Shown piece after piece: positions 1-64,000 of a stretch of DNA of 64,000 nucleotides. The notes under the pieces were generated by a model. The model made no database searches, was not told where the DNA came from, and worked only from the letters and a program-made list of their open reading frames with translations. Within the stretch, counting starts at the first letter, position 1; the number at the start of each line of letters is the position of its first letter. Location: the NCBI GenBank assembly GCA_965204375.1, contig OZ241986.1, positions 5,248,001 through 5,312,000 on the forward strand. The letters run 5' to 3'. Source of the stretch: Candidatus Latescibacterota bacterium. GTDB taxonomy: Bacteria; Latescibacterota; UBA2968. Both the position numbers and the translations under genes were made by a program.

Positions 1-557
1 GTCGCGCAGACTACGATGATTTGGTCAGAAACGACGCGCCTGTTTTGCTATTCAGTGTTAGTAAGACACACTCGAAATACGCGGCGGATTATATTCGGAG
101 TGGGGAGCAAAGGGGTTATAACACGCGGTTTTTAACGAAAAACCGAAATCCCTGGTACAAGACGGAAAGGAGAGCACCTGCACCACTTCTGCTTGGCGTC
201 TTTTCTCGCGGAGGTTACAAGATTATTCGCAACAGAAGTGAGGTGTTGAACTTGACGTGTTTTCACGGCTTTCAGCCCAATATTATTGGTATGGCATATC
301 TCGACCGCCTGTTTCTCTATCTGGCCTCTGCGCCGGGGCGAGATGTAGTTTCATTATGTGTTCGAAGATACGGCGACGCGCTGGATAAGTTCGAGCCTAA
401 TGATCTGAATCAGGCACTTGTACCAGGCCAACAGGTGTTTGATGAACTTTCGAATAGGGAGGTCGCGAAAGCCGTTCGCTGTACAGAAAGAACCGGAAAA
501 ACGCCCGGCTGGATAGACACTTTCTTTGAGCAATTGATGATACCCACCGACCATTAG
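1..557 (+). CDS. C-terminal part of an N6-adenine DNA methyltransferase (Eco57I/TaqI-like), probably starting upstream of the window
   Basis: RNPWYKTERRAPAPLLLGVFSR and RRYGDALDKFEPNDL resemble the C-terminal region of class I N-6 DNA methylases; catalytic motifs are not in the window. Confidence 0.6.
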   Translation, partial: RADYDDLVRNDAPVLLFSVSKTHSKYAADYIRSGEQRGYNTRFLTKNRNPWYKTERRAPAPLLLGVFSRGGYKIIRNRSEVLNLTCFHGFQPNIIGMAYLDRLFLYLASAPGRDVVSLCVRRYGDALDKFEPNDLNQALVPGQQVFDELSNREVAKAVRCTERTGKTPGWIDTFFEQLMIPTDH

Positions 558-593
558 CACCCTCTGTCCTCTTCCCTCCAAATCCATACAACT

Positions 594-1526
594 CTACTTT
601 TTGCCTTCGGTTTGTTTGCGATATTTTGAAGTTACCATCTCTATCTCATCGAGCAGGGCCTCAACGGATACGTCTTTGGCGATGGTGGTATTTAGAGAAC
701 CATAATGGATCTCGAGACATTCCAGGAGTAATGCCTTGATCTTATCTTCGTCTGGCTTGTGAGGTATCGGACTTTCCTTATCATCATAGAGCTTGTCGAG
801 TTCCGCTTTTTTGCGATCAAAGAACTCCCTGAGCTGCTCCTTCGTCCATTCTCCCCGACGGATTGATTTGTAGATTTCTTTATACCGATCAAGCACAATA
901 TCGCCTTCTCGCATGATCATTTCGCACTCGTATGCCAGGCGAACCAGATGATACCCGAATTTGGTATCATATCCAAACCGTTCGATATCTGATTGCCGGC
1001 GCGGGTTTGTGCGGCTTTCTGCATCGAGCTTCTTGAGCTGGGAATGGGCATAACCCAAAAACTTGTGGTAGGCTCCCTTGTGCAAAAAAGCTTTTCGGCT
1101 TTGCCGCATGAGATCATAAATCTGGGAGGTAGATAACAGGCATCTGGGAGGCAGGAATAGAATCTCCACTATATTTGGATTGTTCTCCATTGCAAGCTGG
1201 AAGAACTTCACGATGTTGTAGATCGTAATGTCATAAGTTTTCCGCTCATCCTTTGCTTCTATGCCGTGCGCCTGGAATTGATCGAACTTTGGGGGTTGTG
1301 TACCGAAGCCCTGGATATGTCCTGCAAGGTGGGGGAAAATAACTGTCTTTGGGGGGATGGCGATTCCGACAATATCTCGATCAGCCTTTTTGGGGTCTTC
1401 GCATCCGTAGGCAAAAGATCCGGTTAGCCCTTCGAGCATTATGTTATCCGGCAGCCAGGGTGGGGGATGAATGAGGTCCTTATTGGCAAGCCTCGCTGTG
1501 CGTGTGAGTTTCTTCGGTTTCGGCAT
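594..1526 (-). CDS. Pol-beta-superfamily nucleotidyltransferase (RlaP/YcgL-like)
   Basis: GSFAYG...DRD nucleotidyltransferase motif, NNPNIVEIL, GYAHSQLKK, YDTKFGYHLVRL. Confidence 0.8.
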   Translation of the reverse strand: MPKPKKLTRTARLANKDLIHPPPWLPDNIMLEGLTGSFAYGCEDPKKADRDIVGIAIPPKTVIFPHLAGHIQGFGTQPPKFDQFQAHGIEAKDERKTYDITIYNIVKFFQLAMENNPNIVEILFLPPRCLLSTSQIYDLMRQSRKAFLHKGAYHKFLGYAHSQLKKLDAESRTNPRRQSDIERFGYDTKFGYHLVRLAYECEMIMREGDIVLDRYKEIYKSIRRGEWTKEQLREFFDRKKAELDKLYDDKESPIPHKPDEDKIKALLLECLEIHYGSLNTTIAKDVSVEALLDEIEMVTSKYRKQTEGKK

Positions 1527-1540
1527 TCTCTACCTCCTTT

Positions 1541-1762
1541 CTATACAAGATTAAATTCCTTTTTTTCTTGATTTTTTTCGACCTTAAATTCGAGCCACAT
1601 GCGTATCATCCGCAAGATAAATGTGGCAATCGCCAGATATAAGACCGCATTCCATATCACCTTTGAACCAAAAATGCCGTACAACAATAATGCCAGGACA
1701 AAAGCGACAGGAAATAAATATCGAAAAATACGGATTTGCTCTTGTCGTGAAAGACGGTTCAT
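1541..1762 (-). CDS. small two-TM membrane protein
   Basis: 73 aa with two hydrophobic segments; co-oriented 14 bp upstream of the nucleotidyltransferase. Confidence 0.55.
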   Translation of the reverse strand: MNRLSRQEQIRIFRYLFPVAFVLALLLYGIFGSKVIWNAVLYLAIATFILRMIRMWLEFKVEKNQEKKEFNLV

Positions 1763-1953
1763 GATTTTGTATTGCTCCGTTTCGTTATCCTCTTGAGACC
1801 TCTCATTGACTTTTGTAGTATAACACAGTACTTTTGGAATATCAATTTATGAGTGTTTGTCTGGCATCTAATAAAGAGAATTGAGGAGTGATGTATAACT
1901 GCGTAGCAGTTCATTGCCCCCGCTCCCAATTTTTAATTACAAGGATTGATACT

Positions 1954-2496
1954 ATGACTCGACAACCATTCTCGCCACCATCTCGGAAGCTACCAGGTTG
2001 GTTCTACGAATCGAAACCTGCCCAAGAAATCATCACAAAAGCATTTGTTCAAGCAAGCAGAGAACGCGCCATCGAATTTATTTTGAAAGCTTTAGAACTG
2101 CGCTTTGATCCCGATCCTGATCAGGCTTGGCTATTGGCAGCCCGCATTGCGGCCCTCGAAGATTTGGAAAGCCTCAATAGGTTCCATCGTGCGGCGATAC
2201 AGGTGCCTACTCTGGCGGCGTTTCAAGACTTGTTATCGGAAGCGTTCAGGTCAGAATCATCCATTGGTCAGCTAGTCGTCGAAGAAGGGTTTGAGGAAGG
2301 GAGCAAAAAATACGCCATCAAATTCCTCCGTGAAGTGTTAGACCTTCGCTTTGATCCGGACGAGGTGAGGCAGTTGACCGCGCGTATTGCGGGTATTAAA
2401 GATGTGCAACGACTCAAGCAATTACATCGTGCGGCGATACAGGTGCCCGATCTTGAAGAATTCAGACGCCTGTTAGAGGATATGATAGTGGCGTGA
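1954..2496 (+). CDS. stand-alone protein with two Rpn C-terminal-like (DUF4351/RpnS-like) repeats
   Basis: Two copies of AI.F...L.LRFDP...L.ARIA...D...L...HRAAIQVP.L..F..LL; ATG at 1954 follows AAGGA; no PD-(D/E)XK domain. Confidence 0.6.
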   Translation: MTRQPFSPPSRKLPGWFYESKPAQEIITKAFVQASRERAIEFILKALELRFDPDPDQAWLLAARIAALEDLESLNRFHRAAIQVPTLAAFQDLLSEAFRSESSIGQLVVEEGFEEGSKKYAIKFLREVLDLRFDPDEVRQLTARIAGIKDVQRLKQLHRAAIQVPDLEEFRRLLEDMIVA

Positions 2497-2553
2497 CGAA
2501 ATTTCTCCAAATTCTCCCCACTGCTTGCAATCCAAATCTATCCAACTAAATCA

Positions 2554-2584
2554 CCCCTGAAGAGTATATCTCTCCAGGGGTTTT
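2554..2584. terminator. hairpin between convergent genes
   Basis: cccctgaagag...ctctccagggg followed by tttt. Confidence 0.55.
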
Positions 2585-2609
2585 AAAATTTTGCAATATG
2601 TGGAGGACA

Positions 2610-2810
2610 TCAGGGCAATGCGTCAACTCGTTCCACTTCTGTAATTAAGATTTGATTCACCACGTCACCCAAATCTTTGCCTCTTTTCTCCGCGATCTGT
2701 TCAAGCCGGTGCTGGAGTTTCGCATCGAGGTAAATCGGCAGCCGGATTTCAGCGCCCTTGCGGTAAAATTTTCCTCTTTCGGCTTTGGAGAAATCGTATT
2801 CTGGCTTCAT
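2610..2810 (-). CDS. brnA: BrnA-like antitoxin
   Basis: MKPEYDFSKAERGKFY N-terminus; directly downstream of brnT. Confidence 0.75.
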   Translation of the reverse strand: MKPEYDFSKAERGKFYRKGAEIRLPIYLDAKLQHRLEQIAEKRGKDLGDVVNQILITEVERVDALP

Positions 2811-2813
2811 TGG

Positions 2814-3119
2814 CTATCTCCTTGTGTATTGTCTTGTTTCATTCCGGGTTGCCTTACGTGCCGAGATTAACCGTATTCGGGCAGTTACCGCTGTCTCCTC
2901 CCGATATGTGTGACAAACAACCAATAAACTACCTGTTCGATCTATGCCAAGAATGATCCATCTATCCTCGTCTTGGCTGTGCTCCTCGTCAAACTCAGAG
3001 AAGGCGTGTGGATCCCAGAAAACAGTAGCAGCACGCTCAAAAGCAATGCCATGGTCCTGAAGATTTCGTTGCGCTTTAACGGGGTCCCATTCAAATTGAT
3101 ATTGAAACGGGTTAGTCAC
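2814..3119 (-). CDS. brnT: BrnT family toxin
   Basis: FEWDPVKAQRNLQDHGIAFERA...DEEHSQDEDRW...RLISARKATRNE. Confidence 0.9.
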   Translation of the reverse strand: MTNPFQYQFEWDPVKAQRNLQDHGIAFERAATVFWDPHAFSEFDEEHSQDEDRWIILGIDRTGSLLVVCHTYREETAVTARIRLISARKATRNETRQYTRR

Positions 3120-3184
3120 TTATTGTCCTATCAATTTCCACCTATAATTCACTCAAAAAAATGAGATACTTTACTACTGTACCT

Positions 3185-3325
3185 TATAATAGCAAATGAG
3201 TGATGTAAATACAATGCGAAAAATCAGATTGCCCGACGGATGCGGATGTCTGAATCGAGGCGTTTGAAAAATTTCAACGGGTGATGTGATCTATTGCTGC
3301 TTTGAGTTCTTTGGGACTGAATCCA
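3185..3325. repeat. composite diverged direct repeat: 3185-3232 matches 5026-5073 and 3231-3325 matches 8325-8419
   Basis: Manual alignment gives 43/48 and about 87/95 identities. Confidence 0.9.
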
Positions 3326-3342
3326 TTTCCTTTTGTTGGACC

Positions 3343-4977
3343 TTACTTTACGAACCGATTAAATACATTCTCCATCATGCGTTGCACGCGCGGGTCCGGG
3401 CCTTGCGGCTCGGCAACCCGCGCGGGTAGTACGTGGCCGGGAGGCGATGACAAACCTTGCGCCCACCAGATCGTCCCGGCGTTGAACACAAAGTTGTTCC
3501 TGGGCCCGTCGTAGATCGTCGCGACATGGGGCGGTCTGACTTTTCCCTGGTTATTTTTCGTGGTGCCTTTCGCCAGGATTTCCATCCCGGGCTGATCGTA
3601 AGGGGGAGAACCATGCCATTCCCATCCCACCAGGCCTTTGATTGCGTCGCCTTCTTTCAGGTCTGTGCCTTGATATAGCCAGTGATCGGGCTTGACGCAG
3701 ACCCAGTCTCCGCCGCCGCCGATACCGGCCGTACGTCCACCCATAAGCAGCGCCCCGTCCGGCCCTGGCGGAGACTTGGCGGGGGTGCCGCGTCGCTTGT
3801 TCAACATCTTGCTGAGTTCCTCACCAAAGAACTTATCTTCGCGTCGCATAATCCGGTGGAGCTGCCCCTCGGCAGAGGGCAGCAAAGGCACCACACCCCA
3901 AACCGAATTACCACTCAGGAACGCAAGGTTGACGCCCGCGTCTCGGGCCGCGCTGACGTTGTCATACATCTCCCGCGTCCAATACTCGTCATGGCCCACG
4001 GAGATAAAGCCTTTGGTGCGTTGTAATCTCGGACCGTGCCTGTGCGTATCCACATTTGAGATATACGACACATCGTAGCCCTGCTGCTCCATCCAATAGG
4101 ACAACGGGAATTCCCAGAGAAGAAATTCGCCCGAACCCTGGGACTTGGGATTCTTGACCAGATGATCCTGGCAGAACTGCGCGTAGGGACGGTCAAAACT
4201 CACCCACCCGGTATCGTTCGCGTTGGTGCTCCACTTTTTCCTTTTCTTATATCCCGTGTAGCCATTCTCGTCGTTGTGGTAAAGAGACCACTCGTTAGTA
4301 GGCCAACTGTTGTAGGCTTGCCAGGTCATGTCGCTGCACTGGAAGAGCAAATCGCAAGGCCGGTCGTCGCGCACAATGAAGATGACGTAGCTTTGCAGAC
4401 CTTCCTTCTCGGCTGTGAGTTTCCCGAGATAGACGCCGCTCAGCCAATCGTCTGGAATCTCAAATTCTACGGAAGGTTCCCACTTGCATTCTCGCAGACG
4501 GTTTTCGCCTATCGACGGATCGGCCTGGGTTTTGCCCTGTATAGAATCAAAGCGCTTCATGGACCGCCCGCCGGTGCCGCCGTAGTAACCCGTGCGGAAG
4601 ATCTCCAGATCAAACTGGGACACTGGATTCGTGCTCACCATGATCTTGATCGTGTCGCCAGTGCTCACGCTCGTCTCGGAGCAGTAGCCCTCGATTCGCG
4701 GGGAACGCCACAACTCTACCGGTTCGATGTCGTTGATGTCGGTCTTAGTGAGCATCCAGTCGCGCGTTCCACGCTCGGCGTTTTCGAGTTGGATACGATT
4801 GCGTCGTTTTGATTTCGATGCGTTTGAATTTCCGTAGAGTTGTGGTGCGCCGAATGTTCCGGCTGCGAGACCGAGACTTGTGGCGGCGACGCCTTTGATT
4901 AAATCACGGCGATTCAGGCCATTTTGACACGTAAAACGCTTCCAGAAATGAAAAACTGCTTTCAAATCTTTGCTCAT
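3343..4977 (-). CDS. Tat-exported N,N-dimethylformamidase beta-subunit-like (DUF6605) protein
   Basis: NRRDLIK Tat motif, TWQAYNSW, VSFDRPY, ISVGHDEYW, VFNAGTIWW; start MSKDL after AGGAG. Confidence 0.8.
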   Translation of the reverse strand: MSKDLKAVFHFWKRFTCQNGLNRRDLIKGVAATSLGLAAGTFGAPQLYGNSNASKSKRRNRIQLENAERGTRDWMLTKTDINDIEPVELWRSPRIEGYCSETSVSTGDTIKIMVSTNPVSQFDLEIFRTGYYGGTGGRSMKRFDSIQGKTQADPSIGENRLRECKWEPSVEFEIPDDWLSGVYLGKLTAEKEGLQSYVIFIVRDDRPCDLLFQCSDMTWQAYNSWPTNEWSLYHNDENGYTGYKKRKKWSTNANDTGWVSFDRPYAQFCQDHLVKNPKSQGSGEFLLWEFPLSYWMEQQGYDVSYISNVDTHRHGPRLQRTKGFISVGHDEYWTREMYDNVSAARDAGVNLAFLSGNSVWGVVPLLPSAEGQLHRIMRREDKFFGEELSKMLNKRRGTPAKSPPGPDGALLMGGRTAGIGGGGDWVCVKPDHWLYQGTDLKEGDAIKGLVGWEWHGSPPYDQPGMEILAKGTTKNNQGKVRPPHVATIYDGPRNNFVFNAGTIWWAQGLSSPPGHVLPARVAEPQGPDPRVQRMMENVFNRFVK

Positions 4978-5097
4978 AATACACGCTCCTGATAACGAAA
5001 TACTTGACACTTTCCAATCGCATCCTATAATAGCAATCGCGTTATGTAAACACAATGCGAAAAATCAGATTGCGGTGTTGTGGTTGCTTGTATGTAG

Positions 5098-5260
5098 TTG
5101 CATTTGATTTTCATCCTGTTCATCCTTTCATCCTGATAATCCTGATTCAGACTGTGGTTGCTTTTCTGCATTTGATTTTCATCACTGGATAGAATCATTC
5201 CAGTGCAGGCTCTGTTCATCCTTTCATCCTGATAATCCTGATTCAGACTGTAGTTGCTTT
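5098..5260. repeat. two tandem copies of an intergenic repeat (ctgttcatcctttcatcctgataatcctgattcagactgt)
   Basis: Visible directly; the second copy carries a 28-nt hairpin insertion at 5184-5211. Confidence 0.85.
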
Positions 5261-5383
5261 TTTGCCTTTCATCTGTGATTGCTATAATAAAGGAGTAAGA
5301 AAAAAGTTGAGTATGAAGGCCATAGTTGCCAAATTCGAAGAGGAAGAAAAAACCATTTCATTATATTCTTCGAGGAGGCAACC

Positions 5384-6652
5384 ATGGCCAAGACGCACAA
5401 GCATTCGCAGTATGTTTCTCCCAACACCTTAATCATTGGGATCGATATCGGTAAACAGGTTCACTTTGTCAAGATGATGTTAGATGGTATGCAGATCGCC
5501 AGTTTTAAACTCTACAACGAAGGTCGCGCCTTTATGTCTTTGCTGCAAAAGATTCAACAGGTTAAGAACCAACATCAATGTACCGCGTCCCTCATTGGTA
5601 TGGAACCTACCGGACATTACTGGTTGCCGTTGGCCTACTTTCTCCAAGCTCATAAGCAGCCTTTTGTCATCGTCAAGCCTTCCCACGTGCGCTGGTCAAA
5701 GGAACTGGCAGACAACAGTCCCTTGAAAACAGACCAAAAAGATGCCAGCGTCATTGCCGAGTTAGTGCGTCAAGGCACCTATCACAGTGCCTATCTCCCT
5801 GAAGGGGTCTATGCCCATTTGCGGACATTGACCGCGATGCGCTATCACAAGAAAGACCAAATCGCAGCGACTAAAAACGTGCTTCATCGTATCCTAGATG
5901 TATGCTTCCCTGAGTTTGTGACCCTCTTTAGCGACCTGTCTGGCAAAACCGCCCGACAACTTCTGAGCGTGGCACCGACGCCTTTGCAGATACAAGCCCT
6001 TGGAATAAAAAAACTTACGGCCTTGATCCGCAAGGCATCTAATCATCGCCTCAGTAAAGCCAAAGCCAAAGCTGTGCTCAAGGCGGCCAGAGCTTCTATT
6101 GGCGTGAGCCAGGGTTTGGACAGTGTCTGTATGGAACTGTCTCAGACCCTCTGCTTACTTGAGCTTCTTAATACCCAACTGCAAGAGATCGAAACCCGTC
6201 TGCAAGAGCACTTACAAAACATACCACAGGCAAGATATATGTGCTCAATCCCTGGCATAGGACCTATCACGGTCGCCTCCATACTCGGTGAAACAGGGCC
6301 CTTCACTGCTTATGATGCCCCTGAAAAACTCATCAAACTGGCTGGCTTAAATCTCTTTGAAATCTCTTCAGGACATAAAAAGGGCAGGAGAAGGATCGCC
6401 AAACGCGGACGATCCAGACTCAGACGCATACTCTATACAGCTATCTTGCCCCTCATCATACATAATCCCATATTCAATGAGACCTATCACCGATTCAAAG
6501 AGGCAGGAAAACCCAATCAAAAAGCCTTTGTTGCACTGTGCACGAAACTCTTACGCATCCTGTTTGCACTGGTCAATAAACAAGAAGTATTTAATACCGA
6601 CTTCAACACGAGGAAGAATCACAAAGCACAAATCGCGCCCAAAGCGGCTTAA
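5384..6652 (+). CDS. IS110 family transposase/recombinase
   Basis: DEDD residues in IGIDIGK, GMEPTGHYW and KTDQKDA; SIPGIGPIT; EISSG serine motif; KRGRSRLR. Confidence 0.97.
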   Translation: MAKTHKHSQYVSPNTLIIGIDIGKQVHFVKMMLDGMQIASFKLYNEGRAFMSLLQKIQQVKNQHQCTASLIGMEPTGHYWLPLAYFLQAHKQPFVIVKPSHVRWSKELADNSPLKTDQKDASVIAELVRQGTYHSAYLPEGVYAHLRTLTAMRYHKKDQIAATKNVLHRILDVCFPEFVTLFSDLSGKTARQLLSVAPTPLQIQALGIKKLTALIRKASNHRLSKAKAKAVLKAARASIGVSQGLDSVCMELSQTLCLLELLNTQLQEIETRLQEHLQNIPQARYMCSIPGIGPITVASILGETGPFTAYDAPEKLIKLAGLNLFEISSGHKKGRRRIAKRGRSRLRRILYTAILPLIIHNPIFNETYHRFKEAGKPNQKAFVALCTKLLRILFALVNKQEVFNTDFNTRKNHKAQIAPKAA

Positions 6653-6830
6653 GCTCCTGGGATGAGCGGGACAGAACTGTGATGAACATGCGGGCTTTGA
6701 CCCTGAATCTGTGACGTGTTCGCCTGCCTCTCAGGAGCTTGAATGAAGCAATTTAAGGGCACAGACCCTCGATGACATACCTGTGTAAAGCCCTGAGACA
6801 TAACCGGCAGGATTAACCGCTCGACTCTCG
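6651..6830 (+). ncRNA. predicted bridge/seek RNA of the IS110 element
   Basis: Closing stem aagctcctg/caggagctt; target guides gatgaaca (6681-6688) and atctgtg (6707-6713); donor guides agcaat (6747-6752) and atacctg (6777-6783). Boundaries approximate. Confidence 0.8.
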
Positions 6831-6867
6831 TTTTTGGCACTTTTATCACTTGACTTTCTTATACCTG

Positions 6868-6890
6868 TTCATCTGCGTTCATCTGCGGAT
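6868..6890 (+). repeat. atctgcgttc 10-mer repeat remnant (right half of the IS target)
   Basis: ttcatctgcgttcatctgcggat; same family as 18606 and 28721. Confidence 0.85.
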
Positions 6891-6910
6891 ACTTTTTTTG
6901 GGAGTTTTTT

Positions 6911-8383
6911 ATGGCATCGACAACCAATTATCTCGCTTATGATTTGGGTGCGTCCAGCGGTCGGGCTGTTTTGGGGCGTTTTGATGGCGCGCGTCTGGAT
7001 ATTGAAGAGGTTCACCGTTTTCCCAATCAGGGGATACCTGTTGGCAATCATTATTATTGGGATGCGTTGCGGCTGTTTGACGAGATGTGTACGGGGTTGC
7101 GTCTCGCTGTTCGGTCCGGGGAACCGCTCAATGGCATGGGCTGTGATACCTGGGGGGTCGATTATGGCTTGCTCGATGCGCAGGACAATTTGCTCGGCAA
7201 TCCCTTTTGTTACCGCGATGCGCGCACACAAGGGATGATGGAGGTTGCGTTTGAGCGCGTTTCTCGCGAGGAGATTTTTGAGCAGACGGGTATTCAGTTT
7301 ATGGAGCTTAATACGCTTTATCAGTTGCTCGCGCAGCGTCTCGCGCAGTCGCCCCAGCTCGATATTGCGCGTACGTTTCTCACGATGCCCGATTTGTTCA
7401 ATTTCTGGTTTACGGGTATGAAGGTGTGTGAGTATTCCAATGCAACGACCACGCAGTTTTACAATCCGCGCGAGAATGCCTGGGCAAAATCAATGCTCAA
7501 TGCGCTGGATATTCCCACGGATATGCTTCCGGATGTGGTGTCGCCAGGTACGGTGCTCGGTCCTGTTCGCAAGAGCATTGCGGATGAGATGGGTATTGCA
7601 CCTGTTGACGTGATTGCACCGGCTTGTCACGATACGGGGTCGGCGGTTGCGGCTGTGCCCCTTTCTTCGCCCGATGCGGTTTATATCAGTTGTGGCACAT
7701 GGGCGTTGATGGGGGCGGAATTGCCCGAACCCGCGATTAATAAGCGCGCGCTCGCACACAATTTTACCAATGAGGGCGGTGTTGATCATACGATTCGGTT
7801 TTTGAAGAATATTTCGGGGCTGTGGATTGTGCAGGAGTGCCGCCGCGTGTGGGCTTTGGCGGGGAAAGATTATTCGTGGGAAGAGTTGATGGGGCTGGCG
7901 ATGGCGTCGGATCGGCTCGCGTCGTTTATCGATCCGGATCACGCTGATTTTGGTACGCCCGGGAATATGCCGTCTCGCATTCGGGATTTTTGCAGGCGCA
8001 CGGGTCAACGGCTGCCCGATAGTGAGGGAGATATTATTCGCACGGCACTGGAGAGTCTGGCGCTCAAATGTCGCTATGTTCTGGGGCAGCTCGAAGATGT
8101 ATTGGGCAAGACGCTGGGGGATATTCACATTGTGGGTGGGGGTATTCACAATACGCTTTTGTGCCAGTTTATCGCTTCTGCGACGGGACGTGCGGTGCTG
8201 TCAGGTCCGGCTGAGGCGACTGCAATGGGCAATCTTTTGATGCAGGCGATGGGCAAAGGGCAGATTGGCTCTTTGGATGAACTTCGCGATGTTGTGCGCG
8301 CTTCTACTGCGATTAAGACATACAGCCCGACAGATACGGATGCCTGGGACGAGGCGTTTGAAAAATTTCAACGGGTGATGTGA
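6911..8383 (+). CDS. rhaB: rhamnulokinase-family (FGGY) carbohydrate kinase
   Basis: YDLGASSGRA, DTWGVDYGL, CHDTGSAV, NFTNEGGV, LKNISGLW. Confidence 0.85.
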   Translation: MASTTNYLAYDLGASSGRAVLGRFDGARLDIEEVHRFPNQGIPVGNHYYWDALRLFDEMCTGLRLAVRSGEPLNGMGCDTWGVDYGLLDAQDNLLGNPFCYRDARTQGMMEVAFERVSREEIFEQTGIQFMELNTLYQLLAQRLAQSPQLDIARTFLTMPDLFNFWFTGMKVCEYSNATTTQFYNPRENAWAKSMLNALDIPTDMLPDVVSPGTVLGPVRKSIADEMGIAPVDVIAPACHDTGSAVAAVPLSSPDAVYISCGTWALMGAELPEPAINKRALAHNFTNEGGVDHTIRFLKNISGLWIVQECRRVWALAGKDYSWEELMGLAMASDRLASFIDPDHADFGTPGNMPSRIRDFCRRTGQRLPDSEGDIIRTALESLALKCRYVLGQLEDVLGKTLGDIHIVGGGIHNTLLCQFIASATGRAVLSGPAEATAMGNLLMQAMGKGQIGSLDELRDVVRASTAIKTYSPTDTDAWDEAFEKFQRVM

Positions 8384-8931
8384 TCTATTGCCGCTTTGAG
8401 TTCTTTGGGGCTGAATCCAGAGGGACCGTGTTTGCCCGCGTAGGCGATGCGGTTGTCCGTGCCGATGAGGTAGAGGCGTTCGGGCCAGGCGACGTAGTCG
8501 TTCATGACAGCGTCGTCCATGTCGTCAACGTAGGTGCGTATGCCGTATTGCATGGCGTCTTCGCATGTTTTTGCAACTTTTCGGCGTTCCGCAAGGGTTT
8601 TTGGGTCGTAGATGCCCGTGTCTCTGAGTTTCCAGCCGTCTTCTGGATGGGCTTCGCGGATGTAGATTACGAGAAAGTGTACCCGGTTGTGATATGTTGC
8701 ATAGAGGTCGCGGAGGCTGACCGCCTCGCGGACAAAGGGCGGTCACGTGAAGCTGCCGAAGATGAGTGCAACGGGTTTGTCTTTGCATAGTTGCGAGAGG
8801 CGCACGGGGTTTTCGCCGTTGATGTCCGATAGTTCAAAGTCTGGTGCGAAGTCTCCTGCTTTGGGCGCTCGGGGGTCATTTTGGCTGAGCCAGGCAAAGG
8901 CTTCGGCGCGATTTTGGAAGGTGTTGGGCAT
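8368..8931 (-). CDS. iodothyronine deiodinase-like selenoprotein (Sec TGA at 8743-8745)
   Basis: Read-through gives FGSFT-U-PPFV...IYIREAHPEDGW...YVAWPERLYLI; stem-loop 3' of the TGA. The ORF track splits it into 8743-8931 and 8368-8553. Confidence 0.92.
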
Positions 8932-9022
8932 GGGGAGTCCTCCGGGTTTGTTTTTTGAATATATTATGGATTGACACGTTGTTTGTCAATATATCTGAGC
9001 AAAAATAAAAGAGGAGAGCGTT

Positions 9023-10132
9023 ATGGTCAGGTTCGGTGTGGTCGGTTTGAAGGGCATGGGCGGGCGGCATGTACGGGAGATTTCAGAGTTGGATCGGGCA
9101 GAATTGGTGGCGGTGGCGGATTTGGATCTGGATTATGCGCGGCAGGTTGGAGAAGAACGGAGTGCGCGCGCCTGGGGAGATTACCGGGAGATGATCGCGT
9201 CCGAGGATCTGGATGCGGTGGTGATTGCAACGCCGCACCATCTCCACGCGCCGATGGGGTTGGATTGTTTGGAGGCGGGGTTGCATACTTTTGTGGAGAA
9301 GCCGATTGCGAATACGGTTTCCGAAGCGGATAGGATGATCGAGGCGGCGCAGGCGCGGGATCTGAAGCTGGCTGTGGGGCACAATTATCGCACGTTTCCC
9401 GGCAATCGCGCGCTGAAGCGGCTGATTGATGAGGGGGCGTTGGGAGAGATTTACCGGGTGCTGTGGATGTGGATTGAGACGCGGCCAGAGGTGTATTACG
9501 ACCGGGATATCTGGCGGTGTACCTGGGAGCACGCAGGGGGCGGGGTGCTGATGAATCAGACGAGTCACGATCTGGATTTGCTTTGCTGGATGGTGGGCGA
9601 TCCGGTTGCGGTTTCTGCGATGATGTGCAATTGGGGTCATCGGGTGGAGATTGAGGATACGGTTGTTGCCAATATCCGTTTTGCCTGTGGTGCCCATGCA
9701 AATGTGCAGTTGAGTACGTGTGATCGACGATTGAATTACAGGCAGATTTCAGGCGATCTGGGTACGATTGAGTTTCGGGATGAGAAGAATGCCAATTCAG
9801 TGGTGCCAGATGTGTTTCGGCTGGGGCGATACGAGGTGCCCATGCGGGCGTTTATAAAGGGAGCAAAGGGGCATCAGCCAGGTATTAGCTGGGAGGATGT
9901 GCCGTCCGATGAAGGTGGGCCAACTCTAATGGAGAGTTTTGTTGCCGCGATTCTGGATGGGGGAGAGGCGATTACAGATGGGGTGACGGCGCGGCGAACA
10001 CTGGAGCTGATTAACGCGATTGTGCTTTCGGCTATACGAAAAGAGGAGGTCGCGTTTCCGGTTGATCGGGATCAATACGATGAGCTTATGGAAGAGCTGA
10101 AGGGTGGAGAGACGCAGGTGGATAGGTTGTAG
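9023..10132 (+). CDS. Gfo/Idh/MocA oxidoreductase
   Basis: VVIATPHHLH, HTFVEKP, GGGVLMNQTSHDLD. Confidence 0.93.
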   Translation: MVRFGVVGLKGMGGRHVREISELDRAELVAVADLDLDYARQVGEERSARAWGDYREMIASEDLDAVVIATPHHLHAPMGLDCLEAGLHTFVEKPIANTVSEADRMIEAAQARDLKLAVGHNYRTFPGNRALKRLIDEGALGEIYRVLWMWIETRPEVYYDRDIWRCTWEHAGGGVLMNQTSHDLDLLCWMVGDPVAVSAMMCNWGHRVEIEDTVVANIRFACGAHANVQLSTCDRRLNYRQISGDLGTIEFRDEKNANSVVPDVFRLGRYEVPMRAFIKGAKGHQPGISWEDVPSDEGGPTLMESFVAAILDGGEAITDGVTARRTLELINAIVLSAIRKEEVAFPVDRDQYDELMEELKGGETQVDRL

Positions 10133-10203
10133 GTTCTGTGCAGTTAAATGGAAAGAAGTAGTAGAGGAAGTGCGTGACCTCATAAAATCAAAGGAGCGCG
10201 AGA

Positions 10204-10575
10204 ATGGCTAAAAAAGTTTTCCTTTCTTATGCATATGAGGACCGTGGTATTGCAGAACAGGTGTCCAGATTATTGAAGGAGCATGGTCACGATACCGACG
10301 ACATGTCGTTTATTGATCCTCAAGTAGATACCGAGATTGGTGACGATGTTCGGGGGGCAATAAAGCAGAAGATGTGTAGCGCGAGTAACGTAGTAATTAT
10401 TGTCACGCCAAATAGTGCAAAATCACAATGGGTGAACTATGAGGCTGGAATGGCATCTGCCCTTGACAAGCCAATTATCCTGATCAGAAGCAAGGACGCA
10501 AAAGATGTTGATTTTGTGACTTCGCTTGCAGACCCCCAGTTGATCGAGATAGGCAACGGGGCGGGTGAACAATAG
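10204..10575 (+). CDS. stand-alone TIR domain protein
   Basis: KVFLSYAYEDR and SAKSQWVNYEAGMA, with the conserved catalytic Glu. Confidence 0.85.
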   Translation: MAKKVFLSYAYEDRGIAEQVSRLLKEHGHDTDDMSFIDPQVDTEIGDDVRGAIKQKMCSASNVVIIVTPNSAKSQWVNYEAGMASALDKPIILIRSKDAKDVDFVTSLADPQLIEIGNGAGEQ

Positions 10576-10650
10576 GGTGCTACCTATCTGCGAAAATTCT
10601 CTGAGCAATTAGCGATACTATACGATTTTTGAAAACACCAAAGATAAACA

Positions 10651-10688
10651 TAAACGCCATCAGCAAAATAGCTGGTGGCGTTTTTTGT
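10651..10688. terminator. intrinsic terminator; near-identical copy at 16140-16177
   Basis: aaacgccatcagc-aaaata-gctggtggcgtttttt. Confidence 0.75.
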
Positions 10689-11794
10689 TATACCAGGTCA
10701 GGATCAATCAATTCAAGAAGTCTGTGCCGGATCTCTCTGGGATTTGCGTCGAGATTTACGGTAGCAAATCGTATGTTGTGGCCCTGTATGTCAACCGATT
10801 CGTCAACTGAACAATTGACAGCAGGATGCAGGAGTATTCCCGATGCCGTGTCCGCCAAAGGATCACCCATGCCCTCTTGGGATCTCAAGTAGGCGTATAT
10901 CTGGTATATGTGGCCTGAAGCCAATGTTTGGTCACGGTAAAACCCTGGCTTAAGAATGGAAGTAAATTTGGTATCTATTATGATGCGGCGACCGGAAGCG
11001 GTATGGTCTAAAACAGTATCTGCACGCATTGAGGGGAGGATGGCATCAATTCCCTCAGTCCTCATACCTTTGGCCCAATCGAGTTGCCGCCCGGGATGAA
11101 CTCTCCACCCGTGCTGTGTAAGCGTAACATCGTAGAATCCAGCGATGGCCTTCTCGTAAAGTTCCCGTACCCATCGGGTTTCGCGGGATGGTGAGGATAA
11201 ATTTCTGGGACCAGCGGTTTCGGTGGGGAGTGCCAAATCAAAGGCCAGTTGCGCCGCAGCCAGCATCTGCCGGTCGGCGATATCTATCCTGCCAGTGAAA
11301 TTTACCGATGAGTCATGTCGGATAAGATGTTCCCCACTTACTCCCATTCGCACTAAACTTGTGGCAAGGGCGCGACATTGACGGGATAGGTCAACGCGTC
11401 GCACCATCTTGGCCGACTTCTCCAATGCCGCTCGAACATATCGGTTGCGTGGTGTATCTACTGTTAGTTCTTCAAACCGGCATGCGACAAGCCCTCTGTG
11501 CAGCATTTGGCGGCGTTCTGTATGGATATGGTCAATTCTGCCGCGCACCCTGCTGAGGATAGCTTGCCGGGGCTGGTAGCCAAAACTCAGGTTTCGCCTC
11601 AACCGGCGTTCTACCGCCCGCGCCAGGATTTCTGCCACCAGATCGGGGATGTCGTCCGGATTGTCTTCGATCTCTCGCTTTTGTAAATCGTTTATTTGTC
11701 GGAATAGTTGGGACGCATAAAGCATCAGCAGCCAGAGATTTCTGACGGGAATTTCTCCGATATATCCCAGTTCGCTTTCTTGAGAGGTGGTCAT
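10688..11794 (-). CDS. mcrC: McrC restriction endonuclease subunit
   Basis: IPVRNLWLLMLYA, IIIDTKF, HIYQIYAY. Confidence 0.92.
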   Translation of the reverse strand: MTTSQESELGYIGEIPVRNLWLLMLYASQLFRQINDLQKREIEDNPDDIPDLVAEILARAVERRLRRNLSFGYQPRQAILSRVRGRIDHIHTERRQMLHRGLVACRFEELTVDTPRNRYVRAALEKSAKMVRRVDLSRQCRALATSLVRMGVSGEHLIRHDSSVNFTGRIDIADRQMLAAAQLAFDLALPTETAGPRNLSSPSRETRWVRELYEKAIAGFYDVTLTQHGWRVHPGRQLDWAKGMRTEGIDAILPSMRADTVLDHTASGRRIIIDTKFTSILKPGFYRDQTLASGHIYQIYAYLRSQEGMGDPLADTASGILLHPAVNCSVDESVDIQGHNIRFATVNLDANPREIRHRLLELIDPDLV

Positions 11795-13536
11795 TAAAAC
11801 CCTTCCAGTAGTTGTTCTCGAGCCTTTTGAGCTATATCCGGCGCATCAAACCAGTATTCGTCCAGCAAGGGACCGATTTCGGTTTCGACCACTTGTGTGA
11901 ACCATTCACGGGAATTATCAATCTCTCCAGCGGAAGGCGTTACATAACTGTGTCCCACCCTGAATTGAGCACCGAGGTTGGAGTCCTCAGCTATCTGTTT
12001 GTTCAGCGCATTCATTCTTTCTTCTACTTGCGATAGAATCTCCTCGCCTATTTTGCACTGATCATGTACCCAGTCTCGCCAGACACTGCCAAATACGGGT
12101 TCTAAATCAACGAAGGCGAATCGCCGGCGAAGGGCGAAATCGACCATAGCGATTGAGCGGTCGGCGACGTTCATTGTGCCAATGACATATAGGTTTTCGG
12201 GAATGTAAACCCGTTCGCCTTCGCGTTTTCGGTAAGAGAGTTCCAATGCCTCAGCCTCATTTCGCTTGTCCGATTCCAGTAGCGTAAGTATCTCGCCAAA
12301 AATTTGTGCGGGATTGCCGCGATTGATTTCCTCAATGATGATCGCATATTCTGACTCAGGATCGTCTTTTGCGGTGTTTATCATCTGAAGAAAGGGACCG
12401 TCAACCAGGTCCAGCTTGCCGTCGCCTGATGGTCGCCATCCTCTTACAAAATCTTCGTAAGAAAGATTGGGGTGAAACTGCACAGGGCGTATTTTGTCTT
12501 CGTCGCGCTTACCTATCGCGGCAAAGGCCAGCTTTTTTGCCAGCCATGTTTTGCCAGTGCCCGGCGGTCCCTGTAAAATCAGATTCTTCTTGTCACTAAG
12601 ACGTTGAAGAATAGTCTCTAATTTCTCCCGTTCGAGAAAACAGCCTTCTGCCAGGATGTTGTCTATGGAATAGAAGGATGCAGTTTCCTTCACTTCTGGA
12701 ACGGAGAGTGTCTCATTATCTTGAGAGTGCTGATCATCTTCAGTCGTGGGTCTCCATTTATTGAAGGGTGAAATATAAAAGTTGACTTCCTCGTCGGGAT
12801 GTTCGGCTTCAAGTCTTTCTCGAATCTTCAATAATGCTATATCAATAGCGACACTGTCCTCGTCGTTAGTGAGTAGATCCTCGTTCCATTTTTTAGCGTA
12901 GAATAGGACTATTGCCTTTTTATTCTCTTCTGGCAGAATTGGTTCAAATGAATCTGGGAACAGAAGAAACAGAAAAGCGTGCCGAAAGTGACGATTTTTG
13001 CGGTGATCTCGATTGTCGAGCCAATCAGCGAATCTCCAGGGAACGGTCAGTAGTGATTTTCTATCCTCTAAGGAAAACCAGTTAAACATTGTGGTGATGA
13101 TGAAACGGAATTCTAGCCCCCGATACTGAATATAAGGTTGAGGAGTGTTTACTATGCCTTGTTTTAATATTGCGCTCAGTGTCTCAGTAGCATCCGGAAG
13201 TTCCACCTCCGACCATTCCCAGACCCTCTTGATATGTTCAATTTTTTTTTCTCGGTTGGGATTTAAGACGATTAGATAAAATATCCATATCATCTCGGCA
13301 CATAGTTGCTTTGCCACCGGGGGAAGAGGATCTAGTCGATGCTCTAGTGTATCGTAGAATTGAGGGGCATTTCTCGGCCAGTCCGTGTCCTCGTCGAAGA
13401 TGGTGCGAAGTTGGCCAAAGTTTTCTCGAGTCCAGAGCGATTCTTCCGTGAATAGCGATCCGCCATTCAAAAGGCACTGCTGCTTCCACTTTTCGGCGGC
13501 GGCGAGAATGGCTTTGGCACTTTTTAATCGGCTCAT
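11794..13536 (-). CDS. mcrB: McrB AAA+ GTPase
   Basis: GPPGTGKT, VQFHPNLSYEDF, IIEEINR, GTMNVADRS, ALRRRF; coupled to mcrC. Confidence 0.93.
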   Translation of the reverse strand: MSRLKSAKAILAAAEKWKQQCLLNGGSLFTEESLWTRENFGQLRTIFDEDTDWPRNAPQFYDTLEHRLDPLPPVAKQLCAEMIWIFYLIVLNPNREKKIEHIKRVWEWSEVELPDATETLSAILKQGIVNTPQPYIQYRGLEFRFIITTMFNWFSLEDRKSLLTVPWRFADWLDNRDHRKNRHFRHAFLFLLFPDSFEPILPEENKKAIVLFYAKKWNEDLLTNDEDSVAIDIALLKIRERLEAEHPDEEVNFYISPFNKWRPTTEDDQHSQDNETLSVPEVKETASFYSIDNILAEGCFLEREKLETILQRLSDKKNLILQGPPGTGKTWLAKKLAFAAIGKRDEDKIRPVQFHPNLSYEDFVRGWRPSGDGKLDLVDGPFLQMINTAKDDPESEYAIIIEEINRGNPAQIFGEILTLLESDKRNEAEALELSYRKREGERVYIPENLYVIGTMNVADRSIAMVDFALRRRFAFVDLEPVFGSVWRDWVHDQCKIGEEILSQVEERMNALNKQIAEDSNLGAQFRVGHSYVTPSAGEIDNSREWFTQVVETEIGPLLDEYWFDAPDIAQKAREQLLEGF

Positions 13537-13719
13537 AGATGTATCCTCTGTTGAATTCCAGGTCCTTTTGTCAAAAATTTTGAGCGTTTGATTACCCGGA
13601 CAATATACTATATATCGCGATCTCGCGCGGGGTTGAAAATTTGCGGATAGGTGTGGTGACAGACTTTCGCTGTTTGGTCAATGGGTTGAAAGCCGATGTG
13701 ACGAGCCGATAAATAATTG

Positions 13720-13753
13720 TTGACAGTGTAACAAAGTATGTTACATTTTGTAA
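13720..13753 (+). promoter_or_regulatory. higBA promoter with palindromic operator
   Basis: TTGACA at 13720; inverted repeat TGTAACA-n5-TGTTACA at 13727-13745 overlapping a TACATT -10; ATG 6 nt later with no SD. Confidence 0.65.
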
Positions 13754-14029
13754 ATGATCACAAGTTTCAAGCATAAAGGGCTTGCCGAACTTTTTGAACG
13801 CGGTCACAGCCGTCGAATGCGCTGGGATTTGCAAAGGCGTTGTTTACGTCGTTTGGAAGTTCTCGATCAAGCGGAATCATTGACAGACTTGAATATACCG
13901 GGGTTCAACTTTCACGGTCTACAGGGATTACCCAAACGTTATAGTATTCACATCAATGGCCCGTGGTGTATTACGTTCGAATGGCAAGATGGTGATGCAT
14001 TAAGGGTCAATCTTGAGCAATATCATTGA
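13754..14029 (+). CDS. higB: HigB (RelE/ParE-family) toxin
   Basis: MITSFKHKGLAELF...FHGLQG...YSIHINGPWCITFEW...EQYH. Confidence 0.92.
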   Translation: MITSFKHKGLAELFERGHSRRMRWDLQRRCLRRLEVLDQAESLTDLNIPGFNFHGLQGLPKRYSIHINGPWCITFEWQDGDALRVNLEQYH

Positions 14030-14036
14030 GGTGATA

Positions 14037-14354
14037 ATGGCTGAATATTTTGTCAAACGTCCGTTGAAGCGCGTGCCTGTTCATCCGGGTGAGATTCTGC
14101 GCGAAGATGTATTGCCGTCGCTTGAGTTATCGGTTAGTGAAGCTGCTCGGCGACTCGGTGTTTCGCGTCAACAATTGCATCGCGTTCTGGCCTGTACGCA
14201 TCCGGTTACGATAGAAATGGCACTCAGAATCGGTAAGCTTGTAGGCAACGGTCCCGGACTCTGGTTGCGCCTGCAACAGGCTTGTGATTTGTGGCGTGTA
14301 GAGCAATCTTTGAAAGACAAACTTGAAGAAATAAGACCTGCGGGTACAAAATAG
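14037..14354 (+). CDS. higA: HigA antitoxin
   Basis: HPGEILREDVL...EAARRLGVSRQQL...MALRIGK...WLRLQ. Confidence 0.92.
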   Translation: MAEYFVKRPLKRVPVHPGEILREDVLPSLELSVSEAARRLGVSRQQLHRVLACTHPVTIEMALRIGKLVGNGPGLWLRLQQACDLWRVEQSLKDKLEEIRPAGTK

Positions 14355-14388
14355 CGGATATTATACCAATTTAAAAAAAGAATACATT

Positions 14389-15204
14389 ATGATCTATCGG
14401 CTCAAAATTACGCTAATGGGTTCCAGGCCGCCGATATGGCGGCGGGTTGAGGTTGATGGCAACATCTCACTTGGAGAACTACATGAGGTGATTCAGCTTG
14501 TGATGGGATGGACAGATTCTCATCTTCACCAATTCATCGTCAAAGATACCTATTATAGCATCCCTTATCCAGGTACGGAAGACTGGGGAATGATGGAAGA
14601 TATCCGAGATGCAAATGAAACCTCTCTTCAGCAGGTCGCCGCTGAGGTTGGGGCGCAAATCATATATGAATATGATTTCGGCGATGGTTGGGAACACAGG
14701 ATTCGGGTTGAACAAATCAAGGAGCCAGAAGCTGAGGTATTTTATCCTGTATGTCTGACGGGAAAACGCGCATGCCCACCAGAGGATGTGGGTGGCGTTT
14801 GGGGGTACGAGGAATGTTTAAGCGCGCTTCAGAACAAAAATCATCCAGAGCATGACAGGTATTCAGAGTGGATTGAAGGGCCATTCGATCCCGAACATTT
14901 TGATCTTGAAGAAAGCAATCGGATGCTATCTTACCTTGACTGCTACAAGGTCTTCAAGCGCGAGAAGGCACCAGCATATACCGATAGACAGGGACAATAT
15001 CTGACATTCATCTATTATTATACGAAGTTGAACGGTTATCCCCCGGCTCAGGCGGACATACAGAGATATTTTCGCGTCACAGGTCCTTCCGTCAACAGCA
15101 TGCTCAAAACCCTGGAAAAACGAGGTCTTATATCGAGAGTTCCCCGCCAACCACGCTCAATCAAGTTGCTCCTGTCCCGCGAGGAACTCCCCGACCTGGA
15201 ATAA
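14389..15204 (+). CDS. pRiA4b ORF3-family protein fused to a C-terminal LexA-type winged HTH
   Basis: PPIWRR, HLHQF, YEYDFGDGWEH, ACPPEDVGG; C-terminal TDRQGQYL...PPAQADI...SVNSMLKTLEKRGLI...PRSI. Confidence 0.82.
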   Translation: MIYRLKITLMGSRPPIWRRVEVDGNISLGELHEVIQLVMGWTDSHLHQFIVKDTYYSIPYPGTEDWGMMEDIRDANETSLQQVAAEVGAQIIYEYDFGDGWEHRIRVEQIKEPEAEVFYPVCLTGKRACPPEDVGGVWGYEECLSALQNKNHPEHDRYSEWIEGPFDPEHFDLEESNRMLSYLDCYKVFKREKAPAYTDRQGQYLTFIYYYTKLNGYPPAQADIQRYFRVTGPSVNSMLKTLEKRGLISRVPRQPRSIKLLLSREELPDLE

Positions 15205-15329
15205 GTCGCAGCATCCTACCTTCAATTTCCCACTTTATATCTGGCGGGATAAGGACGCAAAAGATATTGATTTTGTTGCAGCCCCAATTGATCGAGATAG
15301 GCAATTTTAACTCAATAGGAGAAGTAAGC

Positions 15330-16115
15330 ATGAAACTTTCGTGGATGACTTATGGTGTTTTGAAGGCGCTTTCCCGACGGGATTTGTTGCAGATGTTGAA
15401 GGATCACGGGTTTGAAGGGGTGGAGTTTCGGACGGATGCGGGGCATGGTCACGGGGTGGAGGCGTCGATTGACGAGGCAGAACGAGAGCAGGTGGTGGCA
15501 GATTGCGAGGCGATGGGGATCGATATTATGAGTGTTGCGACGGGCAATCGGTATCACGATACGGATCCGGACGAGCTTCAAGATCATATTGAGCAGACGA
15601 TGATTCGGATGGATCTGGCGTCGGATCTGGACGCGCCTCGCGTGCGCGTGTTTGGGAATAATTTCCCAACAGAAGTGCCCAGGGAACAGACGATTGCTCA
15701 GGTGGCAGAGGCGCTGAAGCCGCTGTGTGATTACGGTGTGGAGAAGGGGGTGAAGCCGTGCTTGGAGTTGCACGGGGAGTTCGATTGGCAAGCGTGCAGG
15801 GCAGTGGCAGAGCAGGTGGATCACGAGAATTTTGGATTGGTCTGGAATTCGGTCCCGCAAGATGTGGTGGATGGATCTGTGAAACAGGCGCTGGATACGG
15901 TATGGCCCTGGCTGGACCACGTGCATATGCACGATCTGGCAGGACAGGGCTATCCGTATCGCGAGTTGTTCCGGTTGCTGCACGAGAAGGGCTATGAGGA
16001 CTACATGTCGGCAGAGACAGAGCGACGACCCGATAAGGGAGTGGGCGATTTGTGGATGTTTGTGGCCTATTATTCAGATTTGTTCAGGGCGTATCGCGAT
16101 CTCGCACGGGGTTGA
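15330..16115 (+). CDS. sugar phosphate isomerase/epimerase (xylose-isomerase-like TIM barrel)
   Basis: GFEGVEFR, CLELH, HVHMHD; SD AGGAG. Confidence 0.85.
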   Translation: MKLSWMTYGVLKALSRRDLLQMLKDHGFEGVEFRTDAGHGHGVEASIDEAEREQVVADCEAMGIDIMSVATGNRYHDTDPDELQDHIEQTMIRMDLASDLDAPRVRVFGNNFPTEVPREQTIAQVAEALKPLCDYGVEKGVKPCLELHGEFDWQACRAVAEQVDHENFGLVWNSVPQDVVDGSVKQALDTVWPWLDHVHMHDLAGQGYPYRELFRLLHEKGYEDYMSAETERRPDKGVGDLWMFVAYYSDLFRAYRDLARG

Positions 16116-16199
16116 GAGAGGTTATAGCGGAGGTAATCATAAACGCCATCGGCAAAATAGCTGATGGCGTTTTTTGTGTTGGGAATTTGTGTCGTAAGT

Positions 16200-17327
16200 T
16201 TATCTGGTCAATATTTCGCGCAGGCGTGCGGTGACAATTTCCTGGTCGTCTTCAATAAAGTTGGTTACGGCGACGCGAAAGGTGTTTGCACTGCCGCGTG
16301 TCCATACGGATGGGTTGCCCTGTCGAAGTTCTTCGATGATTTGCGCTGCGGTTTTGCCCAGTGCGGTTTCATCAACTGTAATGTGTACGCCAGTGCTCAA
16401 GCTGCGCGCGTCGGTGGAGAATTTGGCTGTGATGTGGGGGATGTCTTTCAGGTCTGATAATAGTGCTTCGGATTTGCGTTTGTATTCGGATAGGCGCGCT
16501 TCGTGGTCCATGCTGAACCATTCACGCAGGGCAACGACGACGGCGATGACTTCTTGTCGATCCACTTTTAGCGGGCGGCCTATGGTGTCGTAGGGGCTGG
16601 TTTCATAGCCGATGAAGGAGTGGAGAAAGGCGGCGTCGATCAGGTCTTTGCGTCCGCACAAGATGCCCGTGGAGTGACACGAGCCGATGTATTTGGCACC
16701 GTAGCCTATTAGATCTGCGCCCATGTCGGGATATTTTAGCATGGTTTCGAGGGGATAGACCTGGCTTGCTGCATCGACGATGACGGGTATCCCGTTGGCG
16801 TGGGCGATGCGGACTACGTCTTCGGGGGATAGGACGCCTGCCTGGCCTCCGGGGGCGAAATAGTGGATGGCTGCAGTCTGGTCTGATATGGCGGTTTCGA
16901 GTTGGGCTTCGGTCGTTCCGTTTTCATCGCCGACTTCTATGAGTTTGGCGCCGAAAACAGTGAGTACCGGGTCGTAGTGATAGCGTTGCTTTTTTTGGAT
17001 TAGAATGTGGTGCTTCATCCCCGTGGTATCGGGTAGTTGTTCCATTTTTTTGGGATCGCTGCCCGACATGCAGGCGGCTGTGCTGAGGGCTAATGCCGCG
17101 GCGCATCCGGGTGTGACCATTGCCGCTTCTGCGCCGAGGGTGTCGGCGATGATTGCGCCGGTTTTTTTGAGTAGTTCTTCCATGTCCGCAAAGTAGCGAT
17201 TCGCTATGTCCATTGCAGCTTGCACTTCTGTGCCCACACGCGACCCGCCGATGACTGTCTGATAACCCGATGCGTTGATTACAGGGACAACGCCCAGGTC
17301 TTCGTAGATCTGACTCGCTTTGCTCAT
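16200..17327 (-). CDS. SelA-like PLP enzyme (DgaE-like ammonia-lyase family)
   Basis: PVINASGYQTVIGGS, PVIVDAAS, YGAKYIG, IGRPLKV; start MSKAS at 17327. Confidence 0.75.
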   Translation of the reverse strand: MSKASQIYEDLGVVPVINASGYQTVIGGSRVGTEVQAAMDIANRYFADMEELLKKTGAIIADTLGAEAAMVTPGCAAALALSTAACMSGSDPKKMEQLPDTTGMKHHILIQKKQRYHYDPVLTVFGAKLIEVGDENGTTEAQLETAISDQTAAIHYFAPGGQAGVLSPEDVVRIAHANGIPVIVDAASQVYPLETMLKYPDMGADLIGYGAKYIGSCHSTGILCGRKDLIDAAFLHSFIGYETSPYDTIGRPLKVDRQEVIAVVVALREWFSMDHEARLSEYKRKSEALLSDLKDIPHITAKFSTDARSLSTGVHITVDETALGKTAAQIIEELRQGNPSVWTRGSANTFRVAVTNFIEDDQEIVTARLREILTR

Positions 17328-17344
17328 GATTTCCCTTTCTTTTT

Positions 17345-18580
17345 TTAGACCGCGTAAGCTGAGTTTTTCCATACCTCTCGTGCTACGCGGAGGATGTTGC
17401 CGCCGATGATTTTTGCGATGTCGTCGTCGCTGTAACCCCGTTGTACAAGGCCGACGGTGAAGAGGGGCCAGTTGGTCCAGGTGAGGCTTTGTTCCTGGTG
17501 GGGTTGTCGCCATTCGGAGGAATGGAGCGGGTCTCTGGGCGGCCAGAGTGCCTCCCAGCGGTTGCGCTGTTTGGGGCGGGGGTTGAGTTTGCGGTTGGCT
17601 TCGGCAATGTATTGAGAGGGGTAGCCTCGGTCCGTGCCGATGGTGACGGCGTCGGTGCCAAAGGTTTTGGCGACGTAGTCGATGTGGTCGAGGAAGGCAC
17701 TGATGTCGCCGCTGCCGCCGAGGAATGCGGGTACATTGGTGATGCCCATGGTGCCCCCGGTGTCGAGTACCGCGCGGATGATGTTGTCGGGTTTGCTTCG
17801 GATGTGTTCGTTGAGTGTGCAGGCGACGGAGTGACTGACGACGACGGGTTGTTTGGATGCTTTTGCTGTGTCGAGGCAGGTTTGCCAGCCGGTGTGGGCG
17901 AGGTCAATGATGATGCCGAGGCGGTTCATTTCGGCGACTGTGGCATGTCCAAAGTCGCTCAAGCCCGCGTCGTTGGGTTCGCCGCAGCCGTCTCCAATGG
18001 GGTTGCGGCGGTTGTACGTGAGGTGCATCATGCGCGCGCCGAGTTGTGCAAAGACGCGGATGTAGCGCAGTTCTTCTTCCGGGTTGGTCTGGTCGCCGGC
18101 GAGTGGAATACCGTTGCAGGTGAGATAGGTGCAGCGTTTGCCCGCTTTGTGGGTTGCGACGATGTCGTCGGGTGTGGTGACGCGCTGGAGGAAGTCGGGC
18201 ATGGCGTCGGTGTTGTACGTGTGTCGGGCAAGGCGTTTGATGATGCGCAGGGGGTCGTTGCATTCTTCGCCTGCGTTTTGAAAGGTGCAGGTGACGCCAG
18301 AGGTCTGCCAGATTTCCCGGTATTCTCGACGGAGTTCGGGTGTGAGTGCCCAGCGGGTCATGCCCATGTCTTCGGTGAGGTCTTGCAGTTCGCGGTCAGA
18401 TGCGCCTGCTTCGATGGCTGCGTTGACGGGGTCGGGATCGATGGGTGAGCGCAGGCCCAGGCCGTAGGATTCGATGACGAGGGCGTGTTCGTGGAGTTCC
18501 AGGCCGTGTTCCAGGTCGCGCTGTGACGGTTTGAGGATGTTGAGTGCTATGTCGCGGGCGTGTTGCATTTGGTCGTTCAT
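17345..18580 (-). CDS. membrane dipeptidase (M19) family
   Basis: HLTYNRRN, IIDLAH, VVSHS, IGTD, KIIGGN. Confidence 0.88.
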   Translation of the reverse strand: MNDQMQHARDIALNILKPSQRDLEHGLELHEHALVIESYGLGLRSPIDPDPVNAAIEAGASDRELQDLTEDMGMTRWALTPELRREYREIWQTSGVTCTFQNAGEECNDPLRIIKRLARHTYNTDAMPDFLQRVTTPDDIVATHKAGKRCTYLTCNGIPLAGDQTNPEEELRYIRVFAQLGARMMHLTYNRRNPIGDGCGEPNDAGLSDFGHATVAEMNRLGIIIDLAHTGWQTCLDTAKASKQPVVVSHSVACTLNEHIRSKPDNIIRAVLDTGGTMGITNVPAFLGGSGDISAFLDHIDYVAKTFGTDAVTIGTDRGYPSQYIAEANRKLNPRPKQRNRWEALWPPRDPLHSSEWRQPHQEQSLTWTNWPLFTVGLVQRGYSDDDIAKIIGGNILRVAREVWKNSAYAV

Positions 18581-18605
18581 GGTTATTTTCCTGTTTTATA
18601 TGTTA

Positions 18606-18635
18606 ATCTGCGTCCATCTGCGTCCATCTGCGGAT
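18606..18635 (+). repeat. three units of the atctgcgt(t/c)c repeat ending in atctgcggat
   Basis: Visible directly; intergenic. Confidence 0.85.
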
Positions 18636-18643
18636 ACCTGTTT

Positions 18644-20572
18644 TTATTTTTCGCACAAAAAATTGATTAAATCCTCGTTTTTTGCAAGGTCATTTTTTAC
18701 TGTCAGGGTTGCTTCGGGATAAAGTGCATAGGCCGCTTCTGCCCAGGATGTGTCGAAGGTATCGCCTGTGTTGTGTAAGAGCAAGTTATTTGGGGCGATG
18801 AGCGCGGCGGCATTGGGCAAGCCTCCCGCTTTGAGTATGCCGGGGATGGGCAGGCGTTTGAGGTAGTCGTTTTCGGTTTTGGTATTGAATTCGCCGATGT
18901 CAGATGCGATTTGCAGGTCGGAGCGTTCTGAGATTGCACCTGCGATGATGGTCCAGAGTCCGGCATTGCCAAAGCCGACGATGTTTGTCGGACCATCGGG
19001 CATGTGGCGCAACGCGAGTGCGATGTCGTATATGCGTTCGGCGTCGTCGGTGCGGTTAAAGGTGTTGAAGAAGTTTCCGCCCCCGCGCGGTTCTTCGGGG
19101 TTTTCTTCGCCGATGTTTTGACCCGTGCCGAAGGGGTCTATGGCATAGACGGTTTGACCTTTGTCGAGGAGGGCCTGGATGAGAGGTGAGTACAGGGCGT
19201 CCATGCCATGCGGGTGAATTAAGAGGGTAGATGTGTCGGACGGGGTTTCGGGTGTGAAGGTGCGGATGGGGACGCGCACATTGCGGCGGTTGCCGATCAG
19301 GGTTCCGTTTTCTTTCGTGTTGTGTTGATATGTGACGGTGCTGTTGTCGTAGCCGACGGTTATACGCAGTGCTTCGCCCAGGATGCGTCGATTTTTGGCG
19401 AGTGCGTCGGGTGTGTTTGGGCGATGGGCTTCCAGTGCTGTTTTGGATGCGGCGATGCACTGGCGGATGAGGTCTTTGTGTTGGGTGATTGCACCGTCGG
19501 GCAGGCCATCGAAAAAGGCGAGCATGTCTTTGTGTTCTTCGACTTCAAAGGGCGGTTCGCGAAAGTCGTCGCCATAGGGCAGGTCGAGCCATCGGGCGAA
19601 CCAGCGGTACACGGCTTCTCGCATTTCGAGGTTGTAGCCGTGGGGCGCGTCAATCTGGATTTGAGAGATGCGGTCGTCGGCGTCGTAGAGGTCGTATATG
19701 CGTTTGATGGCGGGGTATTCGACGTCGGGGGTGTGTTGCGTCCAGTCCTGTGAGGAACTGACGAGGATGAGGGGTTTGGGCGCGAAGGTGGTGCCGATAT
19801 CGACGTTGTTGGTGTCGATGCGCAGGAGGGGTGCGTTTTCACAGACACAGCCGCCTTGCATGTAGGCGGAGACCATGCAGACGGGTGCGGCGACATGCAG
19901 GCGGTCGTCAACGGCATAGAGGTTATAGGTTTGGGTGCCTCCGCCCGATTCGCCCGTGCAGCCCAAGCGGTTGGTATCGACTTCGGGGAGTTCGCAAAGG
20001 AAGTCGAGTGCGCGGATGCTGTTCCAGAGTTGAAATCCCAGGATGCCGATGTTCCAGAGCATGCGGTCATCTTGTTTGTGGGGCCAGGGTGCGCGGTGTA
20101 CAACACTGTAGGTTTCTTCCTGATATGCGCCGGAGAGGTGTCGGGCGCTGTCGTTGTAATCGACCATGTCCCACATGAAGGCTGTGCAACCCATTCGGGC
20201 AAAGGTGATGCCCCGGCCCGGGTAGGATGTGTCCCCGTGTTGTATGCGGCCCAGTGGTGCATGTCCATGTGGACTTAAGATGCCGGGGTGGCTTTTGGGT
20301 TGTGGGTTGAGGGGACGAAAGAGGCTACCGCCCACGTAGAAGTTGGGCAAGCTCTGAAAGTAGGCTTTTTCTATGGTGTACCCGTCTCGTTCAATGCGGT
20401 CGTAGATGTGGATGTCGAGCGGGGGCTTTTCGGGCATTGGCCAGAGTCCAGCGGCAAAGAGGATTTGCTTTTTGAGTCTTGCCTTTTCTCGTTCCCAGGT
20501 TTCGCGGTCGGGATATGTTGCGGGCGTAAATTCGGTGTGGGTGTGCGGGAGGTTCTGCCATCGGGGGTCCAT
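18644..20572 (-). CDS. acetylxylan-esterase-like alpha/beta hydrolase
   Basis: SPHGH, GESGGGTQT nucleophile elbow, GGCVCEN. Confidence 0.8.
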   Translation of the reverse strand: MDPRWQNLPHTHTEFTPATYPDRETWEREKARLKKQILFAAGLWPMPEKPPLDIHIYDRIERDGYTIEKAYFQSLPNFYVGGSLFRPLNPQPKSHPGILSPHGHAPLGRIQHGDTSYPGRGITFARMGCTAFMWDMVDYNDSARHLSGAYQEETYSVVHRAPWPHKQDDRMLWNIGILGFQLWNSIRALDFLCELPEVDTNRLGCTGESGGGTQTYNLYAVDDRLHVAAPVCMVSAYMQGGCVCENAPLLRIDTNNVDIGTTFAPKPLILVSSSQDWTQHTPDVEYPAIKRIYDLYDADDRISQIQIDAPHGYNLEMREAVYRWFARWLDLPYGDDFREPPFEVEEHKDMLAFFDGLPDGAITQHKDLIRQCIAASKTALEAHRPNTPDALAKNRRILGEALRITVGYDNSTVTYQHNTKENGTLIGNRRNVRVPIRTFTPETPSDTSTLLIHPHGMDALYSPLIQALLDKGQTVYAIDPFGTGQNIGEENPEEPRGGGNFFNTFNRTDDAERIYDIALALRHMPDGPTNIVGFGNAGLWTIIAGAISERSDLQIASDIGEFNTKTENDYLKRLPIPGILKAGGLPNAAALIAPNNLLLHNTGDTFDTSWAEAAYALYPEATLTVKNDLAKNEDLINFLCEK

Positions 20573-20579
20573 GAGGTGA

Positions 20580-22358
20580 TCACTCCTCTTCAATCGCCGC
20601 GGGGGCGCCGAAGTATTTTTTCAGTCGTTTTGCGTCGAATTTTTCCTGGCGGTCATAGGTGTAGATGCCGTTTTGTTCTTGTTCGATGTCGGTGAGTTGG
20701 GTGTAGCAATATCCCGCGATGTTGGGGTGGTTGAGGAGTATGGCTGTGAGTTTTTCGATTCGGTGATACACTTCTTCGATGTCGGTGGGGCGTTTGCCAT
20801 AGCCCCAGCTGCTTTTGCGGTCTGCGGCTTGTTCTGTTTCGACGGCATTGGGGTCCCACCATGTGCCGCCGTATTCATCGACGACGTAGGGTTGTCCCTG
20901 ATAGGGCACATTCAATTCGGGGAAGCGGATGGGTGTGTTTTCCCAGTCGTCGGGGGATACGGGGGCGTAGGTTGCTTTGAATTTGACGGGGTCCTGTTCG
21001 TAGTCGTGTACGGTGTAGATGTCTGTGCAGACGTGTACGTAGCCGCTGGTGTCGTGGCAGGGACGAGAAGGGTCGAGTGCTCTGGTGAGGTCGTAGGTTT
21101 CCTGTACGGCACGGCGGTGTGCTTCAAAGTGGTTGGTCGCGCCGCCCCGGGTTTCATTGTAGGGGGTCCACGCGAGGATAGAGGGGTGATTGAGGTCGCG
21201 CTGGACGATTTCTCGCCATTCGCGCTGCTGGTTGTGTATGGATTGGGGTGAGCCGAAGTTCATGCCCCAGTCACAGTATTCGCCCCAGGTGAGGTATCCG
21301 AGTTTGTCAGCCCAGTAGTGAAAGCGTTCTTCGAATACTTTCTGGTGAAGGCGCGCGCCGTTGAAGCCGACGGCGAGCGATTTTTCGATGTCGCCTTTGA
21401 GCATGTCGTCGGATGGGGCGGTCCATATTCCGTCGGGATAGAATCCCTGGTCCAGTACAAGGCGCAGGAAGATGGGGGTGTTGTTGAGGTAGAATTTGTG
21501 GCCTTCGATGTGAAATTTTCGCAGTCCGGCATAGCTGTTGACTGTGTCGATGATGGTGTCGCCGTCGCGGAGTTCAAAGCGGAGGTCGTAGAGGTGAGGG
21601 TTGTCTGGCGACCAGGGTTGCGGGTTTTTGATGCGCAAGGACATGGCAGCGCCGCTCGTGGCGGGCATGGTAGAGACCGCGACTTCTTCTTTGCCGTTGA
21701 GGAGGACGGCGCGGAAGGTGTGTCCGCGATGCGCGTTTTTAAATGTGGGGGTGAGTACAAAGCGGCTGCTGTCGAGGTCGGGTACGATGCGTACAGTTTC
21801 CATGCGCGATTCGGGCACGGCTTCGAGCCAGACGGTTTGCCATATTCCCGTGACGCGGGTGTAGTGGCAGCCGCGGGAATAGAGGTCGGGGCATTGTTTG
21901 CCCGAGGGCTGGTCACCTGAGCGCGTGTCGTCATTGGCGCAGACGACGAGATGATTTGCGTTAGATGTGAGCGCATCTGTGATGTCATAAGTGAAGGATG
22001 AACTGCCGCCGTAATGCTGTCCGATAAGATGACCGTTGACCCAGGCTTTGCAGTGGTAATCGACCGCGCCGAAGTGCAGGAGTACGCGCTTGTCCGTCCA
22101 TTCGTCGGGGATGTCGAGGGTGCGATGATACCAGACCGAGGGCATAAAGTCCGTGTATTGAATGCCCGAGAGACTGGATTCCGGGCAGAAAGGCACGGTG
22201 ATGACACGGTCTAATTCAGCGGGATTTTGGGGCCAGCCTTTGGCTTCGCCGGATTGTCCAACGTCAATGGCGAAGTTCCAGATGCCGTTGAGGTTTAGCC
22301 ATGTGTTGCGCTGAAATTGCGGACGGGGGTGTTCGGGTCGCGGTTGTGTTTCGGGCAT
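20580..22358 (-). CDS. glycoside hydrolase family 2
   Basis: HPRPQFQR..WLNLNG, LHFGAVDY, LDQGFYPDG, WTPYNE, VDEYGG. Confidence 0.9.
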   Translation of the reverse strand: MPETQPRPEHPRPQFQRNTWLNLNGIWNFAIDVGQSGEAKGWPQNPAELDRVITVPFCPESSLSGIQYTDFMPSVWYHRTLDIPDEWTDKRVLLHFGAVDYHCKAWVNGHLIGQHYGGSSSFTYDITDALTSNANHLVVCANDDTRSGDQPSGKQCPDLYSRGCHYTRVTGIWQTVWLEAVPESRMETVRIVPDLDSSRFVLTPTFKNAHRGHTFRAVLLNGKEEVAVSTMPATSGAAMSLRIKNPQPWSPDNPHLYDLRFELRDGDTIIDTVNSYAGLRKFHIEGHKFYLNNTPIFLRLVLDQGFYPDGIWTAPSDDMLKGDIEKSLAVGFNGARLHQKVFEERFHYWADKLGYLTWGEYCDWGMNFGSPQSIHNQQREWREIVQRDLNHPSILAWTPYNETRGGATNHFEAHRRAVQETYDLTRALDPSRPCHDTSGYVHVCTDIYTVHDYEQDPVKFKATYAPVSPDDWENTPIRFPELNVPYQGQPYVVDEYGGTWWDPNAVETEQAADRKSSWGYGKRPTDIEEVYHRIEKLTAILLNHPNIAGYCYTQLTDIEQEQNGIYTYDRQEKFDAKRLKKYFGAPAAIEEE

Positions 22359-22371
22359 GAAATACTCCTTA

Positions 22372-23817
22372 TTAAAATCCCGCTTCTCTCGGGGGCAGGG
22401 GATCAACTGTCCAGGCCATGCGGTCAGCAAGGCGGGTCATGAGGTCGAGTCTTACGGTAGTGTAGTCGGGGTTGTTCCACTGGTTGTGCGTTTCAGTGGG
22501 GTCGGTTTCGAGGTCGTAGAGTTCGCCGCCGCCAGTGCCGTGTGCGGCGACGAGTTTGTGGCGGTCGGTGCGTACCATGGTGGCATGGGCTGGCGGATTT
22601 TTATGGCCCTGCATGGCGTTGTAATATTCGCAGTAGATGTCGTCGCGGTGCTGGTCGAGGGGTGCGTCGCCTTTCAGGAGTGGTTGGAGGGTGCGTCCTT
22701 GCATGGCGGGATGGCGGTCGAGGCCGACCCATTCGAGGATGGTGGGCGCGAGGTCAACGAGTTCGACGAGTGCATAAGATCGCGAGCCGTCGTTGCGAAG
22801 GCCGGGTCCTGAGATGAGGAGAGGGACGCGCACAGCGGGTTCGTAGAAGAAGGGGCCTTTGAGGTAGATGCCGTGGTCGCCGAGCATTTCGCCGTGGTCA
22901 GAGGTGAAGATGATATAGGTGTTGTCGCGTTGTCCGGTTTCTTCAAGGCAGTCGAGCAGGTGACCGATCTGGCGGTCTATTACATCGACCATGGCCCAGT
23001 ACGCCGCGGTGACCCAGCGGTGATCAATGTCGGTCATTTTGTCGTAGGCAAATTGGCCTTTGCCGCCGTAGGAGCCGCCGTGATCGATGCGTTGCCAGAT
23101 GGGTTTGTCGTCGAGTTCGCCCTGGACGTAGTTGGGCAGGGGTATGTCGTCGATTATATCGCGGTAGCGTTCGAGGTCTTCGCGCGGGGGATCAAAGGCG
23201 TGATGCGGGTCAAAGGGGTTGAGGGAGAAGGTCCAGGGCATGTTTTCTTCAGCACATCGGCGGATGAAGGTGATGGCGCGCTGGATGCAGTAGGTGGTCT
23301 GGCTGTGTTCTTCAGAGGGGAGTGTCTGTACGTATCGAGAATCTGGGAAGGGCTGGACGTCGCGCGTCAGACCCTTGTCGCGCAACCACTGGTGGTAGTC
23401 ATTGGTGGGCCATCTGGGGGCGGGGTCGTGCGACCAGAAGAACTGGTCATAGCCATCGTCTATGCGGCGTTCTGTGCCGTGACACGCGCTGGGGTTGCAG
23501 ACCGAGATGTGGAGTTTGCCGGATAGGCCACATACGTATCCGGCGTCGTGAAGCAGTTTGGTGACGGGGATTTCGTCGCCGGGTATGGATTGGCCGTTTT
23601 GTCGGCAGCGCGTGGTGCGCGGGTAGCGTCCGGTGAGAAAGCTGGATCGGCTGGGCGTGCAGACGGGACTTTGCGAGAAGGCGTATTCAAAGAGGACACT
23701 TTGTTCGGCGAGGCGGTCCAGGTTGGGGGTGTGTACATAGGGGTTGCCATAACAGCCGAGGGTGTCAAAGCGCTGCTGGTCAGTGCAGATCCAGAGGATG
23801 TTGGGTTTGTTGGGCAT
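22372..23817 (-). CDS. sulfatase
   Basis: PNILWICTDQQR, CTPSR formylglycine motif, SDHGEMLGDHG. Confidence 0.95.
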   Translation of the reverse strand: MPNKPNILWICTDQQRFDTLGCYGNPYVHTPNLDRLAEQSVLFEYAFSQSPVCTPSRSSFLTGRYPRTTRCRQNGQSIPGDEIPVTKLLHDAGYVCGLSGKLHISVCNPSACHGTERRIDDGYDQFFWSHDPAPRWPTNDYHQWLRDKGLTRDVQPFPDSRYVQTLPSEEHSQTTYCIQRAITFIRRCAEENMPWTFSLNPFDPHHAFDPPREDLERYRDIIDDIPLPNYVQGELDDKPIWQRIDHGGSYGGKGQFAYDKMTDIDHRWVTAAYWAMVDVIDRQIGHLLDCLEETGQRDNTYIIFTSDHGEMLGDHGIYLKGPFFYEPAVRVPLLISGPGLRNDGSRSYALVELVDLAPTILEWVGLDRHPAMQGRTLQPLLKGDAPLDQHRDDIYCEYYNAMQGHKNPPAHATMVRTDRHKLVAAHGTGGGELYDLETDPTETHNQWNNPDYTTVRLDLMTRLADRMAWTVDPLPPREAGF

Positions 23818-23853
23818 GAAGACCTCGTGTTATACAATGAATACCACAGACAA

Positions 23854-24891
23854 TTACGCGCTGATAGCCAGTCCAATGCCTTTTTCTCCGCCACCGGCGT
23901 AATAGAGATAGAGTTTTTTATCGTGAAATATGGGAAAGGGGTCGCGCACATTTCGCTTTTCCCATTCCCCTTGAGGTGTTAAAATTGTACCGTGTTTTTG
24001 AACAAGGCTTACCGCCTGGCTGTTGATTTGCAATGTGGCAGCGAAGATGCTTTCAAAGGTTGCATTGATGTTGGCTAAGCAAGAATAGGTCGCCAGGATG
24101 TGTGTGTCGTCGATGAGCGTGCATCCAATATGGCGAATGCGCTGGTGTTCCCCATATATTTCTTCGGCGGTGAGGATGGCACCGGTTTCATCGAGGGTCC
24201 AATCTAATCCGTCGGGCGAATAGGCGTGTCCAATGCTTGTGGGATGGGGACGACCTCTCCGTTGTTCTTTGGGAAGTTTTTTGGTTTCACCATTGTAATC
24301 AGCTTCTTCTCGGCTCATGGTCATGAAGAAGCCGTGGCATCCGTTTTCTGTGGGCACGACGCGCAGATACATGTTGGTGGCCACACGCCAATGATCGGGT
24401 GTGGTGATGGGCAAGAGGAGGTTGTTGGGGTGTACATCAAAGTGGATGCCATCGGTTGAGGTGGCTGCGCCTGAGTTTTGAATGCGGCGATAATAGTGGG
24501 TGGGCATTCGGCGGTTTTGTTCTTTGAGTACTTCTGCCGGACAGCCGCCGTGGTAGTAGAGGATGAAGCGGTTGTTGTAATAAATGATTTCGGGCGAGCT
24601 GAGGTGGCCCTTGACGGCAGGGCAATTGTCGAGGTGGAGGACGGCTTTTTTTTGCATTGTCCAGGGGCCTTCGAGCGTTGGCGCAGTGGCAAAGCCGATT
24701 TCTCTGCCGCCGTGTGAGGCGAGATACATGTAGTAGCGATCAATGGGGCTGTTGAGTTTGTCGCTCATGTCGATGACGCTGGGAAACATGATGGATCGCC
24801 TTTTTTTAAAATCCCAGGTGATGTCGTCGATGGTTAAGAGGGGGTTGGATTTAGAGCGCTGGAGTGTTTGGAGAAAATGAGGTTGTGTCAT
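23854..24891 (-). CDS. five-bladed beta-propeller glycosidase-like protein
   Basis: RYYMY, HLSSPEI...LYYHG, ATSTDG, RDP...LYLYYAGGGEKGIGLA. Confidence 0.65.
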   Translation of the reverse strand: MTQPHFLQTLQRSKSNPLLTIDDITWDFKKRRSIMFPSVIDMSDKLNSPIDRYYMYLASHGGREIGFATAPTLEGPWTMQKKAVLHLDNCPAVKGHLSSPEIIYYNNRFILYYHGGCPAEVLKEQNRRMPTHYYRRIQNSGAATSTDGIHFDVHPNNLLLPITTPDHWRVATNMYLRVVPTENGCHGFFMTMSREEADYNGETKKLPKEQRRGRPHPTSIGHAYSPDGLDWTLDETGAILTAEEIYGEHQRIRHIGCTLIDDTHILATYSCLANINATFESIFAATLQINSQAVSLVQKHGTILTPQGEWEKRNVRDPFPIFHDKKLYLYYAGGGEKGIGLAISA

Positions 24892-24954
24892 AGGGGCCTG
24901 TGGGTTTATTTTAAGGTGAGGAAAGAGACGATCTTTATTATGAAGGGAGTTTGC

Positions 24955-26352
24955 ATGAGAAGCAAGCCAAATATTATTTACTTGTTGGCCGATGATTGGG
25001 GGTATGGAGATGTGGGTTGTTTGAATCCCGATTCGAAGATTCCAACGCCGCATACGGATCAACTCGCGTCTGAGGGGATGATTTTTACGGATGCACATAG
25101 CAATTCTGCGGTGTGTACGCCCACGCGGTATGGTGTGATGACGGGGCGCTATTGCTGGCGGTCGCGGTTGATGCGCGGGGTTTTGAATGGGTATTCTGAG
25201 CCGTTGATTGAAGATGGGCGGATGACTGTGCCATCGCTGTTGCGCGATGAGGGTTATACGACGGCGTGTGTGGGGAAGTGGCATTTGGGGTTGGGCTGGC
25301 AGGTGAGTGATGGGGCGGAGCGAACGAATGGGGAGACGGTGGATTTTTCCGCGCCGTTGTCAGAGGGTCCCCATACGGTGGGTTTTGATTATTCGTTTAT
25401 TATTCCGGCGTCGCTGGATATGGCTCCGTATTGTTATATTGAAGATGGGGTGGTGGTGGAGCAGCCGGTTGAGGAGACTGCGGATTCGCCGAGGCCAGAA
25501 TTTTGGCGCGGGGGTGCGTGTGCGCCCGGGTTTATGCATGATACGTGTTTGCTGGAGTTGACGATTCGCGCCGAGGGGTTTATCAATCAGCACGCGAAGG
25601 AGAATGGGGATAAGCCGTTCTTTTTGTATTTTCCCGCGCCTTCGCCGCATACGCCGCATTTTGCACGGGGGCGATTTGCAGGGCGAAGTCAGGCAGGGGA
25701 ATACGGGGATTATGTGACGGAGCACGATTGGAGTGTTGGGCGCATTTTGGAGGCGGTGAAGCGCAATGGGTTGGCGGATGATACGCTGATTATTGTGACG
25801 AGTGATAATGGTTGTCACGAAGAGCCAATAGGGTTGAAGGAGAAGTACGATCATCTGGGGAATTATATTTTTCGGGGGCAGAAGTCCGATGCGTGGGATG
25901 GCGGGCATCGCATTCCGTTTATCGCTTCGTGGCCCGGGGTGATTGAGCCGGGGTCGCGTTGTGATAAGACGGTGTGTTTGACGGATTTGCTGGCGACTGT
26001 AGCCGGGATTTGCGATGTGGATTTGCCGAGGGATGCGGGGGAGGATAGTTATGATATTTTGCCGTATATGCAGGGCGTTCAGGAAGAGACGATTCGAGAG
26101 GCGACGGTACATCATTCGATTAGCGGAGAGTTTGCGATTCGCAAAGATGAGTGGAAGTTGGTGACATGTCGTGGGTCGGGTGGCTGGAGTTTGAGAGAGG
26201 CAGATGTGCCTGCAGATGCACCGCCAATGCAGCTTTACGATATGGCATCCGACCCGGAGGAACAGAATAATTTGTTCTGTGAAAAGCCAGAGGTGGCAGA
26301 GAAATTGCTGGGGATTTTGGATCGGTATCGGGAAGGAGATAGGAGTACGTGA
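24955..26352 (+). CDS. arylsulfatase
   Basis: PNIIYLLADDWGYGD, CTPTR, GKWHLG. Confidence 0.95.
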   Translation: MRSKPNIIYLLADDWGYGDVGCLNPDSKIPTPHTDQLASEGMIFTDAHSNSAVCTPTRYGVMTGRYCWRSRLMRGVLNGYSEPLIEDGRMTVPSLLRDEGYTTACVGKWHLGLGWQVSDGAERTNGETVDFSAPLSEGPHTVGFDYSFIIPASLDMAPYCYIEDGVVVEQPVEETADSPRPEFWRGGACAPGFMHDTCLLELTIRAEGFINQHAKENGDKPFFLYFPAPSPHTPHFARGRFAGRSQAGEYGDYVTEHDWSVGRILEAVKRNGLADDTLIIVTSDNGCHEEPIGLKEKYDHLGNYIFRGQKSDAWDGGHRIPFIASWPGVIEPGSRCDKTVCLTDLLATVAGICDVDLPRDAGEDSYDILPYMQGVQEETIREATVHHSISGEFAIRKDEWKLVTCRGSGGWSLREADVPADAPPMQLYDMASDPEEQNNLFCEKPEVAEKLLGILDRYREGDRST

Positions 26353-26496
26353 GAGGAGGCGTTATGGATCAAAAAAAGTATGTTTTGAGGTTAAAGGTGC
26401 TCGAGATTTTGCGCCGTTATCACAAGGTGCAACAGCATTTTCACATTATGCGGGAGTGGAAAAAGCGCTGGATTTCTCCGAATTGACTTGTGTTTT

Positions 26497-27360
26497 TTAT
26501 ATTATCGGAACACCAGCGCGGGTGGCGATAGCGCGGGTGTTGGATGCAGCTTCGGGTATGAGGTCGGGTTTGAGGTGTTCGATGAGGCCGTAGTTGTTGG
26601 GGTGGTGGTTCTGGAAATGCCGGAAGCAGTGGGCGAGGTCGAGTTCGCCATTGCCAGGTACGGTTTCGTCGAGGTGGATGACAAGCCCTTTGCCGATGGC
26701 GATGTCTTTGATGTGCATGACCGGGGAATAAGCGCCCATTTGGGAAAAGATGTGGTCCAGGCGGTCGGTGCTATCATAGACCTGGCTTAAGGTTTCAAAG
26801 TGGTTGACGTAGTCCATGACCAGGCGCAGGTTGGGCGATCCGACGTTTTCGACCATTTTGCGGCATGTTTCCGGGTTTTTGAGGATGGAGACGAGGTGAG
26901 TTTCCATGACGACTGTGACGCCGTTTTGTTCGAGGGTGGGGGTGATTTTTTGCAGGGTTTCAATGAGGCGATCCCATGCTTCTGGCGTGTGATTGTCGCG
27001 ATGGGGCGTCCAGCTTCCGGCGGGGTTGCGGCTGCCCGGGCGCAGGAGAAAGGCTTGTGCGGATAGACCCGCGGCGATTTCTGTTCCTTTTTTGATTTTG
27101 CGGATGATTGTGTTTCGGATTTCTGAGTCGGGATCAAAGAGGCATTCGGGGTATGTGATGGAGAATTGTGCGAGGTCGAGGTTGTGTTCGGCAAAGCGTG
27201 CGCGGCACCGGTCCGTGTCGGCGGTTGTGATTTCTTCGCAGAGTTCTGCAGGGAAGTGAAAGGCTCCACCGGTGAATCCGAGGTTTTGGATGGTTTGAAG
27301 ATGTGACGATTCAAGGGTGCGAAAATCTCTGGGCAAGAGGCCAACAACACCTAAGCGCAT
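26497..27360 (-). CDS. sugar phosphate isomerase/epimerase
   Basis: METH, MDYVN, MHIKD, PGNGELD, IEH. Confidence 0.82.
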   Translation of the reverse strand: MRLGVVGLLPRDFRTLESSHLQTIQNLGFTGGAFHFPAELCEEITTADTDRCRARFAEHNLDLAQFSITYPECLFDPDSEIRNTIIRKIKKGTEIAAGLSAQAFLLRPGSRNPAGSWTPHRDNHTPEAWDRLIETLQKITPTLEQNGVTVVMETHLVSILKNPETCRKMVENVGSPNLRLVMDYVNHFETLSQVYDSTDRLDHIFSQMGAYSPVMHIKDIAIGKGLVIHLDETVPGNGELDLAHCFRHFQNHHPNNYGLIEHLKPDLIPEAASNTRAIATRAGVPII

Positions 27361-27371
27361 GGTCTGGTCTC

Positions 27372-28106
27372 CTATCGCGTGAAGATGCTGCCGCGAAGAT
27401 AGTCGGCTTCGTCAGATACGAGGAAGGATAGTATTTTACCCACGCCTTCGGGGTCGCCGAGTCCGGCTGCCATGCGTGAGACATCGCGCCCTGAGGCGTC
27501 GGCTTGTTTTTGTACGACGCGCATTTTGAGCGGTGTTTCAATACCGCCCGGGCATACGCCGTGGACGCGGATGTTGCGGTTGGACAGTTGGGCTGCCAAT
27601 ACGAGGGAGAGGCCGTGGGCGCCGCCTTTGCTGGAGCCATAGGCGACGGATGAGCTTCCGCCTTTGACACCCGCGCCAGAGGCGATGAGTACGATGACGC
27701 CTTTGCCGGCTTTTTCCATTAGTGGTACGGTGTATTTTGAGACGAGAAAGCTTCCTTTTAGATTGATGTCTATGACCCTGTCCCAGGTGAATTCGTCAAA
27801 TTCATCGATGGGTACTAATGCGCCTTCGAGGATGCCAGCGGCGTTGATTAAGCCATCGATATGGCCGAAGGTATTGCCGATGTTTTCAAAGAGTGCGCGT
27901 ACCTGGTTTTCCTCTTTTATGTCTGTCTGAAATCCCGCTGCATTCCCACCCGCGTTTTCGATTTCTCGAACTGTGCGTTCCACGCCCGCTCCGTCCAGAT
28001 CTACGACGGCTACACGCGCGCCTTCCCGGGCACAGCATCGCGCTGCCGCCTGTCCTATGCCCGATGCACCGCCCGTTACGACGATGTTTTTGTTTTCCAG
28101 TCTCAT
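27372..28106 (-). CDS. SDR oxidoreductase
   Basis: TGGASGIG, NAAG, YGSSK. Confidence 0.93.
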   Translation of the reverse strand: MRLENKNIVVTGGASGIGQAAARCCAREGARVAVVDLDGAGVERTVREIENAGGNAAGFQTDIKEENQVRALFENIGNTFGHIDGLINAAGILEGALVPIDEFDEFTWDRVIDINLKGSFLVSKYTVPLMEKAGKGVIVLIASGAGVKGGSSSVAYGSSKGGAHGLSLVLAAQLSNRNIRVHGVCPGGIETPLKMRVVQKQADASGRDVSRMAAGLGDPEGVGKILSFLVSDEADYLRGSIFTR

Positions 28107-28128
28107 GGGTTCTCCTTTTCAAAGACCA

Positions 28129-28632
28129 TTAAGGCTCATGTTCATCAGTCTCCACGCGATAGACTTCCATGCCCCGTGCTTTGTAATTTTGTAGTGCATG
28201 CGGATGGTCAAGGGTGCAGGTATGCACCCATACTCTTTTTGTTTTTCCCCACGCCCATGCCGATTTTATTGCATGGGATAAGAGATACCCCCCAAAGCCC
28301 TGTCCGATGAATTTGGTAGCCAGACCAAAATAGAGGATTTCGACATTGCCGCCCTCTTGCTTCTGGAGTTCGTAGTATCCAGCAGGCGCGCCTTTGTACT
28401 GCGCAAGCCAGGTTCTCAGGCTGTCGTTTTCTACATGTGCTTTCCATTGTTCATCTGACAATGAGAGTTTGTTTGTCCATTCATAGGGTCCGCCTATGAA
28501 TTGATATAGGAATTTGTTAAATTGATATTGTTTGATTTCGCATTCCTGTACTTGCAATCCGTTCGATTCCGTTTTTTCTTTGAGAGAAGATGGCGATTTC
28601 ATTTCGAGGTAGTATGTGGTGACTTCGTTCAT
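28129..28632 (-). CDS. GNAT N-acetyltransferase
   Basis: FIGQGFGGYLL, VHTCTLDHPHALQNYKARG. Confidence 0.9.
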   Translation of the reverse strand: MNEVTTYYLEMKSPSSLKEKTESNGLQVQECEIKQYQFNKFLYQFIGGPYEWTNKLSLSDEQWKAHVENDSLRTWLAQYKGAPAGYYELQKQEGGNVEILYFGLATKFIGQGFGGYLLSHAIKSAWAWGKTKRVWVHTCTLDHPHALQNYKARGMEVYRVETDEHEP

Positions 28633-28720
28633 TGGTTTTTCTGTCCAGATGGGATAGAGATGAATGAGGATGGTTTATATGTGACTGACAACACGTTTTC
28701 TTGTGCTTGTTTTGTTCTTT

Positions 28721-28800
28721 ATCTGCGTTTATCTGCGTTTATCTGCGTTCATCTGCGTTCATCTGCGTTCATCTGCGTTCATCTGCGTTCATCTGCGGAT
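28721..28800 (+). repeat. eight tandem units of a 10-bp repeat (atctgcgttt x2, atctgcgttc x5, atctgcggat)
   Basis: Visible directly. Confidence 0.95.
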
Positions 28801-28876
28801 AAAAATACACGCGATATTGAGAACAAACAACCTCTTTCGGATGCCGCTGTTTTAGCGGTCTCATCAGGAGGCTACA

Positions 28877-29638
28877 ATGGGCGGTATTTTAAAATTTTTG
28901 TGCGTGCTCATTGGGATGGGATTGATAGCTAATTGTGGCGATGATTATCCCGTTCAGCCAGAATCAGAGGATGAGTTGGTTGAAGAGATGGTCGAAATTC
29001 CAGCGGGCGAATTTGTGATGGGTACCAATGAATACGGGCGGGATGAAGGTCCCGAGCATGTGGTGTTTTTAGATGCGTTCTGGATTGATCGCTTTGAGGT
29101 GGTGAACGCGGATTACAGGTTGTTTGTTGCGACTACAGGACGCGATCCTTCGGCGTGTGCCGATTCCGTGGGGTTTAATGCCGCGCGGCAACCGGTGGTT
29201 GGTGTGACCTGGTTTGATGCACAGGATTTTTGCGCGTGGGCAGGCAAGCGGTTGTGTTCCGAGGCGGAGTGGGAAAAGGCCGCGGGTGGCGATGGACGTA
29301 TTTATCCCTGGGGCAATGAGGAGCCCGATCCGGCGCGGTTGAATTTTAATGGGTATGTGGGCAAGCCCTCGGCTGTGGGTAGTTTTCCCAATGGTATGAG
29401 TCCTTTTGAGGTGGCGGATTTGTCGGGTAATGTGTGGGAGTGGGTGTCGGATTGGTATCGCGTGGATTATTATCGCAATAGTCCGCGAGAGAATCCTCCG
29501 GGTCCAGAGAGTGGGAGCTTGCGCGTGATGCGCGGTGGCGGTTGGGTAAACGGCGCGCCAGCCGTGCGAGTGCAAGAGCGCGGACGACTGAGTCCTATAT
29601 GGCAGGGGAAGGCAATCGGGTTCCGCTGTTGTCGGTGA
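28877..29638 (+). CDS. FGE-sulfatase (SUMF1) domain lipoprotein
   Basis: Lipobox IANC, RLCSEAEWEKAA, GNVWEW, GFRC. Confidence 0.88.
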   Translation: MGGILKFLCVLIGMGLIANCGDDYPVQPESEDELVEEMVEIPAGEFVMGTNEYGRDEGPEHVVFLDAFWIDRFEVVNADYRLFVATTGRDPSACADSVGFNAARQPVVGVTWFDAQDFCAWAGKRLCSEAEWEKAAGGDGRIYPWGNEEPDPARLNFNGYVGKPSAVGSFPNGMSPFEVADLSGNVWEWVSDWYRVDYYRNSPRENPPGPESGSLRVMRGGGWVNGAPAVRVQERGRLSPIWQGKAIGFRCCR

Positions 29639-29689
29639 TGTGATAAGGGTGCTTTGTTTCTTTCGTCGAAGGAGATGAGTTTTCCACCT

Positions 29690-29718
29690 ATTGCCAGGAG
29701 TTGTGGTATTATGTATAA
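29690..29718 (+). promoter_or_regulatory. sigma70-like promoter
   Basis: TTGCCA-17-TATAAT upstream of 29744. Confidence 0.6.
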
Positions 29719-29743
29719 TTCGGTTACGGATAGGAGTTTTATC

Positions 29744-29977
29744 ATGAATATGAGCATCCGATTGCCCGACTCACTACATAAGCGGATCAAGCAGATGGCG
29801 GCGGCGGAGGGGATTTCTATGAATCAATTTATTACTCTGGCAGTGGCGGAGAAGATGTCGGCTTTGGCGACGGTCGAGTATTTGAAAGAGCGCGCTAAGC
29901 GAGGTAGCCGCCAGAAGTTTGAAGCTGTTTTGGCAAATGTGCCAGATGTAGAGCCAGAAGAATATGATAAATTATAG
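29744..29977 (+). CDS. HicB-like ribbon-helix-helix antitoxin (no adjacent toxin)
   Basis: SIRLPDSLHK...EGISMNQFITLAVAEK. Confidence 0.8.
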   Translation: MNMSIRLPDSLHKRIKQMAAAEGISMNQFITLAVAEKMSALATVEYLKERAKRGSRQKFEAVLANVPDVEPEEYDKL

Positions 29978-30007
29978 CCGGTATCACAATGAGGCTGTGG
30001 ATATAAA

Positions 30008-30214
30008 ATGAAAAAAGAATACGACTTCTCAAAATCCGTCAAGAATCCCTATGCAAAACATCTTACGAAGCAGGTTACGCTTCGTTTGGGAACGGATGTG
30101 ATTGCGTATTTTAAGGATTTGGCAGACGAAGCAGGTGTTCCATACCAGAGTTTGATCAATCTGTATCTCAGGGACTGCGTCCAGACCAAGAAAAAGCTCA
30201 AGTGGGCATCATGA
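30008..30214 (+). CDS. BrnA/CopG-like antitoxin (no adjacent toxin)
   Basis: MKKEYDFS...KNPYAK...VPYQSLINLYL. Confidence 0.82.
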   Translation: MKKEYDFSKSVKNPYAKHLTKQVTLRLGTDVIAYFKDLADEAGVPYQSLINLYLRDCVQTKKKLKWAS

Positions 30215-30240
30215 TCTGAAAAACAGTCTCATTTTAATAC

Positions 30241-30275
30241 AAAAGGGCGTGCGATTCGATTCCGCACGCCCTTTT
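30241..30275. terminator. bidirectional terminator; diverged copy at 40676-40710
   Basis: aaaagggcgtgcg...cgcacgccctttt. Confidence 0.8.
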
Positions 30276-30295
30276 CTGTGCCATGTGTTTATGAG

Positions 30296-30520
30296 CTATA
30301 CCTGCTGTGCTGATTCCAATATTTCACCAACAGCATCGGGTAGGTCAACGCGATGAAAGCGGTCATCGCCAAAAGCATAATTTTCACCACTTTCATCAAT
30401 GATGCGAATATAGCCATGAGTGGCTGCTTCTTCATCGGGAATAATGCGATAAACCTTACCCACTTCAAGAGACGCCTCGTATCCCTCGTTATTGATGCAG
30501 ATGGCAAATGGTTGTGTCAT
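30296..30520 (-). CDS. small acidic hypothetical protein (possibly antitoxin-like)
   Basis: FAICINNEGYEASLE..KVY...IRIIDESGENY; family assignment recalled, not verified. Confidence 0.6.
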   Translation of the reverse strand: MTQPFAICINNEGYEASLEVGKVYRIIPDEEAATHGYIRIIDESGENYAFGDDRFHRVDLPDAVGEILESAQQV

Positions 30521-30620
30521 GTTCTCTTTATGCAGGTCGTTCCCGCACTATCTCATATTCATGGAAAATATCATAAGCAATCGCACTCTAACTTTGGCAG
30601 AAGGGAGATGCCAAAAAAGC

Positions 30621-32368
<1,748 letters not shown>

Positions 32369-32550
32369 TGTTACAATTTAATTCGTTGTGTCACAATAGT
32401 TTCGAGCTACATATGTGCGAAGGAAGAGGTTCATGACTCTCAATCTCTATCATCAGAAAAGAGAAGGCCTTCAATTTTTCTAATTTTCAATAAGTTAGAC
32501 AAAGTGCGGACCTCCCTGTATTTGTCTGACCGCTTGTGGTTCGCGCTGAG
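32369..32550 (-). promoter_or_regulatory. CRISPR leader
   Basis: AT-rich segment between cas2 and the first repeat. Confidence 0.7.
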
Positions 32551-32556
32551 CTTACC

Positions 32557-32847
32557 TTACACGATCAGTGTTCCGCTCAGATCGGTAGCCGGTTTGGCAC
32601 CGACATGTTCGACACGCCGTTTCCAATTGGAACCGAGAAAATAATACCTGAGACTATCGGTCTCTGGATCAATAATTGTCTCAAGGCGTGCTTTCAAGGC
32701 GGTCCATTGTGCTGGATCTACTTCGATTTCGAACACCGAAAACTGCACTCTTTGTCCAAAGTCGCGACACGCCTTGGCAATGTGCCGCAAACGTTTCGGA
32801 CCATCGGTATTGGTGGTTGAGACATCATAAGTAACGAGAACCATCAT
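32557..32847 (-). CDS. cas2: Cas2
   Basis: [23 protein letters not shown]. Confidence 0.97.
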
Positions 32848-32859
32848 AGTTGAATATCC

Positions 32860-33894
32860 TCATTTCCAAAGCCACGGTGGGTGGGCGTCCAAGTCGCCAC
32901 GAAGGTGCCGGGCTAATAGTTGCGCTTGAAGGTAGGGAACCAATCCGAGGGGTGCCTGTTCTTCAAGAAAAGGATGGCGGCGCATTACGCGCTTTCGTTC
33001 CTGCCACGCACTGAGGACCGTCTTGCGGGCGTCGTCGCTCATTACAACGCTACCGCCTTCTCGGGTTTGAAAGTCTTTAGCGCGAACTTGCTGGCGATTG
33101 ACCAGCGACAGCGCGAGTCGGTCGGCCAGGACTGGTCTCAATTCTTCCATAAGGTCCAGTGCAAGACTCGGGCGACCGGGCCGATCTCTGTGGAAAAATC
33201 CTACGGCTGGGTCCAGACCCACGCTTTCTGCGGCTGAGCTACAATCGTGGACGAGGAGGGTGTAGAGAAACGAGAGCAGGGCATTTATCGGATCGCGCGG
33301 TGGACGGCGATTGCGACCATCGAATGTCATCTCTGGATCGGGTGCGCGGATCAGGTAGCTAAAGACCGAAAAATAGAGACGTGCAGCCTCACCTTCAAAA
33401 CCGCGTAGCCTATCAATACTGTCGTGACCGTTGCTAATACGTCGCACGATTTGCGTGAGACGATTCGACGCGTCAGACAAAGCCTCGCGGTCAGAAGGCT
33501 CAAGATCGTTGCGATAGTCCCGTAGTGCTCTTTGCAGGACGCTTCTCTGATTGGCGATTTTGCCGACGAGGATGCTACGGACGATTTCGTTTGGTGTCTC
33601 ACTCACTTGATACTGTGTGCGGCGTAGCAGCACATTGCCCGAGACTGGCCCCTCGACCCGAGCTTGAAATCGGCCAAATCGACTTAAGAGTACCAGGCTG
33701 ATGCCTCCGGAAGCACAGGCTTGAATCAGAGGTGGAGATATATAGATGCTGCCGAACACGACCACGGACCCCAGCATGTGGAACGGTACTCTGGCGCGTT
33801 CCTTATCCTCAACTTCTGCGACCAGGTTCTCTCCATTTTTGATCAGGCGTGCCCCGGGCGTGGTGACATAGAGCGTATTGAGCAACCGTCTCAT
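32860..33894 (-). CDS. cas1: Cas1 (type I-C)
   Basis: MRRLLNTLYVTT, LRGFEGEAA, RRPPRDPINALLS, SLALDLMEE. Confidence 0.97.
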   Translation of the reverse strand: MRRLLNTLYVTTPGARLIKNGENLVAEVEDKERARVPFHMLGSVVVFGSIYISPPLIQACASGGISLVLLSRFGRFQARVEGPVSGNVLLRRTQYQVSETPNEIVRSILVGKIANQRSVLQRALRDYRNDLEPSDREALSDASNRLTQIVRRISNGHDSIDRLRGFEGEAARLYFSVFSYLIRAPDPEMTFDGRNRRPPRDPINALLSFLYTLLVHDCSSAAESVGLDPAVGFFHRDRPGRPSLALDLMEELRPVLADRLALSLVNRQQVRAKDFQTREGGSVVMSDDARKTVLSAWQERKRVMRRHPFLEEQAPLGLVPYLQAQLLARHLRGDLDAHPPWLWK

Positions 33895-34592
33895 TGATAC
33901 TCTCCCTGTTCGGTGAGGTGCGATTCCAGAGCGCGTGTTCGCCAGGCGAGCACTGAACGCATTGCCGCTTTTGGGCGACATTGGTCAAGCAATGAGCAGG
34001 CGCGGCATTTGGCTGCTTCGTATTCGGCTGGAGGTGTGTGTCTTTTCGCAAAGAGCATAGCTACTTGATTGACTGTTGCCTCGGTTAAGGCGCGAAGTTC
34101 GGTATCGAATGTCACTTCTTTCCGCCGTTTGGTTCGTCTATAGAATAATGCGCCTATTGGCACCTCTGTACCTGTCATTTCTTCAAGGCACAGAGCTTGG
34201 GCACAAAGTTGCACTTCGTCTGCGCGATGGGCTTTGGCTTTGCCGCGTTTGAACTCGACCGGAAACGGTGTTGTACCTGTATGGTCTTTGCGAAACTCTA
34301 CCAGATCAGCGACTCCTGTGAGATTGAGTCGGATGTTGTAGATTGGGAGTGCTCTCACCTGGCGTACCCCAGCCTTGCGCTGCCAACCTGGTTGGTCACT
34401 GACCTCGTGCAGTACCCTGCCTTCAGCAGTAAATTGGTTTTCCTCCCAAAGTCGTTCCAGATGAATCAGAGCGCATTGCCTCAGGCAGTAAACCGCATGT
34501 TGTAGTGCAGATACTGGGATAGGTTCTGTTTCATGGTTCGATTCATATTCCGAGGCGGGGGGTGATCTCCCGAATGTTTCCTCATTTACCAT
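33891..34592 (-). CDS. cas4: Cas4
   Basis: YCLRQC, ADLVE, PVEFKRG, QLCAQ, CRACSL...C. Confidence 0.96.
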   Translation of the reverse strand: MVNEETFGRSPPASEYESNHETEPIPVSALQHAVYCLRQCALIHLERLWEENQFTAEGRVLHEVSDQPGWQRKAGVRQVRALPIYNIRLNLTGVADLVEFRKDHTGTTPFPVEFKRGKAKAHRADEVQLCAQALCLEEMTGTEVPIGALFYRRTKRRKEVTFDTELRALTEATVNQVAMLFAKRHTPPAEYEAAKCRACSLLDQCRPKAAMRSVLAWRTRALESHLTEQGEYQ

Positions 34593-34631
34593 TGTCTTGC
34601 TCCGTTTGTTATATGTTTCAGTTCACGACTC

Positions 34632-35597
34632 TTAAAGCAGATCAATAGCTTCGACATTTGCCGGCATGTCATCCAGGTCGAGAGTTACGCTATAGTCTGA
34701 GTATTGGCGGGCCGGTGGCAGCATTCCGCCATTGTTATCGGTTTCCGCACGCTCCACACGCACCCGTTCAAAAAGTTTATGCGCGGGCGCGTTGCCGAGT
34801 GCGCTTTCATGTCGGAAGACAATGAGGCGTTGGGCGACCATTTCACCGCGGGCTGCCGAGCGATCATGTTCGAACATTTGTGTTAAGGCGGTCCATAGAA
34901 AGTCGAGGTCGTCTGGTGAAAAGCCAGTGCGTTCAGCGAGCTTGGCAGAAATAAATCCGTGTGCCCGATATAGCCCGTAGGGGACAATATGCTTGCGGCC
35001 CATGGTACGGTGCTCAATGCGCTCGTCGCCTTCAGTTTCATCACTGCCCTGCTCGCGCTCCTGCTTTTCCTTTTCGGTGGTTGCTGCCATGCGGGTAATG
35101 GACATTTCGAGTGGGACAATAGGATCAATGGACCGCGCAAAAGTCATTTGTACCGGACCGCGCACTTGACCGCAGTTGATACCGGTGCTCATGACTGCGC
35201 CAAAGGTGCGCACATCAAAGAAGTTGTCGCACATGAAGCCGCGCAGGGCATCCATCTCCTCATCTGCTGTTATTTTTTTCGTTTTGTTTTCTTTTGGAGA
35301 CAGTCTGGTGGCTCTCTCGACTGTCTTGTCATCGGGACGCACAGCCCGATATGCTTTTCGGTGCTGCTCGTTGAGCAAGGCGCCTTCCTGCACATAGATG
35401 GCATAGCCGGACTCGTCGCTTTTGGCGAGTTCGACGAAGTTGCGTACTTTGCGCTTGAGGCAGACGTCAGAGACCAATCCCTGGTTCGTTTCCGGGTCGA
35501 GGCGCGGTAGATTGCCTGCATCCGGGTCGCCATTGGGGTTGCCATTGGTCACGTCGAATAGATAGACGAAGTCGTAGCGATGGTTGAGTGTAGTCAT
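34632..35597 (-). CDS. cas7: Cas7c/Csd2
   Basis: [30 protein letters not shown]. Confidence 0.97.
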
Positions 35598-35995
35598 TCT
35601 TCATTCTCCTTTTGATCTTTTTTCTCGTTTCTGGGTGTGTAAAAAGCGTTTTTTTGATGGTAGTAGCCGATAGCAAAGAGGGCCTGATGATCCATGTCGA
35701 GCGTCGGTACAAATAGTGCATCTGCCGCCGCACACTCGTAAATCTGGGCGATGGCATTGTCGATATAGCGATGCGTTCCAGTTCGGTCTTTTCGCAGACG
35801 CGATAGATGGTGCATGGCATTGCGTTGTAGAATGGGAAATACAGACCGGGGCGTCGCTGAAGCCGCCCCATAGTACTTATCACATATCGTGGCGTTGATT
35901 TTTCCACCAAGTGCCTGCGTTTGTGCATATTCAAAACAGGCAAATAGGCGACCGAGCAAATAGCCGGGGTCGGCGTTTGTGGGATCGAGTGACAC
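35594..35995 (-). CDS. cas11: Cas11c small subunit, internal in-frame start in cas8c
   Basis: AAGGAGG (36004-36010) lies 8 nt before an in-frame GTG at 35995, giving (M)SLDPTN. Confidence 0.8.
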
Positions 35996-37402
35996 GAGGA
36001 AATCCTCCTTTTGTGAATGTCCAGTCATGCGCCGTTTGCGGCAGATCACAGCTTTGAGTAAGGCGATACGCAGGCCGGTTATGGCCTTGTCTGACCGCAA
36101 GCGCATAAGAATCGTGGATAATAATGTCTGCGGGTAGGCTTGACCCGTTAGTATGGCGCGTAACATATCCCCAGCGAGTTGGGGAGGGATATTTTCATAT
36201 CGGTTTTTTACTTTCGTTGTGGCGGTCTCAAGCAGACAGCGCCGAACGCTTGGTTGCTCCTGGTATGGCGGAGGGTCAAGGCGCATATCCCGATAGTGAT
36301 AGAGGATGTGCTCTGCAAGCGTCGCAAAGTCATCCTCCATCCAGAAGCGTATCGAAATACGCGTTTTATTGGGAGCCAATCCCAGCACGTAGAAGCGCAC
36401 ACCCTGAGGTAAATTCGGGCGGATTTCCTCCATGGGACGACCACTTGCCATTTTTTCGAGAATGGGCTTGATGGCCTGTTCGCTTATTTCGTCGTCTATT
36501 TCATTGATGGCAAAAGCAAATATGGCCTCACTTTGCGCTACTGCTTCGGCATTTGAGCCTTCTGCCCAGAATACCGTCGAAGCATCGCTGAGTTGGACTC
36601 TGTTTTCGTTGGTGCGGAGAAAGTGATTGAGCGCAGATGCATAAGCAGCGGCGGCATCCTCGCTTACCGGTGCATTATTGCCCTGTTTGTGCCCATAAGA
36701 AGTGAAGGCATCGAGATTGAATGAAGTGATGGATGCGCCGGAAGACTGGGCACCGCGTACCCCCTTGATTGAGGGATGTAGTCGGGCGATAGAAGATTTT
36801 TCTCCGGTCACCAGACAAACGGTCTGATCCGAGTTCTGGGACTGATTCATCTGAGATACCCAGAGTTGACGTGCGGCCTCGCGGTCGTGAATAAAGTTGC
36901 GATCCCCTTCTAACCGGAATACCACATTGGCTCCCTTCATTTCGCTTGGCCAGCCGCGTACGTCGAAATACTCTGGCTTCCACCATTGCAAGAAGCGATG
37001 ACAAGCCATAAGCCCTGAGTCGCTTTCGTGTTGCAGCGCAACGAGGTGTCGATTCTGAAAAGCTTTGTACTGTTCTGTTACCCGCTCGGTACGACGCTCT
37101 CTCTTATCTGGTGCCTCGTTTTTCATGTCTTCCAATGCCCCAAGTGAATACGATGCCTTATCCCAGAGGAAGTTAGGCACAATTTTGACCGTTCGCTTCT
37201 CTGGTCGTGGAACTGAATGTCGCGGAGCTACCAGTTTTCTTCCGGAAGGGTTTCGCAGGTCCACAGGTTGGCCCACGGGCTGACCATTGACGTTCAGGAC
37301 GATGCAATAGTCAATTTTCTCATCGGAATAGCCAATCGGCGGTACTTTGTCCTCTTTTGCGAGCCGGTGGTAGGCTCGTTCAAGGGAAGATAGAATACTC
37401 AT
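35594..37402 (-). CDS. cas8c: Cas8c/Csd1
   Basis: PNFLWDK, CLVTGE...[28 protein letters not shown]. Confidence 0.96.
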
Positions 37403-38061
37403 CGCAGTACCTCCGACGAGTTGGGTGAGGGGATTTCGACAACGCCCTGTTTCATTTGGGCGCGAAAAAATAATGGTTGTCGTTCGTTTTCATGGTCTAT
37501 GTCGTAGAGCATGTAGCCCAGGTCGCGGGTTTCGTCAATTGCTGGCGGTATATCTTCTTCGTGCTCGATCAGCGTGTAGTATGCGGCAAATTCTCGCGTT
37601 CCGAGGCAGGGTTGGTGAAAGCACTGTCCGCGTCTGGCTCGGCGATTGAAGATGTCGAGGTGTTTGCCAGCATTGTCGTCTTTACTTGCTCGATCTGTCA
37701 GGTCAAAGTGCGCTTCGATGGCGTACTCGACATCAAATAGGACAGTGGCTGCGCGTTGCTGGCGATCATCCTCAATTTTGGTGTAGAGGGATTCAATAGA
37801 GCCATTGTTTCGCGCCGTGCGAACAGAACCCATGGGAATTTTCTTGCCGACCTCGTTGCGCCGGATTGACTGGAATCGAATCGGCTTGAGGACATGGATG
37901 CGGTCAATGCGCCAGACGATGGCTGGCTTCCAGTGGATAGCCTCTAAGATGCCGCGTGCTGCTGAAGGTGTCATTACGTCGTAGGATACGCGCTCGACCT
38001 TCATTTCAGGTCGCGTGAAACAGGCGTATTCACCTTCCACGCGTAGGCGTACTCCAAACAT
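37399..38061 (-). CDS. cas5: Cas5c
   Basis: ACFTRPEMKVERVSYDVMTPSAARG, PCLGTREF. Confidence 0.97.
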   Translation of the reverse strand: MFGVRLRVEGEYACFTRPEMKVERVSYDVMTPSAARGILEAIHWKPAIVWRIDRIHVLKPIRFQSIRRNEVGKKIPMGSVRTARNNGSIESLYTKIEDDRQQRAATVLFDVEYAIEAHFDLTDRASKDDNAGKHLDIFNRRARRGQCFHQPCLGTREFAAYYTLIEHEEDIPPAIDETRDLGYMLYDIDHENERQPLFFRAQMKQGVVEIPSPNSSEVLR

Positions 38062-38113
38062 GGATAAACTCCTTTGCTGTGGTATTATGGTATTTCAATA
38101 CTCTCCCTATCAA

Positions 38114-40321
38114 TTATATCAGCATTACTTCATCGCTAAGGGCATCTGCGTCTTCCCACAGAAGGCCGACATCTTTTCGATAGAGGCTTCCTGTGAAGAG
38201 AACAGCGAACTGATCGCCAAAGCGTTCCTGCGCCTCGAAATATACGTGACTATTTTTGACGAGTTGCGTCCGGTAATGAGGATGAACTTGCACAATAAAA
38301 GGCTGGAGTCGCCGCGCTATGTCACCGGGCCGTTCCGCATAAGCGAGTGCTCGCACTGCCTCGTGTGCTTCCTCTTCTCGGGCAATGATCACTGGCTCCT
38401 GTCCACTCTGGATTAAGCGAAATGTCTCGCCAACCTCGCGAAAGGAGAATGATGTTCCGTTCTGATCAGCTTTGAATTTTCGCAGAATATCATCACCGAG
38501 ACCGTCGCCTTTGCGCCAATATACCTCTTGAAAGTAATCCTCCATAGCTTCTGGCGAGAGCAAGTCATTATGACGGCCCATGATGCGTTGCATATCTCCA
38601 GCGAGTTGGCGCAACTCATGTGGACTTTGATATTCCTCTGACTGGAACACGGTGACAATGCTATCTGATTTTTCACCATTCCCTTCTCTGTTACATCGCC
38701 CGGCGGCCTGGGCAATCGAATCCAGTCCTGCCTCTGCCCGCCAAACTCTCGGAAAGTCCAGATCAACGCCTGCCTCAACCAGCGAAGTGGCAATCACTCG
38801 GCAGGGTTTGCCGGCAGAGAGACGTTGGCGCACATTTGCAAGAATACGACGACGGTGTGCCGCGTATTGGCGTGTGGTCAGGTGTATGATGCCCTCGAGT
38901 TCGTCTTCTTTGGCTTGTTGAAAGAGGGCCAGTGCGTGTTTCCGGCTGTTGACGATGACCAGCCCTTGTTTTGTCTGCGAGAGGGCATTGAGCAGGTCTT
39001 CATCGCTCAGTACACCTTCGTGGGAGATGGTGACGCGGGCGAGTTGCCGGTGCAGGCGCGGTGGGCTGGGGGCGAGTTCGTGGACCTGATTAAAGCCACC
39101 TTTGAAATCTGGTGCCTTAAGTGCGGGTTGTGTTGCGGTACAGAGTACGATTGAGGAACCATAGTTACGGGCGAGTTCGTCAATCGCGGCTACCGAAGGT
39201 CGTAGCACATGCAGAGGGATGGTTTGCGCTTCATCGAGGACAATTACCGAACGAGCCAAGTTGTGCAATTTGCGGCAGCGCGATGGGCGATGGGAAAACA
39301 GGCTTTCAAGGAGTTGGACATTTGTGGTTACGACGATGGGTGCCGCCCAGTCCTCCATAGCGAGACGGAGTTTTTCACCTCCCTCCCGCTGTATGAATTT
39401 GGTTTCGTCAATTGCCGAATGGTGTTCGAGAATTACGCCGTTGCCAAGGACCTTGCGGAAGATTGCTGCGGTCTGGTCGATTACAGAAGTAAAAGGAATA
39501 GCATAGACGATGCGCTCAAGCCCGTGTACTTTGGCATGATCAAGCGCGAAGGCGAGAGAAGTCAGGGTTTTGCCGCCGCCAGTTGGTACGTTGAGCGAGA
39601 ACAGGCCTGGAGGGCAATCGGCTTGACCTCGAACATGCGCCAGAATCTCATGGCGCAAATGGTTGACCTTTCCTTTGCTATCAAATCCCGCGAGATGATT
39701 ATTGAGACTATCGCGTAGTTGGTCAGCCTGTTCAGAAAGCGTCAGCCAGTCGCGTTCAACGGTCTTGCCTTCTGCAGTAGCGTAAAAGTTTTCGGTGTCG
39801 CGGAAGTCTGAGTCAACGAGGCAAGAGAAGATCATTCGTGTCAGGAAGGAAAGCTGAAACGCTACTCTTTCTTGATCTAATATGAAACCTTCGGGCCAAA
39901 GACCGGTAACATCTGGCTGAATTTCTGCCATCCAGGTCGAGTCAAGTGGGTCGAGAGTCTTTTTAAGCCGTTCCTCAAGAGAACCGGTTTCACGGTGCAT
40001 ATCCGGCAAACCTCCATGATGTCCTGCAATGGCGTAGGCGACGAGTTGCGCCATTGCCTGATCCATAGCAGTGTTTGCCAGATTGTTGACCATTTTTGCG
40101 CCAGCGGTCGCGTGATCAACTGCTGGACCGCCACGCAGACGCTTTTGGTACGGTTTTGTGTATTTGCCAATGTCGTGAAAAAGCCCGGCTTGACCAGCTG
40201 CTTTACCCGCGCCAAACTTATAACCTCGATCTGCAGCTTCTTTTTGAACTGCAAGAAGATGATCCTTTAATAGCTGCCAGTATTCCTCAGATTGGTCCTC
40301 CAAAGAATGTGCATAATACAT
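38114..40321 (-). CDS. cas3: Cas3 HD nuclease-helicase
   Basis: YYAHS, HDIGK, GHHGGL, PTGGGKT, DEAQ, QAAGRCNR. Confidence 0.97.
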   Translation of the reverse strand: MYYAHSLEDQSEEYWQLLKDHLLAVQKEAADRGYKFGAGKAAGQAGLFHDIGKYTKPYQKRLRGGPAVDHATAGAKMVNNLANTAMDQAMAQLVAYAIAGHHGGLPDMHRETGSLEERLKKTLDPLDSTWMAEIQPDVTGLWPEGFILDQERVAFQLSFLTRMIFSCLVDSDFRDTENFYATAEGKTVERDWLTLSEQADQLRDSLNNHLAGFDSKGKVNHLRHEILAHVRGQADCPPGLFSLNVPTGGGKTLTSLAFALDHAKVHGLERIVYAIPFTSVIDQTAAIFRKVLGNGVILEHHSAIDETKFIQREGGEKLRLAMEDWAAPIVVTTNVQLLESLFSHRPSRCRKLHNLARSVIVLDEAQTIPLHVLRPSVAAIDELARNYGSSIVLCTATQPALKAPDFKGGFNQVHELAPSPPRLHRQLARVTISHEGVLSDEDLLNALSQTKQGLVIVNSRKHALALFQQAKEDELEGIIHLTTRQYAAHRRRILANVRQRLSAGKPCRVIATSLVEAGVDLDFPRVWRAEAGLDSIAQAAGRCNREGNGEKSDSIVTVFQSEEYQSPHELRQLAGDMQRIMGRHNDLLSPEAMEDYFQEVYWRKGDGLGDDILRKFKADQNGTSFSFREVGETFRLIQSGQEPVIIAREEEAHEAVRALAYAERPGDIARRLQPFIVQVHPHYRTQLVKNSHVYFEAQERFGDQFAVLFTGSLYRKDVGLLWEDADALSDEVMLI

Positions 40322-41165
40322 ATTGGAATTTCCTCAATATTCAGGAGATTCTGAATCTCCTTGATCGTTTTCTATACAGCATCCAGTCAAAGCCATCATG
40401 TACATAAATCCATCTATAACAAACGTTTGCTGTCGTAGTTACACCACTCACCTGTTTTTCTTCAGATGCTTCGCGTCTTCATAATATACTCAGATTTTGA
40501 AAGAGTAGCCTTGCCTTTTTTAAATCTCGTCTTATTTTGGTTACGTCGTTGGTTCTGTAAACTCCCGATGCACGATATGTCTGAATGGTGATAGATAGAT
40601 TGGTATTGGAGATTTTTTGATCTTTGTCCAGGATTTTGGGCAGTAAAGAGTGTCTCAATATAAAAATATAAATGTAAAAGGACTTGCGATTCGACCTTGC
40701 AAGCCCTTTTCTGTCTTATGGTGTTTTGGAGCTCTTTATGACCAGCACACTATTTTCATTTTGAATCTCATTTAACGGAGACTGCGAGATACCGGAAAGA
40801 GTTTCGTTGTAACCACAATAAGGCTTGTTCTCCCCAGTGTGAGTAATCTTGCCAGTGCAAGGAATATGAACCATTTAGGCGAATCGGTATTTCCCTTCCT
40901 TCCGTTGTTTCAAGGCTAGCCTGTTCCGCCCACGCTAACTCGCCCTTTATTATCTGGCCTTTATGGATGCGAAATTTGGCATCGTTAGTAGTTTTCCATT
41001 TTAGAGGTGTGCATAAATCAAAAGAATAAGCCATCAGCATCTTTATCGACTCAAGCTATCTCGCACAGCGCGTGAGTCCGTCTCGCAGAGGAAATTTTTA
41101 TGGCATCCCTACTCTGAAGGCCATTGTATGGCGTACTATTATTTGGAGTGATTTGCGCTGTGCAA

Positions 41166-41237
41166 GCCCCCCGCAGGGGTGCCCTTTTTTTGCTTCATTT
41201 TTTTGGGCGTGCAAAAAAATGAAGTCGCCGAAGGCAT
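41166..41237. repeat. REP/MITE-like palindromic element
   Basis: 13-bp perfect stem cttcatttttttg/caaaaaaatgaag preceded by cccccgcagggg. Confidence 0.55.
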
Positions 41238-41311
41238 GAAAAGAAAAATATTAAAAAAACTTTATAGGTCGTTTCACCACAACAAATGAATTATCCACAC
41301 CCCTCTTTTAC

Positions 41312-43264
41312 TTACTCAGGCCGTTCCCGCACCATCTCATGCCCTTCGAGAATGTCGTAGGCAACCGCACCCTGGCTCTGGTCGGGAGGCGCAATGCCGA
41401 AGATGTGGCAAAGTGTGGGGACGACGTCTGCGGCGTGGATGTAGCCGAGTTTGTCGGTGGGGCGCTCGTAGCCTTTTTTGATGCCGGGACCCGATAGGAA
41501 AAAAGAACCAAAGCTCGATGAGATGTCGCTGCGCGTGGGGATAAAGCCGCCGTGGTGTGCGCCGAAGACTTCAGGTGCGCCTACGCAGCCACCGCCCACG
41601 ATGCCTTTCCACTGGCCGTAGTACCCGCTGACGAACCCGTGATCCCAGGCGAAAATGACGTCGCCGCACTGGTCGCCCCATTGTCCGAGTATGTACGCGT
41701 CGCGTCTGGGCAGGGCGATGGCAACGACATTGCGACCGATGTCTTCATCGACCCAGGTGCGAAGGGCGAGGAGGAGATCGCGTTCGATTTCGTCGAATTT
41801 TGGACCGGGTTCGGCGTTGATCCAGATGTCGAATCCCTTGTCGTCTTTGAGGTAGGCGCGGGTTTTTTCAAAGTCGATTTCTCTTTCGAGGACTTCATCG
41901 CGCTCGACGCCGTCGCTGGCGTCTTCTTTCAGGACGGTGAATCCGCTGTCGTGCAGGAATTTTCGGATATTGGCGATACGCACATCTGGCGATGCGCCGT
42001 GATCGGAAAGCACACCGACATAAGTGCTGTCATCGGCGGCATCCCACATGCGTTTTAAAATTTTGTCGCCGACGATGTAGGCTTTGCGGAAAAGGTGCAT
42101 GACATCGTCGGCTTTGTCGGGATCGTAAGCCGGACAAACCGGATCGACGCCGTCGAGGTGGATGTGGTTGATGTAGTCGTAGAGATGCCAGTGACAGATA
42201 AAGAAATTGGCATCTTTTTCGTGGAGCATATAATTGGCTACGTCGGCAAACCAGAGGCCCTGATATTCGCATTCTTCAAGGGCGGTGTCAAAGTCGGTCA
42301 TGCCAGATGTGTAAGGGGTCATGGAGGCGTGTTCTTGATAGGGACCAAATCGCTGGATGAGTTCGTCGGCGAGGTCATCTGGATATGTGAAGCCATCGCC
42401 ATAAGTGATCTGAGAGCGGTAGAGCTTGAGATGGGAGCCGTCGGGTTCGAGTTCGAGGAGTTTGAAGCGCACAGAGGCGCGTTGTTCGCGGCTTTCAATG
42501 CAGAAGGGTTCGATGGCCCAGTTGCTCCACGATCCCGTGCTGGTTTCGGCGATGTGGTCGTTGCCGTTTTGGGAGCGACAGACGCGCAGTGTGTCGTATC
42601 CGCCATTGGTACTGGAGAAGACGAGCAGGTGATAGCGGTTGATGTCGCCGCCGAGGCGCGCGTGGATTTCAATGGTGGAAGCGAGAGGGGGGACAGCACT
42701 CTGTGGCAGATTGGCCCAGCCCTCCGCAGGCGATAGGGCAGGGATGGGTTCTATGCTTCGCTGTCTTCTGCGTACGGCTGTGCCGTCGTGGTCCATTTCC
42801 ACGATTTCTTCGACGTGTTTGGCGGTGGTATAAGCCTGTGCCGCGGCGATTTCATAGTCGGTGCTGGCGTGTCCGGGGTGACCAAATCCGTCGATGACAT
42901 ATCCTTTTTCCACGCCTGAGGGATGCGCTGCCGGATAGTGCAGGGCAACGCCTTTGAGTCCTTCGCGCTCGAGGGCGTTCCACAGGCGTTGGGCATTGTT
43001 GGCGCGACCGTGAAAAGAGTTGATGCGTTCGCCGGGAGCGACTTCAACGCGCCAGCGCGTGACGCTGTGGGTGCCGGTGTGCGCGCCAGTGGAGAGGGTT
43101 GCCCAGTTGGTGGGCGTCCAGACGGGGAAGGAGGGGAAGGTTTCGTTGACTGCGCCCTCGTCGAGCAGGCGTTTGAAGGTTGGGATAACGCCTTCGTCGG
43201 CAAAGTATTTCATCATGGGAGTGATGAAGCCGTCCATGCCGTAGGCGATGATTTTTTTTGACAT
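41312..43264 (-). CDS. alkaline phosphatase superfamily (nucleotide pyrophosphatase/phosphodiesterase-like)
   Basis: YGMDG, WTPTNWATLSTG, SDHG, ADVVPT. Confidence 0.85.
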   Translation of the reverse strand: MSKKIIAYGMDGFITPMMKYFADEGVIPTFKRLLDEGAVNETFPSFPVWTPTNWATLSTGAHTGTHSVTRWRVEVAPGERINSFHGRANNAQRLWNALEREGLKGVALHYPAAHPSGVEKGYVIDGFGHPGHASTDYEIAAAQAYTTAKHVEEIVEMDHDGTAVRRRQRSIEPIPALSPAEGWANLPQSAVPPLASTIEIHARLGGDINRYHLLVFSSTNGGYDTLRVCRSQNGNDHIAETSTGSWSNWAIEPFCIESREQRASVRFKLLELEPDGSHLKLYRSQITYGDGFTYPDDLADELIQRFGPYQEHASMTPYTSGMTDFDTALEECEYQGLWFADVANYMLHEKDANFFICHWHLYDYINHIHLDGVDPVCPAYDPDKADDVMHLFRKAYIVGDKILKRMWDAADDSTYVGVLSDHGASPDVRIANIRKFLHDSGFTVLKEDASDGVERDEVLEREIDFEKTRAYLKDDKGFDIWINAEPGPKFDEIERDLLLALRTWVDEDIGRNVVAIALPRRDAYILGQWGDQCGDVIFAWDHGFVSGYYGQWKGIVGGGCVGAPEVFGAHHGGFIPTRSDISSSFGSFFLSGPGIKKGYERPTDKLGYIHAADVVPTLCHIFGIAPPDQSQGAVAYDILEGHEMVRERPE

Positions 43265-43498
43265 GAAAATTCCTTTGTTAGAGGTTGATTGGGATTTCTC
43301 TTTTACGAGGTGGATTGTTAAAGATAGTGCAAAAACTAAAAAAAGCACTCCACAAATATTGTCGGAGTGCTTCTTCATTTTTTTTATGCTATTCAACTTC
43401 TCAGCACCACTTACCTTACCCCAGAATTTTCCTTGGGCCTAATGCAATAAGCATCCAGTGCTGCTTCAAACAGACAAACGACAACAATGCTCTTGTGT

Positions 43499-44212
43499 TC
43501 ATATAACAATGCTTCTGGAAGTCGTCGTATATGACTCCCGTACCACCCGATTTTTCTTAATACCTGATTGTGACCAGTGCTGTTCTATTGATTGGATAAA
43601 GTCTGGTCGCACCAATTTGGCCCTTTGTACAAGCAGATTATCCTGATCAAATCTAAGATAAAGACCCTCTGCTAACTCATCGCCTAATTTTGAAAATGAT
43701 AGAAATTCTTTTAGCTCTGAAAACGTGAAATGACCCTGTGCAATGAATGGGATTTTACTTATTCCCATCTCCTGAAGAAACTCATCGCGTTTATCTCTTG
43801 ACAGGAAGTGACCAGCTTGTTTGTCATAGATGTCGAAACCGAGAAACCAATCTGGTAATCGGTCATAAAAGACCGAATGTTGTGCATAGCACCATTCGCC
43901 AAAAAGGATATAGCGGTCAATCAAATGATCAAAAAGAATGTCCTCTTTCAGGGATAGCCACTCTGATAATTTTTTCCATTGTCCCAAACCGGGAAGAGAT
44001 AGGTACGCCCCTCGATTTTGAGCGTGGATATTGCCAGAGGAGTCAAACGAGATACCGAGGTTCGCCCCGTCAACCTTTTCTTCTACGACAAGTTTATGTC
44101 CCAAGAACGCGTCGCGTTCAGGCTCCGACAGGACCTTATCGCCCCGGATATCTACACCCCCAAGGAGTGCCAGGTGTGGCGTGGTAGGAAACTTAAAGAA
44201 ATTGTCTTTCAC
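43499..44212 (-). CDS. ATP-dependent RNA ligase family protein
   Basis: Motifs EEKVDGAN, LFGEW, FLGFDIY, AEGLY, RAKLV; GTG start overlaps the upstream stop (GTGA). Confidence 0.88.
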   Translation of the reverse strand: MKDNFFKFPTTPHLALLGGVDIRGDKVLSEPERDAFLGHKLVVEEKVDGANLGISFDSSGNIHAQNRGAYLSLPGLGQWKKLSEWLSLKEDILFDHLIDRYILFGEWCYAQHSVFYDRLPDWFLGFDIYDKQAGHFLSRDKRDEFLQEMGISKIPFIAQGHFTFSELKEFLSFSKLGDELAEGLYLRFDQDNLLVQRAKLVRPDFIQSIEQHWSQSGIKKNRVVRESYTTTSRSIVI

Positions 44213-44742
44213 AGACCCTTCTCCTCGTATTTTGCTTTGATATAACACTCACAAAGAAAATGAACTTCAATTCCTGCTTTGGCTAAAGCATCCTTCCATC
44301 CCCACCATTTGCTATCCGTCGCCTGTAAAATAGGCGGTTTTTTAGCGTGTGCATTCGCCACGGCGACAAACTTGCGATCAGAAAGATCAAAATGCTCCAG
44401 ACCGGGATGCTCGTTAGTATCAGGAAATTCATCATAGGAACTGTCGTTCCTGGTAATTGTTATCCGATCGCAATTGGGTCCCCAGCAATGGTCATAGACC
44501 CACTTCATGAATCGGTCTCCCACACCGGGCTGTCCCCGCATGTTAAGATTTTGGCGGTACTCCCTGAGAATTTCATCTGCGTCGTCAATAACCAGGCAAT
44601 CATTATTGATAACATGTTCAACGGCATCTATACAGGCCAGTACACAGTCATACTCCTCTGGCGGAATATTATCGGGTTGTAAAGCGCGATTGGCCATCAC
44701 AGGAACGTTGGTATCAACCAGACATTTCTTCGGCAAATTCAT
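44209..44742 (-). CDS. PIN-like domain protein
   Basis: Acidic tetrad pattern in LVDTNV, ILREY, SDRKF, ATDSK. Confidence 0.7.
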   Translation of the reverse strand: MNLPKKCLVDTNVPVMANRALQPDNIPPEEYDCVLACIDAVEHVINNDCLVIDDADEILREYRQNLNMRGQPGVGDRFMKWVYDHCWGPNCDRITITRNDSSYDEFPDTNEHPGLEHFDLSDRKFVAVANAHAKKPPILQATDSKWWGWKDALAKAGIEVHFLCECYIKAKYEEKGL

Positions 44743-44744
44743 TT

Positions 44745-46268
44745 TTATCTCTCTAAGTTAGGCGTCTGTTTTTGTATCCGCTTTTCCATTGCCGCCCGGG
44801 CTTGCGCGGTAATGTCTCCCATCTCATCACCGAAAAAATTCTCTGGCCAGTTTCGTATATTGCCAAACTCGTCTATATCCAGAGGCTCCAGCTTAGCCCC
44901 TGCTTTTGCCTTGATGTTTTCTTGTGCGATTTCTTCCAATTTTTTCGCTGTGGCTTCGCCAATGCCAGGCACCTCGCGTAGTCTCCTTGGCATGCGAACG
45001 AGTTCATTGGCAGACGAAATGCCTGCATCCTCAAGCCGGTTTCGCATCACTTGCGTAATGTTGGGCACCGCGACCAATGGTACTGTGTTATTGATATTGG
45101 AGAAATAGACCGATACTTTGTCTTGAGACAAGCGATCCTCGGCAATTCGTCTTTGTAATCGCCGGAGAAAATGCTCGGAGTGGGTTTCAATGATCAACTG
45201 GATATTTCTTTCTTTTACGACCTCAATCATCACATCTGCCAAAGCCGATTGTGCATAAGGGTGAAGATGAACTTCTGGCTGATCTATCAGGATAATAGAT
45301 CCCTCTGGTGCATAGTCAAATTGTACGAGCACTGGAAGTACCTGAGAGATACCGAACCCGACATCTGGAAGTTCCACCCACGTAATTGATCCCTTAGTAC
45401 GCACCAGGACTTTATACAACCGATCAACAAGTTTTTCAACTTTAAAATCCTCAATCAGCCCTATATACTTGAGCTTGCTGGCGATGCGCCTTTCAAACCT
45501 CTCCTTATCCTGGGCTGCTAAAATTGCCGCGACAGTATCTTCGCCTTCATATCCCACACTTTCTGGCGTTCCTCCGGTATTGTCATACGAACGCGCAGTT
45601 TTGGTGCGGAGCGGACCGAGATAGAAAAGAGTAATGAAAAGTTCTTCATGCTTATGGTTGAATTCTCGGAGAATATCTCCGTTCCGATAGCGCGTAATTA
45701 GTGCATGAGGAAAGCGATAAAAACGGTCGGGTAAACCCCTATATAATTCCTCTATCTGCTCCGATCTCTTCTTTAATGTTAAATCAGGCGATTCAACTTT
45801 ATACGACCTTGTTCCAGGCCATCGCTCCATTCCAAATAAAAGCTGTTTTTCCCCATCCCTGATCAATCTATATTTAAATGATTTGACATAATCTTTTATG
45901 TCCCCAGTACTAACTTCTGCTTGAAAGGCGAGATCCTTACCGGAAAATCTCTCATGAGGGGGATTGGGGTTTATGACTGTCAGTGACTCTCTGAGTGACC
46001 ATTGGTACTCAAATCCAATATCTCTTTCTATATCGCGCTGGAAGACCATTTCACGGTACGATCCCAGTTGAACAGCCGAATATCTATCACCAAGATGAAA
46101 CACGTCTCGCCCTCGTGATTCAACAGTCTGCTTCAGCATGATCAGGAACTGGCCAATACTGGACTTACCGGAACTGTTGGCACCAAAGAAAAGGGTAATA
46201 GGGGCAAGGTCAATTTCGCCAGTATCCTCCCAAACCTTGAAGTTTTGAATTCGCAATTTCTTTAGCAT
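44745..46268 (-). CDS. ABC-type ATPase (AAA_15/21) with DUF3696-like C-terminus and an inserted HhH module
   Basis: GANSSGKS, VGFGISQ, IDQPEVHLHP, IETHSEH, WPENFF; insert contains VPGIGEATAKKL. Confidence 0.85.
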   Translation of the reverse strand: MLKKLRIQNFKVWEDTGEIDLAPITLFFGANSSGKSSIGQFLIMLKQTVESRGRDVFHLGDRYSAVQLGSYREMVFQRDIERDIGFEYQWSLRESLTVINPNPPHERFSGKDLAFQAEVSTGDIKDYVKSFKYRLIRDGEKQLLFGMERWPGTRSYKVESPDLTLKKRSEQIEELYRGLPDRFYRFPHALITRYRNGDILREFNHKHEELFITLFYLGPLRTKTARSYDNTGGTPESVGYEGEDTVAAILAAQDKERFERRIASKLKYIGLIEDFKVEKLVDRLYKVLVRTKGSITWVELPDVGFGISQVLPVLVQFDYAPEGSIILIDQPEVHLHPYAQSALADVMIEVVKERNIQLIIETHSEHFLRRLQRRIAEDRLSQDKVSVYFSNINNTVPLVAVPNITQVMRNRLEDAGISSANELVRMPRRLREVPGIGEATAKKLEEIAQENIKAKAGAKLEPLDIDEFGNIRNWPENFFGDEMGDITAQARAAMEKRIQKQTPNLER

Positions 46269-46405
46269 ATTTTTCCTTCATTCTGTTTGTCGCTTGTAAG
46301 TCATTTATCTTCATATACAAATAGGATTTGAAAAAAAGTAGCATCCAACCCCTTAAAACGCAAGCAGAATTAGAAACAGAATCCTACCAGGGAGTGAGAC
46401 AGTTT

Positions 46406-47143
46406 CTAAATTGGTCGTCGCGTGAGACTGAAGGTTTGAGCGGTCGGTCCCCCGTCGGGTTGGGTGGCTAAAAAGAGCGCGAGGGGGGCGACATCTTCGG
46501 GTGCTTTGACGACTTCGCTGGGTGCGAAGGGCGGTGGACCGCCCACTCTCATGCGACCGCCGGTAAGACGTGTGGCTACCGGGCCGGGGATGAGTTCGTT
46601 GACCGTGATGTTGTGTTCCCAGACTTCTTCTGATAGGCATTGGGTGAACATCCACATACCGGCTTTGCCAACGTGATACGCAGAACCGCCCGCTCTGGGG
46701 CGATGGCCCATGCCCGATCCTACGTTGATGACTCTGCCACCGCCGGAGTCAATCATGAGGGGGAGCAAGGCGTGTGAGACGAGGTAGGCACTGATGCAGT
46801 TTACCGTGACGTCTTTGATCCAGAGATCGGGATCGCTGTCGAGGATGCTGTTGCGCTCTATGCCGCCGCCCGCATTGTTGACGAGGATGTCCAGGCGGTC
46901 AAATTCTCCGCGAACTTTTTCGGCCAGTGCATCTACGCTCTGGCGGTTGGTGACGTCGGTGGGTACGGACAGGACTTTGCGGCCGAGGGCGCGAATTTCT
47001 TCGGCAACGGCATCGAGTTGTTCGGTCGTGCGTGCGGCGAGTATGAGGTCGGCTCCTTCTGTGGCAAAGGCGATGGCAATGGCGCGACCAATACCCCGCC
47101 CACTGCCTGTGACGAGTGCGATTTTTCCGGTGAGTTGTGACAT
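46406..47143 (-). CDS. SDR oxidoreductase
   Basis: TGSGRGIG, NNAG, YHVGK. Confidence 0.92.
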   Translation of the reverse strand: MSQLTGKIALVTGSGRGIGRAIAIAFATEGADLILAARTTEQLDAVAEEIRALGRKVLSVPTDVTNRQSVDALAEKVRGEFDRLDILVNNAGGGIERNSILDSDPDLWIKDVTVNCISAYLVSHALLPLMIDSGGGRVINVGSGMGHRPRAGGSAYHVGKAGMWMFTQCLSEEVWEHNITVNELIPGPVATRLTGGRMRVGGPPPFAPSEVVKAPEDVAPLALFLATQPDGGPTAQTFSLTRRPI

Positions 47144-47165
47144 GAGGTCTCCTTGAGAAACTATT

Positions 47166-48290
47166 TTACCAATCAACGACCGATCCGTCATCTGGGTGAA
47201 GGGATCTTTGATTGGTCCAGTCGTGGCCAATTTTGTCTTCCATTTTGTCGTCGTCCAGTTCAATACCAAGGCCGGGACCTTTGGGCAATTCGACGTAGCC
47301 GTCTTTGAATTGGAACGGTTCTTTGAGATAGTCTTCGCCAAACATGGTGTGTTCCTGCGCGAGGAAGTTGGGGATGCTGGCGTCGAGCTGGATGCAGGCG
47401 GCTAATGAAATGGGGCCGAGCGGACAGTGCGGGGCAACGGCTGCGTAATAGGATTCGGCGATGCCTGCGATCAGACGGGTTTCGAAGATGCCGCCGGCGT
47501 GTGACAGGTCGGGTTGTATGATGGAACAGGCGCGTTTTTCGAGGAGGTCGCGGAAGCCCCATTTGGTGAAGATGCGTTCGCCTGTTGCGATGGGCAAGTG
47601 GGTTTTGCGCGCGAGTTCTGCCATGCCTTCTATGTCTTGACACTGGATGGGTTCTTCGACAAACATCGGCTGGTAGGGTTCGAGTGCTTTGATGAGTATG
47701 GCGGCGGTTTGCGGTGATATGGCGCCGTGAAAGTCGATGGCGATGTCAAAGTCCGGTCCGCCCGCTTCGCGCATGGCGGCAAATGTTTCGACGGCGCGAT
47801 CGATAAAGGCCGGGGTTTCGACGATGCGCGCCGGGCGAATTTTGGCCGGACCGGTCTTTATGGCGATAAATCCCTGTTTTTTGCGCTCTTTTACCGCGGC
47901 AGCAGCCTGTTCGGGCGTGCCGCCCCCTCCCGTGCCTTTGTACATTTTGATGCGGTCGCGCAGGGGGCCGCCGAGCATTTCATAGACGGGCATGTTCGCG
48001 GCTTTTCCGGCGAGGTCCCAAAGTGCTTGTTCAACACCGGATAGGGCGCTGGTGAGAATGGGTCCGCCGCGATAGAATGCATGGCGATACATGGCCTGCC
48101 AGTGATGGACCACGCGACGGGGGTCTTTGCCGATGAGATAGGGTTCGAGTTCTGCTACGGCTTGAGCGCAGGTACGGGCGCGTCCTTCGAGGATGGGTTC
48201 GCCAAGGCCGACGAGGCCCTCGTCTGTGTGCATTTTGAGAAAGAGCCAGCGCGGTTTGACGAGAAAGGTTTCGAGTTTGGTGATTTTCAT
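47166..48290 (-). CDS. dgoD: galactonate dehydratase
   Basis: MKITKLETF..PRWLFLK, FYRGGPIL, DFHG, PHCPLGPI, DGSVVDW. Confidence 0.88.
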   Translation of the reverse strand: MKITKLETFLVKPRWLFLKMHTDEGLVGLGEPILEGRARTCAQAVAELEPYLIGKDPRRVVHHWQAMYRHAFYRGGPILTSALSGVEQALWDLAGKAANMPVYEMLGGPLRDRIKMYKGTGGGGTPEQAAAAVKERKKQGFIAIKTGPAKIRPARIVETPAFIDRAVETFAAMREAGGPDFDIAIDFHGAISPQTAAILIKALEPYQPMFVEEPIQCQDIEGMAELARKTHLPIATGERIFTKWGFRDLLEKRACSIIQPDLSHAGGIFETRLIAGIAESYYAAVAPHCPLGPISLAACIQLDASIPNFLAQEHTMFGEDYLKEPFQFKDGYVELPKGPGLGIELDDDKMEDKIGHDWTNQRSLHPDDGSVVDW

Positions 48291-48300
48291 GGTATCTCCT

Positions 48301-49128
48301 TTAGAGTGGTTCACACAAATATGCGATGAGAATTTCCTGGTCGCGGTATTCCGGGATGATGATATCTGCACCGACTTCGATGAGCCGGTTTCGCTTCCAG
48401 GCATTGATGCCTTTGCGTTTGACTTCGTCTGATGCGACGCCGACTGCGGTGCCTCCTACAGCTTTTACGTTTTCGATTTCGACGTATCCATCTCCAAAAC
48501 CGAGGAGTTCAGAGCCGTCTATGGCGTGGGTCTTGAGCATGTTTTGTATGACCATGGCTTTGGAAAAGTTTTCGTGCTGGTCCAATGCGCCAAAGACGCG
48601 GTCTTCAAAGTAGGGTGTAAGGCCCAGTAATTCGACTTCGCGGCGGACAAAGACGAGATCGGTGCCGCTGGCTAAATAAAGTACCAGGCCGCGGTTGGAC
48701 AGGTTGTCGAGCAGTGCGCGGGTGTGGGGTAGCATGAGGTCGTTGGGGGCGATATCGCCTGTTTCGAGGCCGCGAATGCGATGGGCTATGTGGGCGTTGA
48801 GGAGGTCGTGAAAGCGCTGTTTGTAGGTCAGGGGATCGTCTGGCGTGCCACCGCGTTTTTGGATTTCTCGACACAACTGAATCATCTGGTAGATGGTTTG
48901 TTTGCCGGTGAGGCGGTCGATGAATTCGGTGACCAGAGCGCGATATTCCGCTTCGGTTTCGCCGGTGTTGAGTTTGGAGAGTACCTCGACCATCATGGGG
49001 ATCATGATTTCGCGCCAGCCCTGGCGAATGAGCGACAATGTGCCGTCAAAATCAAAGAGTACTGAACGGTAATGTCCCCGGGGGATGTGTGTTGCAATGA
49101 TTTCAATGTTGCCGATGTGTTGACTCAT
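48301..49128 (-). CDS. HAD-family hydrolase
   Basis: FDFDGT, LASGT, GFGDG. Confidence 0.88.
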   Translation of the reverse strand: MSQHIGNIEIIATHIPRGHYRSVLFDFDGTLSLIRQGWREIMIPMMVEVLSKLNTGETEAEYRALVTEFIDRLTGKQTIYQMIQLCREIQKRGGTPDDPLTYKQRFHDLLNAHIAHRIRGLETGDIAPNDLMLPHTRALLDNLSNRGLVLYLASGTDLVFVRREVELLGLTPYFEDRVFGALDQHENFSKAMVIQNMLKTHAIDGSELLGFGDGYVEIENVKAVGGTAVGVASDEVKRKGINAWKRNRLIEVGADIIIPEYRDQEILIAYLCEPL

Positions 49129-49291
49129 AAGTGTATTCCTGTTGAACGGTGCGTCAATAAAGGGATTCGCGCTTGAAAAATCAAGCGCGTAATGACCGCT
49201 GATTACTGCCAAATGTGTTTGAAAATTTTGGAATCTCCGTTATATTGTAACACTGGCCCAAATTGGTTTTTTAGAAAAAAAGGCGCGATGA

Positions 49292-49957
49292 ATGCAGAGC
49301 GATAGTACGTCAGGTCATGTGGCATCGGTCCAGACGCAAAATGGAAATTTTCGGCTTGACGCGGTCACGATTGACGAGCAAGTGCATCATGTGCTTTCTA
49401 TAAATGGGTGTGCGATTGCGAGTAGCAGTTCCAATTTGGAGATCGCACTTGCCGATCTCGCACTATCTGGCATTTCCCCAGATCAGAGATATGCCGATGT
49501 GTTGGTCGGTGGGCTTGGATTGGGCGTGACGCTGCGGCAGGTGTTGAAGCACAGGGCTGTGCAGTCCGTTTGTGTGGTGGAAATTGAGCCGCAAATAGTA
49601 GAATGGAATCGCACCTTTTTGACCAATGCCGATTTGCTCAATGACGCACGGGTTGAGCTTATTGTGGGCGATTTTTGTTCTTATGTGCAGGGTTCACCGC
49701 GCAATTATCACGGTATTGCGATGCATATTGATGTTGGGCCAGATCAGGTGGCGCGAGCAGAGAATCGTCAGGCTTACAGTTTGTCGATGTTGCGCGTGTT
49801 GCAAATGCGACTTCGAGCGGGGGGGGCACTTGCGATTTGTGCGGGTGGGACATCTTACGAACGGGCACTCCGGCGCGTTTTTGATGCGGTTTCTGTGCAG
49901 TCCGATCCTGCAGATCAGAGTAGGTCGCGTAGAATTTATCAGGTTATAGCGCAATAG
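49292..49957 (+). CDS. spermidine-synthase-like SAM-binding protein
   Basis: VLVGGLGLG.TL, VVEIEP. Confidence 0.75.
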   Translation: MQSDSTSGHVASVQTQNGNFRLDAVTIDEQVHHVLSINGCAIASSSSNLEIALADLALSGISPDQRYADVLVGGLGLGVTLRQVLKHRAVQSVCVVEIEPQIVEWNRTFLTNADLLNDARVELIVGDFCSYVQGSPRNYHGIAMHIDVGPDQVARAENRQAYSLSMLRVLQMRLRAGGALAICAGGTSYERALRRVFDAVSVQSDPADQSRSRRIYQVIAQ

Positions 49958-50005
49958 CAGAACAATTCTCCTCCAAATGGGTGGATTATGAGAAAGGGGC
50001 TTGTG

Positions 50006-51313
50006 ATGAGCAAGGATTCACTTACAGTTATTGATAATCGAAATGGAAATACGTATGATTTACCTATTGCTTATGGCACGTATTCTGAGGATGGCGCCCA
50101 TGTGCGTTCGGCAGAGTTGAACCAAATCAAGGGTTCTGATAATGACTTTGGCCTGTTGGGATACGACCCGGCGTATATCAATACGGCATCTTGTAGCAGT
50201 TCGGTTACGTATATCGATGGTGCACAGGGGATTTTGCGCTATCGCGGATATCCCATTGAGCAGTTGGTGGCGGAGTCGTCTTATCTCGAAGTGGCCTATT
50301 TGCTGGTTTATGGCGAGTTGCCAGGCCGCGATCAATTGGACGGGTTTTCCGGGCAGGTAAATTCTCAAACGGTGATTTCAGACGATATTTTGTCTTTTAT
50401 CGATGGTTTTCCCAAAGGGTCTCACACGATGGGTATGCTGGTGGGTGTGTTGGGGGCACTGTCGGTGTTTTACGACGATGAGCGAGATTTTGGAACCGAA
50501 GAGGCACAACTTCGTCATATTTGTCGTCTGATCGGCAATGTTATGACCATAGGTGCTGCGGTGCATCGCCGCAGTGCTGGCTCGTCTTATGTGTCGGCAA
50601 ATCCCGAGTTGGGATTTTACGGTAATTTTTTAAATATGTTGTTTGGCACGGAGGGTGAGGTATATCGGGCTGATCCGGTGCTTGAGCGCGCGCTGGAAGT
50701 GTTGCTCATTTTGCACGCTGATCACGGTCAGAATTTATCTACCAGTATCATGCGGGGCGTTGCCAGCGGGGGGGCAGATCCGTATTCGTCTATGGCTGGC
50801 GCAGCAGCGGCGCTTTACGGTCCGGCACACGGGGGCGCGAATGAAGCCGTGCTCAATATGCTCAATGAGATCGGCTCAGTGGATAAGGTGCCGGCTTATA
50901 TCGAGCGGGTGGAGAACAAAGAGGTGGTGTTGCAGGGGTTTGGGCATCGGGTTTACAAGAATTACGATCCCAGGGCGGCGATTGTCAAAGAGACCGCGTA
51001 TAGTGTGTTTGAAGTGACGGGTAAGAATCCCCTGATTGATATTGCGCTGGAGTTGGAGCGGATTGCCCTTCAGGATGAGTATTTTATTTCGCGGCAATTG
51101 TATCCCAATGTGGATTTTTATTCGGGTATTATCTATCAGGCGATTGGATTGCCCACGCGGATGATGACGGTGTTATTTGCTGTGGGGCGGTCGTGTGGCT
51201 GGCTGGCGCAGTGGAAAGAGATGCTGGGGGATAGCGAACAGAAGATCGCCCGCCCGCGCCAGATTTATACCGGAGCAGATAAACGCGATTACGTGAGGAT
51301 GGATCAGCGATAA
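50006..51313 (+). CDS. gltA: citrate synthase
   Basis: LRYRGYPI, HADH, GPAHGGANE, GFGHRVYK, PNVDFYSG. Confidence 0.95.
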   Translation: MSKDSLTVIDNRNGNTYDLPIAYGTYSEDGAHVRSAELNQIKGSDNDFGLLGYDPAYINTASCSSSVTYIDGAQGILRYRGYPIEQLVAESSYLEVAYLLVYGELPGRDQLDGFSGQVNSQTVISDDILSFIDGFPKGSHTMGMLVGVLGALSVFYDDERDFGTEEAQLRHICRLIGNVMTIGAAVHRRSAGSSYVSANPELGFYGNFLNMLFGTEGEVYRADPVLERALEVLLILHADHGQNLSTSIMRGVASGGADPYSSMAGAAAALYGPAHGGANEAVLNMLNEIGSVDKVPAYIERVENKEVVLQGFGHRVYKNYDPRAAIVKETAYSVFEVTGKNPLIDIALELERIALQDEYFISRQLYPNVDFYSGIIYQAIGLPTRMMTVLFAVGRSCGWLAQWKEMLGDSEQKIARPRQIYTGADKRDYVRMDQR

Positions 51314-51345
51314 TTCCCCATTGTAACGAGAATTGGAGGCAGGCG

Positions 51346-52305
51346 ATGGCTTTTATCCATATTCCCAAAGGCTGGCAGTTGCCCGAAGGCGAGGTTACAC
51401 CCGAACATATTTACTTGAATCGTCGGCGCTTTATGCAGGCTATAGGTGTTGCAGGCGCGAGCGCAGTGATTGGTGCTGGTTGCGCGACAGCAGAAGATGA
51501 GTTCGAGGTAGAAGTTCCCCCATCGCTACCGGGTCTGTATCCGGCAAAGCGCAATGAAAATTATACCGTGGAGCGGGAAATGACGGAGGAGAAGGTTGCC
51601 GCGCGGTACAATAATTTTTACGAGTTTACCACGAATAAGGGCAAGGTCCACGAGTTGACGGGCAAGTTTGAGGTGCGCCCCTGGGAGGTCGAGATTTCGG
51701 GCTTTGTGGAGAAACCCGGGACGTATGATCTGGATGATTTGCTCAAGCGGTTCGCGCTGGAAGAGCGCGTGTATCGGTTTCGGTGCGTGGAAGCGTGGGC
51801 GATGACAGTGCCGTGGACGGGGTTTCCGATGAAGGCGTTGATCGATTATGTGCAGCCTCAGTCGTCGGCAAAATACGTGCGGATGGTGACGTTCAATCGT
51901 CCGGATCAGGCGCCGGGCATCAAGACGCAGTCCTGGTATCCGTGGCCTTATTTTGAGGGGCTGACTATGGAAGAGGCGACGAATGAACTGACGTTGCTCA
52001 CGACGGGTATTTACGGTCATGCGCTGCCCAAACAGCACGGGGCACCCATTCGGTTGGTTACGCCGTGGAAATACGGATATAAGAGCATTAAGTCCATTGT
52101 GAAGATCGAGTTCACCAAACGGCAACCGCCGACGTTCTGGAACAAGGTGGCTCCTTCAGAGTACGATTTTTGGTCTAATGTAAATCCCAATGTGCCGCAC
52201 CCGCGCTGGTCTCAGGCAACGGAGCGGTTGATCGGGACGATGGATCGCGTGCCCACCCAAATGTACAATGGGTATGGCGATTATGTGGCGCATCTGTACG
52301 GTTAG
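51346..52305 (+). CDS. msrP: methionine sulfoxide reductase catalytic subunit
   Basis: NRRRF Tat motif, YNNFYEF, FRCVEAW, PWKYGYKSIK. Confidence 0.95.
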   Translation: MAFIHIPKGWQLPEGEVTPEHIYLNRRRFMQAIGVAGASAVIGAGCATAEDEFEVEVPPSLPGLYPAKRNENYTVEREMTEEKVAARYNNFYEFTTNKGKVHELTGKFEVRPWEVEISGFVEKPGTYDLDDLLKRFALEERVYRFRCVEAWAMTVPWTGFPMKALIDYVQPQSSAKYVRMVTFNRPDQAPGIKTQSWYPWPYFEGLTMEEATNELTLLTTGIYGHALPKQHGAPIRLVTPWKYGYKSIKSIVKIEFTKRQPPTFWNKVAPSEYDFWSNVNPNVPHPRWSQATERLIGTMDRVPTQMYNGYGDYVAHLYG

Positions 52306-52330
52306 GGAATAGCAGTACCTGTTGCATTTC

Positions 52331-52363
52331 AAACCGCTCGGTGAGATGATTGCCGAGCGGTTT
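52331..52363. terminator. hairpin after msrP
   Basis: aaaccgctcgg/ccgagcggttt. Confidence 0.7.
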
Positions 52364-52484
52364 GGTGTTCATGGCTTATATGCGTTACACAAAGGCAGAC
52401 GTGATGTTGACATTCTTCGCTATTCTCGTAGATTTAGAATACTCGCGGATATAATCGCAGGTGTGCTTTTTAAGAGGAGTCTTC

Positions 52485-53039
52485 ATGGGAATCAGAGGTG
52501 GTCGAGGATTTGTGGGTGAGACTCTATGGCGACCTATCACACTATTATGGACACTGCTTTCTGGCATCGCTTCGATCTTGGCGTGGATCGGCGTAGGTGA
52601 ATCTTGGACAGAAAAAATAAAAGTGCTTATGGTGATGGCAATCCTGCTATTTGCCCTACTCACCTATGTTCTCTACGTAGCCTATCTCTTGTATAAGAAG
52701 GTTGATCGACCATTGAGTGTGCGTAAGGTGTCTGAGGGTAGTCACTACTTCAAGGACGAAGTAGTAGTCCTATTGGAGCAAAGTGATAATGTTCTTGACG
52801 GCGATATTCTTACTTTATTTGTCCGTGAAGGAGACGCAGAAGTCCCTGTTTGCCTACTATCGGTTGAGGCGATTACCGACTTAGGATTTCCACAAAGTGT
52901 GGTATTTTTCTCGTTTACTGATGACCCATTGTTAGACTATCTCAGTGATGAGAGCAGATTGGAACAACTACAGGCTAAGCGTGGCGTAACTCGGAAACAT
53001 TTAGAGTTGTATTTAGAGTGGACTTTTCCCGTTCACTGA
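52485..53039 (+). CDS. hypothetical two-TM membrane protein
   Basis: SD GAGGAG; two hydrophobic helices followed by a beta-rich domain. Confidence 0.65.
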   Translation: MGIRGGRGFVGETLWRPITLLWTLLSGIASILAWIGVGESWTEKIKVLMVMAILLFALLTYVLYVAYLLYKKVDRPLSVRKVSEGSHYFKDEVVVLLEQSDNVLDGDILTLFVREGDAEVPVCLLSVEAITDLGFPQSVVFFSFTDDPLLDYLSDESRLEQLQAKRGVTRKHLELYLEWTFPVH

Positions 53040-53122
53040 TGCCTCATTATTAGACTATCTCAGTGATGAGAGCAGATTGGAACAATTGCAGGCGAAGCGT
53101 GGCGTAACAAAGGAGCATTTAA

Positions 53123-53512
53123 ATGGCTGATAAAATAGCAGATATTGAAGTAAAACACGATGGTCTCGTTGCGGGAATTCTCAGCGAGCGAAGGGTTGTT
53201 CTCAACAAGGGGGAAGAGGACGGTATCTTGGGTGGCGACGAGTTCGTCGTTTTTACCCTTGGGAAAGAGGTACATGATCCTAAGACGGGCGAAAGTCTCG
53301 GAATACTGGAAAATATTAAGGGTAAGGGTGAGGTCATTCATGTTCAGGATCACATGTGTACCATTGAGACTTATGAATATGATATGGTTCCAGGATCAAA
53401 TCCTCTGGTACCACCTCTCTATCGAAATGAGATAAAGGTCTATCAAGAGTTCGTGAATGTGCAGTGTGGCGACTATGCGCGTAAGCTTGATAAGGAGTAT
53501 TTAAATGGCTGA
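53123..53512 (+). CDS. hypothetical beta-barrel protein (FlgT C-terminal-like), paralog 1
   Basis: VVLNKGEEDGI..GD.F.V...EVHDPKTGESLG. Confidence 0.65.
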   Translation: MADKIADIEVKHDGLVAGILSERRVVLNKGEEDGILGGDEFVVFTLGKEVHDPKTGESLGILENIKGKGEVIHVQDHMCTIETYEYDMVPGSNPLVPPLYRNEIKVYQEFVNVQCGDYARKLDKEYLNG

Positions 53513-53903
53513 TAAAATAGCAGATATTGAGGTAAAACACGATGGTCTCGTTGCGGAAATTTGTAATGAACGAAAGGTTGTGCTCAACAAGGGATCAAAC
53601 GATGGTATCTCGAGTGGTGATAAATTCGTTGTTTTCAATCTCGGAGAAGAGGTACACGATCCTAAGACGGGCGAGAGCCTTGGCATACTGGAAGAGATCA
53701 AGGGTAAGGGCAAGGTCATTCATGTTCAGGATCACATGTGTACTATTCAAACTTATGAGTTCGAGATAGAATCGATGCCACCGCCAATACCCATCACACG
53801 CAGGGATCCTTCCCCTTTTCTTTATCAAGGGGAAAAAAGAAAGGTCTATCGGAAGTTTGTAGAGGTGGCGCGTGGGGACTATGCACGCAAGATCAGGTTT
53901 TAG
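53505..53903 (+). CDS. hypothetical beta-barrel protein, paralog 2
   Basis: Near-identical N-terminal two thirds to 53123-53512. Confidence 0.65.
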   Translation: MADKIADIEVKHDGLVAEICNERKVVLNKGSNDGISSGDKFVVFNLGEEVHDPKTGESLGILEEIKGKGKVIHVQDHMCTIQTYEFEIESMPPPIPITRRDPSPFLYQGEKRKVYRKFVEVARGDYARKIRF

Positions 53904-53959
53904 GGAGAGTGATCACGATTAGCGAAAAGCATCTACCCGGTTTTTAGATTGGATATAAG

Positions 53960-54766
53960 ATGAAGAAAATAGTCCTTGTATTGCTCTTGTTGGTAAATGG
54001 GTCGGCTCATATCCTGTTTGGTGAAGAAGTGCCGAATGATGTTGGCCTGAGTATTGGGCATGCGCCACCTGCATTTACACTGCCGGATTTGTACTCTGGA
54101 GAATTGGTTTCTCTGAGTGATTTTCGCGGGAAGAAGACGGCGTTTTTTATGTGGGCGTCCTGGTGAGGATGCCGCGCTCAGTTGCCTGGATGGCAAGCGT
54201 TTTATCAGGAGTACGGTGAACAGGTTGAGGTGGTGGTTATTGCTCAGGATGCTCAGGGTGCCGAGGTTGCCAAACCCTGGGTTGAAAAGGCTGGCGGTAC
54301 ATATCGCGCATTGCTGGATCAGCACAACGCGATTGGCAAGGCGTATAATGTCAAATTCGTGCCGGTTGGGATTTTTGTGGATGAAGAGGGACAGCTTGTC
54401 CGCAGTGTTGGTAGCGTTAATATTGACAATGAGACCCTGCGCGGAGAACTGGTGGAGTGGATAACAACGGGGGCTATTCCTGGAGCCTGGCGCGATGGGG
54501 ATAAGGGTGCGAAACCCCGCGTGCTGACTGCGGATGAGCAGGAGGCCGATGCACTATTTCAGCGCGCTATCGCGTTGCTAAAACAGGGTAAGCGCGAAGA
54601 CGCTGTTGCAGAATTAAAGCGCGCGTATGTCCTGGATCCCAAAAATTGGTTGATTCGAAAGCAGTTGTGGGCGATAGAGAATCCCGGGATGTTTTACGAT
54701 GGCAAGGTCGATTATCGCTGGCAAAAGGAACAGATGGCGAGAGAAGATGAGGAATTAAAAAAATGA
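53960..54766 (+). CDS. exported ResA/AhpC-like selenoprotein with WASW-U-GC motif and C-terminal TPR (Sec TGA at 54164-54166)
   Basis: In-frame read-through joins ORFs 53960-54166 and 54182-54766; hairpin ttgcc-tggat-ggcaa 3' of the TGA. Confidence 0.9.
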
Positions 54767-55806
54767 AGTATGGTGCTAAAAGATTGACTCAGCTCGTCAG
54801 TTGCGGTGGTTGAGCATCGAAACTCGATCCAGCGGTGCTGGATGTGATTTTAAAAAAGTTGCCACCTGTGGCGCATCCCAATTTGATGGTGGGGATGAAT
54901 ACGGCTGATGATGCTGGCGTGTTTCGGATTTCTGAGGATGTGGCTCTTATTCAGACGGTGGATTTTTTTACGCCTATTGTCGATGATCCGCATGCGTATG
55001 GGCAGATTGCCGCAGCCAATTCACTGAGCGATGTGTACGCGATGGGAGGGCGTCCGATTACTGCGCTGAATATTTGCGGGTTTCCGAGTGATGATGTCGA
55101 GCCAGAGGTGATTGCCGAGGTTTTAAAAGGGGCACAGGAGAAGGTGGCGGAGTCCGGAGCGGTTCTGGTGGGTGGGCATTCTGTGGAGGATGTGGAACCC
55201 AAGTACGGTTTGTCGGTTACGGGGGTTGTGCATCCGGATGATGTGAAGACCAATGCGGGTGCTCAGGTAGGAGATCGTCTGATTTTGACCAAGCCGCTGG
55301 GTACGGGTTTGATGTCGGATGCCTATCAAAATGGCGAGATCGATGAAGGTGCGTTGCAGATTGCGGTGGATTCTATGGTGCAGTTGAATCGCATCGCAGC
55401 CGAGGAGATGGTTGCATATAAAGCGCATGGGTGTACGGATATTACGGGGTTTGGGTTGCTGGGGCATGGGTTGGAGATGGCGCAGGCGAGTGGCGTTGGG
55501 TTTTGCATTCGCGGTTCTGATGTGCCGTGTTTTGATCTGGCTTTGCAGATTGCAGAGGGGCGCGAGGGCGGTGGTTTGCGGCGCAATCGGGCGGCGCGAG
55601 GGCATGCGGTGAGGTTTGCCGAAGATGTTGACGAGGTTTTGAGGCGTTTGTTTTTTGATCCGCAGACTTCTGGCGGTCTGTTAATTGCACTTGCGTCCGA
55701 TGCGGCTGATGCTTTTCTTGGAGCACTAATTGAGCGCGGTGTGATGGCTCGAGATATTGGCGAGGTGGTTGCAGAACATCCCGGTGAGATTGAGGTACGA
55801 GCGTGA
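54763..55806 (+). CDS. selD: selenophosphate synthetase, Sec-containing (TGA at 54811-54813)
   Basis: MKYGAKRLTQLVSCGG-U-ASKL, DDAGV, TVDFFTP, DPQTSGGLL. Confidence 0.96.
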
Positions 55807-55808
55807 TT

Positions 55809-55906
55809 GGGAGTGGATGGGGAACTGGTGTCCCCCGCGGGCTTCAAACCCGTTGTTGCGTGCTAACCCCACGCTTGGTGGGTTCGATTCCCACACATTC
55901 CCGCCA
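55809..55906 (+). tRNA. selC: tRNA-Sec (anticodon TCA)
   Basis: Anticodon loop cttcaaa, long variable arm, T-loop ttcgatt, GCCA end; directly after selD. Confidence 0.95.
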
Positions 55907-55972
55907 TTTTTGATAGCGGAGAAACTTTCTGAGTTTCTCCGCTGTCTTTATGTGTGACTTCAGGAGGTATTA

Positions 55973-56866
55973 ATGATCAAACGATTTGCTATTTCTGTTT
56001 TGCTCCTCGCAGGGTTGTGTTCCCCCGCTCGAGGCTGGTTGCTGGAGGGACATCATATTCTGACTTTGTCCGCTGTGGCAGCTTTGCCCGATGAGGTTCC
56101 GGCGTTTTTCAGGCAGGGGGCAAAGACGGTGGCGCATTTGAGTATTGATCCGGATATGGGTAAGAACCGGGGTACGCCGCAGGTGCGAGGGGCAGAGTAT
56201 CCCGAGCATTTTTTGGATCGCGAGATGCTCGATGTGGAGACGCTGCCCGCGAGTCGATATGCGTTTGTCAAGTTGTGTTATGAGCATGGGGTGTCGCCCG
56301 AGAAGATGGGTTTTGTGCCTTATGCGGTGAATGAGTGGACAGAGCGTTTAGCGGTGGCTTTTGCAGAGTTTCGCAAGTGGCCCGATAATCCACATATTCA
56401 GAGTAAGTGCCTGATCTATGCGGGTTTTCTCGCGCACTATGCCGAGGATATGTGCCAGCCTTTGCATTTGACGATTCACTATGATGGGCGTGTGCAGGAG
56501 GGGGGCGAAAAGTTGCAGAGGGGTATTCACCTGAAGGTGGATGGTCTGGTGCAGTTTTTGAAGATGGAGCCAGGGGATTTGTCGCGCGATCAGGATGTGA
56601 CGCCTTTTGATGATGTGATGTCTGAGATTATGCGGGAGTTTGAGGAGGGGTTTGCACTGGTTGATCGGGTTTATGAAATGGGGCCGTATATTCCCAGATA
56701 TGATGAGGAGAATTGGGTACCGAATGCCGAGGTGATCGCTTTTGCAGAGGATCGCGCCCGGGCTGCGACGCGGTTTACCGCGCGGCTTTATTTGACTGCC
56801 TGGCGATTGTCCGAGCGTTTGGAGATTGCAGATTATGTGAAGCGAGAGGTTTGGGACGGGGAGTAG
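55973..56866 (+). CDS. secreted S1/P1 nuclease / Zn-phospholipase C-like protein
   Basis: Signal peptide then W...GH; DPD; HFLD; HYAEDMCQPLH; IH...D. Confidence 0.78.
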   Translation: MIKRFAISVLLLAGLCSPARGWLLEGHHILTLSAVAALPDEVPAFFRQGAKTVAHLSIDPDMGKNRGTPQVRGAEYPEHFLDREMLDVETLPASRYAFVKLCYEHGVSPEKMGFVPYAVNEWTERLAVAFAEFRKWPDNPHIQSKCLIYAGFLAHYAEDMCQPLHLTIHYDGRVQEGGEKLQRGIHLKVDGLVQFLKMEPGDLSRDQDVTPFDDVMSEIMREFEEGFALVDRVYEMGPYIPRYDEENWVPNAEVIAFAEDRARAATRFTARLYLTAWRLSERLEIADYVKREVWDGE

Positions 56867-56884
56867 AAAGAAAGGAGATTTTCG

Positions 56885-57784
56885 ATGCGTCGATTGGGTA
56901 TGGTTTTATTGGTACTGTTTATTTCTGGGTCTTCGGCATGGGGCTGGTGGCCGCGAGGGCATGGCATTTTGACAAGGGCGGCTGTTCAGGCTCTTCCGGC
57001 AGATGCGCCTGCTTTTCTCAGGGCTGGTGCAGGTATGGTGGCTCATACGGCTGTTGATCCGGATATTGCGAAGAATCGCGGTACGCTTCATCTGGAGAAG
57101 GCTGGTCATCCGGTTCATTATTTTAATATGGAATTGTTTGAGGCAGAGGATTTACCCGCGTCGCGGTACGCGTTTGGAAGGCTTTGTGCAGAGTTGGGAA
57201 AGAAGCCGGAGCAGGTGGGGTTGTTGCCGTATGTAACAGCGGAATATACCGAGCAACTCGCTCTGGCATTTGCGGAGTTTCGCAGGTGGCCCGAGAATCC
57301 ATTTGTTCAAAATAAGTGTTTGATATACGCCGGGTATGTGGCGCATTTTGCCCAGGAAATTTGTCAACCTCTGAATCTGACGATTCATTGGAATGGTCGC
57401 GTGGTAGATGGCAAGTCGTCGAGGACGCGTATTCACGAGAAGATTGATGGGTTGCTTCAAAATTTGGATTTGAGACCCGAAGATATTGCCGAGGGTTTGA
57501 CTGCTGCGCCCGTGGATAGTTTGATGGCGGGTGTTGTGGCGCAGATGCACGAGAGTTTCGGAGAGGTTGAGTCTGCGTTGTCTATGGAGCAGTATCTCAT
57601 TCCAAAGGATATAGATTGGAAGAATGAGCCTGCGGTGCGCGCTTTTGCGGAGAAGCACGCAAAGAGGGCTGCGGGTTTTACGGTTTCGCTTTATTTGACG
57701 GCGTGGAAGATGTCGGAGAAGATCAGATTGCCGGGTTGGATTGATCGCGGCGAGATGGATCATTTTGGCGCAGAAAAGAAATAG
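56885..57784 (+). CDS. secreted S1/P1-like paralog with altered metal ligands
   Basis: WWPRGH, DPD, HYFN, HFAQEICQPLN, IHEKID. Confidence 0.72.
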   Translation: MRRLGMVLLVLFISGSSAWGWWPRGHGILTRAAVQALPADAPAFLRAGAGMVAHTAVDPDIAKNRGTLHLEKAGHPVHYFNMELFEAEDLPASRYAFGRLCAELGKKPEQVGLLPYVTAEYTEQLALAFAEFRRWPENPFVQNKCLIYAGYVAHFAQEICQPLNLTIHWNGRVVDGKSSRTRIHEKIDGLLQNLDLRPEDIAEGLTAAPVDSLMAGVVAQMHESFGEVESALSMEQYLIPKDIDWKNEPAVRAFAEKHAKRAAGFTVSLYLTAWKMSEKIRLPGWIDRGEMDHFGAEKK

Positions 57785-57792
57785 GGGTGTTT

Positions 57793-58752
57793 ATGGGATA
57801 TGATCGAGAGCGCAGGGTCGCTGTTGAGGCTGTGCGCGAGGCGGCTCGGCTTTGTGTCGATGTGCGCAAATCACTTGTTGGGGCGATGGAGAAGGAGGAT
57901 CGGAGTCCGGTGACGGTTGCGGATTTTGGCTCGCAGGCGCTTGTGTGCCGGCGTTTAAAGTCGGTTTTTCCCGAGGATCCGATTGTGGCGGAGGAAGATG
58001 CGTCGGTTCTTAGAGGTGCGGAGCAGAGTGCGATGCGGAAGACTGTGGGCGAATTTGTTCGGGCGTATGCACAGGCGGATGAAAATACAATTTGCGATTG
58101 GATTGATGCGGGTAATGGGGATGTTGCAGAGCGTTTTTGGACACTCGATCCCATTGATGGTACAAAGGGTTTTTTGCGCGGGGATCAATATGCGGTGGCG
58201 CTGGCGCTCGTCGATTGCGGTGAGGTGAAGGTTGCCGCGCTGGCGTGTCCGGCTCTGCCGGTGGATATGGAGGAGATGGACGGCGATTGTGGGGTGTTAT
58301 TTGTGGCGGTGAAGGGAGAGGGTACCCGGGCGATGTCTCTTGGGGGTGGAGATGCTGCTGATGTTCGGATTGATGGGCCTGCGTGGCGGTTTGCCGAGAG
58401 TGTGGAGTCGTCACACTGCGATTTCGATGCACAGCAAGCGGTGGCTCGTGCGGTTGGGATTGTTTCGCCGTCGCTCAGGATGGATAGTCAGGTGAAATAC
58501 GGCGCGGTGGCTCGCGGCGATGCGGCGTTGTATTTGAGGCTGCCGTCGCCGAAGTCTCCGGATTATCGCGAGAATATCTGGGATCACGCTGCGGGTGCTC
58601 TTATTGTTGAGGAAGCCGGTGGACAGGTGAGCGATATGTTTGGTAGGCCGCTGGATTTTGCTTCTGCTGATCAGATGGAAGACAATCGCGGGGTGGTGGT
58701 GAGTGCCCGCGAGATTCACGCGCGGGTGATTGGCGCGCTTCGGGATATGTGA
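57793..58752 (+). CDS. 3'(2'),5'-bisphosphate nucleotidase (HAL2-like)
   Basis: SPVTVADF, DPIDGTKGF, DSQVKY, IWDHAAG. Confidence 0.9.
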   Translation: MGYDRERRVAVEAVREAARLCVDVRKSLVGAMEKEDRSPVTVADFGSQALVCRRLKSVFPEDPIVAEEDASVLRGAEQSAMRKTVGEFVRAYAQADENTICDWIDAGNGDVAERFWTLDPIDGTKGFLRGDQYAVALALVDCGEVKVAALACPALPVDMEEMDGDCGVLFVAVKGEGTRAMSLGGGDAADVRIDGPAWRFAESVESSHCDFDAQQAVARAVGIVSPSLRMDSQVKYGAVARGDAALYLRLPSPKSPDYRENIWDHAAGALIVEEAGGQVSDMFGRPLDFASADQMEDNRGVVVSAREIHARVIGALRDM

Positions 58753-59480
58753 TGGGTCAACGAGATTACGATGCTGTTGTTAAGCGCGTGGAGGCGGTGT
58801 CTGGTGTTGATGTGTATGAGTTGGGGGAGGTTGAAGGGTTGCCGGTTTTGCGTGTGTCTGCTGGTAAGGAAGATGTACCTGCTATTTATATCAATGGGGG
58901 GACACACGGCGATGAACCGGCTGGCGTGGAGGCCGCGCTGGCTTTTTTGGAGGGGGAGTGGGAGCGCTGGGCGGATGGGGTGCGTTTTGAAGTTGTTCCG
59001 TGTTTGTGCCCGTGGAGCTATGTTCACAATGCGCGGCTCAATGCACAGGAGGTGGATGTGAATTGGGCGTTTTTGCGCGATGATGTGCCCGAGATTGAGA
59101 TTTTGAAGGGGTTTGTGGAAGGGCGGGTTTTTGCGGGGGTGATCGATTTGCACGAGGATTGGGAGAGTCCGGGATTTTATTTGTACGAGATGTTTGGAGA
59201 CCGGGGACCTCTTGGGCGAGAGATGGTGACGCGGGTGGCCAAGGTTTGTCCGATTAACAAAGAGGCTGAGATTGAGGGCGAGATTGCGGTCAATGGGGTG
59301 ATTCATCCCAATATGGAGGTGTCGAGGCGAAAGTACGGGGAAGGCATACCGATCGCTTTGTATCAGCGAGGCCATACAGGGCATCTGGTGACGTCAGAAA
59401 GCCCGACGGCGCAGCCGATGGATGTGCGCGTGGCGGCGCATCTGGCAGCGGTTGAGGTGATGGTGGAGGCGCAGGTTTGA
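58749..59480 (+). CDS. M14-family metallo-carboxypeptidase / desuccinylase-like
   Basis: HGDEPAG, IDLHED. Confidence 0.82.
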   Translation: MMGQRDYDAVVKRVEAVSGVDVYELGEVEGLPVLRVSAGKEDVPAIYINGGTHGDEPAGVEAALAFLEGEWERWADGVRFEVVPCLCPWSYVHNARLNAQEVDVNWAFLRDDVPEIEILKGFVEGRVFAGVIDLHEDWESPGFYLYEMFGDRGPLGREMVTRVAKVCPINKEAEIEGEIAVNGVIHPNMEVSRRKYGEGIPIALYQRGHTGHLVTSESPTAQPMDVRVAAHLAAVEVMVEAQV

Positions 59481-59563
59481 TCTCTGGACCTGAAAAACGC
59501 GCGGAACACGATCCCGCGCCTTTTTAATATGAGCCGATGGCAATTTGACATTCATAATGTGGG

Positions 59564-60847
59564 CTAAAATAATGCCTCCAATTGATCTGCCGCTGCTTTC
59601 GCACCATTTTCCCCCGCTATTTGCGCCTGAATCTCCAACGCGCGTTCTCGGTAGGTATTCTCCTCCACCTGTTTGATCTTACGACAGAGTATCGAGCTAT
59701 TGAGCCGCGCTATCGGTATTGTCGCCGAGACGCCCAGATCTTGCAACCGCAGGGCATTGTCGCATTGTTCATAAGTAAAGGGAACCGCCACCTGGGGTTT
59801 CCCTCTGTACATACCATAGGCAATGGTTCCCGCTCCGCCGATATGTACGAGCGTTCTGATCTGCGGGACTAATTGAGAAAAAGGCTCGTAAGCAATGGGG
59901 AGCAAACGCTCATCTTGTGGTATGTGCTGGCGGATTTCCGCATTGCTTCCTATGACGAGGATGGCCCTCTTGTCCATCAGCAAAGAGGCTTCTGCTGCCA
60001 CTTTGCAAAATCGCTGTCCCTCGGTCCCACTTCCAGTGGTGCCGAGGGAGAACAGTAGAGGCGAATCCCCTTTATCGAGAAATTCCCGAGTTTCTCTAGA
60101 CAGCGATTCCTCTTCCTGATGGTGAAATACAAAGCCGGCGTGAAACATAGGTTGGGGCCAGTCTTTTTGGGCGGGGGCAAAAAGACTGGAAAAGAACGCC
60201 AGATTCAAATGAGGAGAGTTTTGGACTTCCATCAGAATATGAACCTCTTCCAAGTCTGGTAAATCCAGCGATTCCCGCAGCTTCTTTAGCGGAGCAATCC
60301 AGGGATCGACGATCTTTTCTCCCAGCGACCCGATGGCCTGCGCGACGAAAGGCGGCAGGGGCACCCGCCACAAAAAATCCCGCGAGGATCTCTGGCCGAT
60401 AATCCAGCTACGCTTGTATTCGCCTCGATAGGCCAACGGCGATATTGCGAATGATACCCAGGGCTTCCCCAATTTTTTCGCAACAAGGGGAACGGAAAAC
60501 GCCAACGGGTGGCAGAGCAACACGTCGTACTCAGGGACGACTTTTTCAAGCTGATGGTAGTTCCACTCTACGTGCGGAAGCACCAGGTCCCGCAACAGAT
60601 ATTTGTTTCCCGCTATATCGGATTGAATCGCGTACTCCACCCAGGTTTGTAGCTGATTCTGGTCCAGTGCAGGACGCTGGCGGAGATAATCCAGCCCCAG
60701 GCGTTCTATTTTTTCTTGGTGGGAACCGTTGGAGGCGATGGTGACGCCATGTCCTCTTCGGACCAATTCCAACGCGAGTCCGATGACTGGATTCAAATCG
60801 CCGCCCGGCGTCCCCATTGTGGCAAGTAGAAACTTCTTCCTGTTCAT
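59564..60847 (-). CDS. family 1 glycosyltransferase
   Basis: N-terminal ATMGTPGGDLNP, VHIGGAGT, VPFTYEQCDNA; start overlaps the upstream stop (ATGA). Confidence 0.87.
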   Translation of the reverse strand: MNRKKFLLATMGTPGGDLNPVIGLALELVRRGHGVTIASNGSHQEKIERLGLDYLRQRPALDQNQLQTWVEYAIQSDIAGNKYLLRDLVLPHVEWNYHQLEKVVPEYDVLLCHPLAFSVPLVAKKLGKPWVSFAISPLAYRGEYKRSWIIGQRSSRDFLWRVPLPPFVAQAIGSLGEKIVDPWIAPLKKLRESLDLPDLEEVHILMEVQNSPHLNLAFFSSLFAPAQKDWPQPMFHAGFVFHHQEEESLSRETREFLDKGDSPLLFSLGTTGSGTEGQRFCKVAAEASLLMDKRAILVIGSNAEIRQHIPQDERLLPIAYEPFSQLVPQIRTLVHIGGAGTIAYGMYRGKPQVAVPFTYEQCDNALRLQDLGVSATIPIARLNSSILCRKIKQVEENTYRERALEIQAQIAGENGAKAAADQLEALF

Positions 60848-62043
60848 GATACGCTCCCCTTGGTAGCGACTTCTCGCCAGGGCACCATCCTCGGATAGCG
60901 TCGTCCGTTGAGCCTTTCGCCGATAAAGGTCCCACGCACCCAATAATGGTACGTGACCAGCGTGATGGCAGTTGTCGTACTGAGCACGAGACTGAACTTG
61001 ACGCCTGAGGGAAGAGGATAGTCTGCAAGGAGGGGCGGCAACAAGATGGTTATTGGCATATGGATGATGTACATCCAGTACGAAGCGTCAGACATGTAGC
61101 GCCAGTAGGGGCTCGGCCTGGCGAGATAACGCAAGAACAACCCGAGGGAGCCGTAAATCAGCGACCATATCGACAGGGCAAGACAGGATATTGCCAGGAC
61201 ATGGATGCGAACTGCGGTATCATCTCCATACCCTTGATGGTAGAAGAACTGGTACAACCCGTGGCACACAAGTCCAATAACAAAATGTTCCCAAGCGCGC
61301 GGTTTAAAGCCCTCAAGGACTTCGCGGCGCTTGAAAATTAGCCACCCAACGATAAAAAATACTGCGTACGCAGTTAGAATACGTGGGGGCGGGAGAGGAG
61401 AACTCGAATAGTCAAGCGTCCAATACTTCATGGGGTATAGCGTCAAGCCGCTTATTGCGGCCAGCAGAACCAGACCATAAGGACGGTGGAGTACTCGCGC
61501 GAAGGTATTGAGTATGCGGTCGCGTAAATCCGCTCGAAGACGACAGATGAGACTCCTGACGGGGATGACAACAACACAGAAAATCAGCAGATGGTACAGG
61601 AACCAAAGATGCATAAACAGGCCATTCAATATCGAGCCGAAATCGGCGTCGGGAAGTTTGGGGCCGGCCGTCAAGAGCTGTGCATAGTATGAGCACGCAG
61701 CGACTATTACAAATAGAATGGGCGTACTACAGGCGAGTGGGATACCGATGCGGTTAAGACGGTGGTACAAGAACGTCCTTATCCCGCGCGTGTCGCACAG
61801 AAAGGCAGCGAAGAACCCGGCAATTAAGAAAAAGGTCGGTACCCTGAAGCTGTGAATGAAACTGAATATGTACTCAAAATAAAAACTCGTTTTTGTGTCT
61901 AAATAAACCTGAAAGTTGGCCTCTGGAAGATGAAAATAATGGATAGAAGAATGCAAAACCAAACCCAGCAACATCATGATCGCTCGCAGGCAATCAAGCG
62001 AATGGTAGCGTGGTATCCCGGGCTGTGACGTATTGGTAGGCAT
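60844..62043 (-). CDS. acyltransferase family 3 (OpgC/MdoC-like)
   Basis: RYHSLDCLRA, FIHSFRVPTFF, HLWFL, DASYWMYIIH. Confidence 0.9.
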   Translation of the reverse strand: MPTNTSQPGIPRYHSLDCLRAIMMLLGLVLHSSIHYFHLPEANFQVYLDTKTSFYFEYIFSFIHSFRVPTFFLIAGFFAAFLCDTRGIRTFLYHRLNRIGIPLACSTPILFVIVAACSYYAQLLTAGPKLPDADFGSILNGLFMHLWFLYHLLIFCVVVIPVRSLICRLRADLRDRILNTFARVLHRPYGLVLLAAISGLTLYPMKYWTLDYSSSPLPPPRILTAYAVFFIVGWLIFKRREVLEGFKPRAWEHFVIGLVCHGLYQFFYHQGYGDDTAVRIHVLAISCLALSIWSLIYGSLGLFLRYLARPSPYWRYMSDASYWMYIIHMPITILLPPLLADYPLPSGVKFSLVLSTTTAITLVTYHYWVRGTFIGERLNGRRYPRMVPWREVATKGSVS

Positions 62044-62052
62044 TTTGTGAAC

Positions 62053-63999
62053 CTATTTGCGCCGGTGTACTATGCGGAGCTTGAGTGAGCTATGCGGGTG
62101 GAGACCGGGCAATTGCTTGGTTTTTAATTTGTAATCGGGGGGATCCAGTACGAGCTCGGTTGTGTGAACAATAGATGCTATGTTGAGCGCAATGAGTGCC
62201 TCGGCGAGACTGCTACCCAGGCATCGGTGAGCACCAACACCGAAGGGCGCATAGCACCCCTGCTGTCGATGCTCGGCCCGTTCTGGGGTATAGCGTTCGA
62301 TATCGAAACGTTGCGGATTGGGAAAATATTCCGCCATAAGGTGCGGCAATGTGAACGCCACGAGAACCGTTGCGCCAGCGGGAACAGTATAGCCTTCAAA
62401 TTCAAACGAATTGGCTACTGTACGCATCGTTACAGGAGTGAGTGGATAGAGGCGCATCGTCTCCATCGCCACGCGACGGATGACATCGAGTTGGGATAAA
62501 TTTTTCATTGAGGGCATGCCCTCGGCAAAAAGGGTATCTGCTTCGGCGATGGTTTGCTCGAGTATATCCGGGTTTTTCAACAACTCGTAGAGCATGAAGG
62601 CACAAGCACTTGCTGCGGTGTCGAGGCCTGCTATGTACGGTGTCAGCAGGAATACTCTGAAATTGGCCTCGGAAATATAATACGGGTCGTTTAGATTTAG
62701 TTCCAGCAAATCGTCGATGAAGTCACGGGGCTTGTCGCGGCGTTTTTCCAGATCGTGATCTGCCAGAATTTTCTGCAGGAATTCCTCCACCCGCTTGCGG
62801 GAACGCCGAAAACGCGGCAGAAACCTCACTTGCTTGGGAATATGCCGCGAGAGATGCATGGATAGCATCTTGGAAGAAAAATAGATGAGGTCATCTATGT
62901 AATCCCGAGAGGACATGCCGGTCGCCATATACCCAATTTGTTCGGCAATAATGCGCTGGCAAGCCCGCAGGGCCCCAAACGATTTATTTTGCGGCCATTC
63001 CGTAGTCTCGCGTTGCACGATGCGTACCGCATCTTCTATGCGGTCCGCAATGAGGTTGCGCGAATAGACCTGAGCATGATCCCGGCGCATGCGAATATGT
63101 TCGGGCCCGTCTATGCTGATGGGGGAGCAACTGACGCCCAGGTCCGTATTGAAGGACGCCCAAGCTTCGTGACTGCGAAAGTAATTATTGCCCTTTGATA
63201 CAAATTTGTTCGCCTCCGGGCCTGCGAGGACGATTAAGCGATGATTGAATGCACGGATGCTGAAAATTGGACCTGAATTGCGGTACTGCTTGACCAAAAA
63301 AGAGCGCAAATCGCGTGCCATGTCGATGGTGTTGCCAAGAAGCGGCAACCCCGGTGCCTCTGGTATCTCCTTAGCTGGGGGGGGTACGGGCTGCATCTCA
63401 AGCTCGAGCTTTTGGACCGCTTTGGTAACCGATTGACCGATCAGGTCCATTTTTCGCACCAGTTCGATCCGCTCCTGTACCTCTTCTCGTTCCGACCTGG
63501 ACAGAATATTCTCGAAAACGCCGCAGGCATCTGCCAGGCAGATAATGACAATATCGCGCGGGTCTGGAATTTCATCGGTGAAAAGCACGCGCATAATGCG
63601 TAACCGGACTTCTTCTACTGGTTGTCCATCAATGGTTGGATAGCGGCGGGCGTGGGATACCAAGCGCGAAAGGAGGAAGATCCCTTCGGATTCGGATTCC
63701 AATATGCCCCGATTGACCAGCCGTGCAAGTGCTTTATCGCGGATTTCTTCGCCCCGTTTGGCCGTTTGTGCGACCCAATAGCTGGCGTCTCGTGTGTCCG
63801 TATCGCGTGCAATGCTGGCCAGGGTGGGATCGAGTAGGTCGTCTTCGAGCGGTGTGGAATCAGCCAAAAAGAGATGATCGAGATCAGTATCGATGCGGTT
63901 TTCAAGGGCCAAATCCATCAACACGGCACCAGCGAGAACGATGTTCAAAGTGTCCGATGCGAGACCGGGTGCGAAATCACCCCGGTCTTCGTTGTGGAG
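62053..63999 (-). CDS. GPP34 (GOLPH3-like) domain-cytochrome P450 fusion; start lies beyond the window
   Basis: N-terminal LAGAVLMDLALENRI...LVNRGIL...RRYP; P450 motifs AGLDT, ETMR, FGVGAHRCLG; frame open to the window edge. Confidence 0.88.
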   Translation of the reverse strand, partial: LHNEDRGDFAPGLASDTLNIVLAGAVLMDLALENRIDTDLDHLFLADSTPLEDDLLDPTLASIARDTDTRDASYWVAQTAKRGEEIRDKALARLVNRGILESESEGIFLLSRLVSHARRYPTIDGQPVEEVRLRIMRVLFTDEIPDPRDIVIICLADACGVFENILSRSEREEVQERIELVRKMDLIGQSVTKAVQKLELEMQPVPPPAKEIPEAPGLPLLGNTIDMARDLRSFLVKQYRNSGPIFSIRAFNHRLIVLAGPEANKFVSKGNNYFRSHEAWASFNTDLGVSCSPISIDGPEHIRMRRDHAQVYSRNLIADRIEDAVRIVQRETTEWPQNKSFGALRACQRIIAEQIGYMATGMSSRDYIDDLIYFSSKMLSMHLSRHIPKQVRFLPRFRRSRKRVEEFLQKILADHDLEKRRDKPRDFIDDLLELNLNDPYYISEANFRVFLLTPYIAGLDTAASACAFMLYELLKNPDILEQTIAEADTLFAEGMPSMKNLSQLDVIRRVAMETMRLYPLTPVTMRTVANSFEFEGYTVPAGATVLVAFTLPHLMAEYFPNPQRFDIERYTPERAEHRQQGCYAPFGVGAHRCLGSSLAEALIALNIASIVHTTELVLDPPDYKLKTKQLPGLHPHSSLKLRIVHRRK

Positions 64000-64000
64000 A

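Follow-up and report, generated by a model that had tools for sequence, protein, structure and literature searches.

An apparently intact IS110-family element with a predicted 3' bridge RNA in a genome of an uncultured Latescibacteria genus

We describe a single, apparently intact IS110-family element at positions 5278-6865 of the window (the whole stretch of 64,000 nucleotides that was analysed). In the reading that we favour, with a probability of a little under nine in ten, the element has a two-base TG core, makes no target duplication and carries a bridge RNA of ~160 nt 3' of its gene and on the gene strand. Its boundaries, the sequence matches between the RNA and its DNA partners, and the covariation both of guides with targets and within the RNA structure were observed; transcription, RNA processing, a circular form and catalysis we infer from published relatives. 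The element adds a further case to the bridge RNA recombinases already described, whose mechanism is published and is not new here.

In the proposed mechanism, the bridge RNA (or seekRNA) would fold as a three-way junction with two arms. Carrying this RNA, the DEDD/serine recombinase would bring together two DNA partners, the ends joined in an excised circle and a junction between two units of a dispersed 10-bp host repeat (..ATCTG TG TTCATC..), and strand exchange would take place at the TG.

The element and its insertion site

Read from the sequence, the insertion is bounded by a two-base TG core at either side. The left half of the target, one 10-bp unit ttcatctgTG (5268-5277, + strand), ends in the core at 5276-5277 and matches the left target guide of the RNA at 7 of 7 positions; on the right, the core (6866-6867) is followed by the other half of the target, two units ttcatctgcg ttcatctgcg (6866-6887 with the core, + strand). 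The left end comprises 106 nt of non-coding DNA (5278-5383, + strand), against 213 nt on the right of the gene. It holds the right-donor site attgct (5278-5283), a TATAAT -10 box (5283-5288) and one arm, tataataaag (5283-5292), of a subterminal inverted repeat. The right end (6823-6865, + strand) contains a U-rich tract after helix P1 of the RNA, a TTGACT -35 box (6850-6855) and the second repeat arm, ctttcttata (6854-6863), and finishes in the tip ..tatacc. The two arms agree at 9 of 10 bp (another register is listed, 12 nt at 83%), and the end extensions, attgc and cc, make 9 nt in total with the TG. At a circle junction containing one TG, TTGACT and TATAAT would be placed 17 nt apart and would form a promoter for the gene.

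The boundaries recur in other copies. Among 16 full copies, TG is present on both flanks in every one, the first 16 nt of the left end are found in all with at most two mismatches, and the core-to-core length is 1588 bp in 14, 1592 bp in one and 1585 bp in one. Moreover, the empty site can be seen. Two sister species (G076 and G083) have an uninterrupted repeat array before the same downstream gene and lack the element, and the same left flank is present in the element-free sister species. In one metagenome contig (DNA run X5), 5275 is followed directly by 6866, with 1590 bp left out and two letters overlapping; other joints in run contigs (e.g. 5273 to 6905) were set aside as repeat-rich variants of the same intergenic region. 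Site-specific insertion, no target duplication and a short core common to the target and the joined ends, which is the criterion for IS110 insertion, were all found.

The target is a dispersed tandem 10-bp repeat that forms 94 arrays in the genome. The host repeat TTCATCTGCG was counted 178 times, against ~12 expected, and the 13-nt target has 14 exact copies and 119 with one mismatch.

The transposase

The gene (5384-6652, + strand) encodes an open, full-length transposase/recombinase of 422 aa. Pfam identifies PF01548 (2e-30, residues 18-176) and PF02371, Transposase_20 (5.2e-22, residues 284-369), and the NCBIfam model NF033542, 'IS110 family RNA-guided transposase', scores 229 bits against a cut-off of 140. 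Residues D21, E74, D117, D120 and S329-G330 align with catalytic residues of ISCro4 and of IS621, as the latter are named in PMC11208158, the N-terminal alignment being weak (7.8-9.2 bits). The DEDD and Transposase_20 domains, the NF033542 match and these residues place the predicted protein in the IS110 family.

More specific names are scarce. When IS621 (326 aa) was compared with the window protein, only the C-terminal domain aligned well (E = 2e-6), and the only named plasmid relatives were ISBth13 (30% identity), IS116 (24%, over the full length) and ISEc32 (C-terminus only). Homologues of the clade are mostly 415-430 aa and are labelled in the protein database just 'IS110 family transposase' or 'transposase'; the sole paper that mentions the name ISBth13 held nothing relevant to naming the clade.

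Copies, distribution and expression

The 6.34-Mb genome contains one full copy, together with a 169-bp stretch elsewhere (L002) that is mostly the element's 3' end and is 99% identical. Within the genus the subfamily is present in 5 of 21 genomes, and none of the phylum's 147 other genomes has it at E <= 1e-60; distant relatives are mostly in Firmicutes. Sister genomes carry 7 and 4 near-identical copies, and in a sister genome a copy that is 92% identical and has unchanged guides occupies another site.

A simple promoter scan gave nothing convincing before the RNA or in the integrated left end, the best candidate near the RNA being a weak 9/12 match inside the ORF (6288-6316). The sole match in an RNA library, run X18, was one assembled contig of a relative; it covers the element from end to end, and its depth is roughly half that in the DNA run of the same sample. 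Because this contig is also in that DNA run, and the depth ratio is similar for the upstream gene, it is no evidence of transcription.

It could be argued that the element and its RNA are as described but that this copy is a dead relic, a reading that we consider unlikely although it deserves to be taken seriously. Only one full copy is present despite 14 exact empty targets, no transcript or circle junction was found in the sequencing-run contigs, and the subfamily is patchy within the genus and phylum. On the other side, the ORF is open, is full length in comparison with 422-aa homologues and retains the catalytic residues; both ends and the whole RNA fit the model. The near-identity of the 169-bp stretch suggests a recent event, and the copy numbers in sister genomes, along with the copy bearing the same guides at another site, also argue against a relic. 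That the element is intact, as the original prediction proposed, remains the reading preferred here, as judged from its sequence.

A three-way junction as the probable fold of the bridge RNA

The RNA core (6664-6822, + strand) is modelled as a three-way junction. P1 pairs 6664-6668 with 6818-6822; P2, the target arm, pairs 6669-6674 with 6716-6721; P3 pairs 6723-6728 with 6806-6811; and P4, which closes the donor loop, pairs 6729-6740 with 6788-6798. The last pair of P2 is G-G in the window, and this position is unpaired in 4 of 8 close sequences.

All four guides that had been read from the window are in place, each on the + strand. The right target guide GAUGAACA (gatgaaca, 6681-6688) is the reverse complement of TGttcatc, the core plus right flank (6866-6873), and the left target guide AUCUGUG (atctgtg, 6707-6713) equals the left flank plus core (5271-5277). 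For the donor, AGCAAU (agcaat, 6747-6752) on the right is the reverse complement of attgct, the start of the left end (5278-5283), and AUACCUG (atacctg, 6777-6783) on the left corresponds to atacc, the five bases that finish the right end, followed by the core (6861-6867). The right donor guide is without a core complement, the RNA letters that follow it being UU and not CA. Small hairpins were seen at 6692-6694 with 6701-6703 (ggg/ccc) and at 6756-6759 with 6766-6769 (aggg/ccct).

Eight close relatives show compensatory changes in four pairs of the three-way junction. A covariance model (R1) built from these 8 sequences was used to search 100 loci whose transposases are just 35-42% identical; 66 of them have a match beyond the 3' end of the gene and on its strand, and all but four of the matches span the whole model. 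In an alignment of 61 distinct distant sequences, the proportion of paired cells is 90.3%; it falls to 63.7% in shuffles and to 33-49% once the partners are slid. These counts lean towards the model, because the alignment was fitted to its structure. The covariation score was 0.595 against 0.195 on the same distant alignment, and the frequent G-U pairs in it point to RNA rather than DNA. An Rfam scan of 5000-7000 returned 7 weak matches, all far below the gathering score and none to a bridge RNA family.

The original prediction had placed the target loop inside a stem formed by aagctcctg and caggagctt. The complementarity is there: the 5' arm aagctcctggga (6651-6662, + strand) begins within the stop codon and shows 92% complementarity over 12 nt to tctcaggagctt (6729-6740). 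The local hairpin 6649-6742 has a folding energy of -40 kcal/mol (z = -4.05), and when 6649-6659 is included the minimum-energy fold is this long hairpin, at -55.7 kcal/mol versus -49.3 for the three-way junction; the fold of the whole region 6640-6870 is no better than shuffles (z = -0.10). The pairing, of about 12-13 bp, is real and competes with the helix that closes the donor loop, since pairing of 6651-6662 with 6729-6740 excludes P4. What did not hold up is its place in the conserved fold, for covariation assigns caggagctt to a partner downstream, in the helix closing the donor loop. Across the eight relatives the predicted stem is 98.7% paired with 0 compensatory pairs, three cells breaking it in L005 and L174; its aagctcctggga arm is invariant there, and a counterpart is absent from 38 distant loci (0 with z < -2). 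The arm is specific to the Latescibacteria subfamily, and the enclosing stem appears to be a lineage-specific alternative, not the conserved fold. A fold of the second loop alone (6741-6800, z = -0.5), with a predicted pairing of GGGCACAG with CUGUG..GCCC, was rejected, the pairing being dropped in relatives.

The competing arm begins in the transposase stop codon, so a terminating ribosome or 5' processing could decide which fold forms. We can only speculate, at long odds, that the RNA has two exclusive folds, a target-loop-only hairpin and the full junction, and that this choice couples the donor loop to translation in cis. A target-loop-only hairpin would resemble RNAs that others have reported, the short seekRNA or 'TBL-only' species.

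Relationship to the IS1111 family

The element had been called IS1111-type, and its layout fits that description, with the RNA on the 3' side of the gene, a left end that is short, an inverted repeat in subterminal position and guides in the published order. In PMC11208160 and PMC11187229 the IS1111 criterion is that the larger non-coding region, with the RNA, follows the gene, and the downstream non-coding region is shared with the seekRNAs of ISEc11, ISPa11, ISKpn4 and ISPst6 as described by Siddiquee et al. 2024 (PMC11187229). The top-strand match GAUGAACA lies 5' of the bottom-strand match AUCUGUG, and the two overlap in the target. This right-guide-first order, noticed in the original prediction, is the one published in PMC11187229 for all IS1111 seekRNAs tested there. 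The same source describes subterminal inverted repeats with short asymmetric extensions and a junction promoter; the ends here look broadly similar, and a junction promoter is predicted. The repeats are given in it as near-perfect, mostly 11-13 bp long and extended by 7+3 or 6+3, and in PMC11208160 as 7-17 bp; the repeat here has 10 bp and one mismatch, and its 9 nt of extensions plus TG equal the '6 and 3' variant of PMC11187229.

The length of the protein does not fit. IS1111-family transposases are 330-350 aa, and one IS110 subgroup has 395-455 aa (PMC11187229); at 422 aa the window protein is ~80 aa longer than the former and outside their length range. The hosts also differ from those of the IS1111 elements in that source, the element residing in an uncultured sponge-associated Latescibacteria genus, with distant relatives mostly in Firmicutes.

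Could the element nevertheless be a strict IS1111 family member whose RNA folds as first proposed, with the target loop inside the aagctcctg/caggagctt stem and a separate second loop after it? The long downstream region, the order of the matches, the inverted repeat with its extensions, and a hairpin that is stable and almost fully paired in close relatives all speak for this. However, PMC11187229 notes that some IS110-type elements also have a 3' non-coding region, the protein falls in the length range of the IS110 subgroup, and the named plasmid relatives are only the three listed above. The proposed stem has no compensatory pairs, against four in the competing helices together with strong covariation in the distant sequences; its 5' arm is without a distant counterpart; and the second loop would be left without a closing stem, which the conserved fold supplies. 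We therefore regard a strict IS1111 assignment with that fold as improbable, and prefer an IS110-family element with a three-way junction RNA.

Guide matches exceed chance

The longest matches observed for the right target, left target, right donor and left donor guides are 8, 7, 6 and 7 nt. In the same guide order, the opposite strand gives 5, 6, 3 and 4 nt, and the 1269-nt transposase ORF 4, 5, 4 and 5 nt. When the 188-nt 3' non-coding stretch was shuffled 20,000 times with dinucleotides preserved, single matches of at least the observed length arose in 224 (right target), 345 (left target), 603 (right donor) and 271 (left donor) shuffles, whereas all four guides jointly arose in none. The four guides first read from the window are confirmed as matches to the flanks and ends of the element.

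That the guide-like strings are chance, or scraps of the host 10-bp repeat or of earlier targets, is scarcely credible: although the repeat is so common that fragments could turn up anywhere and any one match taken by itself is no great rarity (1.1-3% of shuffles), the joint result and the 3-6 nt reached in the ORF and on the opposite strand argue against it, the donor strings match the element's own ends and not the host repeat, and in relatives inserted at GCGGTG|TGTACAAC targets exactly the guide positions differ, in a way that suits the new target, while the rest of the scaffold is conserved.

Guides covary with targets in relatives

Covariation between guides and targets was examined in the 16 full copies, from five genomes of one genus and one metagenome contig. 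These contain four guide sets, GAUGAACA/AUCUGUG, GAUAAACA/AUCUGUG, AGUUGUACA/AGCGGUG and AGUUGUACA/AACGGUG, which track four matching kinds of target, while the donor guides and the ends are constant. Copies with AUCUGUG are in targets ..ATCTG|TG|T(T/C)(C/T)ATC.., and those with AGUUGUACA are in ..GCGGTG|TGTACAAC.., one left flank being AACGGTG. Counted from the core, the left guide matches its own left flank over all 7 nt in 14/16 copies and over 5 nt in the other two. The right target guide varies among relatives (GAUAAACA, AGUUGUACA), as do the right flanks, and it matches its own flank over 8-9 contiguous nt in 12/16 copies and 7 nt in two; the guides of L173 and L084 have one internal mismatch (7/8 positions).

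Relatives whose transposases are 77-92% identical keep the scaffold, the ends and the donor guides (AGCAAU and AUACCUG are invariant in eight relatives) and differ in target guides, each fitting its own target. In the RNA alignment the changes cluster at target-guide positions, with scattered others in stems and linkers. Close relatives thus differ almost only in their target guides and sit in matching sites, which we interpret as natural retargeting, similar to that of close relatives reported for ISEc11 and ISXne4 (PMC11187229).

Further away, donor guides co-vary with the ends across subfamilies, AGCAAU accompanying ATTGCT and, in Firmicutes relatives, AGGAAU(G) accompanying CATTCCT. The target-guide columns are variable among distant relatives and the donor-guide columns conserved. 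By a crude test the left guide matches its own flank in 34/43 distant loci; for the right guide, a longest-common-substring comparison with right boundaries left unfixed gave 12/43 loci and a mean of 6.19 nt with the own flank versus 5.97 with others, an uninformative difference. The natural guide-target covariation bears out the central proposal of a bispecific 3' RNA with a TG core and suggests that its guides can be changed.

Discussion

A closely comparable known system is IS621 (Durrant et al. 2024, PMC11208160; Hiraizumi et al. 2024, PMC11208158). As these papers present it, both systems have a DEDD RuvC-like domain and a Tnp domain with an S-G motif, and one RNA whose target and donor loops each place left and right guides around a small hairpin; both have a two-base core within the guide pairings and a target in repeat sequence, and a promoter across the joined ends, known for IS621, is predicted here. 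IS621 carries its RNA in the left end, uses a CT core and has a protein of 326 aa; our element has the RNA 3' of the gene, a TG core, a protein of 422 aa and, within each loop, the right guide ahead of the left. It also departs from IS621 in that a shared helix closes both arms, giving the three-way junction, and in that the right donor guide has no core complement.

Two further systems bear comparison. The bridge RNA of CazIS110-1 from Caloranaerobacter azorensis (Sun et al. 2025 preprint, 10.1101/2025.10.25.684509) is described as ~170 nt, and its target part of ~77 nt and donor part of ~87 nt resemble the two arms found here, a likeness of sizes only; its host is a Firmicute, as are those of most distant relatives of our element. 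ISPpu9/Ssr9 of Pseudomonas putida (Pares-Guillen et al. 2025, PMC12288879) is likewise an IS110-family element that occupies repeats of its host; its RNA gene follows the transposase, and the RNA module also occurs by itself at other places in the genome, comparable to the solo 3' fragment L002. In contrast to ISPpu9 as reported there, guides are present in the RNA of our element, whose ends would together make up a promoter.

A full-text literature search found no description of such an element or fold. As a possible tool, the recombinase gives tool builders a further orthologue to try, one that differs in core and architecture. The covariance model reveals a large clade of IS110-family transposases of roughly 415-430 aa, mostly in Firmicutes, with a common Y-shaped 3' RNA (66 of the 100 loci searched), and it could serve for annotating RNAs of this kind, undetected by Rfam 15. 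For the uncultured sponge-associated Latescibacteria genus, the element adds a fully readable bridge-RNA system, with protein, RNA, donor ends, TG core and target.

Results

The original prediction described an IS1111-type element with four readable guides in a bridge RNA 3' of its transposase gene. All four strings are present in the window: gatgaaca (right target, 6681-6688), atctgtg (left target, 6707-6713), agcaat (right donor, 6747-6752) and atacctg (left donor, 6777-6783), with the ggg/ccc and aggg/ccct hairpins between them. As a chance control, the 3' non-coding stretch was shuffled 20,000 times with dinucleotides preserved; any single guide match recurred in 1-3% of shuffles, and the four jointly in none.

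The left junction reads ..ttcatctg TG/attgctataat.. (TG at 5276-5277) and the right junction ..cttatacc/TG ttcatctgcg.. (TG at 6866-6867); the element therefore spans 5278-6865 (1588 bp plus one TG), and it is the only full copy in its genome. In two sister species, G076 and G083, an uninterrupted array of a 10-bp repeat occupies its place (..gcctttcatctgcg tttatctgcg gatac.. and ..gcctttcatctgtg tgtatctgcg ttcatctgcg gat.., respectively), before the same downstream gene (95-97% identical). A sponge-metagenome DNA contig connects 5275 directly to 6866, leaving out 1590 bp with a two-letter ambiguity; its repeat-rich flanks mean that it may derive from a paralogous site. Taken together, the sister empty sites, the metagenome joint and the TG on both sides of all 16 full copies in the relatives' set, window included, fix the boundaries. 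With one TG between the ends, TTGACT (6850-6855) and TATAAT (5283-5288) would lie 17 nt apart, a predicted junction promoter of the same kind as those described in figure legends for ISEc11 and ISEc21. We infer that the element forms a circle.

The genome contains 14 exact copies of the 13-nt reconstructed target and 119 copies with at most one mismatch. This target is where one unit of the tandem repeat (T/C)NCATCTG(C/T)G meets the next; the repeat forms 94 arrays of 2-5 units. GAT follows 72 of these arrays, and a GC-rich hairpin and CCCTACA often precede them. Another target type, TGTACAACTG...CAGTTCAT, forms the foot of a repeat able to fold into a hairpin. Insertion into host repeats is typical of the IS110 family (titles cited in PMC11208160; PMC12288879). 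The intergenic region around the element (5100-5277 and 6868-6890) is itself composed of dispersed repeats and differs strongly among sister species, some having no repeats there and others several arrays. A second dispersed repeat (..cctgataatcctgattcagac..) has 42 occurrences in the whole genome with at most three mismatches. On the plus strand at 6871-6900, repeat units followed by ggat and a T-run score as terminator-like (atctgcgttcatctgcggat + ttttttt), and this hairpin sits upstream of a plus-strand gene.

In scans of genomes and metagenomes, the only close relatives were in Latescibacteria records and a single metagenome contig; at E <= 1e-60 the subfamily is present in 5 of 168 genomes of the phylum, counting the element's own genome (G000), all five in one genus. 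There are 16 full copies (window 1, G075 7, G091 4, G078 2, G085 1, metagenome contig 1), of which at least one pair, L169/L174, occupies a single site shared by two genomes. Among the RNAs of these copies, most differences fall at the two target-guide positions, and the donor guides and ends are invariant. Four guide sets, given as right / left, accompany matching targets. Guides GAUGAACA / AUCUGUG, in the window and copy L173, face the target halves ..ATCTGTG and TGTT(C/T)ATC; GAUAAACA / AUCUGUG, in copy L084, face ..ATCTGTG and TGTCTATC; AGUUGUACA / AGCGGUG, in 12 copies, face ..GCGGTG and TGTACAAC(T); and AGUUGUACA / AACGGUG, in copy L164, face GAGCGGTG and TGTACAACT. Counted as contiguous matches outward from the core, the left guide fits at 7/7 in 14 of 16 copies and at 5 in the other two, and the right guide at 8-9 in 12 and at 7 in two; L173 and L084 have one internal right-guide mismatch each, that of L173 being G opposite T. 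Covariation of guides with targets across homologs, the check named in the original prediction, is seen. L173, whose protein is 92% identical to that of the window, carries the same guides at a different site; therefore the specificity of the window set is seen twice, in addition to the right flank of fragment L002 (TGTCCATC). The guide switch among relatives is the "natural reprogramming" already described for the pairs ISEc11/ISXne4 and ISEc21/ISMch6.

In all 16 copies an A follows the left target guide (window 6707-6714), and the left end also starts with A. In Firmicutes relatives the left guide strand extends into ..AG CA(T), made up of the core and the opening bases of their own left end. 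Because the guide continues into left-end bases, the target loop also fits the integrated left junction.

Two fragments lie elsewhere in the genome. L002 (G000:C1:1602055-1602223, minus strand) is a 169-bp stretch 99% identical to window 6710-6878, a solo 3' end with the first bases of the right flank. It begins exactly within the left target guide (..tctatctg tg/tgacgtg...); its left flank resembles the left half of the target (tctatctgTG), its right flank reads TG tccatctgcg tccatctgcg, and it has one TG more than a simple deletion gives. It could reflect aberrant recombination at guide-coding DNA or be a partial module, likened to the solo ssr9 copies of ISPpu9. L003 (G000:C1:5065746-5065788) is a 43-bp right-end relic (..tttgactttcttatacTTG) adjoining cacaactgcgatagcagttcatc, the kind of target that relatives guided by AGUUGUACA use; this genome may once have contained a second guide variant.

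The prediction had enclosed the target loop in an aagctcctg/caggagctt stem, and both arms are present (at 6651 and 6732). The complementarity is genuine (hairpin 6649-6742, -40 kcal/mol, z = -4.05), but among eight distinct close relatives the stem has no compensatory changes and three broken cells, and a search of 38 distant loci found no counterpart of its 5' arm. An alternative architecture, proposed by RNAalifold and refined by hand, consists of helices P1 (6664-6668 with 6818-6822), P2, closing the target loop (6669-6674 with 6716-6721), P3 (6723-6728 with 6806-6811) and P4, closing the donor loop (6729-6740 with 6788-6798). In close relatives both sides change in four pairs, one running C-G, U-G, U-A, and 98.6% of cells are paired. 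A covariance model of this fold, run on 100 of 157 distant loci (transposases 35-42% identical), gave 68 matches in 66 loci, 63 at E <= 0.01, all on the gene strand and 3' of the gene, nearly all at full model length. Across 61 distinct sequences, 90.3% of cells were paired, compared with 63.7% after shuffling and 33-49% when partners were slid, doubly changed cells numbered 560 vs 181, and the covariation score was 0.595 vs 0.195; fitting the alignment to the model biases these figures toward structure, and the margin is nonetheless large. The abundance of G-U pairs speaks for an RNA encoded on the gene strand. Across the clade, conservation is lowest in the target-guide columns, and the donor-guide columns rank near the top.

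In the window the two folds differ by no more than ~6 kcal/mol, and the start of the RNA, before or after 6660, decides which one is predicted; a switch between the hairpin and the P1-P4 fold is possible. At locus L043, from Halonatronum saccharophilum, model matches stand in tandem at 2840-3003, 3579-3742 and 4144-4194 (spaced ~740 and ~565 nt), all downstream of one transposase gene, the last ending at the locus edge; they may be repeated RNA/right-end modules.

A promoter scan found no promoter for the bridge RNA, which might be processed from the 3' end of the transposase transcript and terminate at a U-rich tract 3' of P1. An RNA-library contig of a relative, spanning the whole element, recurs in that sample's DNA run and so is no sign of transcription. 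Near-identical pieces occur in sponge and marine metagenome runs (X5-X20, ~ten studies), which makes a sponge-associated bacterium the probable host; in relatives from these runs, 6 nt are inserted after 6820, immediately inside P1 or just past it.

Discussion

The open reading frame at 5384-6652 encodes 422 aa with two IS110-family domains and scores above the cut-off of the NCBI model "IS110 family RNA-guided transposase". Its D21, E74, D117, D120 and S329-G330 align with catalytic residues of IS621, as named in PMC11208158, and of ISCro4. With regard to the label "IS1111-type", the layout looks IS1111-like: the RNA lies within the longer right end, the right guide precedes the left, the subterminal inverted repeat is ~10 bp and the extensions total 9 nt. 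The protein does not fit, at 422 aa vs the 330-350 aa of the published IS1111-family description. The subgroup around IS110 is given as 395-455 aa, and some IS110-type elements as having a 3' non-coding region (PMC11187229). Named plasmid relatives are ISBth13 (30%), IS116 (24%, full length) and ISEc32 (C-terminal part only); database homologues, mostly 415-430 aa, carry no label more specific than "IS110 family transposase" or "transposase". We therefore assign the element to the IS110 family, broadly defined, and describe its layout as IS1111-like.

The RNA-guided mechanism of the family is already published (PMC11208160, PMC11187229, PMC11208158). Full-text searches on IS110 in taxa named Latescibacter- and on bridge RNA three-way junctions gave no account of the element or its fold; supplements predicting RNAs for ISfinder entries lie outside this scope. 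Two useful by-products come from the analysis: a covariance model covering a large clade that has no name, and the possibility of a switch between two folds.

Follow-up and report, generated by a model that had tools for sequence, protein, structure and literature searches.

The window analysed here, a stretch of 64,000 nucleotides from a Candidatus Latescibacterota bacterium, carries on its minus strand a three-gene cassette that encodes an ABC-type ATPase, a PIN-domain nuclease and an RNA ligase. Its features are as follows.

~43283..46403 (~3.1 kb), no strand assigned: inserted cassette, comprising the three genes, their own upstream region and a terminator, delimited by same-genus junction alignment and G+C content
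43338..43376, minus strand: terminator-like hairpin and U-run 3′ of the ligase gene, from an RNA fold of 43310-43400
43499..44212, minus strand: stand-alone RNA ligase (ATP-dependent; 237 aa, GTG start) with no domain beyond the nucleotidyltransferase, assigned by PF09414
44209..44742, minus strand: PIN-domain nuclease, HEC-03 PIN (177 aa), assigned by PADLOC HEC-03A and a structure model
44745..46268, minus strand: ABC-type ATPase, HEC-03 ATPase, NsnB-like (507 aa, ATG start, TAA stop), assigned by PADLOC and Pfam
44811..44888, minus strand: DUF3696 C-terminal tail with the motif NWPxxFFGD (ATPase residues 461-486), PF12476
44904..45077, minus strand: helix-hairpin-helix insert (ATPase residues ~398-455) separating the ATPase core from the DUF3696 tail, assigned by Pfam
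46158..46184, minus strand: Walker A motif GANSSGKSS (ATPase residues 29-37), with G, N, G and K invariant in 37/37 aligned ATPases
46269..46403, minus strand: upstream non-coding region, within the inserted segment

The genes are read in the order ATPase (46268-44745), PIN (44742-44209) and ligase (44212-43499). A first-pass annotation had called them tightly coupled, and the ORF coordinates bear this out: the ATPase and PIN genes, on the same strand, are 2 bp apart with no small ORF between them, and the GTG start of the ligase gene at 44212 lies within a GTGA that overlaps the TGA stop of the PIN gene. The G+C content of 43250-46500 is 0.38-0.48, compared with 0.49-0.60 in the flanks, in agreement with the AT-richness noted earlier, and the description of the cassette as inserted among metabolic genes about 3 kb from cas3 (38114-40321, in a type I-C CRISPR-Cas system) also holds. 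Same-genus genomes align with the window up to ~43264-43282 on the left and from ~46404-46407 on the right, and the site is empty in 12 of the 20 other genomes of the genus; since the two flanking genes, encoding a phosphodiesterase (Phosphodiest) and a short-chain dehydrogenase (adh_short), are only 11-112 bp apart in these, the cassette is a true insertion. As had been stated, no DUF262 gene is present in or beside the cassette, and no integrase or replication gene accompanies it in the window. Downstream of the ligase gene, the minus-strand fold of 43310-43400 has a stability of -27.5 kcal/mol (z -5.6), equalled by 0 of 200 shuffles; the hairpin, missed by a simple terminator scan, is possibly a bidirectional terminator, because an A-run precedes it. 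No sigma-70-like site was found by consensus scan in 46269..46403.

The first-pass annotation regarded the three genes as a candidate defence system, and for the ATPase and PIN genes searches with the PADLOC models agree, with matches to both HEC-03 models. The ATPase matches HEC-03B (PDLC04148; 3.3e-108), NsnB (8.2e-58) and PDC-M55A (5.4e-57), and weakly AriA (3e-28), PtuA (2e-11) and GajA (2e-11); its residues 1-395 align to positions 1-411 of the 458 in the HEC-03 ATPase model. Pfam matches are to AAA_15 (1.5e-25), AAA_21 (1.4e-19) and DUF3696 (PF12476; 3.6e-7 and 30.7 bits, where the cut-off is 22 bits), and the W, P and FFG of the DUF3696 tail are invariant in all 37 aligned ATPases. A GxG signature replaces SGG, and Walker B is non-canonical. 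The insert next to the tail matches HHH_5 at 1.8e-5 and 25.5 bits, which is below the 27-bit cut-off, and HHH_8 and IMS_HHH more weakly; it is found in four of the 37 ATPases (the window, L078, L070 and L077). The usual role of helix-hairpin-helix motifs is in binding the DNA backbone.

The PIN protein matches HEC-03A (PDLC04147) at 7.6e-27 and has no match in a Pfam search, and PF13470 (the PIN_3/COG1569 group) is matched weakly by 14 of 36 family PINs at E-values up to 1, the best being 2.5e-4. Its structure model (pLDDT 95.5) resembles eight PIN-domain entries with Z scores of 9.2-8.1, seven of which are VapC or toxin-antitoxin complex chains; the closest is the VapC toxin 5sv2 (Z 9.2, rmsd 3.8 over 130 residues). 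Among 36 homologues D10, E61 and D122 never vary, and at least 90 % of them keep D143. A VapB-type antitoxin gene is absent from the position directly upstream, which is occupied by the gene for the 507-aa ATPase. Metal-dependent cleavage by PIN domains leaves 3′-OH and 5′-phosphate ends.

The ligase matches PF09414 with an E-value of 1.6e-32 (113.5 bits, cut-off 27) and TIGR01209 with 24.7 bits, under its 136.9-bit cut-off; none of the PADLOC models matches it. Motifs I (K46, in KVDGAN), III (G105-E106), IV (E182-G183..R187) and V (K199) are all recognizable, residues K46, D48, G49, N51, G105, E106, E182, G183, R187 and K199 are invariant in both homologue sets (26/26 and 15/15), and a C-terminal motif, Q207-S208..H212-W213, is conserved. 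The Walker A motif, the PIN acidic residues and the ligase motifs, described in the first-pass annotation as intact, are thus all conserved in homologue alignments. Beyond the catalytic domain the ligase model (pLDDT 88.8) has nothing but a tail of low confidence, and from this model and the 237-aa length the Rnl2 C-terminal domain and the Rnl5 N-terminal OB domain, both of which serve RNA binding, are absent. Foldseek gives 51 matches at E-values up to 0.001, headed by T4 Rnl2 (2hvr, 3e-8), Trypanosoma brucei REL1 (1xdn, 5.4e-8) and a Naegleria RNA ligase (6vt4, 8.6e-8) and with Rnl3 ligases also near the top; RNA ligases rank above DNA ligases, whose E-values are ~1000-fold weaker. T4 Rnl2 and REL1 are nick-sealing RNA ligases, and the entry 6vt4 is titled as nick-sealing. 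A sequence comparison with solved structures places the Rnl3-type ligases 3qwu (4.9e-4), 8uce and 5d1o among the nearest relatives; some entries (3qwu) are labelled DNA ligase. The Rnl3 family circularizes single-stranded RNA. Distant stand-alone homologues (26-30 % identity) are present in jumbo phages.

The first-pass annotation named a ligase not conserved with the pair as grounds for refuting its proposal, and this refutation fails. Of 80 ligase-centred loci, drawn from many phyla, 63 have PIN and ATPase genes directly upstream of the ligase gene, a recurrence that puts the arrangement far beyond chance, and the overlap of PIN stop and ligase start is itself seen in many loci (e.g. L091-L099, L102, L103, L108). 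Within the phylum, PIN and ligase genes are adjacent in 15 cases in 14 of 168 genomes, and 15 of 29 PIN loci with clear matches carry the ligase; in another class, from which 400 genomes were sampled evenly, four of six PIN loci do so. On an ATPase tree with 27 ligase-bearing and 10 ligase-less loci the two kinds form clean, separate clades, and two changes suffice (0 of 500 shuffles were as low). By these comparisons, the ligase is a real partner of the ATPase-PIN pair. The core mechanism does not depend on it, since 14 intact two-gene HEC-03 relatives in the phylum, and the HEC-03 system that has been tested, lack it. Within the ligase clade, G260 has ATPase and PIN genes and no ligase gene in the next 312 bp, where the contig ends. 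G088 combines a PIN allele from the ligase-less clade with an ATPase and a ligase (87 % identity) of the window's clade, which suggests that the coupling of PIN and ligase is loose, and one Burkholderiales/Acidobacteriota lineage (seven loci) has PIN and ligase genes without an ATPase, with the PIN residues intact in L117, the only member aligned.

The trio is patchy within the genus and has often decayed. In seven of eight decayed three-gene loci in the phylum the ligase frame is full-length with the ATPase or PIN gene broken or gone. The ligase dN/dS in decayed loci, 0.17-0.37, is similar to the 0.21-0.41 between intact loci; because these pairs take in branches that precede the decay, and the loci are related to one another, the persistence of the ligase beyond its partners is only suggestive of an antidote-like asymmetry. 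Conjugative plasmids also carry copies of the trio, with Hok and AbiEii genes next to them; these copies and the empty sites in the genus provide good support for horizontal acquisition of the cassette. Nine of the 22 trio loci sampled have named defence genes within 5 kb, and two of these nine lie inside BREX; this is a raw count without a matched control. What the trio is, that it is mobile and that it is conserved are all well supported, and the cassette is placed in the HEC-03 anti-phage family, in a three-gene form.

The mechanism that we favour, with a probability of about 0.55, is that of a PIN RNase gated by the ATPase, with the ligase as an antidote within the system that reseals the cuts of the RNase. 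The ATPase would form an oligomer that holds the PIN protein by its C-terminal DUF3696 tails, by analogy with AlphaFold predictions for Menshen and with the Septu and PARIS assemblies as the Menshen paper describes them, and on sensing a phage cue would, on the same three analogies, release or activate it; the helix-hairpin-helix insert beside the tail may, speculatively, contribute nucleic-acid binding to the sensing or targeting step. The active nuclease, with its VapC-like D-E-D-D site, would then cut an essential RNA (tRNA, rRNA or mRNA) and bring translation to a stop. An ATP-dependent Rnl2-type ligase seals 3′-OH/5′-phosphate ends and requires no end-healing enzyme, so that breaks made by the PIN protein should suit it directly; since PIN-type ends are exactly the substrate of such a ligase, the most likely role of the ligase, given here in translational coupling, is that of a catalytic antidote. 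By resealing breaks left by leaky or past PIN activity it would lessen self-damage and permit the cell to recover, a logic resembling that of DarT/DarG, in which the antidote reverses the product of the toxin and which is also anti-phage. During an infection, however, it would seem counter to defence for the host to encode a ligase that reverses what the effector has cut. We found in the literature no experiment on a ligase-bearing HEC-03-like locus and no test of a ligase that reverses self-damage in this way.

It is conceivable, if unlikely, that the ligase belongs to the weapon and misjoins PIN-cut ends, by circularizing them or by resealing them after nucleotide excision, so as to inflict permanent damage on tRNA, rRNA or phage transcripts that no phage could repair. 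The strict co-orientation of the ligase gene and its translational coupling 3′ of the PIN gene would fit, as would the Rnl3-type relatives among its solved sequence neighbours, with their circularizing activity, and the stable separation of ligase-bearing from ligase-less clades, expected if the ligase alters how the system acts. Excision of the wobble nucleotide by RloC offers a precedent for repair-proof damage (available text of PMC2610378). Nevertheless, orphan ligases that keep open frames and low dN/dS after the decay of PIN or ATPase are hard to explain as effector subunits, and in G088 the PIN has been swapped for an allele of the ligase-less clade. The nick-sealing character of the top folds, T4 Rnl2, REL1 and the Naegleria enzyme, also argues against it. 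Decidedly unlikely, in our estimation, is a PIN-ligase effector that cuts and rejoins RNA, excising and resealing or circularizing tRNA, rRNA or phage transcripts beyond repair, with the helix-hairpin-helix ATPase aiming the pair at nucleic acid in this lineage; were it so, immunity would operate by programmed rewriting of RNA and not by cleavage followed by repair. We also doubt that the trio chiefly serves mobile elements as a selfish addiction module, with the PIN as toxin, the ligase as enzymatic antitoxin, the ATPase as regulator and defence as a side effect at most. The plasmid copies beside Hok and AbiEii genes would agree with this, as would an entry in a P4 satellite (supplementary catalogue of PMC9122126), the patchy distribution and frequent decay, the PIN-ligase pairs without an ATPase, and the ligase being the last gene lost; yet the two-gene core is anti-phage by experiment, according to the available text of Payne et al. 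(2024; 10.1101/2024.01.29.577857), those nine of 22 loci sit among defence genes, including the two inside BREX, and the window cassette is chromosomal with neither integrase nor replication gene. Defence and addiction are in any case compatible roles and not exclusive.

Two further proposals concern the substrate and the chemistry. We consider it highly improbable that the substrates of nuclease and ligase are DNA or RNA:DNA hybrids, with the helix-hairpin-helix ATPase guiding PIN-like or FEN-like nicking of phage DNA or replication intermediates and the ligase sealing nicks in the host. The insert is of a usually DNA-binding type and adjoins the effector-holding tail, and PF09414 enzymes seal nicks, some entries (3qwu again) bearing the label DNA ligase; the insert, though, is missing from 33 of the 37 family ATPases and therefore cannot define the substrate of the family. 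The PIN-like superfamily does include DNA flap nucleases (as stated in the available text of PMC5499597), but the best structural matches of this PIN are all VapC-type RNases, and the ligase folds point the same way, the top ones all being RNA ligases and DNA ligases being ~1000-fold weaker in E-value. Very little credence, finally, attaches to action by adenylyl transfer without joining, in which RNA 5′ ends or a protein would be tagged with AMP as a signal or as a regulator of ATPase and PIN. The ligase is indeed a nucleotidyltransferase domain alone, of 237 aa, with the conserved C-terminal Q207-S208..H212-W213, and isolated Rnl2 catalytic domains self-adenylylate and are poor at RNA adenylylation; against this, motifs IV and V, which the joining steps need, are invariant, and there is no gene for a partner to an AMP mark or for its reader.

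Among the HEC-03-like loci sampled, some half or more have an RNA ligase, a component missing from the models of defence annotators. Should it be an antidote, such loci would encode immunity with a built-in enzymatic off-switch, in which the cell cuts its own RNA to stall the phage and then mends it, and this would bear both on the question whether RNase-based 'abortive' defence is really reversible dormancy and on the means by which autoimmunity stays low; if it is a weapon, it would represent a new route to repair-proof RNA damage.

The first-pass annotation presented the trio as a candidate undescribed system and knew of no named one, and this does not stand; the match to a described system that it gave as grounds for refutation is present. 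The pair is HEC-03 by PADLOC annotation, the layout of the trio is catalogued by Rousset et al. (2022; PMC9122126), and a probably equivalent conflict system is cited in the available text of PMC5499597. HEC-03 (Hma-embedded candidate 03; Payne et al., 2024, bioRxiv 10.1101/2024.01.29.577857) is included in PADLOC-DB v2, and in the available text of the preprint a homologue is a two-gene anti-phage system of which both genes are required, tested with IPTG omitted because expression was toxic. The window cassette shares with it a tight co-oriented operon of an ABC ATPase with a DUF3696-type tail and a VapC-like PIN, and relatives that are often embedded among defence genes; it differs in having a helix-hairpin-helix insert in the ATPase and, where HEC-03 as defined and tested has two genes, in adding a translationally coupled RNA ligase inside the inserted cassette. 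The word 'ligase' occurs 0 times in the main text of the preprint. We note that the letters are swapped between sources, the ATPase being A and the PIN B in the preprint, and the PIN A and the ATPase B in the PADLOC models.

Supplementary file 1 of Rousset et al. (2022) lists a 'DUF3696 ATPase + hypothetical + RNA_ligase' locus with the same domain order as the window trio, although it is a single P4-satellite locus, a catalogue entry only, with a fourth hypothetical gene. In the available text of Matelska et al. (2017; PMC5499597), Burroughs & Aravind (2016) are credited with a ligase-ATPase-nuclease conflict system in which the RNA ligase neutralizes nucleases, an idea in common with the antidote role favoured here. 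The PIN of the system as cited is of the PIN_3/COG1569 group, which 14 of 36 family PINs match weakly and the window PIN does not match in Pfam. The operon of ligase, ATPase and nuclease is shared with the window, whereas the HNH nuclease that the system as cited includes is absent from the window cassette, and an HNH gene lies 3′ of the ligase in only one of 22 sampled trio loci (L156); compared through this citing paper, the two are probably equivalent.

Menshen (NsnABC) resembles the cassette in its NsnB-like ATPase (8.2e-58), its DUF3696 tail and a partner with a PIN fold, and, from the available text of PMC12065111, in the GxG in place of SGG and the non-canonical Walker B; AlphaFold predictions in the same source have the DUF3696 tails clamping the PIN-like domain. 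The window, however, has no gene for NsnA (ParB/DUF262) and carries a ligase, and NsnC is described there as an inactive PIN adaptor fused to a C-terminal nuclease, whereas the 177-aa window PIN, which the PADLOC NsnC model does not match, is unfused and keeps its catalytic residues. PARIS, Septu and Gabija likewise join a sensor ABC ATPase to a nuclease effector, and PARIS and Septu are reported, in the text available, to cut tRNA, but their effectors are Toprim (AriB, GajA) or HNH (PtuB) and not PIN, and none encodes a ligase; the DUF4435/Toprim partner AriB of PARIS is absent from the window, only the ATPase being weakly AriA-like (3e-28). The window PIN has the fold and active site of VapC, although in place of the VapB protein antitoxin of VapBC it adjoins an ATPase and a ligase. 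The opposition of an ATP-dependent RNA ligase to a ribotoxin is known from T4 Rnl1/Pnkp against PrrC (available text of PMC4411300). In that system, as in bacterial Pnkp-Hen1 and Pnkp1-Rnl-Hen1, end-healing is needed for 2′,3′-cyclic phosphate/5′-OH ends and it is the party attacked that carries the repair genes, whereas the window cassette lacks a kinase, phosphatase or methylase and its nuclease and ligase share one operon. The window trio is thus one more member of a catalogued architecture, its helix-hairpin-helix insert being a minor local variation; pair and layout were already on record, and the ligase is a widespread third partner of the HEC-03-like pair.

The cassette consists of three tightly coupled minus-strand genes with a strong terminator-like hairpin downstream, and it lies among genes encoding a phosphodiesterase, a short-chain dehydrogenase, an enolase-superfamily enzyme and type I-C Cas proteins.

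Features of the cassette and of the type I-C CRISPR-cas genes near it (window coordinates)
46268-44745, minus strand: ATPase gene, 507 aa
44742-44209, minus strand: PIN protein gene, 177 aa, after a 2-bp gap from the ATPase gene
44212-43499, minus strand: RNA ligase gene, 237 aa, with a GTG start at 44212, the GTGA overlapping the stop codon of the 177-aa gene
43338-43376: terminator-like hairpin within the insert (z -5.6)
38114-40321: cas3, type I-C
37399-38061: cas5d, type I-C
35594-37402: csd1, type I-C
31013-32370: CRISPR array with a 32-nt repeat, GTTTCAATCCACGCCCCCATGTAGGGAGCGAC

The G+C content over 43250-46500 is 0.38-0.48, compared with 0.49-0.60 on both sides; the first-pass annotation had reported three coupled genes of low G+C content, and the same ORFs and the same drop were recovered here. 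A 7.1-kb query across the locus was compared with the genus's 20 other genomes. In 12 of them (G072-G080 and G085-G087) the phosphodiesterase gene is 11-112 bp away from the dehydrogenase gene; the site is occupied in five (intact in G081 and G088, decayed in G083, G089 and G082), and the region is rearranged or barely matches in three (G084, G091 and G090). The cassette is an insertion with its own upstream region inside the insert, the limits of which are placed by junction alignment at approximately 43283 and 46403. No integrase or target-site duplication was seen at the cassette ends, a scan for promoter and terminator consensus sequences did no better than shuffles (7 sites, 5.4 expected; 4 sites, 3.2 expected), and Rfam and tRNA scans of the cassette gave nothing credible, the sole hit being a 21-bit match to an miRNA model on the terminator hairpin. 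RNA-library contigs from three studies match parts of all three genes at 90-99 % identity, and one 373-nt piece, from a relative, spans the PIN/ATPase junction; since DNA carry-over is possible, these are a weak hint of transcription. We note separately that a low-G+C stretch (0.38-0.44) at 40322-41311, between cas3 and the phosphodiesterase gene, contains a 90-aa ORF (40768-41040) without a Pfam match and is possibly a second small insertion, and that the sole tRNA gene in the window is a tRNA-SeC (anticodon TCA) at 55809-55906.

The ATPase has Pfam matches to AAA_15, AAA_21 and the DUF3696 tail. The PADLOC models for HEC-03, a two-gene anti-phage system, match the ATPase at 3.3e-108 and the 177-aa protein at 7.6e-27, and it is very probable that the cassette belongs to the HEC-03 family. 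Across 37 family ATPases the G, N, G and K positions of the Walker A motif GxNSSGK[ST]S are invariant, the Walker B and signature motifs read [E/D]QPE and GFG, and NWPxxFFGD in the DUF3696 tail is nearly invariant. The model for NsnB of the Menshen system (NsnABC) matches the ATPase at 8.2e-58, and a GxG signature and a non-canonical Walker B, described for NsnB in the available text of PMC12065111, are common to it and the family ATPases. A sub-threshold helix-hairpin-helix Pfam match at residues 398-450 lies in an insert (residues ~398-455) that separates the ATPase core from the DUF3696 tail; this insert is present in four of the 37 aligned ATPases, namely those of the window, G081, G088 and G134, all from the same phylum, and is a minor lineage-specific variation.

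The 177-aa protein has no Pfam match, and PIN_3 is weakly matched by 14 of 36 family members. When it was modelled from an alignment of 36 homologues (pLDDT 95.5), the best structural matches were all PIN domains, VapC toxins foremost (Z of 9.2 for 5sv2, 8.9 for 6a7v and 8.8 for 4chg in a wide VIA search), and a Foldseek search of the PDB with the model gave weak rows only, with no match at E up to 0.001. Among the 36 homologues, which come from both two-gene and three-gene loci, residues D10, E61 and D122 never vary and D143 hardly does, and because of this conservation the PIN domain looks catalytic, in contrast to the PIN domains of Menshen NsnC, which passages of PMC12065111 present as inactive adaptors. 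Membership of Menshen, PARIS, Septu, Gabija and VapBC was considered and rejected.

The third protein matches RNA_ligase (PF09414) at 1.6e-32 and has no match among the PADLOC models. Matches of its sequence to the PDB are weak (best 4.9e-4), and the nearest folds to its model (pLDDT 88.8) are T4 Rnl2, Trypanosoma brucei REL1 and the Naegleria RNA ligase, followed by Rnl3-type and tRNA ligases, with DNA ligases far behind. T4 Rnl2 and REL1 are nick-sealing enzymes, and the Naegleria ligase is called nick-sealing in its own PDB title. Every homologue in two sets of 15 and 26 (15/15 and 26/26) carries motifs I, III, IV and V unchanged. The protein has a nucleotidyltransferase domain and nothing more; the additional RNA-binding domains found in Rnl2 and Rnl5 are absent. 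Conservation extends past motif V to a C-terminal motif at residues 207-213, a part modelled with lower confidence: Q207 is kept in at least 90 % of 26 ligases, S208 belongs to the same motif, and H212 and W213 are invariant. A complex prediction for the PIN protein and the ligase, run without controls, scored 0.00 and is uninformative on binding either way.

Among the 168 genomes of the window's phylum the PIN model matches 30 genomes and PF09414 matches 23, with the ligase gene directly downstream of the PIN gene on the same strand at 15 loci in 14 genomes. Loci were resolved with 12.5-kb flanks, two ligase loci without a PIN-model match (L084 in G082 and L085 in G138) were added, and marginal PIN matches in G009, G142 and G072 (E ~1e-4) were set aside. 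The phylum contains nine intact trios (the window, L056, L057, which was counted although cut by a contig end, L059, L060, L061, L070, L077 and L078), eight decayed trios (L058 and L079-L085) and 14 intact ATPase-PIN loci without a ligase (L062-L069 and L071-L076). The intact-trio ligases form two deeply divergent clades, about 30 % identical to each other.

A wider, ligase-centred scan, with profiles built from the phylum's proteins and one genome per species, gave 80 loci from Nitrospirota, Thermodesulfobacteriota, Pseudomonadota, Verrucomicrobiota, Myxococcota, Planctomycetota, Chlorobiota, Spirochaetota, Synergistota, Bacillota, a candidate-phyla-radiation genome and others. PIN and ATPase genes lie directly upstream of the ligase on the same strand at 63 of the 80; PIN alone is beside it at nine (two cut by contig ends), ATPase alone at one, and neither at seven (four with little upstream sequence). 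Genomes selected independently of the ligase gave a similar result: 400 scored genomes were drawn evenly from the class to which a Variovorax genome belongs, and the PIN family was found in six new genomes among them, with the ligase adjoining in four. It is missing from the two-gene-type locus of G460, and in G260 a ligase-clade ATPase and PIN are followed by 312 bp without a ligase to the contig end. The ligase is conserved together with the ATPase-PIN pair across phyla, and the first-pass treatment of the three genes as one unit is upheld in this respect. Seven loci with PIN and ligase but without ATPase (L117, L118, L121, L125, L126, L127 and L133), from Burkholderiales and one Acidobacteriota record, adjoin divergently transcribed gspA/gspB-like genes and look like one lineage of a two-gene module; the PIN residues are intact in L117, the one member aligned.

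An ATPase tree was built from 37 rows, comprising the window, nine phylum trio loci, 17 of the 63 wide trios (hand-picked for taxonomic spread) and ten of the 14 two-gene loci, L063, L064, L065 and L075 being omitted as close to rows kept. The 27 ligase-bearing and ten ligase-less loci are separated by two state changes, a number as low being reached in 0 of 500 shuffles. Presence of the ligase is therefore a stable property of whole clades. Loci that are close together on this tree belong to unrelated phyla, an indication of horizontal transfer. The PIN tree (36 rows) is broadly congruent with it, with one exception, G088. The PIN of this same-genus genome (L070, 5880-6377), 41 % identical to that of the window, clusters with the ligase-less clade at support 94 (not starred). 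The ATPase and ligase on either side of it remain of the window's type, the ATPase being sister to that of G081 and the ligase sharing 87 % identity with the window ligase; DNA identity between G088 and the window breaks exactly over the PIN gene. PIN alleles can therefore be exchanged under the same ligase.

Decay of the trios is uneven. Seven of the eight decayed phylum trios retain a ligase reading frame of full length, and it is the ATPase or the PIN gene that has been lost, cut short or frameshifted in them; the exception, L081, has a single deletion that took out the end of the PIN gene together with the start of the ligase gene. Elsewhere, similar remnants are seen at L101, L147 and L164, and at L123 the ATPase C-terminus is fused to the ligase and the PIN gene is deleted. 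(The L123 record bears the title of a Klebsiella pneumoniae MAG; at 68 % G+C, against nearer 57 % in K. pneumoniae, it is probably mis-binned.) Pairwise ligase dN/dS is 0.17-0.37 for decayed and 0.21-0.41 for intact loci, and since these related loci are not independent and some of the branches compared predate the decay, the asymmetry is suggestive rather than a test; G260 is a counter-example.

Flanks were scanned at 22 trio loci (25 were hand-picked and three dropped for size), and named defence genes lie within 5 kb at nine of them, a count that has no matched control. Two trios are inside BREX systems, L097 (226-10557) with PglX upstream and PglZ downstream, and L105 (111-8659) with PsyrTA upstream and PglZ and BrxA downstream; HEC-03 was itself discovered through embedding of this kind. 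L140, L151, L156 and L157 each have a type IIG/DrmMI methylase gene immediately upstream, L137 has a type II restriction-modification pair nearby, L138 a Cas3-like helicase and Ppl, and L162 HEC-05. Plasmids carry homologues 42-48 % identical to the window ligase, and on a conjugative Aeromonas salmonicida plasmid a 'DUF3696 domain-containing protein', a 'hypothetical protein' and an 'RNA ligase family protein' are encoded consecutively, adjoining AbiEii and Hok genes; such copies and the empty sites in the genus show that the cassette is mobile. Phage records contain only distant stand-alone ligase homologues (26-30 % identity), mostly in jumbo phages. Those of Caulobacter, Xanthomonas, Agrobacterium, Salicola and other hosts encode stand-alone ligases of the window ligase's size (H1-H15), and these may be counter-defence RNA repair enzymes.

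How the three proteins might work together can be proposed by analogy. The ATPase oligomer would restrain the PIN protein through the DUF3696 tails, as suggested by the predicted NsnB-NsnC assemblies and by Septu and PARIS as these are described in passages of PMC12065111. A phage cue would free the PIN protein. Metal-dependent PIN cleavage leaves 3'-OH and 5'-phosphate ends, and an ATP-dependent ligase could seal these directly, so that no kinase, phosphatase or methylase would have to accompany it; the cassette ligase has none, in contrast to Pnkp-Hen1-type repair with its end-processing partners. Given the restraint analogy and this end chemistry, the reading we prefer is that the ligase serves as a catalytic antidote, limiting damage to the cell itself and letting it recover, with a probability of roughly 0.55 for the statement as a whole.

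Other roles are conceivable for the same three proteins. The ligase could be part of the effector, in a cut-and-rejoin reaction, or the trio could serve mainly as an addiction module, which is compatible with defence; we consider either of these unlikely, and about equally so. That the substrates are DNA or hybrids is less probable again, and that the ligase acts by AMP-tagging is the least probable of these proposals.

HEC-03 is described in the available text of the preprint of Payne et al. (2024, bioRxiv 10.1101/2024.01.29.577857) as a two-gene ABC ATPase and PIN system that reduces plaquing, requires both genes and was expressed without IPTG owing to apparent toxicity. The preprint letters the ATPase as A and the PIN as B, the opposite of the PADLOC models, and the word 'ligase' is absent from its main text. 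Our literature search found no paper treating the ATPase-PIN-ligase trio in its main text and no experimental work on the role of the ligase, and the trio was absent from the available passages on PADLOC 2022, the Forsberg-lab metagenomic selections, jumbo phages and the Rtc operon, and from main-text passages of Rousset et al. (2022; PMC9122126). Nevertheless, the first-pass description of the system as undescribed does not hold, since the pair is HEC-03 and supplementary file 1 of Rousset et al. (2022) already shows the domain layout of the three genes. In the passages available, Matelska et al. (2017; PMC5499597) credit Burroughs & Aravind (2016) with a conflict system in which an RNA ligase neutralises nucleases, and the wording credited there, 'ligase, ATPase and HNH', fits L156 (5715-10525), where the ligase gene is directly followed by a gene for an HNH nuclease and by a split SIR2 gene resembling Dsr1. 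The cassette is a real and well-conserved feature, of a kind already known and catalogued.
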